Source of the DNA: the human T2T-CHM13v2.0 reference genome, Homo sapiens
DNA length: 64,000 nucleotides
Assembly (NCBI RefSeq): GCF_009914755.1
Contig: NC_060940.1
Reading direction: 5' to 3' (one strand)
The notes below the pieces were generated by a model. The model did no database searches, was not told where the DNA came from, and saw nothing but the letters and a program-made list of their open reading frames with translations. Numbering within the stretch: the first letter of the stretch is position 1; every line of letters starts with the position of its first letter. This document shows, piece after piece, positions 1-64,000 of the stretch. Position numbers and translations under genes: made by a program.

Positions 1-446
1 TTTCCTGTAACATCATGTTGTAAACCTCAAATATACACAATAAAATTTATCTTAAAAATGAATAAATTACATGGAAACACTGTTTTTATAATATAGGACA
101 AGACTGAAAGACTGTTAGTGTTACTCATTCTAAGATAGATGATGTTATTTTTCCAGCATTAAGTAGTTTTGTTAAAAATGTACCTTCTTCTTGGTAAACA
201 AATTTGGTAGAACCCTATTGTGGAATATTTCAAATAACAAAGTTATTTTAAAATATAAATATGAAATGTTAGAAATTTCAATAACATGGAAATATATTAA
301 TTTGAGATACTGTGCTTAACACTTTACCTGCAAATAAAATGTGTGGATATTTGGATATATAATTTGGATTTAAATTATATTCTCCATCTTACTAACTGGG
401 TCTATGTTGGTAATATTTATTAGCATTAAGTTTTTTGAGATTAACA

Positions 447-754
<308 letters not shown>

Positions 755-1429
755 TAGCATTGTTGGTAATCTCTCAGAAGTGGCTGTTGCAATGAGACCA
801 CGTGAAAGAATCCAGTGTATTTACTCCATTGCTTCTTCACCCTCTCTGCTAAAAGCCGGTCATAAAGTGTGTTCACATCTCAGAGTGAAACTGTGAGGAA
901 AGATTAATGCTTTACTTTCTGAGAAAAATCAGTAAAAATAAATAGAAAGCACTTTTAAAAAATGTGATCCAGTTGGGCAGCAGTTATATATGACAATTGA
1001 AATAGGAATAAGGAAATGATAAATGGAGTTTCAGAGATGCAGCTAGCATTAGCCTACATCACCCGAGCAATACAGATCAGAAGGCTTTTGAGCAATCCCT
1101 GACGTTTCAAATATTAGAACAATTAACTTCAACTAATCTAAACTGTAGGATGTCATGCAAAGTAAAGGAAGAATAAAATAATGCACAAAACCCTTGTATG
1201 ACTAAGTGATAAGAATTAACATCAGCGTAATGTGATAGATTAGACACAATGAGCAGCAACGCAATGAACATCTCCTCCTCTCCTCCAGATAATTCCAGCC
1301 ATCACATCACATTGCTTTTTATAATAAAATGGATTCGCCTTCTCTTTGTAGCCTGTCTTTCTCCATTTTTGTTCTTAGTTGTGACATTGGGTCTTTACTA
1401 TCCTTTTCATGTTCTTTCACTTTGTCCTT

Positions 1430-1445
1430 TGTGTGTGTGTGTGTG
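1430..1445. repeat. Short (TG)n microsatellite
   Basis: tgtgtgtgtgtgtgtg. Confidence 0.85.
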
Positions 1446-2025
1446 ATTTATGCCTATCTTAAAGAGTCCTATTCAGAACTGCCTCTTATTGTCTTCTAAA
1501 AAATGTTTTAGGACCTAATGCTAATCAGTGTATTGAACACGTGTCCTTGACTTGCTAACACTGAGGACTTAGCATCCAGTCACTGCTGTTATCGTAGACT
1601 CACAAACATTGTCCAGCCACAGAAATGATGGAGAGAAAAGAATCAATCATTTTTAAAGCTGAAATGTGACAGTGGTCATTTTCTATTTTGGTTTGTAAAC
1701 TCAGCATTTTCGTAGAAGCTTCTTAAATTAGCCTTGAATTGATTTTTATTCAACCAGCTCCGCAATTTTTGTTTCCAGTCTCAATTCTTTTACTGACAGG
1801 TTTTCAAACGGGGCTAAATTTATTTCAGTACTTTGTGACTCTCACCTGGAGGAGAAGTAAGGACCCCTGACATAGTCAGAAGTAACTTGCTTTGCATTTG
1901 AATTGCATGGAATCTATAAATATTTATCGACTTTTTAGAGTGAACAATTTCTAAAAACCACATGCAAAGGTTGATGTTGAACTCTAAACATATTGAAGCT
2001 CTGAGACTGTAGTGATGAATCTCAG

Positions 2026-2062
<37 letters not shown>

Positions 2063-2071
2063 CATGTGTGT
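2026..2071. repeat. (TG)n microsatellite (~17 perfect units plus a short tail)
   Basis: Direct read of the TG run. Confidence 0.95.
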
Positions 2072-5000
2072 ATTTCTGTGATTTCACCTGGGAGTGAAAT
2101 TTCTAGGTCACGGCATATGCATAGGCTAAGCACAGGAAATAGTGCCATATCTCTATTCACCATTGGATAGCTTCCTTTATAAAGTGGCTGTTCAGATCTG
2201 TTGCCCGTTTTCTATGAGATTGTCTTATTTTTTTTAAAAAAAACTTCATAAGAATTCTTTATATATTTTAGGTGAGTCCTTTTCATATAAATTTATTATA
2301 AGATCTTCGACCTCTCTGTGAGTTGATTGTGCTTTCATATTGTTAATAGTGTCTTTGAATGGACACAAGTTATTAATTATAATATATTCCAGATTTTTAT
2401 TTTTTTAATTTCGGTTTTTTATATGCTAAAATGTAGTTATGGGAAGAGAATATCAAGCAGCCTTAGGTTTGAATTCAGTACAATAGAGGTCGCATTTCTC
2501 TTTAATATAATCAAATTGTTTATCTTAATTACGCACTTCTCCCATCCTTGAGGCATCTTTTTCATGATTAGCCTAAGACGCCCCGAGTGTACTTTTCTAT
2601 ATCCAGTAGGTAAATCTTAGCGATCATTGACTGAGGTCAGAATTCAGATGGGATGTCTGGGGACAAGAGAATGTGATTATTCATCAGTGAACAACAGCTG
2701 ATTTCTCTAAAATAGGCCTTAGCATGGTCAAACTAGAGACTCGCTCTGGCTTCAGTGTGTGCGAAGTCTAAATAGACTCGTTCTTTCTGCTGCTACTACG
2801 ACTGGGGCACGTTTTCACCCCTGACTTTGGTTCAGGGAAAAGTGACTGAATTTTCTTCCCATGACACTGTCACTTGCAACAGCTGCCTCTTTGAACCACG
2901 ATAGTTCTTTGAACACAAGGAAGAATAGTCCTGTTCCTCCCCTCCTTTCCAGGACTTTGCTTAATGAAGAACATTGCGTGACAAACTTAGAGCTGGGCCT
3001 CCAGATTCCCTACCTTCTATGTTAACCAACAGCACTATTTCTGCAAGGCAGAGTTTTCCACCAGGAAGCGAACAGGGTTGACGGTCCAATGCTTGACATA
3101 TAGAAGACAACTTTTTCCCTTCAATCTCCTGACTTGGTCCTGGGCCCAGCCTGCATGCCCTGTCACTATTCTGCCCCAAGTTAATTTGTGGTTGAGGCTT
3201 TGCCTGTTTTTCTTTGCCATAGTGTCAAAGTCAGGCAGTGTCCTTGTACTGTGCCAGGCAAATCTCTATAGCTTTGAATTTTAAAGAGAAGGTTGAGGAT
3301 CTTGATTTCTTTATTTCTGTAAGGCCCCTGGGTGAGTGGGTGAGTTATGCAGTTGTTCCCAATTAATTCTCAATAATATTCAAGCACAGCACATGAATAA
3401 TTTGCCATTAAAAATTTAAAGTGTAATCTCAAAGGTCTTTCTGCCACAAAAATAGTGGAAAATTGGCATAGGAAAGAACCAGCTTCTACTCCATGACAAT
3501 AACGTCTGTCGCTTATAGTAATTTCCTGAGAATAATAAACATGAGGAAAGGGTTTGGTGCTGGGTCTCTACTCAGCACCCAGAGAAATTATTCAGATGCA
3601 GGCCCTCAATACCATTGCATAAGTGGACAGGTTCAGTTAAACTCAATAAACACGGAAAGGTTGGGCATTTGTTTCACAGGATACTCAGTGTTTGTGAAGT
3701 CCCGAAATTCATTATATCTGATATAACATGGCAGGTAAATTGATAGAAAATTAATTGGAAGACAGTTCCAAACGTAATAGCTCAGTGGAAACATCCAGAA
3801 TCAATTAACCAAACTGCAACTCATTTTAATTGGACACACTCTAACCCTGAAAAGGCACTGGAATCTTTAATTAAGCTTTCAAGCCCAGTCCTATTTACAT
3901 TAGCCACGTTTTTCAAATAGTTACATCTGAAAATAAAGTTATTGACTTGAAACCTAACAGTAAAGGAAAAATTCTAAATACATGTATGACACAACGGTTT
4001 GTGTCTAATTAGACATTATGTTTTCTGGTCATTTAGAGTGTGGCTTAAAACTATTTGGTTAGGTAAATAACGAAAGTACAGAATTAAGATGTCATGTTTT
4101 TAAAGTTGTGTACTGATTTTCTTCTCACTCTTACAAATATTATCTAAGCATATATTTCACATGTATATACATTTATTTTCTTCTGCTACTCACCCCACAC
4201 TCTGACTTTCTTCTTTACTGTGTATTTATTTTTATTATCTTGTAGTAATCTTGTGTTTCCCCATCTAAATTTATTACTAGAGCTTTTTGTCAGCAAGATT
4301 GATTTCATATAGTTTCATACCTTCAGTGCCCAGAAAGAGCTGCTAAATAAAGCTTGGAGAGCTGAAGTGTTGTTCAATCCAAAGATGAGCTGATGCATAC
4401 AAGAAAACGGATAAGTCTTCTTTTACCAGATAGTGGTGTGAAGTGCAAAGAAACTTCCTTGGAATGGAAGGCTATCTGTGGGTCTGAATCCTGCCTCTGC
4501 CTCTAACGAAATGTGTTTATTCTAGTATTTCCTCAGATGGACCTGTGGACCAATCTTTGAAATTCTCTATGCCCCTAGTTTCCCATCATCCAAAACAAAC
4601 TAAACAAACACAAAAAAATCAGAACAGCTGGAAATGGACTTTAGTCAGTTGTTGGACCCCAAGTTATTTAGTTACGTTGTTACTGGCAGAATGAGATAAG
4701 CCTGTGAGTTAGGGAGACTGTGCATGTTTCAGAGCAGCAAATGTATAACAATGTGATTTAATGTTACTGTATACTGTAGACTGTATACCATGATTTAATG
4801 TGGGATAATACAAAGTAAATTAAATACACCAAGAGCACACCTTTAATTCAGAGTTCACAGAATGTGGCCCCCCTGCAAAAAGTTCCTGTGCCAAAGTGAA
4901 AACCAAGATGTGAGCTGGACCTTACCCAGGGAAGAAATATCCAACAAGGACGCCAAAAGAATCCTGGCCAAAGACTTTGAGCCCTGGGAGCTCACTGAGT

Positions 5001-5120
5001 TGAGTCAACAGAGTGGAAGAATAGGGAGGTGTGAAGATAAAGAAGTAGCAGCTCTGGTAAGGAAGAAAAAGAAAAATCCTGAGGATAAGGGCAGAAGAGA
5101 GACTTCAAGAACGGCAGGTC

Positions 5121-5805
5121 CTCAAAAAACTACAAATAGAACTACAATGTGATCCAGCAATCTCAATAATGGGCATTTATCCAAAGAAAAGAAAATCAGT
5201 GTATTGAAAAGACAGCTGCACCCCTAAGTTTATTGCAACACTATTGACAATAGCCAAGATGTGGAATCAACCCAGTTGTCCAATAACAAATGAATCGATA
5301 AAAAAAAAGTGGTGTATATATGTAATGGAATACAATTCAGGCATAAAAAAGAATAAAATCCTGTCACTCACAGCAACATGGATGGAACTGAAGGGCATTA
5401 TGTTTAGTGAAATAAACCAGGAACAGAAAGTTAAACACAGCATGGTATCACTCATATAAGGAAGCTAAGGAAAGGGTGATCTCATAAGTAAAAAGTAGAA
5501 CAGAGGATACTAGAAGATGGGGAGGGTACAGGGAAGGGGCACAGAGATTTGTTAAAGGATATACTATTACAGCTAGACAGGAGGAAAAAGTTCTAGTGTT
5601 GTATGCCACTGTAGAATGACTATAGTTTACAATAATATGTAGTTTCAAATAACTAGGAAGATATTGAATGTTCCCAACACTAAAAAATGATAAATGTTTG
5701 AGGTGATGGTGATGCTAACTACTCTGATCTGATCACTAATATCATGTATATCACAACATTATGTACCCCATAAATATGAACAATTATTATGTGTCTATTA
5801 ATTTT
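5121..5805 (+). mobile_element. LINE-1 3' fragment (L1MA-like ORF2 end + 3' UTR)
   Basis: gatccagcaatc..., acaatagccaagatgtggaatcaacc, aacatggatggaactg, tgtaccccataaatatg. Translation TIAKMWNQPSCP resembles the ORF2 C-terminus. Confidence 0.9.
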
Positions 5806-6794
5806 TACAACAGAACAACAAAAAGGAATAAACAACTCAATTGGGCACCCATATTAAAAATCTTAAAAAAAAAAATGGCAGAAGTAAATGTAAATGTAGG
5901 AGGAATTAAACAAGAAGATTTCCAGGCATTCCAAAACTCTGTGATGAAATTAACTCCATGCCTACCATGCCCACTTGTGACAATGGCAATATGTTGACAC
6001 TCTCTAGATTTATAAATAGATTTATAAATAGAACAGCCAACACCCTTAAGACCTTGGCATCCTTCACTGAGGAGAAACCAAGTATGTAAATGGAAACATT
6101 TTGAATAGACATTTAAATACAGCAATTTGGATATAGTTATAGCTATGAATCTGAATTCTGAATAGTGTTAGTGTCCGTAAGTCCAGAATTCTCAGGAATT
6201 CTTAGAGGTTCCTTTTCATAGTCTTTCATTATTTGCAAAGAGATAATTAGTTTATTAGAAATGTTCATTAAATTCGGGCCTCATTCTCAGTCTCAGAGAC
6301 CCAAGCATCTCTGTGGGGCAAAAGGGGTCCCCCTTTACCCTTGAAGCACTATGCCCATTTCTCCCATTTCTATGTATATTGTGGTTTAACAAATGAATGG
6401 ATGGATTTCATAGTTATAACACAGAAATTATTTGTCTACCACTGTTCTTTGTGCTGGATATACAGTAGCAATTGAAGTAGCCCTTGTTGAATGAAGGCTA
6501 GGTTAAGGAGCTACCTAAATGATTTGGAAGAAACGAAGTGAACATGTTTTAGGAAAAGAGAATTTATATGTAAAGAGTACATACAAGGTCCTGGTGATGA
6601 GACACCATCATTTATCCAAAGATGGAGCTTCTTTTTAGAGGCCTCATAACCATCTAATTGCCTCTCAATAGAATTGCCAGGTTATTTAGGTTAGGGTACT
6701 CTTTTCCCGCTTCAAGTTCTGAGCATTAACTTAAGAGTATTCCTGGACACAAATTTATGTATGAATCTACCCAGGGCTTACACTTCTATCAGGG

Positions 6795-6986
6795 TAGTGC
6801 TTATACAATGATGGTCTAGTGATCATCTGAATTAGAATCTCCTGCAAGCTTTGTTAACTGTTGAGATTCACAACCCTATTTTTGGACCACAGAACCAGTA
6901 TTTCTTGGAGCAAGCTACCGAGTCTATTTATTAGAAGCTCTCCGTGTGATTATGTGTTACCCATATTTCTTAAAGTTTGAGAAACT
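6795..6986. mobile_element. MER5-like hAT MITE, degraded
   Basis: catctgaattagaatctcctg...gtgattatgtgttac...aagtttgagaaactct, resembling MER5 ends. Confidence 0.45.
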
Positions 6987-7698
6987 CTACCTTAGAATAA
7001 TAGGGTCTGATTCCAACCCAACATTGTAGACCTCTTCAAGGATGACTTGATAGGTACATATGGTTATGTATTCAATAAACGTTACCGTTACATCACTTAT
7101 TTCTGTATCGATCCCCTTTTGCAATTTTGTTAAGAATCTTTCCAAGCATAAAACACTGAACACTAGACTAATCTTTAGAAAAACAATCACTGGGAAATAT
7201 GTCAGCCAAAAACAAATAATCTGACATTCAATTACCATCTTTTCAATGAATGGATAACAACCAAAGGACCATATCAATGCACCATCAGAAGATCTCAAGG
7301 ACTCCTTCATAATTCTCACAAAGTTAAAACTGTACCAGAATCAAGATCAGGTTTAAATATGAAGGACAAACCACACTTACCCAGCAATATATACTTATTC
7401 AAATTCCCAGAAAGTAGTTTCTACATTAAAATAACGATACATGTCACTGTTATTTTCAATGAGAGTAGTGTATGACCTCTATTTTATTCCTCAATTTAAA
7501 GATCAATAAATATTTTTTAGAAAAAAAATGTAACATATTCAACTTTTAAAAAAATTGAATTAAAGTTGTATCTTTCTTGGAGTCTATATTTGACCATGAA
7601 TTGTGTTTCCAAAATTATATTTGCTCATCCATTTTTTTTGCCGTTCTCTGTAAGGCCTCAGTTTTGTTTGGTCTTTAAACCCTGAATAAAACACCTAG

Positions 7699-8055
<357 letters not shown>

Positions 8056-8312
8056 TGAAACAAAAAAAATTCAATTTCTGAATTGCTTTGGCAAAGTATC
8101 TGTTGAATGTAAAGAATGAGTACAAGATCCTGGTGATGAGACAGCATCATATATTCAAAGATGGAGCGCATCATATTTCATTACTTAAATATTTGACTCA
8201 TTTATGAAAAACTAGTGTTTGTTGATGGTAAATCCATTAATAGTCACCTTTATGTATTATAAAGTGTTAGTTGCTCAATCTGCTTTTTTCTACCTAGTGT
8301 TGATGCTCTTAA

Positions 8313-8683
<371 letters not shown>

Positions 8684-10225
8684 CTGTTACTATTGTATTT
8701 GTTGAAGATATTCAACAATGCAAGGATATTTAAGATGCATTGTTTTTTATTTGAGTTTTTCAGACATAGTTTTTCCAGAAATATAAACAATATACCATTA
8801 AATATCGATGCATTACAAAAATAGACACATTTATACATTAATCATACATTTTATTGTATGATATGTTGAATATCTGCTGGTGAAATAAAATAGTAGAATA
8901 CTTTTCAGCTTCTCTCATTATCTGATATGCCTCATGGAAGAAGAAAAGAACAGTTGTAGGATTAAGTGTTCTGGACAGACTTCCATGAATATACAAACAT
9001 TTATTACTCTTTCATAGTTCCTCATAGAAGACTGACATCCAATTTAAATTCATTTACTTTATTTAAAGTGTCTCTTGGCTATTGAACCTTTTCCTGAAGG
9101 AGGCTAACAAAACTTGGCTCCAGATTAAAACAACTCCTGACTTACAAAGAAAGCATGGGATGAGTTAATAAAAAGATGGCCAAATGCTCTTTTCAAGTCA
9201 TCTGCTTTTCTCAGGAATAATCTATAATTTACAAATCAACTTGTGATCATAATCATATACTGCTGGTACCATTCTAGGACACTTTTCATGTTTAAAGTGA
9301 TCATTAAGACCACTTCATTAAAATATCATGTCTTTGTTTTCTGGATATAAATAATTTCCAGTTCATCTTGCTAAGTGCAACCGTAAATGTTACTCTGTAT
9401 GCACATATTATATTGAATATAAAATGCGTGTTATAGATAATAAAATAATGAAACAATTAAAAACTCTAAGATGTCAAGGGAGCCTAAACATTACTGTATG
9501 ATCCAGTAAGTATCATCTACAACTTGTATTCAATAACCAGTCCTTTTTCAGTAATGGAGAGAAGCAGATTCAGGGATTTAAAACTAGTTATTTCTTCTGC
9601 CATCTTCTTCATTTTCATACATATGTATTTGGTGTGTGTGTGTGAGAGAGACAGAGGAAGACAGAGAGAATTTGGGATATTAATCTCATACCAGGAAAAT
9701 ACTACACTTTTGTAAAATGATTTAAAAGAGGTTGGTTAGTTCTGTTTGTTGATCCTGTTTCCCTGTATCATGTTAATACTAGACTTAGCTTTCTTTTTAT
9801 AGTACACAATAACTATGAGAAAATGTTTAGACATAAAGGAAAATTTCTGCCTCTTGATCCTGGGAAAGAAGAGAGTCTCTCAAACATCCTTCCTTCCTAA
9901 CTATTTTGTAGATAGGAGGCCCTAGACTTCCTTTAAGATACACTTCATTTAAGATTGTACTATCTGCAATATAACAGATGGGAGTTAAAATTTAAATAAA
10001 AAAGTAGATGATCAAGGAGATAGAAGACAAGCCTGGTTTGTGTTTGAACTCAGATAAGAAAGCATTTAACTTTCAACTGTAAAATTATACTAGTGCATTA
10101 ATTATATGTCATTTTAACAGAAAGCCATTTCAAAGATCATTATGAAAGCTCTATTAACTTACTTTATTATTTGATTCTATTTTGGGGTTGGTTCTTCTAT
10201 CTATGCAATTCATTAAAGAAACTAA

Positions 10226-10570
<345 letters not shown>

Positions 10571-11849
10571 TAGCTCTGTAATAATATGGATCATTCTCGT
10601 GTTCTGGCTTCTCAAGCTACAAACAGAAAAATGGAGTGTGCCTGTTTTTTGTAGTCATATTTTTAGTACTATCCTATAAGTATAATCTAAAAGGATTATT
10701 TAAAATGATTAAGATGCCCTTATCTCTTTATGATTTTGATAATTTTACATATTCAATGTATAATTTTATTTATATAAAACATTTATTATATTATTGTTAG
10801 AAGCTCCTTGACTATTCCATATGGCTATCAATATTTGTTTCATAGTTCATTTTGAAATAAGGTGTCTTGTTGTATGTAACTATTTCCTGCAAATCAAAGT
10901 AAAGAAACATTAAGGGAGTGTTAATAAACCAGCATTTTGAGTAAGAATATGTCCACAAGATGACCTTTTAGTTGTACTTTTAGTTAAAAAAATCATCATG
11001 GGAAAAAAATGTTATATCCATGCAGTGTTAAGGGAATGTAGATTAGGAAATGTGTTTCCTACAGAAAACCATTTACTGCTATTTTTCTCTTTCCCACATC
11101 TAGATTAAAGGTAAAAATTTTGGAAATAACTTCTCTGGATAAGAAAAGCAAACATACAAACATGTGACTATATCATTTCAACTGATTCAAATATATCCCA
11201 AGGGTACTGTACTGAACACCAAAATAAAAATAAGATTGTTCGATAAGTGTATTTATTCTTACTGTGCATTTTGAGCTTGAAGCTTATTTATATATTAGGG
11301 CATTTTCTTTGTCAAATTGAAAGATATCCTGTGAAATAAATTAACTGACATCTCTGCAGGCAATTAAATGAGTAGTACTAATTGTGATGGTAAATTTGGC
11401 TTAAAATCATTCATCTTACCATTATTTCATTTCAAAGTCTATGACCATGACTACTTGGACATATTTCTTCTCTTTAGTAAAACTACATTTGTGTTTAATA
11501 ATTTCATTAATTGTTGTATTTCCAGAGTGTGAGATATATTTTTTAAATATAGGAACAGAATATTATTGCAATATTAAGCAATAGGTTGGCATTTCAGAAA
11601 TACTTAATATTATTTTTTAAGTGAGAGGCAAGTGCAGAGATTTGCATATGCTTAATCTGAGTTGATGTTAAATTAAAAGATTTGCAGGAAAGAGAGTGCT
11701 TGTGTGCAACATACTTGGTCATGATTTTGCAAATACATTATTGCAATTTCACTTGGAAACTGACTCTTGGGGATTATAAAAAGGTATCTTCCAATTTTTC
11801 CCTCGAAATGAATAAATAGCAACAAAAAATCACTCTGATTTTTAAGTAA

Positions 11850-12044
<195 letters not shown>

Positions 12045-12888
12045 TAGTAAATTCAGCAGAAGCAATCATTTTAATGACTCTCCAGCATGAAGGATCTCAA
12101 GCAGAAATTTGATAATGAACACAATAAGCAGAGACACTTTCATTGGTCTTCTTCTGCAGATAATAGACCTCAAATGTAGTCAGGATTCTTTTAAGCAATA
12201 AGATTTTGTTCATTATATTATTAACATCGGATACTTTAAATGCCAATCTTTTCTAACTTGTTTCTGCTCAGAAGGAAAATGATGTCATAGTGTGCTACTG
12301 GTAGGACCATTGCTATGCTAATGAAACCGGTTTACTTTAGATAAATGCAGTAATAAATCTATCAGAAAATAATGATTGTAATATCAGAATTTTTGTTAAT
12401 GATATGAGTCACAGCAAAGAAAATGGAATTATTCATGGAGCCAGTTTTTGAAGAAAAGCACTAATAATTTTTTGGTTCTCTGCCTAGAAGAAAATTTCTT
12501 AGCTGCCTACCTCAAATAAAAATACCAAGTAAAAGTGTTAAGGTGAAAAATAACCTTTTGTATCTTTTTGTTGGCTTCATCAATTTTGGATTCCTTATCC
12601 AGTGGAGAAAAATAAAATGATACAAGGGGATAGAAGGTAGGGTGCACTGGCATCTGAGGGTAGTATAGAAATAATATTAATATTGTATTATATATTAATA
12701 ATTATATAATAACACTTAGAAAAACCTTTCTAAGTGGCTAAGCTTTTAAATTTTGTTTTTTTCTAAATGTTTGGGGCCATGCTAACAATTGCTTAATGTA
12801 TCTTTTTCTCTTGTCCTCTGTTGCTTCCTGTCTTCTCAACAAAACGTCATCCATTTGGATGTTTTTATCTTGTGTAATAATTTTGTAG

Positions 12889-12976
12889 ATTGACGATAAT
12901 AGAAGGAGACAAGTTCACCTGTCATCAGGCACAGAATTCAGTGCAGTCAAATCTCTGGTATTGGGCAGGATTTTAG
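12889..12976 (+). CDS. CNTNAP4: CNTNAP4 internal coding exon (laminin-G4), 88 nt, phase 0-1
   Basis: Acceptor ttttgtAG and donor TAG|gtaagt. Translates IDDNRRRQVHLSSGTEFSAVKSLVLGRIL. Phases match both neighbouring exons. Confidence 0.94.
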
Positions 12977-15605
12977 GTAAGTGAAAGAAACAACCTTTCC
13001 CCTAACCATGCTAATCATGATACATAAGCATGGATCAGAAAAGTCATATTACACACACCCACTTCGTCATGGCAAAGGAAATCCCTTGCCTATTTTGATT
13101 ATGAAGTGAGTGATAATCAAGACAGAGGCAAATGCAGGCATGAGTAGGGGCGTCCTGTGTGATGAGCAAGCATCTTCCTTTGATGGTAAGGTCACTCTGG
13201 TCTCAGTCCTGTCTCAATAAAGTATAATGAAATATGGTATTATTCTCACATTTCAAAAATATTAAATAATTGAAAATAAAAAATAACAAAGTATGTATTA
13301 ATTAGGTGCCAAATATACAAACTTTCCTCTAATGATAAAACTAAGATTAGATTTAAAAAATGGAAGAAGAATGCAATTACTTTTTCTTCTAGTTAGTTAA
13401 TATGTTTCAGGTTATGACTTGGATTCTATTTGCTTTGTTGCAATGTTGCCCTTGGCAGCCACGCTTGCTCAGATGCAATCTAAATGCCTTATAATGCTTA
13501 TTTATTTCCATCAATTACCTTTAATTACAGCACTGGAGTAGAAATGCACTGTTGCCATTTTAACATCAGAATATGTTTGCATTTTTTTACACTTGCCAAC
13601 AAGGATTAAATTGAAAAGTAAATTTTAATAGATATTTATTTTTTAGTTATACATTAATCATTAAGAGTATTGGAATTTCACCTTATTTGAGGAGAGGGGG
13701 GCTCTTGTAGCCTAATTTTTATTCCTACTCTGGTATTTGACACTAATCTGAAATATTTTGTCCAAGATAGTAAATGGAATTTTATTTTTTGACCTTTGCA
13801 GTTATTTGTACCTCAATTAATCATTCCTTATGTTGCCTGTAGCTAATCTCAGAACCTTGAGAATGTTTGATTAAACCCATAGGTGAATGATGAAAATATT
13901 GGCCCCTGAGGTTAATAGTTCAGCAAATAAATATTTACAGGCTTTCAAGTGCTATGATGAGCACCAAGATTATGTGTTCTTATTCTCCAAACAAACAGGG
14001 GAAATACCATGAATTGCAATGTTCTTCCATTATCTATAGTGGACAGAAAAAAATATGTGCAAAGTACTTCTTAGATGTTTGGAAGCTTAACTGAAAAATT
14101 CCAAGGGAGTCTCACAGTGTTATTATATAAATCCAGCTATTTAAGACTGACATGTGTATCATTTGCTCTAAGAATATGTATATAGCCAATAACATATTTA
14201 GCATGAAATGACGATTCTACTTTATTCCGTTGATTCAAATCTTGTCCCCTGATGTATAATTAACAGATAAGACCGTGTGCACTCTTAAGTCTGTGCACAT
14301 GGGTATTAGCTTTAGACAAAACTTCAGATGCATAGAAAAACATGGCTAGGCTCTCCCTTTGTTAAAAACAAAAGAGAATATATTCAGTTATTTCATATTT
14401 AGTATTGGGAAATATTTATAGCTATTTCAGGCCACTGTGGAGGTAAGAACATTAGTGTCTAGGAGACTATTCAGCTCTGGGTATGTAACTATCTAGCTCT
14501 GCCTATTTAGCTTTGGATATGTGACTAAGGTATTTCTGAACATTATTTTTTAATAACATTAGAGGGTCTTATTCCAGGTATAGCTATGGCATAGCGTAGG
14601 AAGCCAAAGAGAATTGTAAAAGTCTAAACAAACAAGCAGCAACAAAAACAAAGCCTCAACTGTTTTAACTGTGGGACCCATCTACTTCCCTACAGATGGC
14701 TCTCAGCTTTGGGGGAGGTAAGCGTGCAGGTGGCTGGGAAAGGGATGAGAGCCCCAGAGAGACCCAGGATGAGGCAAAGATGTAGGGATCATAGGGTGGA
14801 GCCCCAACCTCTGCAATGAGGCAATCTGTCTAAAAACCTCTTTGCTGAACATCAGGCTCACAGAAGACTCAGCTCCTTATTCTGTCCTCACTTAAGCCTA
14901 CCTGCCACATAACTATTGTTATTTACAGAATTAAAAATATGTGCAACTGTGATTTGGAAGAGTCCTCGTCCCCCAAACTCTACACTAGTACAGTAGATAC
15001 CATTAATGAGTGGAATTATAAGCTGATACTATGTCAAGATGTCAAGAAGAAATTTTAAGTAGGTTTTCTGTGCAAGATATTATACCACTGTGAGTAGAAA
15101 TATATTCAACATATTATAAAACAATTGGGAAGCTGATTTTCATCCTATAAGGAGGATTGTATTAACCAAACAGTAGAATAACATTCACTATATAAGTCCT
15201 CATTTCCCTTTTTGTAAATGAATAAGGGAGATTCCTATAGAATTAAAGACGTTAAGGTTTTTACTCAAGAGTTGCATATTATCCAAATATGCATATCATA
15301 TATGCTGAAAAGTGAAAGTCCAAACTGAGCAATGAACTTTATGGTCTCAGTCAACTGACTCTCCTAAAAGTATAAGTGATAATTTATTTGGCATATGTCT
15401 AAGGTATGGATCTTGATTAGGGACTAATCATTTGTAATTCAAAGGAAACCCATAACTTGTGGTCAAATTTTGTGTGGTATATGAATTTATAGCAACATGT
15501 TACATAGTATATCCTTATATTTTAATGCAGTATATTTATAGTGAAATAGATCAACAAGAGTTATTAATATTTCAAAGAGAATTGTTCTGTCTTGAAGTCA
15601 CTTAC

Positions 15606-16067
15606 TGTGTTAGTCCAGGTCCTCCAAACAACAGCTGTGAAGACAGGATTAAGCATATGAGGATTTTATTAAGGGAACAATCATGTAAGAGAAAATGTGA
15701 AGGAGCTGGCTAAGGCAGACAGGACCGTTAGATGTCCATGACACTCTGTCTACAGGGATGGAGAAAGAGAGGGAAAATTAGACAGAAGCACAGAAGTGTC
15801 TCAGACCAATGTGCAGTCTAAGAAAGATTTAGCAATGTTCAGGGAGCCATTGAGTTAAAGTCAGCCTCCAGAGGAGTCCCTTGTTTGCCAGGGATGAGCC
15901 TGTCTTGGAATGCCTGCTGTGACCTGCCACTGGCTGGGGGCAGTCCTTGGGAATCATGGCCTTGGTACAAGCATGAGGATGGATTTCAGAGCCCAGCAGT
16001 GGGGACCCTTGGTCAATTAATCTCCCTGTAGTTCGTGGTCTTTGAGGCACATTCTCACGTTTCCGCA
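15606..16067 (-). mobile_element. Solo ERVL LTR, LTR16-family-like
   Basis: TG...CA ends, 5-bp TSD cttac/cttat, and tttatt (AATAAA on - strand) near one end. Resembles the LTR16 consensus. Confidence 0.6.
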
Positions 16068-17940
16068 CTTATCAAATATGTTTTGCATTTTTGTAAGCCC
16101 AGGTGACTCCTTGATTCATATATTAAATACATACCTTGTGATCACCTACCATGTAAACAGAGAACGCCACTCAACAAGGTAGACGTTACATCTGCCCTTA
16201 CAGAGCTTATGGCAGTGGGGATTTCGATAATCGTGATAACAAAATGTGCCTTTGTATCGACATGAGTGTAATGTGCCCCAATATTGCTTTAGATAAAGTA
16301 GTCCCAAATTACCCTCCAAATTAAAATATATTAAAATTCTTCTGTTTTTATAATGTCTGGATATTTCTTCTAAGGGAGTAGCATATAAACATTGCCTTTT
16401 TTTTTTTTGGAGTTGTAATTTGCCTACAATTACAACAAACGACTTAAGTATATAACTGTCCCATGCTTTTTCAGGTGGAAAAAGATATATAAAGGAAATA
16501 TCTCCCCTCTCTTGAATTTTTCCAGTACTCATTTCTTAAATGTAGAAAACATTCTAGGGGTAATTTTGAATTGCTGACCCTGTTAAAAAATATTACTAGC
16601 AGATATTGAGAAAGGTGGGTGAATTTTAAGAAACAGTATCAAACTGTACTCTGATGACATGGTAACCATTTCTAACTACCTGTTACAATTAAAATATAGA
16701 AGTACTTAATAACTTTGGCAATAATAATATATTGAAAGTTTAGAGCTATAGTGGGAAGATAAAGGTTTTAGTTAAACAGCTGAGTTCAGATCCTCTCATA
16801 ATCAGCAGACTACATTGCATTTGCTTTTTATATTTAATTTTACTATAAAATTAAGCTCTTGAGTTCTATTCCTGGACACTTTTATATGTTAGATTAGTTT
16901 TATGATTTATTTAGGTAAAAACTGAGAGATTGTTTTCACTCTTTCTCAGCATATAGCTTTTCTATATTAGATACGGTGGTCCATAATAATCATTTCTCTT
17001 TTTTGGGGCTGCAGAGCCAAGATGTACTTTCAAATTACTGTAGTGGAGATTTAGGCCAGATGTAAATAAAGTGTGTAGGCAGCAAGGAAAAGGAAGTCTA
17101 CTCAGTCTCCTCTGATGAGCTATAAGAGAAATCTCCAATGTATCAGAAATTCTTTATGTAAAACTTGCTTCAGTGCTCAGAGGTGAGACAAAAGGTGACC
17201 TAGGTAAATTAAGGGAACTGTGATTTTATAAATATATCATGAAATAATTTTCAAAATAATGGATTGGTTATTTTAAAAGCATGTTTTAAAAGGAAAGTGC
17301 AAGTTAGAGCAAGAAAAGTAAAATCAAAATCTATCTTACAATCTTTTAAAAAAATGTATCAGGTCCATTGATTTTTAATTTTTTTAATAATTAAAATGTC
17401 ATAGACTGTCTTCAGTGCGTAGCATGACTTTCTTCTTGTGAAGGCTTTAGTCGATTCCAGAGGGTTAGCCATACTGTATTGAGCTGGCCATACCTAGAAG
17501 CTTATTCTCGTAATCATAATACATGAAAGTAGATCAGAGGTGTCATGTTCCAAATCCAAAAAGTATTCATGACGTTGAAAGAATCACATTACCTGATTTT
17601 AATAGTAGAACAAATGATAACTTGGAAGTTGAGATTTTGTCATAAGCACGTATAGTCATAGGCAGGTGGTCCCCGTGGAGTGGGCAAGTGTATTCCTCTG
17701 ACAATGATGTCACCTGCAAAGCTTTTTATTTGGCAGCCAAGCATAATAACACATAGAGCTCTACTTACACTAAAAAAAATACCAAATGATAAAAGCAAGA
17801 GTCACCAATCCAAAATTATATATTTTCAGGTGCCTCAAATCTACAAACCTTCATACAATGATAAAACAAGAATTTCAAAAATAAAAAGGAGAAAGGGATT
17901 GTTTATTTCTTTAATTACTAACATGCCTTAAAAGGTACCC

Positions 17941-18431
<491 letters not shown>

Positions 18432-18441
18432 TCAGTATGAT

Positions 18442-18942
18442 CGGGGGTTCCTAAACCACGGGCCACGGACAAGTACTGTGCTGCACAGCAGTAGGTGAGT
18501 GGCAGGCAGGCAAGCAAGCGAAGCTTCATCTGTATTTACAGCTGCTCCCCATTGCTTGCATTACCACCTGAGCTCTGCCTCCTGTCAGATCAGCCACAGC
18601 ATTAGATTCTCACAGGAGTGAGAACCCTATTGTGAACTGCACATGTGAAGGATCTGGGTTGTGTGCTCATTATGAGAATCTAATGCCTGATGACCTGTCA
18701 CCAACTCCCATCACCCCCAGATGGGACCGTCTAGTTACAGGAAGAGAAGCTCAGGGCTCTCACTGATTCTACATTATGGCCAATTGTATAATTATTTCAT
18801 TATGTATTACAATGCATAATAGAAAGTGCACAATAAATGTAATGCACTTGAATCATCCCAAAGCCATCCCCCCACTCCCATCTGTAGAAAACCTGTCTTC
18901 CTTGAAACTGGTCCCTGGTGCCAAAAAGGTTGGGGACCACTG
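18442..18942. mobile_element. MER1A hAT-Charlie DNA transposon
   Basis: Ends cgggggttcctaaacc and ggttggggaccactg, internal cattagattctcacagg / tatgagaatctaatg palindrome, ~500 bp, degenerate 8-bp TSD agtatgat/aggctgat. Confidence 0.85.
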
Positions 18943-21699
18943 AGGCTGATGATATTCCAAAGGACTAATCAGAATCAGAGCAGAGAAATTTGAATGCTAC
19001 CAGCATTGTCTGTTAAATGTAATGGGGTGTTAGAGATGATTCTCATGCCATCATAGTACAATTTAATATTATTACATAAAAATTATCCCCCTTGCTTGAT
19101 ATCTGCTTCTAATGCTTGCTAATGGTGATTGGAGTGAAAAATTGTCACTATAGTTCATCCTCATTTGTAGAAATTAGTACTAGAGGATGGGGAAGAAAGC
19201 ATTTCATTTCTTTCTGGTCTTCCCTGTGAAAAGGCAGATAGTCTGATGTCATGTCTAAGTACTTTGTTCACAATGTACATAAATTCCAATGCCGAAGTGA
19301 CTGACTTGTCAATCAGCTTCCTTAAGATAAATATTTACTAGAAAATTATAGAAAAAGAAATCTCTCTAGGATGTAATTAATTAAAGGAAATATACAGATA
19401 CAAAGTTGTTTTGCCAATTCATTAAGCTATTACTGGATCACAATTCCACCACATGGGGAAAAAGAGAGATCGCAATTAAGATATTTACATAATCTTATTA
19501 AAGTTGTATAAAACCTCTCATGGGAAAATATGCCCACATTTTGAATAATGATGTAATTTAACACACAGTAAAAATGACTGAAAAAAATCACTACTCAAAA
19601 GTTGAATGAAATTTATAATTACTATTTGTTATTTTTTGTGTCAAATACATAATGGCACAAGAACACTAACAATAATGTGTTGATAATTCATGGTGGTAGC
19701 AGTAAAAACCAGGTTGCATCAAATTAACTTGGTTGACATTCATCCATCATTAATAGGGTGTGCTACATTTGCTTTTTATCTCCAAAACTCATTGTAAATT
19801 TCAGTTCTGAGTTCTGTTCATTTTTATGTTATAGGAGTTTTCTATAAGCCTGGAGATTATTTTCACTCGTTCCGAGTAGTAGCTTTGGTGTATTTAGAGG
19901 CGATGACCCATAGGGATCATTTATCTCTTTGGAGTCCGCAGAGCTCAGGAAGCACACCTCAGGTTTCTGCAGTGGCAATTTAGGCCAGATGTAAATAAAA
20001 TGTGTGGTCTGAGAGAAGAGGATGTCTACTGAATCTCCCCAGAAGAGCTTTAGAGACAATCTTCCATCTCAAGGATATTTTAAGTAAAACCAGCTTCGAA
20101 GCCAAAGGGGTAAAAAAGAAAGTTTAATTAGCTTACCTAAGTACACTGTGATTTTTGCAAACATCTTGTAAAATGACACTTAAAATGAGACAGGTTATGC
20201 TGAAAGCAAAAGGGAAATACCTGCCACTGTAAGATAGCTGCCTGTACATAACCTGTGCATTAATCAGGCTTTCAAGTTTATAACTCAGTACAGTAGGTTT
20301 GGTTGGCAAACAAATACCTTTTATGATAAACTGCCTCTTTATCCACATAGTATTTTTTTGTCTGCTTTGCCATTTTACTTTCCCACTAACCCTTTTTGTG
20401 TTGAGTCCCTGGTGGAATTGCATAAAATAGTAAGAGTGCACCATTCAGTTCCAACCCTGGCTCTCTTGATTCACTGCACCATTTTTTTTTTTTTTTTTTT
20501 TTTTGGCAAGCCTTCTTAATGGATTCCAGACATTGAGATCTTTCTTTTTAAATGACTCCTTCTCATAGGTAGGACATATAAAGTACTTCGTTTTCTGAGT
20601 TTTTATTTTTTTGCTTACGCCTCAGGAAATTTCATAAAGCACTCCTTGTAATTGTTCTTACATGTATTGTCGTATCTTTCAAAAAAACAGTCGTTTCTCT
20701 GTAATAGAAGGGCACTTCACCAAATTCTAATTTCTCGGTACTCCATTTTTCTTGCAGGCCTTTTGTTAAAAGGTTTCTTCTTTCGACAAGCAGAAGTCAC
20801 TCCCTTTGTTGGAAATTGCACTTGAGGGTTACTTTTTAACAGGCACAAACACCCAGAAATCCGAGTCAGTTAAGGATTATTATCACAAGAAACACCTAAA
20901 ACATGACTGTTTTATCCAGATTTCTGTGAAGCAGGAGACATTTGTCATCAGTCTCTCCCTCCACCTACCCTGTTCTAACTCATTACACTGTGTTGGCTTT
21001 TGGGGAGTCAGATAACAAGAAAAACTTATATTTTTGCCCATTGGCTTATTAGCACAATTGTCAAAGCAGATATCTGATGCTATGTATTTCTAAGGCCAGC
21101 TTTGCTTATGAGCAACTTAATATAGCTGCTAATTTTGTTTGGACTCAATTCTGGGAGGACGGCGGCTGAGTTGCTTGTAGTTTCCCTCCACTTCCGATTC
21201 GAATTCTACCCCACCGACGCTTCTGAAATGAGTTGTTGGTCCAGGCGGACAGGCAGGGGGATCCTGGAGGGAACCAGTGAGGAGGCTCTTGTGGGGCTTC
21301 CTACCTTCTGGGTTGGAAGGAAGTCCGGGGGCCAGCCTAGAAGAATCTCAGGGGGGGATTTGAATTGTTTGGATCTTGTGGATTGCTTGCCTTACAGAGG
21401 TCCCTGGGCCCCATGGGGAAAGATAAGCATTAGAAAGTATTAATGTGCCCATTTTCTCTGTTTCTCAAGGTGCTAAGATGACCTGAAATTTGGGCCATGC
21501 CCTCTCTGTCCCAAAGCTGAGTGAGGAGAGGTTTCTTCTTAGGGCTGTGGCCTGCAGCTCTGCTCCTGGTCCACCCAGATCACCACACTGTCTACTTGCC
21601 CTGGGTGTGAGCCACCTAAGGTGATCAGTGGCTGGGCACCGGCAAGCAGATTAAAAAGTAAACTAACAAACCAACTCCAGACTTAAAACCATTCAACAT

Positions 21700-22310
21700 C
21701 AATAAAAGGAGAAAAAAACTAAACCAAAATGATTTTCTATCAAAATAAAGCTATTCAAGGAGACAGACAGCAACATGAATGAGGCTTAGTAAGAGTACTT
21801 TAAGGAGATTCTCATAAAGCAAAAAAAAGACCTTGAGGATCTAAAAAATATGATTTTTTTTCCCAAACAAAAAATATAACAGGAAAGAATGATCTTTTTT
21901 GCTACTTGAATTTGCATCTGGAAGATCAAGTGAATGAAGTATTTGACCCACAGAGATGTAAGTCCTAAATAATAGAAATCAGGATGGAAATAAAATGAAT
22001 TTAGAGAATATATAGAGGAGACCTAATGTGAAAAATTGGCATTCTAAGAGAATAAAAAGGAAGAAGGTGAAACAGCAGTAGTGTGCAGATTGTATGAAAA
22101 ATTCCAAGCTAAATAAAAACTTTGTGTCTGCAGATTGAAAGGGCTTATCATGTTCTATGCAGAATACTGAGATAAGATACACACTTAGGGACAATCTGAT
22201 GAAAATTCAAAAATCACAGGGTATCTTACAAATTTTGAAAAAGAAGTAATACAGCCAGAAGATGCTGGAATAATATCCATAGTGTACTAAGGGAATAGGG
22301 CTGCAAAAAA
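21700..22310 (+). mobile_element. Ancient L1/HAL1 ORF1 relic
   Basis: Fragments translate LQIERAYHVL (22128-22157) and ARRCWNNIHSVLRE (22254-22295), similar to L1 ORF1p QIERAHR and ARRQW.NIFKVLKE motifs. Heavily decayed. Confidence 0.55.
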
Positions 22311-23311
22311 TGTCACCCTTAAAATAAACACAAATATAACCTAATCCATCAGGGTAATTTTCTGTTCCAGTTACAACCATCATATTGTCTAATTTGTTTT
22401 CTTCATAGTATTATCAGTCTTTAAAATTCTCATTTAGTTTTTGTTTCTATGTTTATTGTCTCTCTCCCTTTCCCTGCTAACATGTAAAATACTCAAACAT
22501 CCGGGCATTTGTTTTCTGTTTCTTTAGCTCATAAAAGGATAAATATTAACTGACCATGTGTCCATTTTGAGTTTTAGCGGTCATTGGTTTTTGTACAATA
22601 ATTTTGAAATAGGTGAAATGTTTTCAATTTGTAAGTGTGAGGCTTTTAAAATATATCTCATATCAGATTATTACCAGAGAAGTAAATCTTGTCTGGTGGG
22701 GTGGGGCTGAAAAGGGAAGATTTTTTAAAGGCCTATGGAAATTTTATTCAACATTTTAACCTTGTAGAAGAAATGTGAAAAGCACTCTCCCAATTATGCT
22801 CCTATGAGAGATTTTCTTTTTAATTTTTATTTTCTTTTTAATTTCTCATTAAAGTAAAAAGAAAAAAAAAAACTCCAAATCAAGAATGCGGTCTTTTTCA
22901 TGTATATATGTTTAAATCTACATATATTCAAATGAATGATTGCCAAGGTGGACTAAATGATTTCTTTGGTTCCATACACATTGATGAACTGCCTCCTATA
23001 TAATGACGTTATGCTGGATGTTGGCAGTCATCTTTATGTTTGAGGAGCTCACAGTATCGTATGTAAGCAGCAGAGTGATGCTCCCTCAGTGCTATCTTTG
23101 GGTAATGAAGAAGAGCAAGGTGGGTCAGAACATGGCTCAATACCAGATCCCTCACAACAGGAAAGTGATATAATCGCTCTGATTTTCCATTTTCTTTTTA
23201 TAGAGGATGATATTCAAAATACTAAACATTGTATCAGGATTTTTATTATTACGTAGAAAACATGAATGAAAATAGAGCCCCTCAAAATTCTTTAAAAACT
23301 TAGATATAACT

Positions 23312-23593
23312 GGCCAGGTGCGGTGGTTCATGCCTATAATCTCAGCAACGTTGGGAGGCCAAAGTGGGTGGATCACTTGAGGCCAGGAGTTCAAGACCAG
23401 CCTGGCCAACATGGCAAAACTCCATCTCTACTAAAAATACAAAAAATTTAGCCAGGCGTCAATCCCAGCTACTCGGGAGGCTGAGGCAGGAGAATTACTT
23501 GAGCCTGGGAGGCAAAAGCTGCAGGGAGCTGAGATCGTGCCACATCACTCCAGCCTGGGTGACAGAGTGAGAGTCTGTTAAAAAAAAAAAAAA
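23312..23593 (+). mobile_element. Alu SINE (AluS-like, with ~20-nt internal deletion)
   Basis: Sense Alu. gccaggcgtc joins directly to aatcccagctac. A tail followed by (AT)n. Confidence 0.93.
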
Positions 23594-24119
23594 TATATAT
23601 ATATATTAGAGCTCAGATGCCCAGGGTTAGTTAAAGTCTAGCTCTCAAGCAAAGATGATTTAAAAAATAAATAAATAAAAGCCACTACAGAGACTGAAAG
23701 CAGAGTAAAGGAAAGAGTATCTCAACCAGAGAGTGGTTTATAAACAAAAGAAGCTCATAATTTGGAATACAGTAGGCCAGAGGTCCAGTAATGCCAACAA
23801 CTGTGTAACTTCAGGTGAATAGTTAAAATTCTGAACTTAACTGTTCCATTTGTGTGACTTGGATAATATACTCCAGTGTCTACTGTAAAGTTTTATCAGT
23901 AGCATGCAAATCTTTTAGAACACTGGCTAGCACATAATATACACTCATATATACTTAATATCCATTGCATTGTTTTTACTTTTAATTTAACTTAACTTCC
24001 TGGGAACGTAGATTCAAGTTGCCCTGAATATACACTCCCATATTATTATATTTTCAAAAGAAAGACTAAAGTGCACATTTTGTCTTTCCCTACCTATATA
24101 CAGTGCAGGGGAGAATAGT

Positions 24120-24531
24120 TGTATTAGTCTGTTCTCACACTGCTATAAAGAGCTTCCTGAGACTGGGTAATTTATAAAGGAAAGAGGTGTAACCAACACA
24201 GTTCCACATGGCTGGGAGGCCTCAGGAAACTTATAATCGGAAAGCAACTTATAGGCAGAAAGCAAATTATAGGCAGAAAGCAAAGGGGAAGGAGAAGCAA
24301 AAACCTTCTTCACATGGCAGCAGGAGAGAGAAGAACGAAGGATGAACTTCCAAACACTTATAAAACTATCACATCTCATGAGAACTCACTCACTATCACA
24401 ATAACAGCATGGGGGAAACTGCCTCCACGATCCAATCACCTCCCACAGGGTCCCTCCCTTGACACGTGGGGATTATGGGGATTACAATTCAAGATGAGAT
24501 TTGGATGGGGACACAGAGCCAAACCATATCA
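24120..24531 (-). mobile_element. MaLR solo LTR (THE1-like)
   Basis: tgtattagtctgttctcacactgct...gagccaaaccatatca with a perfect 5-bp TSD atagt/atagt. Confidence 0.88.
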
Positions 24532-25470
24532 ATAGTTGTGCTATTTTTTTTTATCACACTGGGTGGATGGATGCATTGTATTTTGATGACATCTGAGCCT
24601 TCAAAGCCTATGATAAATTTCTCTTGTTTAGATTTCATGCTTGCTAAGCAAGGAGTATGTATAATATATTCCTAAGTTAAAATTATAATTAATATCCCAG
24701 CATTAAAACCAATCTCCGTTCCACAAGAGTCTCATACTAACTAAATTCTTATTAATAGGAGGAAGAGATTATCTGTCTTTAGAGGGCACAGATATTTCTG
24801 TCCCAGTGACAAGTTGTCATTGAAACAAGAAGAAAAGACATAGGGGTATAAAGGGTTTTATTGCTGTACATGAGTAATTAGGGAAAGACCCTAATAACTT
24901 CGAGGTATGGCCTCCACTGCATGATAGTATCATCCTCCTGTTATGTTTGGGTGGGGCCATAAAATATCAGAAAGCTTTCAGCCATAACAAATTGTCGGGT
25001 TGGGCATCTGATAACAGAAGTCCAGAGGCTCAATTTTCTCTCTAGTTTCTGTTACTTTCAGGGCATAAGTCTTGAAACCTGTACTGAACTTGTTTTCAAA
25101 TCCAGGATGTACCTCTTGATATTGACTACAAGCCCTATTGTAAATACATTGCAATAATCTATATTTAAATTAAAAGTATCATGACACCCTCATCACTTCT
25201 TAACCTGACCCATTCTTATGCTTTGTTTCTAGAGAGCTTACCATATCACTTTTAATAATCCATGCTTAAAAACTTGACTTCATTAACATTGGAAATCTTA
25301 CCAATAGTAGTGGAAAGAATAATGGATTTTTATCTTTTTAGTAAAGATAAAATTAAAAAGGAATTTAGTAACTTTATTGCTATTGCATTAGCTCAGAATC
25401 CTCAATTTCTGCATCATCGCCTATTTTCACTTTTCACTACTAATATTTCGGTGTTTCTTTGAATTTCTAG

Positions 25471-25689
25471 AACACAGTGATGTGGACCAGGATACTGCAC
25501 TGGCAGGTGCGCAGGGCTTCACAGGCTGCCTCTCTGCAGTGCAGCTCAGCCACGTGGCCCCTCTGAAGGCAGCTCTGCACCCCAGCCACCCAGACCCTGT
25601 CACTGTTACAGGACACGTGACTGAGTCCAGCTGTATGGCCCAGCCTGGCACTGATGCCACATCAAGGGAAAGGACACACTCGTTTGCAG
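25471..25689 (+). CDS. CNTNAP4: CNTNAP4 internal coding exon (end of laminin-G4), 219 nt, phase 1-1
   Basis: Acceptor gaatttctAG and donor GCAG|gtgact. Translates (E)HSDVDQDTALAGAQGFTGCLSAVQLSHVAPLKAALHPSHPDPVTVTGHVTESSCMAQPGTDATSRERTHSFA, with the GFTGCLS LamG-end motif. Confidence 0.95.
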
Positions 25690-26023
25690 GTGACTTAGAG
25701 TTCTTCCTCTACTCAGTCACAGACGTAGCTTGTCCATGGAATTTAGAAAACTTCTCATGTGGCTTTCAGGCTACCTTCTCAAGATGGCTTCTTAAAGTTG
25801 GTTTTGTTTGTTTAGCTTTTAGTTCTCCTTCCCATATCTTTTCTAGGTGCTCAACTTCTTATTTATGGGGGTCATTGCCATTGACATTGCTTAAATTGAA
25901 AATAACAGAGATCCCACATTCGCCTCCATAATTCTCTCTGGTTTAAAACATTTATGATGTTTTCAAAATTTCTTCTTTTACTTGCCTATATCACCTTCCC
26001 CCTTTGTTGTGCTTTAACTGCAG

Positions 26024-26095
26024 ATCATTCTGGAACAATAGATGACAGAGAGCCCCTTGCTAATGCAATCAAAAGTGACTCTGCAGTAATTGGAG
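26024..26095 (+). CDS. CNTNAP4: CNTNAP4 juxtamembrane stalk exon, 72 nt, phase 1-1
   Basis: Pyrimidine-rich acceptor ...gctttaactgcAG and donor GAG|gtaata. Translates (D)HSGTIDDREPLANAIKSDSAVIG(G), leading into the TM segment. Confidence 0.94.
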
Positions 26096-26816
26096 GTAAT
26101 AAGAAGCATGAATGAGCTCTTCTTTGGTTGTTCTTATTAATAATGATGATGAATATTTAGCATTGTAGAAACTGTGAAGAATCTGCACATACTCCAAGTG
26201 CCAGGCACTGAATCCTGAGGTCATTGGGGTGATTTACTATTTGTACTGGATTGTCTTTAGAATCTTTCTGAATTCTCTGCTTCCTTGGAGATTTTCAGTA
26301 TAAATAATTGACAATTTCACTGAAGCATGGCACTCAAAGATTAATTGCTAACATGTGTAATAATGAATATTATCAAGCTTGAACATAGCCACAGGTAGTC
26401 ACTAGAGAATTGTGAATATATTTGAGTAAATTTCGTTTTTCTTCACTTCTTGGACATATCACTGCTTCTGGAAAGGTTCATGCAAAAAGTAGGAAAAACC
26501 TGAGATTAACACTAGAAGCATATATTTTGTATTGCCTCAAGGCTTAATAAAGATGCTATTTGCATAGTAAACTATTTAAAGATGCTTCTATCAACTAAAT
26601 ATTACACTTTCAGTTGTATTTTTATCAAATATTAGATTAATGAACTAAAAGTGATTAGTAGTAACTTTAAATTGCAGAATTAACACAAAAACTTTTAAAG
26701 TATGTCTCCCTGGAAATGTGACAGCATATTCTCTGATATTTTTTTTCAAAAGCAACTCAAAAAACAAGCTTTTTTTCTTCTTGATTAATGCTCTTAAGAA
26801 TGTTATTAATCAGATT

Positions 26817-27298
26817 ATTGAAATGTTAACTTGTTCACCTTTCTTTACACTCTGAATATGATACGGATATAGAAAGTAAACAATTATTCTGTTGCATTGC
26901 CAGGGAGATACAATTTTAAAGTTTTTGTGCCAGTAATATGATTATTCATATATGAAATATGAATATTTCGTTTGCAGGTGACTTAGAGTTCTTCCTCTAT
27001 TCAGTCACAAACCCAGCTTGTCCATGGAATTTAGAAAACTTCTCATGTGGCTTTCAGGCTACCTTCTCAAGATGGCTTCTTAAAGTTGGTTTTGTTTGTT
27101 TAGCTTTTAGTTCTCTTTCCCATTTCTCTTCTAGGTGCTCAACTTGTTATTTATTCATATCATATATGAATAATCGTATTACTGGCACAAAAACTTTAAA
27201 ATTGTATCTCCCTGGCAGGGCAACAGGATAATTGTTTACTTTCTATATCCATATCATATTCAGAGTGTAAAGAAAGGTGAACCACTTAACATTTCAAT
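26817..27298. repeat. Long inverted repeat (arms 26817-26965 and 27152-27298) enclosing a duplicated copy of 25680-25866
   Basis: Manual alignment: the arms are reverse complements with 7 mismatches and one 2-nt indel. Segment 26968-27154 matches 25680-25866 at 179/187 with no gaps. Confidence 0.95.
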
Positions 27299-29244
27299 TT
27301 GGGCAATTTATGTGGCTTTATACCTGATTCATTTGGATGTATTTTTTCTATTCATCTAGACATATATTGCTTTCAAGTAGTTAGGATTTTATTTGGACAG
27401 CAAATAATACCAGTCAAATCTTTGTGTGGATATTAACTCCCCCATGCTATTTCAGTTGCTTTTCTGTTTCTCAAGTTAATGATGTACAAATTAAAGTTAT
27501 AAAAAATAGGATTCCCATTTAATCACCAAACATGCAAAACAAAAAACCCAAAACAAACAAAAAAACTCTATTTGAAGAGGAGTTAATAATTGTATGTCTA
27601 AAAGAAACACGTTATACAGTAAAAACTCACTTAAAGCTATAGTATTTACAATGTGTCCAAGAGTTTAAGCTAGAATTCCTGGTCAAGCAAGTTGTCTCAG
27701 TCTTATAATATTGCTTTTTCCAGACATTCAACCAGGATAGATTCAGGTAAATACAGATACAGAGACAGATAGAAATATAGAGTGGTATATAGTCATCAAG
27801 CCAATGCTAGAACAAAATATTTAATCTCTAGACTATTGTTGTTTTGCTCAAACATCATTGGCAAGATTTACAGAGTTAAACAAGAAGTGCATTGATAAGT
27901 CATCCTAAAGTTATTCTAGAATAGAAACAAGTTACAGTTCATCTGTGAAATTCTCACTTAGCTCAAATTCACAGGACAGAAACAATATGGAAGGTTTGTA
28001 GTTCAGGGGCTTGCCAGGGTCCCTGAAACTAGTGATGTCTGGTTTTGGTCATTGCAGAGACTAAACTTCAGAAGCAGAGCATCTGGTAATGGCCATGTAA
28101 CCTCTGAAGGCCTTGTCTGGGCCACACACAATTTATTTGCTAAATCATAATGTATCGTCCTCCAGTGTGTTACACAATCTGGTAGAACTGTGGTAGAATC
28201 CTTTGTTCATTGTCTAGTCACTCATAAATTGCACCCACTATGTAATAATAATTAACCCATCCAAGGATTTTCCAAATTGGCTAATCCCCCTATGTTCTAC
28301 ATCTTAGATGATTTTTTTTTACTTGCAAAATGAATGGTATAAGATGGGATAATTTATTTAATAATACATTTAAAAGTGGTGACCCAGATGTGGTAGGGGG
28401 TTTCTGGCCAGGCTACCCAGATACAGATAGATTTAGCCAGAGAGAAAGCTATATATATACATCTTCATAAAAGCAGATTCACACAGTGCTTTAGGTGCAG
28501 CATCATAGAGGCTGGCCACATTTTATTCATAATAACTAATTTATTTTTTATTTTTATATTTTTGGTATAACACGTGTGATCAAAGTTTTTCTTGAGCACA
28601 ACAAATCCTGACATAGCACTTTCCCCAAATTAAGTGCTAAATTACATACATGGAACAAACAAGTTCCAGAGGCCATCCCTGATTTTGACTGTCTGGATAT
28701 TCTGTCTCGGCCAATGTAACATTCATTTTATAATTGTAGTTGTCTGCTGTCTATATCATATTTCAGAATTTTTCACATTGAAATTGTTCAGAATCTTTCT
28801 CTTCAAGCCAGAGGCCTATAACTAGCCTGTAGAAATATTTATAGCAATTCAACTGTTTATTTTTTCTAAAATGAGAAGCAAAATATGTAACAACAAATAT
28901 TCTGATTAAAGTTATTCATTAATTAATATGACTAATAACAAAAGCAATCATATTTATTAATGAATTCTTCAGATTTCATGTACAGAATTTGGTTACCACA
29001 TTTATATTAATCAGCAACGATTTTCTACCTGTCTCAGGTAAGGCTGACCTAGCCAAAAATTGGCTTGGCTATTGGACGTGCTCTAATTGGCCAGGGTGAA
29101 TCGGCCTAGCAGGTTATATGCACAGGAATCTGTTGTGATTAATAAAAACCTTCAAATCTTTGACTTCCTCGCACTCCGTTACAGTTGTATACATTTGCTT
29201 TAGAATGGAGTCTTAGTTTTACCATATGAGATTTGATTCACATT

Positions 29245-30059
29245 GCTATTTTCATAGTACCTATTTTTGTCTTAAGAAAATGACATTAGTTTGTACCTTC
29301 ACTGATCTTATCAGAAAATTCTTTAAGTATTAGGCAACTCTCACACTCTTGGCGGCAGAAAATAGTTTTCCAAATTCAATTTTTCATTTGAAAACTTGAA
29401 TTTTATCTTTCACAACATATGCTGTGTAATTGTTTTTCTTGAAGTGACACATTTACTTCATTCATTTTAGAGAAAATGTCCACCAAATACCCAAGTCTGA
29501 ACAACCATAGTTTGTCTGTTAGTCATTCTTTCAAATAAAAATGGTGTTACATGAAGCAAAAAGCAACTAATTCAGTTCACAACTCAAAGGTTCACGTAAG
29601 TGCTTTTCCTGGAGACAATGATCAGACTTCAGAGTGCACCAGAAGTACTTTATTTCTGTTTCCCATTTTAACACACAAAATGTTAGAAAGTCTTGCAGTC
29701 AAGGGTCAAGATTTAATTAAATGAAGAGTTTTTACAGCTTCATTAAGGAGATTCTTAAATAAATTTGGCTTTTTATTCCTTTTCCTACAATTGTCTGGCA
29801 GTGTAATGTTTTCTACTTCATGAATTCAATGATTATTATTATTGTTTTGTGTCCTTGCCTTAATTTGTGCTAAGTACCAGGAATTTTACCTAACTTTGTT
29901 TTATACCAAATTTGGTTCCGTATTAAAATGGAAATGGAAATGTCAACAGAGTGAAAAAGACATCTTAGAATTATCATGAAATAGTTTTGAGCCCCTGTGC
30001 CCTCTCAAAGTGTCCCAGGGACCACTACACGTCTACAGATCACACTTTGAGGACTACTG
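29245..30059. mobile_element. Charlie1-like hAT DNA transposon fragment
   Basis: ggcggcagaaaatagttttccaaattc, ttcagttcacaactcaa, and terminal gatcacactttgaggactactg resemble Charlie1. Confidence 0.5.
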
Positions 30060-30677
30060 ACCTAATATAATGCCAGCGTTGGTAACCATTGACATAGTTA
30101 AGAATCGCAGTACTTAGAATTTGTATTTACAACTAGAAGTGTTAAAACAACATTCCTCATATAGAAATAATTTAGGCATATTTGTATATGTGTTATTGGT
30201 CAGAATGATTTATTTACATAACCCATTTCTGCTGTTCAGCAGTATAACAATTGAATAACAATTTCATTAAAATGTTTACATATTTAATCACAAAACAGTT
30301 TAATCATTTTATGATGTTGCTACTACTCCATAATTTCAAAATAATTAAAACTAATATGAAGTGGCCACATGGCCACATGGTCCTAGAGACATATAGTTAA
30401 TACCTTGTGTTAAATATAAATGCACCAAGTAAATCCGATATAATATGCATTCATAATAAATGTAGGTGAACCCACAAGGCTGATAGAACTCAGAAATAAA
30501 CTCAACATACAATAATACTGCTTGAGCCAGAAATACCTGAAGTTTTTATATTTCCAATTTATATGTAGTAGATGCTTAAAGTGGAAAATAGTGTTATGAT
30601 GACTTATTAAGCAATGAAGTCAGCACAGTTTCTATTTGGACAGAAATTCTGACTTTATATTTCTTTTCTCTCTCTAG

Positions 30678-30871
30678 GTCTGATAGCTGTTGTGATTTTT
30701 ATCTTGCTTTGCATCACTGCCATAGCTGTTCGCATTTATCAGCAGAAAAGGTTATATAAAAGAAGTGAGGCAAAAAGGTCAGAGAATGTAGACAGTGCTG
30801 AGGCTGTTCTGAAAAGTGAGCTTAATATACAAAATGCAGTCAATGAAAATCAGAAAGAGTACTTCTTCTGA
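30678..30871 (+). CDS. CNTNAP4: CNTNAP4 terminal coding exon: transmembrane helix, cytoplasmic tail, C-terminal PDZ-binding motif EYFF, stop TGA
   Basis: Strong acceptor ttcttttctctctctAG. Translates (G)LIAVVIFILLCITAIAVRIYQQKRLYKRSEAKRSENVDSAEAVLKSELNIQNAVNENQKEYFF*. The EYFF end fits CASPR4 (CASPR2 ends EWLI; CASPR3 lacks a PDZ motif). Confidence 0.96.
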
Positions 30872-31361
30872 TTGGCAGCTATGATTTAACATAAAATTAT
30901 GATAGTTTGTTTTAATAGCCAGGAGTTCTCAATGGAAAAACGAATGCTCTTACACTGAATGTACAGGCAGTGGGCTTGCAGCACTGCCATCTTGCCATGT
31001 ACAGGCTTGGGGTGGCTCCAGGAAGCCTCGTCCAGTGATATATTTCTCATAGCATTCATTCTATGGAACAAGAAATTAGATATTGCTGTTAATTTTCAAC
31101 TGTTCTGGTATGATCTAAAACAAGTTTAACCTGCTTAATGGCTACAGTTTTTACATGTGAAAACTGTAGCCTTGGTCTCTTAACCATGTAATACATAAGT
31201 TTTGTTAGAGGTAAAAATTAAATTTGGACTATAATGTCCTTGCTTTATTTGAGAACATTTGCTGTGTTTGCTTTTGTCTCCTCGTGGTGTTATTCATAGA
31301 CCTGGAAATGCTTCTCAGATCCTGTGTGGCCGGTGTTTGCATCTTCAGTGGCCACAAGCAT

Positions 31362-31367
31362 AATAAA
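31362..31367 (+). terminator. Proximal candidate polyadenylation signal AATAAA
   Basis: Canonical hexamer followed by a GU/U-rich tract (tgttttgctgtctttgctttgtttgt at ~31425-31450). Confidence 0.5.
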
Positions 31368-32921
31368 GCCCCTTTGCCTTTCTCTGTATTATATTCAATA
31401 CAATACATCAATAGTCTTGAAAAATGTTTTGCTGTCTTTGCTTTGTTTGTATTGCTCATTATTCTATTTGTCTCTTCTTAATAATGTTGAATACATTTGG
31501 TTTTGAGTCTCAGACTTCAACTCTGAACATACAAGTTGTATTTAACAAGACTCAGAAAGTGCAGTGGTTGTTAGTATGTAATGTCTTTCCTTTTAAAAAA
31601 AAGTTTTCCAATTAATTTGCTACCACTGTTTGATGGTGACAGTACTTAAGACCCTGAGTAATGCCAGTTTCCCAAAGAATGTAAAATGTTTTCAACTAAA
31701 CTGTTGATATATTAAAAAAAATTCTTAACACAGCAAAAAATTATTATTTAATTTACAACTGTAATACCTCAAATGAAATATACTTATGAGACTATTTTGC
31801 CCAAACCTAGATCAGTCCTTTATTGGTTTACATTTCTGTTTTTCTGAAGTTTATCACAAACTTCGCCTTGATCTTCAATGATTATACTTCACGAATCATC
31901 TTATATATTACCAAAAAAGAGACAAATTGAAGTATAGAGCCCCATTTCCCATTCTGAAACATATACCCCTTTAGGTGTACATTTTGCTGTGCATAGACTT
32001 CCAGTACATACTTTTTGAAATATGAGCTGCAACCATCAGTGATCTACACAATCAATAATTAAACAATGCACACTCTAAGGGGAGATAGCATATTAAATGA
32101 TCTACTGTGAATTTGTCATTCCAGACACTTCTCGTCTGAAACGATGGGGTGAATTTCTCAAAAATTACCAAGAATCAATCCAACTTGCTGAATGGTACAT
32201 TCTGATTAGGGTGTATTATACACTAGGAGATCAAAGAATGATCAATAACCTTATGGAACTGTTACAATAATTAATCTTGAGACCATGCATACAAGGAACT
32301 ATCTTTGAATTCTGCAAGCCAATCATACAATAAAGGCACTCTATTATACATACTCACACCTTCAAGTGCCTCCCAAGTAACTATTGGATTTCTTAGTTTG
32401 TCTACACCAGAAGAATCGGGAAATATGTAAATTTAGCATTACTATCATCTTATTTTCTATATTTTCCTTGTTAACTCTTCTTATAAAACCTGCCTCTCTT
32501 TTCTCATAGCACTATATCCATATTGATGTTTCTGCAAATGCCTGACTAAATCTTAAGAACCTGAATTAACATAGTAGTTTACGAAGGACTAAGGACCTAT
32601 GTTGGTAGATGGTATACTCTTTGTTTGATTGGAAGATCTATGGTGACAAGGGAAGGATTTAACATAGAAATGGCATTATTTATTCGATGCAAAGCTGAGT
32701 GCAAACATCATTATATCTCTGAATCTTTTGCAGATGTTCATGTTATTTAGTAGCGGTATTAACCTCATTGGTAGCTGAACTCTAGGGAGGTTTATTGGTG
32801 AAGCCTCACAGTCCTCTGTGGTCTGCACTGCTAGAGACTCAACATTATGGCATGGAAATGCATTGACACATCCTATGCCATGACTTTAATTTCCTGATTT
32901 GTAATCTCTTATTTTATCATT

Positions 32922-32927
32922 AATAAA
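32922..32927 (+). terminator. Distal polyadenylation signal AATAAA
   Basis: Canonical hexamer with an upstream TGTA (32900-32903) and a U-rich context. Confidence 0.7.
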
Positions 32928-34069
32928 ATGCATTTTTGAACTAAAATGCAAAACAGAAGTCAATCATTTCAAAATTATCTTTCAGTAGATGTTTTTGTCC
33001 TTCAGAACAACAGAGTCACTCATAGAATTGGACAGCACTGACATGATTTAGTGTGAACAGTTTTACAGATGAAAAGTCCAGGATGCGGATATATCAATTG
33101 ACATTCCCAAGGGGACATGTAACATTGTGTAAGTGTTGAAGATGTGACTACAATGTCCTTTTTTACTCCACATGATATTGATCTTCCAAGACCTGGAATT
33201 TTGACAGTTATTTAGTGGTGTAGAAAAATCTGAAAGATCTTGATACTTTCTTTGTCCACAATGATCTATAGTTCTATAGCTTATCCATTATCTGTTCTAA
33301 ATGAACATCAACCTTTATTTGATAGGTCATTGCTGTTGATAGGTTTGCCTTTCTTTTAAAAATATTTGGTAGGTTTATGACCCTTGACTGCAGGAGAGAC
33401 AATTATTATCACTGGAGCACTTTTATGTAGGCTTTGTGAAATCCACAATAGGAATTAGATGTCACTGAGGGAATCATCAAATATTTTCCTCCTGATAGAA
33501 GGATAAATTAGACACATTCTAAATCAATGCATGTTCAAGCGAATTGTTTGATTTTCAAACTCATGTATCAACTAAATGACAAATCGACTAGATACCTTCA
33601 ATATATTCTGGTTGTCTTTCGCTTTTCCAAAGTCTGGATGGGAGAGAGTGGTAACGTGGAGGAAAAAGTTCAGAAGCTGAATGTCTTTGTGTTGGGGATG
33701 TGGGTGGGTGAGCACATTTGTGTGTGCAACAAATAATAAGAAATTAAGATAAGGGAACAACATAGTGTACTTACAATGTGATTAAGAAAGCTGGAGCTTG
33801 GCTTTGAAGATTTGCAAATAAAAATAGAAGGGGATGGAAAATAAATCTGACTACAAGTATAATAACTTTTCCAGTACAATCTTTAAAAAATCTGTTTTTC
33901 TATTTTAACATTGTCTTTATTTATTAAAAATACATGCACATACTTAAAAAATCAAATAGCTCAAGAAAGCTTACAAAAAATATCTTTCCATTGCCAGATC
34001 CCCTTCCCAACACTTAAAACTCTTTTAACTGTGTCTTTCACTGTCTCTGTGTTTATAAATAACCAGCAG

Positions 34070-37000
34070 CTACAGGTTAGGTTCCCTGGGAAGCAAACTT
34101 TGAGACAGAGATTATGCTGGAAGAAATCTGTTAGGGGCTACTGTAGAGATCAACGCCTGTTGAAGACAGAATGATGTGGGGTGGGGCAGATGGAGAAGTA
34201 AAGCTGTGGTATGGTCACAAGAAGGGATCAGCCGACCCTGCTGACATGGTCCTTTAGTGACATACAGAGTTAGGGTGGATGAAATGGGAATTTATACTTC
34301 TGCATTGACCAGGCATTGGATGTTAACTTCTTGATGAGGTGGGCATGAACTTGGACAAATGGCTCTTTTCAGCTTAGGTGGTTCCTGAAGAGGGAGGACA
34401 AACATCACCAGCAGCCGAGAAGAATAAATTGCTGAGTCCTGAAATAGGAGTCTCAGTGGCACAGTACAGCATCTCTGAGGTTCCCCCTTGTGCTAACCAG
34501 ATCCACTTGCTTCATATGAGTTCTGGGAGTAGCTCCTTCAGAATTCTAGTGAGCTTCATATCTTGGACAGGAGGGAGTAGTATGGAATAAACCACAGACC
34601 CTACCACTGCAGGTAGTCTCTCAGTTGTAGCTTGTACTCATCTTTTTCCTCCTCTACCATCCACACCAGCTGACAACACTACAAGGAGTTTGAACCCTTG
34701 TCTCCTATGACCTTCTCAGGGTATATCTGCTGTACTTTTGCAATTACCATTAAAATTGATCAAAGAAGTATCAACATGCAAAGCACATTTCTCCCTTCCT
34801 CAGAGTGTAATTTCACCTCCCTCACTTATTGTTGGTTACAGACAGTTACTTCTCACATACCCTCTCAGAAAATCTTGAATCGGTGAAAGATCCACATTAC
34901 AGCAAAGGATAAGTGGGAGTGGGCACATTGCCATGAGATATGCTGGTCCTGTCACATTCCACACCACCAGAGGGGCTCTGTAGACCCTCAACAGGTGGTG
35001 GTGGCTGATGGCTTGCAGGCAGTAAAGACAACCCAAACCTGAAGGAAGTCATAATTCTTACTACAATGAATCTCTGTCCCTTTCAGAGTAGAGGGATCTG
35101 ATGTACTCAGCTTGCCACAGAATTTATCTGCTGGTAGAGAGAAATTATTTTGGGGGATGAACACTGGTCTCTGTTGATCATTAGGACATTCAGGAGTGGT
35201 AGTAGCTAGATCAGTCCTGATGAGCGGGAATGCTCACTGCTTGTCTATGAGTAGCTCCTACCCCTGCCTGCATGGCTACTCTGTTCATATGCTCATTGCC
35301 CCAGCACTTTGGTGGCCAGTGATTGAAGTTGGTTTAATGCCAACCATGCATAGGTCATTCTATCTACTAATTGTTGTTTAGTGATTCTTCCATGATTCTT
35401 TCCATGGTGGGCAAATAATTTTATGTTTTATGACCACTCCCATAGGTCCATTTACATGCTTCTACTTCAGACCTCCTTGTTTCCAATCTTCCAGTCTCTT
35501 TCTAGGTCTCTGACAAACTGACCAACCTACTGCCCATAAGTCCATATAGCATATAATATAATTTCATATGTATATATAAATTATAACCTCAGTCTATTCC
35601 TTTCATGCAGAGTGAATGAGCATGGGTGCCATGCAAATGTTCTGCCATTGGGAGGGCTTTTCCTCATTGCCATCTTGTGATGCCACCCTAATTGGCACTG
35701 TAGTGGTGGCATTTTCCATGTTCACCTTGCACCCATATTCCAAGTCAACCCATCCATGCCAAGATAAGATATTTCCCTTCTCCAGCAGTTGATGGTAAGA
35801 GACCCTTCATGCAGCCCTAGGTGTAAGCTGAGGGAAAGGTACTGTTGGGACAGTGGTGGATCACAGGGGTCTGGGCTACTGGCTTATGCAGCTTGCTGGC
35901 ACCTGCTCATGCTTGGCTCCAGATGCATCATTTCCAGTTGATGATGGCTTCCTGCTGGGCCCAGGTAACTTTATGACTTGGTGGACCTGACAGAACCCAG
36001 CTCATTATGGGCATTTCTGCCCATATTTGCTGTGCCAATGTGATGTAAGGCATTTCGTCTCTAGCAGGGCCCAATAGCAAGCCTGGAACCTTTTTAGAAA
36101 GTTGTGTTTCTCTACGCCAGGTGACCTGGCACTGCTATAGTTCCCTGAGTTTTTCAATGTGATGTTCCCACTGGTGACTTCCAGTGAAGTCTACATAGCA
36201 TTATTTTGACCATTGCTCTGTTCCAATATAACTTTATTCACTAAACACGTAGTGGGTCAGATCTGGCCTACAAGCCATAGTTTTCTGATGTCTTCTCTAA
36301 ACCACTGGATGTCTAATAATTGAACTGATTGGGCAGCCAATATAGCAGACCAGTGTTTTCTGCAGAATTGTCCACATGACACTTGTCTCTTCAGACTGTA
36401 TCAGGACAGAGAGAGGGAGTAGCCTTGGGGCAAGACTATTTGTCCATTCCAGGTAAATGCAAACTGTTTCTAAATTTCTTTTCTGATAGGTTTGGAAAAG
36501 GATATATTGTTCAGGTTGTTTAGTCATCTAGTACATACCTGAGACCATGTTAACATGTCCTAGCTAAAGAACCACATCTGATACAGCAGGTGCAATTGGG
36601 AGTTCTGCCTGTTTAAGTTTGTGGCAGCCCATTGCTGTTCTCAGCATCCTCTGGTTCCTTCGGGGGCTAGATCAGAAAATTAACTGGAGGTACCATGGGG
36701 GCCACTGACTTTGCATGTTTTCAATCCTTAAGGATAGCATTATTTTTGTCCCTCTGCCCCCCAGCATAGATTTGCCATTTTGGACAGTGGAGCTGGGGAG
36801 GGAATAATTTCTGCCACTTGGATTATTTTACTGTCACTGCTCTTCTTATGTCACCTCATTGTCTGAGGAACCAAAGTGGGGGCGGTATCAGCACTAGGCA
36901 AATTCATTCTAATTATATATTTGGAGAGCAGAGAAATGACTACTGCTGGGTCCATTGGCTCGACCTGAGCCAGGACTCCATTTCCTGGTGCCAGTATACC

Positions 37001-37240
37001 TGCACTCTTATGAGGGATGGGGATAGACCAGGAGAAAGCTCTAGTTATCAACGTCAACTCAGATCCTTTGTCCGATTGTCCTTGAAATGTTTGTCTATTC
37101 TTCTTTCTCCACATAATGTACAGTTATTGTAGTAAATGGTCACAGTTCCCTTTGGAAAACCCCGGGGAATCACTAGTGTCTACACTCATGGGGATGCTGC
37201 AGGGTCCTTTTCCCTGCAGATCTCCCTGCAAACATTTCTG
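34070..37240 (-). mobile_element. Degenerate ERVL provirus: LTR16-like LTR (~34070-34475) plus internal pol relic (HERV16/ERV3-16A3-like)
   Basis: The - strand at 36020-35883 translates AEMPIMSWVLSGPPSHKVTWAQQEAIINWK*CIWSQA*AGASKLHK (cf. ERV-L PIMNWVLSDPSSHKVGRAQQ.SIIKWKWYI). At ~35400-35170 it gives ATKVLGQ*AYEQSSHAGRG and PLIRTDLATTTPECP, similar to the integrase HHCC region. The LTR starts gttaggttccctgggaagcaaactttgagacagagatt. Confidence 0.8.
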
Positions 37241-37309
37241 CAGCCTCTTTTATATACAGTGACTTCTAGTTTTGAAAACTGACTCATGCTTAAAGACAAA
37301 AGATTGTTA

Positions 37310-37770
37310 CTTTAACAAACTTTGAGACAATAAACATGTTACAGAAAATTTGGAAGTATGATACATTATTACCATCTAGTCTCCAGACCTCATAGATTCA
37401 CTAGCTGTCCCAATGACGTATTTTATAACAAAAGAATCCACTTTAGAATCATGTATGACATTCAGTTGTCATCTATTTTTAGTTTGCTTTTGTTGAAGGA
37501 GTTTATCAGACTTTCCTTGACTTCCACACCCATGATATCTTTGTAAAGGTTATAGACCACTTAGTATCACAGCCCTCAGTTTGGGTTTGGCTGATGTTTC
37601 CTCTTGATTGCATTCAGTTTATTCATATTAGTCAATGATAGCACTGAACTGGTGCTGTGTTTTTCTCATTGCATCCTAGCAGGGGGTGCAGTGCATAATT
37701 TCAATTTGTCCAATAACTGATGATGGTCACTCTGATACATATGGTCTGTAAAGTTTCTCCGCTGTAAGGT
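37310..37770 (-). mobile_element. Old L1 3' fragment (L1MC-like)
   Basis: ttgggtttggctgatgtttcctcttgatt...taactgatgatggtcactctgat resembles an antisense L1MC 3' UTR. Confidence 0.5.
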
Positions 37771-38289
37771 TACTTCACCTCTATCCTCCACCTGCAGGTC
37801 CCAACATTTCTCTGCTGCACTTTAGTGAGCCTGCCACTGTCTCAATGCATTCTGTACTTGCTTCTCTCAAGACTGCTTCACAGCTGTCAACCCAAGGCTT
37901 CCTTTCTTCTCATGCTGGGAATTCCCTCCCTCTCATTCCTGATGTATCTGTTGAATCCCCAGTGTCTTCCTCCTTATGCCTTTCTCATGTTCGACTGACT
38001 CACTCATTTTGATGAAATAAATCTTGCAGTTCCTTCCAGAGAAACAATGTGTAGGAGGCAAGCATTTTGAGAACTTTTATGTTCATAAATATATTTATTT
38101 TCACATTAGATCAACAGATTTATGAAATACATAATTGTAATTTGCAATTAATTTCCTTTCAGAATTTTTATGGCATTGCACCACTGAATTTTATTTTTAA
38201 ATGATAGAACTTCTACATTTGTAAAGTCTATTGATCTTTCTTTGTGATTTCTTTTTTATTATTTTTTAAATGTTTTTCTTCATTTGAAT

Positions 38290-38930
38290 ACTGTAAAATT
38301 AACCCTTGTGATATATACCTCTGTGAGCTTGTACAAGTGCATAGTATTATGTGTGCACCTATACAACCATAATATAGAACAGTTTCATCACTCCCTAAAA
38401 TTCCCTCAGGCTTTCTCTTTGTGGTCAGCCCCTCTCCCCACTTCCTTACTCTGGTATTCACTTATCTGTTGTCCATACTTACATTTTTGCATTTTCTAGA
38501 ATGCCATATAAATGGGACCATACAGTATGCCATCTTTTGCGTTTCGCTTCTTTCACTTCAGGAAAGACCCATTCCATGTTTTTTTTTTTTTTTTTTTGCT
38601 GAATAATATTTATTATATGAAAGTATCACAGATTTTTCATTCATCTGTTGATGAAAACAAGGCTGTTTCCAGGTTTTGCAATTATAAATAAAGGTGCTAT
38701 CAAATTCCCATTTTGTTTTTTGTGTGAACATAAATTTTTATTTCTCTTAGGTAAATGCCTAGAATTGGAATTTCTGTATCGTATGGTAAGGGAATGTATA
38801 ACTTTTTAAGAAATTGCCAAAATTGCTATTTTAGTTTTCATTTACACCAGCAATGAATGAGAGATTGTGTGGGTCTGCATTCTCAAAATTTAATATTGTC
38901 AGCTTGTATGTTTTGGGTTTTCCTTAAGTC
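38290..38930 (-). mobile_element. Old L1 3' fragment (L1MB/MC-like)
   Basis: ttttgcattttctagaatgccatataaatggg, ttcatctgttgatg, taggtaaatgcctagaattggaatt, caccagcaatgaatgaga. Confidence 0.7.
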
Positions 38931-38949
38931 CCACTCATAGGTATACAGT

Positions 38950-39415
38950 TGAAGAGTTCACGAGTCCCTAAGAAATCCCTCGATTCTGATACCATCTGTG
39001 AGCTTGAGGATACTCAAGACGACCTTCAGCTTCAATAATTTGATAGAATGATTCACAGAACGCCCAGAAAGCTACCATGCTGGGGTATAGTTTATTACAG
39101 CAAAAGGTTGCAGATTAAAGTTACCATAGGAAAAAGACACAGCATCCAGTAGAGTTCTAAGCGTGAACTTTCAATTGTCCTCTCCCAGTGGACCTGTGAA
39201 GAGTGCTAAATTCTTCCAGCAACAATGTGTGCAATATGCATGAAGTATTGCCCACCAGGGAAGCTTACATGAGTCTTGGTGTGCAGAGTTTTATACTGGG
39301 GCATGGTCACAGTGACATGGTTGATTGCCTGCATGGCCGAAGTTATTCTCTAAAAGCTTCTTTGCCATAAATAACATTATTTGCATAGACTCTCTGATGT
39401 GGCCAGAGTTCCCAA
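38950..39415. mobile_element. MER21-like LTR fragment
   Basis: tagtttattacagcaaaaggttgcagattaaa, gaagtattgcccaccagggaagctt, tgcagagttttatactggggc. Confidence 0.5.
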
Positions 39416-39558
39416 GCCTGGCTAATTTTTGGATTTTTAGTAGAGATGGGGTTTCACCATGCTGGCCAGGCTGGTCTTGAACTCCTGATCTCAGGTGATT
39501 CATCTACCTCAGCCTCCCAAAGTGCTGGGATTATGAGCATCAGCCACCACATCCAGCC
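39416..39558 (-). mobile_element. Alu left monomer only (3' half and tail missing)
   Basis: gcctggctaatttttggatttttagtagagatgggg...cagccaccacatccagcc. Confidence 0.85.
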
Positions 39559-39589
39559 TCTTCATTTACAAAATCAGCAATGGCAGGTC

Positions 39590-39845
39590 AAGTCTTTCTC
39601 AAACTGCATCACTGATACCTCTTCTTTTTCCTTCTCCTTCTATTTTTAAACACTTGTAATTACATTGAGACCACAATCCAGATAATCAAATCATTAAGCA
39701 TAATCTCCCTATTTAATGCCAATTGATTTGTGTCCTGTATTCCATCTGCAACCTTGTTCCTCTTTGCTGTGTATGGCATGTATTCACAGGTTGCAGGGAC
39801 TAGGATGTGGACAGCTTTGCAGGTCATTATTCTGCTTATCACACC
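39590..39845 (-). mobile_element. MLT1 (MaLR) LTR fragment
   Basis: ttgtaattacattgagacc...tattcacaggttgcagggactaggatgtggaca...attctgcttatcaca. Confidence 0.6.
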
Positions 39846-42525
39846 CCCATTCCCTGTAATTTCCTTCATTCAACTAGGCCTGAGATCCGTCACTTCAGAA
39901 CCTTTTTGTTTGAACTCTTCCAGAAACTGGTGTTCAGGTGTCTCTTTATTTTTCTATGTACAAAATTCTTGAGCAGTAGCTGCCTATGCCCATATTTCCT
40001 GAGTCAGGTATATCATGTGTAGTCCATTTCTTTTTATAAATCTGACTTACTTTTATTATACGAAGAAAATGCAAATAGTGAATCTCACCGGAATGAAACT
40101 TAGACTTCTCCTATGGCTCTGGCTGCCAGCTAATCCTTCCCTCTTTCTCCTAAAAAAGGACCGAAAACTCTCACAACTCGAGTTGCTTAGTGCCTTCATC
40201 TTGTTTCTGAAAATCAGAAGCAGTAATAATAATTTTCTGAGGCATCATTACATTGTGAACATCTATTTTATCAAGGCAGGCACTACCAACACCAGTTCTT
40301 ATCATAATTCTTTGTGTCATACCAGACTAACTTGGGCTTGCTCTTGATAAATGATTTCCTTATTTCATGTGCTGATACTGGACATGAATTTATGCCTATT
40401 GAACCAGCACATCTGCTTCCAAGCTGTTCATTTGATAAACTTTCAGGTAAAGAATGTTCTTGCTGAATGAATTCATGTTTTCATTCAAAATAGGCTGTTA
40501 TAAATGATTCATGTTTCTCTATATTTTCCACAGGAGCAAATTAATTTTTTAATTGAGCAGTGAAATGACCTGTTCTTTCAAAATACATATTAAAAGATTA
40601 TGGTTACAAATGACTATGAGGATTGAAACAGTTCTTGCAATAATTTTTTTCATTTGCTGGAGATCTCTGACAAACTTTTCTCATTTGCTGGAGTTCTCTG
40701 ACAAACTTTTTATAGCACAAATAAATTATTGGAGAATAGCATCTTCTGGAATGAGATTGTAGTTATATGAAAAAAAAAACACGTATAGCAAGAGTACTCT
40801 ATTTTAACTTACAAAACACACAGAAAAGAAAACACTGACCAAACTAATTTCAAATTAGGCACAATCTTTATATTAAGAACTATTGGTGATAATGTTGGTA
40901 ATACTTTTTGAATGGTGTTACATTTTCTGTCCACACATCCTTTTTGTACCTATGATTTGTATAAACTAAAGAAAATCTCTCATCTTTCCTGAAGGCTTTC
41001 TTGTGGAAATACAGTCCCATTTGATCTTACCATAGTTGAAATTTCATGATGTATGAAACTGATAGAGTGTTGAAATGTTCCTAAAAGTGTCTTTGTAGCA
41101 ATTTTGCTTTTTCTGTTGGCTTCTGTAATGAAACTGAAGCTTAGGTACAGAAGTTAAGCTATAAGACACAGTAGAAACTTAGAGTTAGTCTTATTCTTGA
41201 AATCCACAATTTGAAGGGAAATATTTTTTGAGATATTAATAACATTCTTTTAAAAATTGCTACTAATTTGCCAAAATGAATCTTAGTTACACACATGCAA
41301 TGATTTATTGCTATACGAATGCATTCCCATTGAAGGAGTGGTTTATGGAGAAGTGTAGAATCTCCTACTGATTTCCAGACAGTTCAGTGGAACCAAGGCA
41401 AACTTTAGCCTAATTCACACAGCTTTCAAATACCATCCATTTCTTTAAAACCCAAATACAAATAGTTTGAGCTCCTGTCTTGAGACTTCAGAAAGTTAGA
41501 TCTTCTAGGTAGGTATCTTCTCTCCCCTAGGCTTTTCTAGAGATCCCAAAAGAATGGTGTCAGATTCAACTAACTCATTTTTGTACTTATAAGTTACTTC
41601 AGCCAATTGGCCCACATTAGATTACTTAGTGACCAAACTAGAGTTTAGCTTACCCTTGTTTTTCATGAGCAGCTGCTTCTGGCTGAAGCTCAGGTCTTCC
41701 TCTTAATTCACCAGATACAATGATGATGACATCACAGCTTTTAAGATAAAAATTACGGAGGGTTTGAAATAACAGACTATATATGCAGAAAAAGTGCATT
41801 CAGTTGGAAATCCATTATCACATTTCCTAGAATCCACCAATCATGCCATTCCAAGGGTTCTCTTACTTAGTCCTCAGTACTTTTGTCCCCCTGCCCAGGT
41901 GGCACAATTCTCACCCCCAAGCGTAAAGGCCACAGTCCAAAAGAAAGGGCAGTTTCTTGTCAATGCCTGATTTCTTTCTGCCCTAGTGTCAGTGACAATC
42001 ATACTCTTGGTGGAAACCTCTACTCAGACACAGGATAGGGTCTAGCTCCCAAGACATTGACAGGAAAATCAAAATGTTTGACAGTGCATTTTTTTCCCCA
42101 GAGTATAGAATATTCATCCTTGCAGAGTACCAGCTAGAAGATTCTGACATACCCTCTCTTTTACATCCTGTAGACCCACCACTGGGTTGACATGAAGATC
42201 AACCTCATTTTTCTTGCTCTACGCCTTACTCCAGCAATGCATCTTTCTGCGACTCCCCATTGTTGCTGTCTTCCAGCGTTTCACATTTCATGGAAGAGCA
42301 ATGCTATACACCTAGCTGTGAAAAGTTAAAAACAAGCCAGGAGTCCACGTTCATCGCACTCCCTATGTGATCCATCTCCACAGTCTATTTATTTCTTAAC
42401 TATATTATAAATCTATCCCATATGTCTTTCTCCAAAAATCCCCATTCAAGATTGCCATCTCTTGGATAGTTCACTGAAGTGGCTGCCTAATTAGCCTATC
42501 ATATCAGGACTGTAAACTTCTCAAC

Positions 42526-42958
42526 TGATATAGTTTGCATCTGTGTCCTCATCAAATCTCATGTTGAATTGCAATCCCTAATGTTGGAGGTGAGGCCTGG
42601 TGGGAGGTGATTGGATCACGGGGCTGTTTCTCCTGAGTGGTTTAACACCACCCTTCTTGGTACTGTCCTTGCCGTAGTGACTGAGTTCTCATTAGATCCA
42701 GATGTTTGAAAGCGTGTAGCACCCCCCACCCCCCTCCACACACACACCTTTCTCTGTTGCTGCTCCTACCATGTTAGATGCCTTGCTCCTCCTTTTCCTC
42801 CCGCAATGATTGGAAGTTTCCTGAGGTCTCCACAGAAGCAGAAGCCTTTATGCTTCCTGTATAGCCTGCAGAGCTGTGAAGCAATTTAAATCTCTTTTCT
42901 TTATAAATTATGCAGTCTCAGATATTTCTTTATAGCAGTGCAAGAACAAACTAATACA
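42526..42958 (+). mobile_element. MaLR solo LTR (MSTB-like)
   Basis: tgatatagtttg...caaatctcatgttgaattgcaatccc...ctaataca, TSD tcaac/ccaac. Confidence 0.85.
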
Positions 42959-43536
42959 CCAACATGGCAGCCATTCTCTACTCTGCAAGCCTGTCTTTAT
43001 GTCATCTCTCCCTCACTATTTCTCTTTAGCACTTTCTCCTTGTTCTTAGGATGAAGGCACAATTTTGTAACACGACTGTAACTAAACCCCATGAGGTCAG
43101 GAGATGTGTCTTTTTGTGTCTTACATTCAGTCCCCAGCACTGAGCACAGGGTTAATTGAGTAAATATTGATCAAATAAAGATGAAAGATAAGTTGTTTTC
43201 TGTACATATATAATTGAAGGGTCAGTTTCTGGTGTCGCACCTCATAAAAAAGGAAGGAAGTACCGGTGCAAAGAATAAGGAATAATTGATTACTTTCACC
43301 TCCAGAACTTGAAGCACCCCGGTTATGCTCAAATGCAACTTCTGCTATTAACAAAACAGATTTACCCCTCCCGCACACCAATCTATTTATCAACAAATAC
43401 ATTAATAAAGTTTAATTAAAGTATCATATATATAATATGATAACATAATTAAGATAAACCTTCTTTTACCTCTCTTACAGGGAAGCAAAAAAGAAAGAAA
43501 AAAATAGCCAAACTCATTTAAGAATGTCCTTAATGT

Positions 43537-43890
<354 letters not shown>

Positions 43891-44397
43891 TCATTTAATT
43901 AAAGCTTGACCCTTGACTGTAAGTCTTTTCAGTGTTCTGTGTGTTAAAATGGGAAATATACATAAAGTACTTCTGGTGCACCCTGAAGTGTGATGCACAG
44001 AAAACTTTGCTCTTCAGTTATAATTCTTATATTGTCCAGCCCTCGTATCTCTTATTTGCTCTTAATAAAATATGCTAGCCTCCATTCCAATTTTTCACAT
44101 TTTAAGAAAGCGTGCTGTCATAATCAGTTATTTATTTTTGCCTGTTCAGCAGTAATCATGCCACCATGTAGAACTGACAGCTGGTTGCTCAATAATTATT
44201 TGATGCAAAACTTTCTTCTTTTGAGTTCATGTAATATATATATATAAACATGTTATATATATAACATGAACATATATATAACATGAACATATATATAACG
44301 TGATATATATATATACACAAAGACACACACAGTGGGTTGACAATTACAAACACTGTTATAAGTATTTTCATTAAAAGAAAGAGGGTATAGTTTGAGG

Positions 44398-44609
44398 ATA
44401 ATAAATTAGGCAGTGCATTTGAATTGGAAAAAATTGGGAGTTTTCAATATCGCAATGGCCTTAGATAAGTCAATGGGTATATCATATTTTCTAATACAGT
44501 TCTAATAATAAATTAGGCAGTGCATTTGAATTGGAAAAATTTGGGAGTTTTCAATATTGCAATGGTCTTACATAAGTCCTTGGGTGTATCATATTTTCTA
44601 ATACAGTTC

Positions 44610-44610
<1 letters not shown>
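44398..44610. repeat. Tandem duplication, 2 x ~107 bp
   Basis: Units start ataataaattaggcagtgcatttgaattgg at 44398 and 44505, and both end tcatattttctaatacagttct. Confidence 0.95.
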
Positions 44611-45532
<922 letters not shown>

Positions 45533-46282
45533 TTTCTATTTGGTTTTTAATTGTTTGATTTGAAGTCCACTTGGATGGATGAGAGAGAGAGAGAGAATGA
45601 ACTCTTATTGGACTGGATGCTGCAATTTGCTTCCATGTATTTAGCTCTGAGGACCTGGAATGCAACCCACCTGCTGTGGCTTACATAAGAGTCAGTATGA
45701 CTCCATTTCTAAGTGACTTTAGCCTGTAGAAGGATTGAGGGTGATTGCTTTCACTTACTTGATTAAAACTGGTAGAAACATAGATGGCCCTTCAGTTATT
45801 TTTTTATGCATCTTGCTGACTATTGTTTTTCTTTTTAAATGGACATTTGGTACCTATTTAGAACAATAAAATACCTCAAAGCAAACATTAAGCAAAATAT
45901 AGCCAATCTATCACATGCCCAGCTTATCTTGATAGTCATAACCATGAATAGACTGGCCATTACACAGTAAATTCTACATTTTTACAAGTTGCTTTATAGA
46001 TTCGTTTTGTGATCACTAGTAAACCTATTTAGCAAGTATCTAATTAAGAAAACCTTAATAAAAGCCCATTACTCAATGCCCTAAATTTACTAAATTTTAT
46101 TTTTGGGGTACTGAAATGTGTTTTAAATTAGTCACATTATACATAGTGCTAAAAATGTTGCCCATGTACAATACCAATGTACCCACAATAACACTTACGG
46201 GCAATTAACAGTTCATTTTGCATGCTATATTCATTAGTAATTTTCTTTTACTTATTGAGATGTATAAAGAGTATAACTACGT

Positions 46283-46400
46283 CTGAGGCAGGAGAATGGT
46301 GTGAACTTGGGAGGCGGAGCTTGCAGTGAGCCGAGATCGCGCCACTGCACTCCAACCTGGACGAGAGCGAGACGCCATCTCAAAAGAAAAAAAAAAAAAG
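46283..46400 (+). mobile_element. 5'-truncated AluY (end of right monomer only)
   Basis: ctgaggcaggagaatggtgtgaac...A tail, flanked by a perfect TSD gtataactacgt (46271-46282 / 46401-46412). Confidence 0.93.
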
Positions 46401-46649
46401 GTATAACTACGTGTATTGTGAATGCATTTTATTAGTAATTGGGCTGGACTCTGACTCATCAATGTACCTGGCAGTTTACATGGGAGGAGATGTCCATTTG
46501 TATACCACTAGCAACTTTCAGAAGAATAAACTCAAATGTGTACCAGGAGGGAGATAAAATGCCTCAGTAATGTTTTTGGTTTACTTTGCAAATAGCACAA
46601 GGAAGGACAGGTCCACAGGAAAATGCTACATTTCTCTCTTTTAAAAAAT

Positions 46650-47480
46650 ATTTTTATTAAAATAATTTCAGATTTACAAAATGTTGCAAAGCTGTTACAG
46701 AGAGCCCACATTTACCCTGCACCCAGCTTCTATAATGTTAACAGCTGACATGATCTGACTTCAACATCAAAGCCAGAAAGTTAACATGAGTTACTAACCT
46801 ACAAATCTAATGCGAATTCCTCCAGTTTTGTTCTGACATCCAGTTTGGGTGTACTTGGTCCTTGTGTCTTTTTAATATCCTTCAATTTGTCACACTTCCT
46901 TAGTGTTTCCTCACCTTTCACGACCTTGACACTTCAAAGTTTTTAAAATAACTGATCAGCTCTTTTGTAGAATGTCACACAATTTTGGTTTGCCTGATGT
47001 TTTCTCATGATTAAAACAAACTTATGCATTGTTTGGCAAGAATACCACAGAGGTGATGTAGCCTTCTCAGTATATGATATCCTGGAGTGCTTATGTCAAT
47101 ATGTCCTATTACGTGTGCAATGGACCTTGAACTCTTGGTCAGTGTGGTATCTGACAGATTTCTTTGTAAAGTTACTTTGAGCCTACACTGATAGCTTGTC
47201 TTCAAAATTTCCTTCACTCATTTTAACATCCATCAGTGGATCTTGCTAACAACAATTATTATGGTGGTATATCCCTAATAGTGATTTTGGATTTTCCTCA
47301 CTCTTTCTGAATTTATTAATTTTTATTTTCTATAAGGAAGAGCTGCCCCTCTCCACCATTTAATTATAAATTAATTTATTTATGTGTGTTAGTACGGAAA
47401 TGTGCATATTTACTTTATTCCTGAGTTGTAATCCAGTGTGATGCCCATTTACTTTGTTGCCCAAATTGCTCTACATTTGG
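46650..47480 (-). mobile_element. Old L1 3' fragment (L1MC/ME-like)
   Basis: aaataatttcagatttacaaaatgttgcaaa, ttttgtagaatgtc, tttggcaagaataccacagaggtgatg. Confidence 0.65.
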
Positions 47481-48140
47481 CCTCCTTAGTGACCTCCAGT
47501 TGTGGCTTTCGGATGGACACAGTGTATCACGTTATCAAGTCAGGTGGGTTATTGTTAAATAAATTGAAGTATAGATACTAGTATTTAGCCACAAATATTT
47601 AACGTTGGTACCTTTTTAGAAGAAAAGTACCTAATGGAGCAAAAATAAGCAACTATACTTCTCTATGTGAAGCACGTTTCTCGCTTCGCTTCGATGGTTT
47701 TAAACATAGCTCAGTTCAAGCCAGATTTCCCATCCTCTCCTTCCCATTTGAAGAGAGAAGTAACTTGTGGCTCCCCTTTTGTTTTGGGTTTTAAAAAGAG
47801 TCTACATTGCCGTATCCTTCTGACTCTTCATCCTTTTCATGGTGCTCATTGTTTTGTCCTAAGTGACACAGAAATGTACTTACAATTTTATTTTCAAAAC
47901 ACTAGAGCTCTAAAGCTTCTGAATCTGTTTTTAAGAACACCTTGTTGTGACACACAGCTTTTTACCCCTTCCTCATGCAGTCTGGCTACATCCTGTAAGT
48001 ATGTGTCCAATACAAAGAGAGCTCTCCAGCCACCCCTCCTGTCTACTTTTCTGGGCTGCGGCTGCAGTTACCTGCAGACCACTTACATTTTTAGAGTATT
48101 TCAGATGGTACAACGTATTTTGTGCACCTACATTTTTTGA

Positions 48141-48669
<529 letters not shown>

Positions 48670-50217
48670 AAAAGACATTTTAAATTTCTGCTTTGCTGGA
48701 CATTTATAAAAGTTGTTAGACTATTTTCCAAGTGAGATGGTTAAAGGAAACATCGTTTTGTAGACTCATTTGGCCTGCTGAGTTTTCAAAGTGCCTCTGT
48801 CTTCCAAATTAGCTTTACCTAGTTAACAGCATATATTCCAAAGCCCTCTCATCACAGACGCCTGGCAAGTACATGCTGTAAATTCTAACACTACGAGTAG
48901 CTTCCAAGGTATATGGGAGAACAGTAGTTGTTGCATAAGTTCCAAGTTATCTTTTTCCAAAGCAGCCTTCAAATCAACCACTTCACAAGATACGATAGAG
49001 ACACTGGCAAATGCTAGGGATTTCTATGACTTTGATCCACATTCTCTCTGTGTTAGATGCAATAGTTCTCAAAATTTTGTGAAAATAAAAGTCATCTCAG
49101 GCGTGTATTCTTAGCCCCTATGTCAAGACATTCTGATTAAGTGTGAGTAACAGGAATTTTTATTTTTATTTTTTTCATCTGACATCTTCCTGCTGGTAGA
49201 AGGCAGAACTGGAGTCAGTGGCTTGGAAGCTCTTCTTAGGTTTTGCTTGTTTGTATAGAGGAAGGCAAGTGGGGAGAGCTGCAGGAAATGGAACTGGGCA
49301 TGTTTATAAAAAGCAGCGGCCTGTGGGGGTAGCGGACCTAGGGGAGCAGGTGACTTCCAGGAGGTGATGAGGCAGAATCACTGTGGGGAAACTTGGTGAG
49401 AGTCCGCGTTCTCATTCTCAGTAAGCCAGAAACCACTCAACTTATACATTTGACCTCATCTGATTCAGTGTTGCATTTATTGACAAGGAAGTCATCTCAG
49501 TATTGATCTCAGGAAAAGGAATACATTTTAAGTGTGTGTTTTCAAAATGTGCACACACCCCACAGCACTAACACACCATCTAAGAAAAAGCTAAAATATC
49601 AACATCTATTTTTTTTTAGTCAATGGCAATTTTCAACTTAATGTTTCTAAGTGTAACTGACCGAACTCTTTCATTCCTGGTTTGTGATGTGAACAGACAC
49701 CATGGGTTCATGTTTTTTAATGATTAAAATGATATTTTTTGCACGCCATTTTCTCACTCTCCTGTTCCTATTTATTTTTAAACTTGAATAGAAGAGATAA
49801 TGTACCATTCAGCTTTCACTTCAAGCATAATGTAACACCTTTGAAGTTCATGAGCGAATGCCTAGTGTGCCAAGTAGCCTGATGTTCATTCCAGTTGAAT
49901 ATCTTCTGAGCTGGAAAATGTATCAGGTTTCCCTAGTCTCCAGGACTTAAACAAAAGTAGCAATAATATGAATGCAAGCAAAGCTTTTTACCTAGGGATA
50001 TGGACATGCTCTCAAAGTTGTGTAGAAGCAAAATATTTATTTTTTGCTGCAATTAATAAGTTAAGACCCAAGTTCTAATTATTTCTTCAAAAGCAATTTG
50101 GAAAATTGGAATTCCCAAGAATATACGTTAGAGTTTATAGGGCTTCTGACTTATAATTGAATAATAAACCTATATACTTATATTACTGCTGATAGAAGGT
50201 AGCCCTTCTCCCCTAAA

Positions 50218-50543
<326 letters not shown>

Positions 50544-51199
50544 AGACCCCAACTTTAGAATTTGAAACAGAATGCTGAGAAAACAAAGGAATATATTGAG
50601 ATATAACACAGATATAGACTGGGATAATGATATCTCATTTCAAAAGGTTGGATGCCTCTTTCAAGGAGGGAAGCGATAGTTATTTTGCTCTTAGGTCTAA
50701 ATTTTTTAAACCAGTCTAATCATCAGAATCATATGAAAATCTCTTTTGTTGTCATTATTATTATTATTATTTTATTATTATATTTAACCATTTGTAAGAG
50801 GGAAACTAAGGCCAAAGAGGGTTGGGGTGGAGGCAGGGATGGTTAATGGGTACCAAAAAAAAAAAAATTTAGAGCAGTTTCTTTTTTTTTAAATTTGTTG
50901 TGAGCCTATCATGATGAACGTATCCAATAAGCGTATTTTAAATCTGAATCTGGATATCGAAAGAGGTAAGAGTGACAGGTAAAAAGGGAAGTAATTTGCG
51001 AAAGAATTATAAAAGTTATCAGGGAGTATGAGATAACTCAATTATAAGATAGAAATAGAACAGTCAGGAAATCATTTACTCATTTGTTTGTTTGCTTTTC
51101 CTATGAACTTTTTCCAAAAATCACCATTTGTGAAATTATGATTTAAAACACAAAAACAAAACTTTAAATATATGAAATAGTAAATGTGTCGAGGAATTT

Positions 51200-51380
51200 G
51201 AAGGGCAAGTTGTTATGGATAGCCATAATTGTCCATTTTAATGTACACACATATCACTGGGGATCTTGTTGAAGCTGTTTCTGATTTAGAAAGTCCGGGG
51301 TTGGCCCTGAGCGTCTGCATTTCTAACAAACTTCCAAGGATGCAGATGCTGCTGGTCGGTGGACCACACTTTGAATAGTG
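51200..51380. mobile_element. MER5A hAT MITE
   Basis: atcactggggatcttgtt...tctgcatttctaacaaacttccaaggatgcagatgctgctggtc...ggaccacactttgaatag. Confidence 0.7.
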
Positions 51381-51520
51381 ATATTTTAAATTGAGTGCAT
51401 ACACGTCCGTGAGCAACTATATTTTGAACTACCAGTTGGGGAGAGAACACAAAGGAAAATCAGAGAATTATGTCATTACTTGTTGGATATATAGTTTTAT
51501 AGAAATAAATCTTTTGTGAA

Positions 51521-51881
51521 TGTTAAATTAAATTTGATCTAAAGCTCCCTGTCTGTCACGAAGGGCAACCTAACTTGATATGTAAACAAACCACAGCCGA
51601 ACGGGAGTAAGTAACGAATCACTGAGTGACAGCCAATCACAGCACTCAAGCTTCAGCCAATCACAGGTGGCCAATTGATCAGAGCGTGCCTATATAAGGG
51701 AAATGCCGAGCCCCAACGAATCAATTTTGTAAGTAATGACCCTTTTCAGTCCCTGAGTACTGCCTGCCCACTTTGCTGGATGAAGCTCTGTGAACTCTTC
51801 CTGGTTCTTAGTACTGCCTAATTCATGAATCCTTCTTTGCTCAAATGAACTCAAAGTTAATTTAAAGTTTTTATTCTAACA
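51521..51881 (+). mobile_element. ERV1 solo LTR (MER57-like)
   Basis: tgttaaattaaatttgatctaaagct...cagccaatcac x2...attcatgaatccttctttgctcaaat...aaca, 4-bp TSD tgaa/tgag. Confidence 0.7.
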
Positions 51882-52649
51882 TGAGACTCTTTCTCCCATG
51901 AGACTTTGCATGAGGGAGAACAGTCGCTAATTAACAGCCAGTTCTTGAAATCACGCAGTCCTGAAATCCAGCTGATGCTGCTCAGCAGAGAAGCAGATGT
52001 TTGGAGGTAAGAGTTGATTAGGTAGAATCTGGGAGGGAAAATATTTAAGTTAAATGTGTTAAAATATTTGAAGGAGTAAAAAATCTTTGAGATTTTTAGA
52101 TTTTAGAAATCCCCAGGTGCAAAAACTCTGGGAGTGGACATGCATCACTTTGCATAATGGGAAGTTTCTACCACATTTGTATTAGTTTGCTTTTGTCATA
52201 CATTTCCTCTGCTTCAGAGATACATACTGTGAGTTTCATTAGCAAATTTCACATTAAAATTTAAGCAGGTGTAAAAGTCTTGTTATTTTGCAAGACTTAA
52301 ACATCTACTTTTTGTAAAAAATAAAATGTTTAAGCGTTTTCTGTTAAAACTAAATCCAGGTTTCAGTGTTAGAGCTCCAACTTCCCTCAGCTGTAGCCAT
52401 AACTTCATGTTGATTGTTATTGGGCGTCTTTAAAAAAATGTACTTTCTTTTATAGTATGTGAAAACTATATAGGCATTATTGCAGATTTCTAAACGAGTT
52501 ATTTCTCTAAGATGAATCCAATAAAACAGTGTCTTAACATGAAGTGACTTTGTCCCTGTGGTCCAAAACTGTGGTAAAGTCCCTGCATTTGTGTAACATT
52601 TCCCATCTGGGTAGGCAAGTGTGATAGTCATTGAATGGGGCTTTTCCCC

Positions 52650-53019
52650 TGATATGATTTTGATTCGCATCTGTGCCCAAATCTCATGTCAAATATGAGG
52701 AGGGGCTTGGTGGGAGGTGATTGGAGCATGGGGGCGGATGTTGCCCTTGGTGTTCTTATGATAGTAAGCGAGTTCTCATGAGATCTGATGTAAAAAAAGT
52801 GTGTCACACTTCTCCCTTATCTGTCTCTCTCTGCTGCTCGGCCATGGTAAGACATGCTTGCTTCCCCTTCCCCTTGTGCCATGATTATAAGTTTCCTGAG
52901 GCCTCCTACCCATGCTTCCTATACAGCCTGTGGAGCTGTGAATCAATTAAACCTCTTTTCTTCACAAATTACCCAGTCTCAGGTAGTTCTTTATAGCAGT
53001 GTGAAAATGGACTAATACA
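52650..53019 (+). mobile_element. MaLR solo LTR (MSTA-like)
   Basis: tgatatgatt...aaatctcatg...gattataagtttcctgaggcc...ggactaataca. Confidence 0.85.
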
Positions 53020-53780
53020 CCCCTTCTCCCCTCACCCGATGACCTTCAGAATGTTGGTCATATATAAATTCAAATACATCTGGCTTAGTGTATATAAAAT
53101 AATTATTTAACTTAGGACTTTACAAGCTAACAAGTAGCTAAGAAATACTAAATGACATTAGTGATACATGATAGATGATAGATGGGCATATTTGCTGGCA
53201 AACCTATGGAAATCATTTATATTCTCAAATCTAATATAACAGTGACCTTGTGTTACTACCAATGAGGATTAAGGGATGAGTTCCTGGTGCTGTAAAGTCT
53301 CTTCAAAATTGCCCTTTCTCATCTCTTTGTACATTTCTTGTACCAATTCTGGTCCTTAACCGCTGGACACAGGGTCTTGAATGACTTCTGCATTTGCTCC
53401 ATGCTTGCCCATCACTCTGTATCATATTTTGTCATTCTCTTTCAAAAGTCCTCTACCACTTCCATAGGAATACCACTTTACCAATTGTGTATTCACATGT
53501 ATTAGTTTTCTATGCAATTTGATATCTTGGGGTTCTTGATTTGTGCTATATTGTGTATCTGTTTTCAGGATTAAGGGGGGGAGTGTCAACTTACCCTAAT
53601 GTTATGTCCTGAATCATCTTATCTTCTATAACAGTGGTTTTCAAGCTTTTTGAAGTCTTTTACAAATCCCCAAGCCTAGGCTATACTCTAGACCAATAAA
53701 ATTAGAATCCCTGGGGAAGGACCCATGCTCTGGTATTTTGAACTTCCTGGAGAGCCCACCATCAGCCAAGTACAAGAGCC

Positions 53781-54193
53781 TAATATGGTTTGGATCTATG
53801 TCCCAACCCAAATCTCATGTTGAAACGTAATCCCCAATGCTGGAGGTGGGGCCTGGTGGGAGCTGGTTGGATCATGGGGGTGGTTTCTCATGGTTTAACA
53901 CCATGCCTCCTTGGTGTTGTCGTCGTGATACTGAGTTCTTGTGAGAGCTGGTTGTTTAAAAGTGTGTCATACCTTCCCTTCCTCTCCCTTCCTCCTGTTC
54001 CTGCCATGTAACACATGCCTGCTTCCTCTTGCGCTTCCACCATGATTGTAAGTTTCCTGAGGCCTCCCCAGAAACAGAAGCCACCATACTTCCTGTACAG
54101 TCTGCAGAACCATGAGCCAATTACACCTCTTTTCTTTATAAATTACCTTGTCTCAGGTATTTATTTATAGCATTGCAAGAACAGACTAATACA
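53781..54193 (+). mobile_element. MaLR solo LTR (MSTB-like)
   Basis: taatatggtttggatc...cagactaataca with a perfect TSD gagcc/gagcc. Confidence 0.88.
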
Positions 54194-54791
54194 GAGCCCA
54201 TGTTCTAAGAGGCTTTTCCTCATTACATGCACATGGCATCTATGTTCTTGCTAGTCATATCCACTATACTCCTCCGAAGAACCCTCTAGACTCCAGGCGA
54301 GGCTGATAATACCAGTGTCACTCTAAGCACTAGGCATGCAAGTCAACTTGACTCAGCACTGCCATGACAATTTCTCACAACCCCTCACCTCTAATGATTG
54401 ATCTACCTCCTACCTTGCTCTTCTTCAAAGCCAGTAACCTAATTCCAGAGAGAAGCTTCAGGTTTTCATTTGAAATAATTATGTTCAGGGACATTTGGAA
54501 AGCCATTCTTCCATGTTAATAAACCAAATCTTACGACTGTGGTCTTCATTTTTCTTCAAAACTTTTTTCTTATGCCAAAACAATCTGCCAAACTTATAGC
54601 CATATTTTGCAACCAAAGATTTTTCCAATGGAAAAACAAACACACAAAAATCTGTAACTCATTCTCTTCCCATTAGGAGAAATTAAAATAGGAACATATT
54701 GTGAAGCTCCTATTTAAATTTTTTTATTTTTTAATTTGTATTCATAAGAGACAAAATATTAGGTAATTCAGTTATTAAATATATGCATTTT

Positions 54792-55111
<320 letters not shown>

Positions 55112-56455
55112 TCATTTTTTGGAAGTTTCACTCCTCCATTGCTCATTGTAAATATATCTGTTACACTGGAATGGGAGTTATCTGTCTACTGTGTTGAGTT
55201 TTAATCTCCTTTGCTGGTTTGTCATTATATCTTCAATGTTTGACCCCATGGGAAAACTTAATAAATACTTCTCATGAACATTTCCACCACCCCTGAATTT
55301 GGAGATTTGCCTCTTCATTCAATTTTTTTTTTTTTTGCAATAATTACTTAGATACTCTCTAGAAGATTAATGAGTTACACAGACTTTTGCATTCCTCGCT
55401 AGGGAGCTATGCACAATCTATTAGGTATCTGGCAACAACAGCATAATGTGTAATGGGTGCTTAATAAATGTGTTAAGCCAACAGCCAAGAAGAATACAAA
55501 AGGTAGAAGTAATATTTTGATTCTACCTGTGGCTGTAATTTCAGCTGGATCCTGAAGGATGGATGAGATTTTGACAGAAAGAAAGTGATGGAAAGGAAGA
55601 GAAAGAATCATCAGAAGTCAGCGTGGGGGTGCACAGGGGGTTGAGTCAGTTCTCCTTTCATTACGTGCAGATGTGGAAAAACTGGATAAATGAAAAGGGA
55701 GATTAAAATTGTAAAATTTCAGTCATTTCCTCAGCAGTCATCTCGCCGAAGGTTGGTTCTGTAGCTGCTGGCAGGTGGCCAACTTACTAAGTCCTCTTAA
55801 ATTGACAGAGAAGCCAGATAAATATCCACTCTTGGCAGCACTTTCCTGACAGATGGTCTGGCATTCATGGTATAATCCAAGACAACAATGGTAGAGCTAA
55901 AAACTCTCTAGCCTAGCATCTCCTAATTACCGCATGCAATATGTAACTAGGATTTCAATGTGCTAGCAGTTACTATCGTGGAAACAAGGGAGATGAAACC
56001 ACGTACAATAACCAAGAAATGGCAACCACATTTAAGAGGATGAGTGTGTCTGACAGGGGGGTCTTCAAGACTTGAAATGTAAAAATATAAGAAAATAAAC
56101 AAGTTCATTTCTTTTCCCTAAATGAAACTCGGTACTACCCTTCAGGTCACAAATGAAATGAAAGATGAGATTCCAAGAAATTTTATTCAGTAGCTTTTTA
56201 AGTCTTTTGCTCAGCAACTTGCATTTTAGTGCCCCCCTCATAAATTCAAGCCAGTTGCAAATGTCCTTGATGGCTGTAATTATTTGAACTTGCATTTTCT
56301 GACATTCCTCCCGCCACACACAAGGATAAAGGATGATGTGCTGTCCTAACGGCAGTGACTCAGAACTAGAAAGCTGCTAGAGCACCATCACTTAAAATGG
56401 GTCCTTAGGCATGTCACTACCTCTCAGTTTTAGTTACCTATTCTCTCTCTCTCTC

Positions 56456-56902
56456 TTTTTAAAATAATTTCAACTTTTATTTTAGATTCAGAGAGTACAT
56501 GTGGAGGATTGTTATTCTGTATATTATGTGGTGCTGAGGTTTGAGGTACAATTGATCCTCTCACTCATATGATGAACATAGTACCCAATATTTAGTTTTT
56601 CAGCCCTTGTCCCCTGCCTCCAGTAGTCACCAGTTTGTATTGTTGCCATCTGTATGTCCATGAGCACTGAATGCTTAGCTCCCACTTATAAGTTGGAACA
56701 TGCAGTATTTGGTTTTCTGTTCCTACGTTAATTTTCTTAGGATAACGGCCCCCAGCTGCATCCATGCAGCTGCAAAGGACATGATTTTATTCATCTTATA
56801 GCTACATAGTATTCCACAGTATATACATACCACATTCTCCTTATCCAGTCCACCATTGATGGGCACCTAGATTGACTCTATGTCTTTGGTATTGTGGATA
56901 GT
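56456..56902 (-). mobile_element. LINE-1 3' end (L1PB-like)
   Basis: ttcaacttttattttagattcagagagtacatgtg, ttagctcccacttataagt, gctgcaaaggacatgatt, caccattgatgggcacctag. Confidence 0.85.
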
Positions 56903-57704
56903 TGCCTTTTCTCTTAAAGAAATTACTCCTCTGCTAATCTAACTTTTATTTTGGAGAAATGACAGTGATTTACCAAAGCCACATATATTTACTTCTGTAT
57001 AATGACTTAGGAACTTAAAAATAAACAAAACAAGAGGTAAGCTTAAGGAAAGACTATCACCAAGAATTATTGATGTATCTACATGCAAATAATTACCTTG
57101 TAATAATGAACCTGTTAATGAAAATCTCTGAAGACAGTAGGGTTGATGCCTAAATTAAGATCTTGAGAAGTAAAGTATGAAGCCTTATCAGAAATAGAGC
57201 AGACTCAGGGAAAAGAAATATTGATGCATTCAACCTCTTGAGAATCATGAAGCCATCTATCATCATAATTGCCGATATTGGCAGTAGCACTGTTTGAAAC
57301 TTGTAGTCTCAGGGTAATTACAGCCTTCTAGATCTGTTTGAAAGTAGGTTGTGATCAATGGTGGAATCCCATAACTTCATTTCAGTTTTAGCTAGGAAGT
57401 TAATTGTAACTGTTTTGCCCTTAGGCCTAATTATTTGTTTATAAAAAATTGCTTTACATTGATATTTTTGAATCTACTGCCTGTTAATGAGTAGTTAAGG
57501 AAAAGATAAATATCTGCATATCCTTGAAATAGATTTATACCTAAGAAAATCCATCCTACATTCTCAGTTTCTTATCTCTTATCTCTCTATTGTTGATGGG
57601 AAGCCTTACAGATAACATAAACTGAGGGTTAACACATACTTTGTGTATATTTCTATGCATATAGAAGAGTGTATAGAATATCAGTTTTTTAAAAGTACAA
57701 ATGT

Positions 57705-58245
57705 ATGTGGATTATTTATTGTTGCATAGTAAATCTTCCCCAAACTTAGCAGTTTAAAACAACAAAGAATTGTTATCTCTCAATTTTTGTGGGTTGGAAA
57801 TAAGAGCACAGATTTTCTGCTTCAGGGCCTCTTACAAGCCTAAAGTCTGAGTGCCAACCAGAGCTGGGGATTCAACTAAGGTTAACTGGAGAAGAATCTG
57901 CCTCCAAGATCACTTCCATGCTTGTTGGTGGAATTCGTCTCCTCAAGGGTTGTTTGGCTGAGGGTCCCAGGTCCTCACTGTCTGTTGGCTGCAGACTGCC
58001 TTCAGTTCCTTACCACTTGTCTTTTGTTTTGCTTCATCAAGGCCAGCAATAGGTAGAATCAGCTAGCCAAACCCAAGTTGCAGTCTTTGGTAACCTAATC
58101 ACAGAGGTGGGATCCACTCAGAGTGGATGTTTCCTATTTGTGTGAAGCAAGATAGCCAAAGAGTGTGGATTTGTAAGGGATTAACAAGGGCTTTGCACAC
58201 AGAAGATGGAGTCATTTGGGACCCTCTTAGAAGCTGCCTACCACA
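57705..58245 (-). mobile_element. MLT1 (MaLR) solo LTR (MLT1D-like)
   Basis: aaacttagcagtttaaaacaac...gctgagggtcccaggtcctc...cttagaagctgcctaccaca. Confidence 0.7.

Positions 58246-58248
<3 letters not shown>

Positions 58249-58296
<48 letters not shown>
58249..58296. repeat. (TG)n microsatellite, ~24 units
   Basis: Direct read. Confidence 0.95.
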
Positions 58297-58297
<1 letters not shown>

Positions 58298-58589
58298 TTG
58301 CATACTTGTAATATCTCTAGAAGGATAAAAAATAAAATAGTTGCTTGTGTGACAGTAGAAGAGTGAGAAGCAATGACTTTTTATTCAAGTTTCTCCTGTG
58401 CCTTTTGGACATGTAAAGCCTGAGTTTGAGATGCTGGTTGCAGATATCAGAGTGAATTTGAAGATACATGAATCTGGAGATCAGAAAGAGTTCTGGACTG
58501 AATATAATATTTGAAGTCATGAATCAAGAGATGATACTTGATCTTATTAATGATAAGATCACCCAGGAAGGCAGGCCAGACAGAGAGGT

Positions 58590-58620
<31 letters not shown>

Positions 58621-60838
58621 GAAAGTTTGAGCCTGGGGGTACTTTTTTTGTTTTTCTCTTTAAGGACATTTGTGACTAAGCTGCAAAATTGTTTGATAAA
58701 AAATGAGGTGTTTGAAAACAAAAATGTTTAAAAACATAAAATAAAGAAATGGAATGGTATTTTTTTAAAATTGCATTTACAGCAATTATACTGTGATTAG
58801 CCAGGATTTGGTTTATGTCCAAAATCTACAGTTGCAAAGAGTATCTAGACTGACAATTTAGGGTGAAAGGTCAAGATTCCAAAGGAAAGTCAGTGCAGGA
58901 GGAAAATGGATTAGAGTCCAAGGAGCTGATATGCTTCATTTAATTTTTCACCTTGAAAATTCCAGAGAGTCCTACTTGTCTGCAACCTGAGGCCATGTCT
59001 TCCTTCCAATATGATCCTCTCATCTCTGAAGTCTATTCTGTTCCTGTTTCTTTCACTTGCTACTATGGTAGGTTGTTTTCCAGAGTTCTTTCTTTCCCCC
59101 TTTGAGATACAGTTATTTTTATTCCCAAATACCTAGTAGTCAGTGTTTTTTTTTACCACGACCACGTGGTTAGAGCATAACTATCAGCTATGTTCTGAAG
59201 GGAAAAAGAAAAGTTTAAGTAATAAACTCAACTTCCTCTGAATATCATCTGTCCAACTGACAAAATGGGGGTTTGAAATAAATTATCTTAAGAATCCTTT
59301 GAACCTTCAAGATTTCATCCTTTAAACAGAAGAAAGCTTGCAAGTGCTGAGGCTAAAATACAGCAAGGAAAATAAGGTGGCAACTAATGCTAACTGCCAG
59401 GCTTAAGTGAAGTTTTGAGGCTGTTGGAACCTCTGGTATCCATCCTGCATCTGGACTTCCCTCCCACAAATCTCCTTTGCATTTATCTTGGGGAATTCTT
59501 TCTCCTGCCTGTAATCTGTTGGAATTCAATAATCACTGCTGAGCTAAGGCACGCCTGTGTGCACAATGCTCACCCATACACACATCCAAACACAGCAGAT
59601 GTTACGCTAAAATAGTATGTTCCATAGATCCCACGTATTCAATAAACCAAGCTTCCCCAGTATGCATTTAAATTAACTTTTCAGTTTCACATGAAAACAA
59701 GAGCTGTGAAACTACCTAGTCAGTATTGGTTTTATAGAATCTCTTGTCCATGTGAAAGTTAAAGTTAATGCTCCTTGAGTTGACATATGGAGCTAATTTG
59801 ATGGATGTATGTTCAAATGAAATATGTCTCAATGATGCAAAGGCTGGGTAACAATGGTATACTAGCTGGTTGGATGGTGATTTCTAAATATAAATTAAAT
59901 TATTTTTATGATGTGAGGAAATTACTTAGGGACCAACATCAGGAAAACTAAGAAATTGAGACTGTAAAGATAGTGTTTATTTTAAAAGACAAATAGCACT
60001 GCCTGTGTGAATTGCATTTACTAAAATCTTACATGATAATATTAGATACACTTATAATTTTGTGTTTGCACAAAATGTTAATATGTGTTAGGAACAAGGT
60101 ATCTATATTAGTGTTTAATGAACAGAGGTTATCCTGTTCTCTCAGTGCGATGTTTACTACAATTTGCACAAAGCAGAATTGTGTCACATATACTGTTCCT
60201 ACAGACTTTACCTCTTGAAAATGGGAGATCTTTTTAATGGTAGCAACTTCTCTGCAGAACATAGGCATACAAAATGTTAAGAGATGAAATCGAATGCCTT
60301 TGGTTCTTTGGAAATTCCAGTGCAATATTATAATTCAAAGCTATGTTGAAAGACACTTAATTTCAGGATTTGTTTTACTAAACTCTCACAACATATTTAT
60401 GGGAATGATGAAAAGCAAACTGGATTATAGATAAGTTAATTGAAGTCATAGCTATTTATAATGCTAAACAAAATGGGTTAATTAATTACTTCATCTCACT
60501 GTAAATCAGGTATCAACTTTATTTTAAAATCCAGATTTAATAACTAAAATGTAGCTTTCCATATAGTTATGTTTATCAGCAACTAACCATAGTCATATTA
60601 ATAGTGCTTGTGATTTCCACCAATAGAAATTAGGTATTTTTTTTAAAAGCAAAAAACAATTTAGGCTAGCAAAGTCTGCTAGAGAATGAGGCCTAAAGAC
60701 TTATTTTGTTTTAATTTGAAAAATTAAACTTCTCATGGACAAAATTATCACCAGCAGAGCTGAGGTTCAACTTGTGTTCATAGCAAGCATTAGGAATACT
60801 TTGGAAAAAGCTAAGGTCAGCTTTGTGGGTGGAGATGA

Positions 60839-61234
<396 letters not shown>

Positions 61235-62321
61235 TAGAAATATCATAGACTGGTCCAGCAAGTCAGGTCCCTTCTAGTCAAAGGAGAGACAGACAAGTGC
61301 CTTCTGAAGGGGCCATTTCCTCAAAAGGCAAACAAGAGACTTTAAGGATTCATGGGTTCCTCATCAGAGAAGATGTATGTTATTCCTATTTGAGTATCTG
61401 CATCTACACTCTCCCAACCTGGTGCTTGGTTGACAAGGGTCCCACCTTCTGGAGTTTACATTCTAATTGGAAAAATAGCCAATAAACTTGTGATTTATTT
61501 TCATTAAAAAAAATCTGATATTTTTATGTCACCTTATAGTTGTTGCAGATATTTCAAAATTTAGTTAATATCTATCTCTAGATATTACAGTGGTTATTAC
61601 CCTACCACTAGAGCTTGTTATTTAATATAATAAACATATATTATTACATAATTTAAAAAATATTTTAATGTTTGTATACCAATATTAATCTAAAATAGTA
61701 TGATCAGTTTGGTGAAGTTTAACGGAACTTCACCAGGCTGTCAAAGGGGTCTGTTGACTTAACATGGTTAGGTACACACATTCTAGACGAATTTGCCAGA
61801 AGGCTTTGTTTTTTAATTCAACAAAACAACCACAAAATTTGATACAAATGTAGAAGTTATATTTATCAAACCAATGTAGAAGTGTCAGTCTTCACAATTG
61901 AAAAATTTTGCTACGGAGATAAAATAATTAACCGGCACATGTAAAACACTTATAAAAATGTATGTGAATTAAAGTATCAGTAAGGCTTCAAAGCATCCCT
62001 CTTTTAGGCGATTACCAAGGTATTTCCATTGACTAAATTGTCCCAAATTATTCAAGTCATCACTGAAGTATGGCAAATGTTGAACCACAAACTGATTAAA
62101 AATTAGTTGAAAAAAAGGGAAGAGTGTAAATATCATAGTGGAGTCTTAAACAATATCATGTATTATGTGGATTAAGTATTTTACTCTAATTATGTAGGCA
62201 CTATGTAGAAAGCATATAAAAATCTAATCTTTGAGAATATATTATTTAACTCATATAGTGTTAAATTACTTTGTATTTTTTCCTAATGATATTAATTGGC
62301 TTTAAGAAAATAAAGGCAACG

Positions 62322-62685
<364 letters not shown>

Positions 62686-63357
62686 TTATTATAATTAAAC
62701 ACAGCCAAGATTCCTGATGTATAGGATATTTATAGAGAGGTGATGTGTGTGTGTATGTGTCTGTGTGTAGTAGTCATATAAAATTGAAATACATTATTAT
62801 TTTTTACTCAAAATGATTTAAAATTGTTATAATTGTATCTATAATAAATAAATATATTCCATTAGTATGTCATACTCATCTGGGTATGGTTTGCTGTAAG
62901 TTTCAAATGTTGTGCACTCAAAATATTAATAAAGCCCATTTTTAAAGAAAATTTAAAAGAAGCAATGTAATAAAGAATCTTTGAATTATCCATTATACAT
63001 TTACTTTTGGAATGTATTCATCTTTATGCACTTAATCATTTGGGAAGCAATTTGTCTATTAATGGCCTTATGATAATTTAATATAAATTCAATTTATATA
63101 AAATGTGTTCAATGTCAATTGCTACTAGATTAAATATGTGATTTGAATAGGAATTAAACATTCACAGTTACAAACATTGTAAAGATAATGGTCTCCCTGA
63201 TATGATCATTTCTCTTCATCACCAATCTTTTTTTTCAAGGTTTTATTCTTATTAAAATTTTCTAAAGAATTAGCTACATTCATTGACACCTCTGACTATT
63301 TTTAAGATGGATAAACAGTTTGTGATAGATATATTATTTATATTAAAAAATAAAGTA

Positions 63358-63471
63358 AAGCCTGGCTCACATTTGTAATCGCAGCACTTTGAGAGGCCGA
63401 GGCAGGTGGATTGCTTGAGCCCAGGAGTTCAAGATCAGCCTGAGCAACAAAGGGAGACCCCATCTCTACAA

Positions 63472-63510
<39 letters not shown>

Positions 63511-63685
63511 CCAGGCCTGTTGGCATGCACCTGTGGTCCCAGCTGCACAGGAGGCTAAGGTGGGAGGATTGCTTGAGCCCAGAAGGTTGAGGCTATAGTG
63601 AGCTGTGTTCATGTCACTGTACTCCAACCTGGGTGACAGAGAGAGACCATGGCTCAAATAAATAAATAAATAAAATATAATAATA
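63358..63685 (+). mobile_element. AluJ-like with (AAT)n expansion in the central linker (63472-63508)
   Basis: gattgcttgagcccagg J-type positions, ~12 AAT units between the monomers, (AAAT)n tail. Confidence 0.9.
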
Positions 63686-64000
63686 AGAAATAAAGTTAGA
63701 TGTATCTAGCTTTGTGAATCCTCAAGCTGCTTGAATATGTGAAGATGATTTTGGAGTGTCTGGACTCTGCTGGATTAACCGACTGGACTTGATGTTCATG
63801 TCAGTATAGCATGAGAGGGAGTTAGGCCGTATATGGTTTGGTGAAAGTGGACCAAGACATGCAAGAGACAGAAGTTCTGTTTAAAAGTTTTGCTTTTAAA
63901 AAAAGTAGACCAAACATGTCAAACCTTTCAGAAAGTTTTCCCCAATTAACCAATTTCTCAATCCTCAGTACCCCTTTACTCTACAATCATACTCTATTTT

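What the first reader, a model, noticed from the sequence alone, without database searches (positions are those of the whole stretch)
26817..27298. Intronic fold-back element: ~149-bp inverted arms whose loop is a captured copy of an upstream exon-intron junction
Seen: 26817-26965 and 27152-27298 are reverse complements (7 mismatches plus one 2-nt indel, ~95%). The spacer 26968-27154 is an ungapped copy of 25680-25866 (179/187, offset 1,288). That source covers the last 10 nt of the LamG4 exon, its GCAG|GTGACT donor and the first ~177 nt of intron. The copy overlaps the right arm by a 3-nt microhomology (tat). The arms are not any repeat I recognise, and I see no target-site duplication. Inference: the similar divergence of both parts suggests one template-switching event (FoSTeS/MMBIR type: copy a nearby segment, then fold back). 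The result looks like a Pack-MULE (long TIRs around a gene fragment) without a transposase. In pre-mRNA it would form a ~147-bp duplex with 3 G.U wobbles and an A:C mismatch (A27251 opposite C26864), a likely ADAR substrate. It would display a duplicate splice signal in the loop, within the intron preceding the TM exon.
Basis: partly seen in the sequence, partly recalled or inferred. Interest (0 to 1): 0.85.

Follow-up and report, generated by a model that had tools for sequence, protein, structure and literature searches.

The report
Intronic fold-back duplication in CNTNAP4
A one-off copying accident in an intron of the human neuronal gene CNTNAP4 made a long hairpin-forming inverted duplication around a copied piece of an upstream exon-intron junction, and an annotated alternative exon with an early stop lies inside it.

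Summary
Arms 26817-26965 and 27152-27298 are reverse complements (7 mismatches plus one 2-nt indel). The spacer 26968-27154 copies 25680-25866 (179/187). That source is the last 10 nt of exon 22, its donor and 177 nt of intron 22.

Arm, loop source and upstream flank occur nowhere else in the 3.1-Gb assembly. A control repeat gave 5,243 candidates. There is no target-site duplication, so this is not a MITE or Pack-MULE.

Arms and loop diverge equally (4.8% and 4.3%). This fits one multi-step template-switch event of roughly catarrhine age. One event versus two close events, and which arm is ancestral, need primate outgroups that the tools lack.

- The annotated alternative exon 27135-27276 lies wholly inside the element. 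Its acceptor comes from the loop copy and its donor from the right arm. It carries an in-frame TGA before the transmembrane exon.
- In the predicted RNA fold (-252.8 kcal/mol) that donor is locked in the stem.
- An older 45-nt inverted copy lies at 26684-26728.

The element is the most perfect inverted pair in the 284-kb gene. ADAR editing has only gene-level support.

Verdict: a new example of a known kind, of moderate interest.

The parts
25680..25866 (+). Source segment: last 10 nt of exon 22, donor GCAG|GTGACT and the first 177 nt of intron 22
   Evidence: plus the annotation supplied with the finding. Only two copies in the genome.
26684..26728 (+). Older, diverged 45-nt copy of an arm segment. 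It is inverted relative to 26885-26929 (82%) and direct relative to 27186-27230 (78%).
   Evidence: D2, I2; local alignment score 50 vs 21.7 +/- 2.9 for shuffles, 0 of 500 reach it. E 0.012; nhmmer E 0.0016.
26817..26965 (+). Left arm of the fold-back (149 nt, 27.5% G+C). Its inner end carries the 12-nt palindrome TTCATATATGAA.
   Evidence: Single-locus in the genome.
26966..26967 (+). Two bases (tt) at the left-arm/loop junction that match neither the arm partner nor the source
26968..27154 (+). Loop: direct copy of 25680-25866, 179/187 identical. It includes a duplicate of the exon-22 donor at 26974-26982.
   Evidence: The duplicate donor is predicted paired (P unpaired 0.08) and has no annotated use.
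27110..27134 (+). Polypyrimidine tract and AG (gttctctttcccatttctcttctag|G) inherited from the source. It serves as acceptor of the annotated alternative exon.
   Evidence: splice contexts; mean P unpaired 0.78 over 27110-27136.
27135..27276 (+). Annotated alternative exon of CNTNAP4 (142 nt) lying wholly inside the element. It shifts the frame, and an in-frame TGA at 27167-27169 gives ...VIGG-AQLVIYSYHI-stop, ahead of the transmembrane exon.
   Evidence: Annotation supplied with the finding ('exons of other transcripts'). for translation and stop position.
27152..27298 (+). Right arm of the fold-back (147 nt). It contains the donor AAG|GTGAAC of the alternative exon at 27274-27282.
   Evidence: Donor P unpaired 0.00 in the fold.

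Best explanation
This is a locus-specific small complex rearrangement, not a mobile element. About 333 bp were added to intron 23 of CNTNAP4 in one replication or repair episode with serial template switches. The new strand copied 187 nt from the exon-22/intron-22 junction 1.29 kb upstream in direct orientation. It then copied the adjacent about 149 nt of intron in reverse complement and returned to the original template.

The combined divergence of 15/334 (Jukes-Cantor 0.046) places the event roughly between the orangutan and Old World monkey splits. The reference divergences are recalled, so this is an inference.

Consequences, inferred from sequence and annotation:
1. The sense pre-mRNA can fold into a stem of about 147 bp with a 187-nt loop. 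This is the most perfect intramolecular duplex in the gene and a plausible target of ADAR hyper-editing.
2. The rearrangement placed a strong polypyrimidine tract and AG (from the copied intron) 142 nt upstream of a GT in the right arm. That created the annotated exon 27135-27276. The exon carries a stop 107 nt before its 3' junction, so it predicts either an NMD target or a Caspr4 protein without its transmembrane segment.
3. The donor is buried in the stem, so the hairpin should hold inclusion of this exon down.

Most likely the element is a near-neutral scar with these by-products, not a selected device.
For: - Structure and identities.
- Single-locus: the arm had 2 of 2 genome candidates, itself and its partner. 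The loop source had 2 of 2. The flank 26500-26816 had 1 of 1. For 26640-27000 all 6 matches were local. nhmmer over 315,000 nt found only the arm itself, its partner and the old 45-nt copy.
- Positive control: the masked repeat 24342-24576 gave 5,243 first-look candidates, 40 scored at 86-91%, and 11 other copies in the 315 kb.
- No target-site duplication.
- Equal divergence of arms and loop: 7/147 vs 8/187, Fisher p = 1.0.
- The loop abuts both arms, with a 3-nt overlap on one side and 2 filler bases on the other.
- RNA fold -252.8 kcal/mol, z -27.6. Arm duplex alone -214.9 kcal/mol.
- Census of the whole gene: 23 inverted pairs of at least 100 nt within 4 kb in 283,946 nt. This one ranks first at 93.96% identity and has the shortest gap (187 nt). 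The next is 90.98% (122 nt, gap 2,769). The other 21 are at most 84.03%.
- Alternative exon, its splice contexts, frame and stop: plus the supplied annotation.
- Donor P unpaired 0.00 and acceptor tract 0.78.
- Gene-level editing: CNTNAP4 is listed among hyper-edited genes, averaging 15.3 sites prenatally and 23.1 postnatally, adj. P 3.9e-9 (supplement file 4 of PMC9704047). Edits per gene are 4, 23 and 83 in three cell types (supplement file 1 of PMC9151768). A CNTNAP4 'long double-stranded intronic region' was hyper-edited in a minigene in an ADAR1-dependent way (passages of bioRxiv 10.1101/446625).
Against: - No outgroup sequence was available. Neither the single-event claim, nor the age, nor which arm is ancestral has been observed.
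- Only one of the three junctions shows microhomology (3 nt, in 72% A+T sequence), which is weak.
- Gene conversion between copies could make the parts look equally and falsely young. A 101-nt core of the loop has no difference from its source (P about 0.015-0.03), which hints at this.
- None of the editing sources gives coordinates. The gene holds 22 other inverted pairs, mostly Alu-sized, that could carry the reported sites.
- Three supplements searched for CNTNAP4 had nothing (one file was not searched).
- The evidence class behind the alternative exon (cDNA or model) is unknown to me.
- The own-genome search is BLAST-like and skips very common words, so a very old, highly diverged repeat family cannot be excluded. 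No Dfam or RepeatMasker library was on hand.
Confidence: 0.62

Rival explanations
1. Two-step origin. An inverted duplication, possibly a spacer-less palindrome, formed first. Its centre then broke and was repaired with a templated insertion copied from 1.29 kb upstream. Alternatively the 187-nt copy inserted first and the neighbouring segment was later duplicated in inverted orientation.
For: The loop sits exactly at the centre of symmetry, as centre-break repair of an unstable palindrome would leave it (mechanism recalled, not from a call). The inner ends of the arms carry their own short palindrome TTCATATATGAA. The locus already held an older inverted pair, 26684-26728 / 26885-26929, so fold-back formation may recur here.
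Against: Arms and loop have the same divergence (4.8% vs 4.3%, p = 1.0), so the two steps would have had to be close in time. No residual spacer sequence lies between the arms and the loop. One event is more parsimonious.
Confidence: 0.22
2. A non-autonomous DNA transposon (MITE or Pack-MULE-like) with about 149-bp terminal inverted repeats that captured a gene fragment and inserted here.
For: The shape is right: long terminal inverted repeats around a captured exon-intron fragment.
Against: The arms are single-locus in 3.1 Gb while a control repeat returns thousands of candidates. There is no target-site duplication. The captured fragment comes from 1.3 kb away in the same gene. At 5% arm divergence the element is younger than the reported end of DNA-transposon activity in the primate lineage (recalled, not from a call).
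Confidence: 0.03
3. An assembly artefact, such as a chimeric fold-back read, or a private variant of the sequenced genome.
For: Fold-back chimeras are a known artefact of some long-read libraries (recalled). Only one assembly could be examined here.
Against: The copies differ by 4-5%, whereas an artefactual fold-back would be near-identical. An annotated exon, 27135-27276, spans the junction between the loop and the right arm (supplied annotation).
Confidence: 0.02
4. A selected regulatory device. The hairpin, tuned by ADAR editing or helicases, gates a poison exon and so sets how much membrane-anchored Caspr4 is made.
For: The donor is locked in the stem while the acceptor tract is open. The stop lies 107 nt upstream of the last exon junction. 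CNTNAP4 hyper-editing rises from prenatal to postnatal cortex.
Against: There are no inclusion data, no located editing sites and no test of conservation. The arm differences include disruptive C:C, U:C and A:G pairs, as expected for neutral decay. Most young exons of this kind are noise.
Confidence: 0.1

Closest known systems
Short template-switch mutations (four-point model; Loytynoja & Goldman 2017, PMC5453318; passages read)
   Same: A stretch of nearby sequence is copied in reverse complement during replication. This creates a new inverted repeat that can fold as a hairpin. The event type that creates an inverted repeat made up 31% of their human-chimp events.
   Different: [quoted passage not shown] Here the inverted copy is about 149 nt, and a further 187 nt copied in direct orientation from 1.29 kb away lies between the arms. 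At least three switches are therefore needed.
MMBIR/FoSTeS complex rearrangements (Hastings et al. 2009, PMC2621351; search listing and start of abstract only)
   Same: Serial template switches join discontinuous nearby segments in direct and inverted orientation, with little or no homology at the joints.
   Different: Those are described for kb-to-Mb copy-number variants in genomic disorders. This is a 333-bp addition that appears fixed and old. Microhomology is seen at only one of its three joints.
De novo hairpins and miRNA genes from template switching (bioRxiv 10.1101/2023.04.19.537475 / PMC10710096; search listing and start of abstract only)
   Same: A complete stem-loop arises in a single mutational step in the primate lineage.
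   Different: Those stems are of miRNA size. This one is about 147 bp with a 187-nt loop, and no Rfam family matches it.
Inverted Alu pairs as intronic ADAR substrates
   Same: A long intramolecular dsRNA within a neuronal pre-mRNA. CNTNAP4 holds 22 other such pairs.
   Different: The arms are unique sequence rather than repeats. They are 94% identical and 187 nt apart, against at most 84% identity for 21 of the other 22 pairs and gaps of 534-3,789 nt for all 22.
Pack-MULE / MITE
   Same: Long terminal inverted repeats flank a captured gene fragment.
   Different: There is no target-site duplication, no other copy and no transposase relation. The likeness is of shape only.

Membership tests
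Template-switch (MMBIR/FoSTeS-type) complex rearrangement | Inserted material is templated from nearby sequence, in direct and/or inverted orientation | tested here: met
   The 187-nt direct copy comes from 1,288 nt upstream, and the 147-149-nt inverted copy is of adjacent sequence.
Template-switch (MMBIR/FoSTeS-type) complex rearrangement | Microhomology at the breakpoint junctions | tested here: inconclusive
   Loop/right arm: 3 nt (tat). Left arm/loop: none, with 2 filler bases. Outer junction: none. A 3-nt overlap is not rare by chance in A+T-rich sequence (my arithmetic).
Template-switch (MMBIR/FoSTeS-type) complex rearrangement | All segments added in one event, so outgroups lack the whole block at once | not testable with these tools
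   No primate genomes are held. Equal divergence of the parts is consistent with this but is not proof.
MITE / Pack-MULE-type DNA transposon | Target-site duplication flanking the terminal inverted repeats | tested here: not met
   The flanks ...atcagatt and tttgggca... share no duplication.
MITE / Pack-MULE-type DNA transposon | Multiple copies of the terminal repeats in the genome | tested here: not met
   The arm had 2 of 2 candidates, both at this locus. All matches were local. nhmmer found none in 315 kb. The control repeat gave 5,243 candidates. Limit: BLAST-level sensitivity, and no Dfam library.
ADAR hyper-editing substrate | Long, largely perfect intramolecular dsRNA in a transcribed strand | tested here: met
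   A predicted stem of about 147 bp on the sense strand of intron 23, z -27.6. This is a prediction only.
ADAR hyper-editing substrate | Clusters of A-to-G differences between RNA and DNA at these positions | not testable with these tools
   Only gene-level counts for CNTNAP4 were found, plus an unlocated minigene region. The supplements of the bioRxiv preprint are closed, and the journal version is not held.
Poison (NMD-triggering) cassette exon | In-frame stop more than about 50-55 nt upstream of the last exon-exon junction | tested here: met
   The TGA is at 27167-27169 and the exon ends at 27276, 107 nt downstream. The 50-55-nt rule is established knowledge.
Poison (NMD-triggering) cassette exon | Observed inclusion in transcripts and sensitivity to NMD | not testable with these tools
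   Only the supplied RefSeq row 'exons of other transcripts 27135-27276' supports inclusion.

The most novel reading that the evidence does not exclude
One template-switch accident in a catarrhine ancestor built two things at once. It made the most perfect dsRNA of the CNTNAP4 pre-mRNA, and it made a new stop-carrying exon whose donor is locked inside that dsRNA. Hairpin stability would then set the share of transmembrane-anchored Caspr4 in primate neurons. That stability would be tuned by ADAR hyper-editing, which rises after birth and was reported altered in autism cortex. This same hairpin would also be the CNTNAP4 'long double-stranded intronic region' whose editing is repressed by FXR1P.
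Probability: 0.1. Interest if true: 0.65.

Novelty: new member of a known kind. Interest (0 to 1): 0.36.

Why it matters
The element is a clean, datable example of a template-switch rearrangement far larger than the tens-of-bp events catalogued so far. It is caught inside a gene linked to autism. It shows a route to a new exon that needs no transposon: a copied intronic polypyrimidine tract and AG is set next to a GT exposed by inverting neighbouring sequence.

The exon's donor sits inside a 147-bp duplex. The locus is therefore a natural test case for how long dsRNA and ADAR editing interact with splice-site choice. If the hairpin is the CNTNAP4 region already used in an editing minigene, that work could be linked to a splicing outcome.

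If it is a neutral scar, as I think most likely, its value is as an example and as a caution for read mapping and variant calling at this locus.

Tried and rejected
- **Rfam:** the scan of 25000-28500 at E up to 1 gave no miRNA or other family in the element. The only hit was a weak U8-like match outside it.
- **Transposon reading:** rejected on copy number and the missing target-site duplication.
- **Extending the older inverted copy:** beyond its 45-nt core the alignment is gappy and unconvincing. I treat only 26684-26728 / 26885-26929 as real.
- **Using the older copy as an outgroup for the arms:** at 2 of the 3 sites where the arms differ within it, it agrees with the left arm, and at 1 with neither (read). 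This does not show which arm is the original locus.
- **Locating editing sites:**
  - The passages of bioRxiv 10.1101/446625 give no coordinates. Its supplements are closed, and the journal version is not held.
  - CNTNAP4 is absent from the supplements of PMC8594476 (one file not searched), PMC7006430 and PMC4365171.
  - Scripts looking for chr16 positions between 76.2 and 76.6 Mb found none in the copies laid on the script machine, some of them cut at 2 million characters. That coordinate range is recalled, not checked.
  - PMC9151768 and PMC9704047 give gene-level counts only.
- **Prior description in print:** four searches found none. These were CNTNAP4 + RNA editing + intron (3 papers), CNTNAP4 / A-to-I / editing sites, CNTNAP4 with hairpin, dsRNA, poison exon and related terms, and CNTNAP4 + inverted (49 papers, 20 listed, none by title or abstract about this structure).
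- **Pfam check of the 'LamG4' label:** not carried out, so the label stays untested.
- **PMC3123540:** mentions CNTNAP4 only for an ERV-derived promoter, which is not relevant here.

Full report
**1. Is it there?**

Yes. The window sequence and the repeat finder show an inverted pair, 26817-26958 / 27157-27298 (142 nt ungapped, 94%). They also show a direct pair, 25680-25866 / 26968-27154 (187 nt, 96%, spacing 1,288).

A gapped alignment extends the arms to 26817-26965 / 27152-27298 with 7 mismatches and one 2-nt indel. It confirms 179/187 identity for the loop copy.

By the supplied annotation the source is the last 10 nt of exon 22 (25471-25689), the donor GCAG|GTGACT and 177 nt of intron 22. 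The element lies in intron 23, upstream of the last exon. The last exon encodes the hydrophobic stretch LIAVVIFILLCITAIAV.

The junctions read as follows:
- The 'tat' at 27152-27154 is shared by the loop copy and the right arm.
- 'tt' at 26966-26967 matches neither part.
- The outer flanks carry no target-site duplication.

On the sense RNA the 7 mismatches are three U:G, C26864:A27251, A26896:G27219, C26830:C27285 and U26832:C27283.

The structure is far beyond chance:
- E 4.3e-57 for the partner arm and E 7.2e-80 for the loop copy against the whole assembly.
- RNA fold -252.8 kcal/mol against -102.05 +/- 5.46 for 100 shuffles.

**2. Is it a repeat family?**

No, at the sensitivity available.
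- The arm finds only itself and its partner in 3.1 Gb, 2 of 2 first-look candidates.
- The loop source finds only its two copies.
- The flank 26500-26816 finds only itself.
- For 26640-27000 all 6 matches are local.
- As a positive control, the masked repeat 24342-24576 gave 5,243 first-look candidates, with 40 scored at 86-91% identity.
- nhmmer over 315,000 nt (the whole gene plus the rest of the window) found 11 further copies of the control. For the arm it found only the arm itself, its partner and one old fragment.

The own-genome search skips very common words and no Dfam library was on hand. A very old, highly diverged family therefore cannot be strictly excluded.

**3. An older layer.**

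The segment 26684-26728 is a diverged copy of part of the arm. It is inverted relative to 26885-26929 (37/45 identical) and direct relative to 27186-27230 (35/45).

Its local alignment score is 50 against 21.7 +/- 2.9 for 500 dinucleotide shuffles, and none reaches it. The pair is also recovered. Beyond the 45-nt core the similarity is gappy.

No other copy exists in the genome. I therefore read it as an older local inverted duplication rather than the ends of a MITE. The locus appears to have made a fold-back more than once.

**4. Origin.**

Divergence is 7/147 (4.8%) for the arms and 8/187 (4.3%) for the loop. These do not differ (Fisher p = 1.0). Combined they give 15/334, Jukes-Cantor 0.046. 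Two of the arm differences are CpG/TpG sites, one decayed in each arm.

The loop abuts both arms with no spare sequence. This fits a single episode with at least three template switches: back 1.29 kb on the same strand, then onto the complementary or nascent strand of the adjacent segment, then home.

Short events of this general type are documented between human and chimpanzee, but at tens of base pairs (passages of PMC5453318). Larger multi-switch events are described for disease-associated copy-number variants (PMC2621351, listing only).

Against recalled divergences (human-orangutan about 3%, human-macaque about 6%), 4.6% suggests a catarrhine-age event.

Caveats:
- No outgroup could be examined.
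- Gene conversion would bias the age downwards. The central 101 nt of the loop has no difference from the source (P about 0.015 for 8 events, 0.031 for 7), which may be such a trace.
- Only one junction has microhomology.
- A two-step path, with a palindrome formed first and its centre repaired with a templated patch, cannot be separated from a single event.
- Which arm is ancestral is unresolved.

**5. What it does in RNA.**

The supplied annotation lists an exon of other CNTNAP4 transcripts at 27135-27276, entirely inside the element.

Its acceptor is the copied intronic tract gttctctttcccatttctcttctag|G. The same tract exists at 25822-25846 in the source, where no exon is annotated. Its donor is AAG|GTGAAC in the right arm. 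On the sense strand this donor exists only in the right-arm orientation. Whichever arm is ancestral, the exon owes its existence to the rearrangement.

The exon is 142 nt long and shifts the frame. It reads ...VIGG-AQLVIYSYHI and stops at TGA 27167-27169, 107 nt before its 3' junction. That predicts either an NMD target or a protein without the transmembrane and cytoplasmic parts.

In the predicted fold:
- the acceptor tract is open (mean P unpaired 0.78 over 27110-27136);
- the donor and the stop are fully paired (0.00);

I infer that the hairpin restrains use of this exon, and that anything opening the stem would raise it. This is inference and was not observed.

**6. ADAR.**

A census of the whole gene (283,946 nt; loci plus window 1-32946) found 23 inverted pairs of at least 100 nt within 4 kb.
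- This element ranks first in identity (93.96%) and has the shortest loop (187 nt).
- The next is 90.98% (122 nt, 2,769 nt apart).
- The other 21 are at most 84.03%, and mostly 255-328 nt long.

Within the window's part of the gene it is the only inverted pair of at least 60 nt within 5 kb, 1 of 14 in the window. The arms hold 52 and 53 adenosines.

Published data show that CNTNAP4 is edited, but only at gene level:
- It is listed among hyper-edited genes, averaging 15.3 sites prenatally and 23.1 postnatally, adj. P 3.9e-9 (supplement of PMC9704047).
- Edits per gene are 4, 23 and 83 in GABAergic neurons, glutamatergic neurons and oligodendrocytes (supplement of PMC9151768).
- A minigene of a CNTNAP4 'long double-stranded intronic region' showed ADAR1-dependent, FXR1P-repressed hyper-editing (passages of bioRxiv 10.1101/446625).

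I could not see the coordinates. The preprint's supplements are closed and the journal version is not held. Whether that region is this hairpin stays open.

**7. Comparison and verdict.**

The element works like a template-switch rearrangement and like an inverted-Alu-type dsRNA. It is not a member of any transposon family: both target-site duplication and copy number were tested and not met. It matches no Rfam family.

Four searches found no description of it in print.

It is a new and unusually large example of a known mutational kind, with an annotated exon as a by-product. Most likely it is nearly neutral. Interest is moderate.

Noticed in passing
window 25727-25827 and 27015-27115: The central 101 nt of the loop copy has no difference from its source, while all 8 differences lie in the outer 86 nt. 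P is about 0.015, or 0.031 if the adjacent double change counts as one. This could be gene conversion, constraint on an intronic element, or chance.
   Followed up: partly
window 26684-26728: An older 45-nt inverted copy of an arm segment (82% to 26885-26929). It suggests an earlier fold-back event at the same spot.
   Followed up: yes
window 28144-28283 (-): A weak U8 snoRNA-like match at 22.4 bits, below the gathering score of 41, E 0.44. Probably chance.
   Followed up: no
G000:C16, window-relative -28733..-28612 and -25843..-25722: The second-best inverted pair in CNTNAP4: 122 nt, 91% identical, 2,769 nt apart. It is shorter than Alu size. Its nature was not examined.
   Followed up: no
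window 43537-45086 and 50239-55089: Clusters of inverted pairs (130-169 nt, 78-92%) lie in the intergenic part downstream of CNTNAP4. They coincide with stretches listed as masked repeats, so they are presumably inverted interspersed repeats.
   Followed up: no
window 26945-26956 and 27160-27169: Each arm ends, on its loop side, in its own short A+T palindrome: TTCATATATGAA in the left arm, shortened to TCATATATGA in the right arm by the 2-nt indel. This is a possible site of hairpin stalling that could have triggered the switch (read; speculation).
   Followed up: no
window 24342-24576: This masked repeat, used as a control, belongs to an abundant family. It gave 5,243 first-look candidates genome-wide at 86-91% identity over about 190 nt, and 11 other copies in 315 kb. 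The family name is unknown to me.
   Followed up: partly
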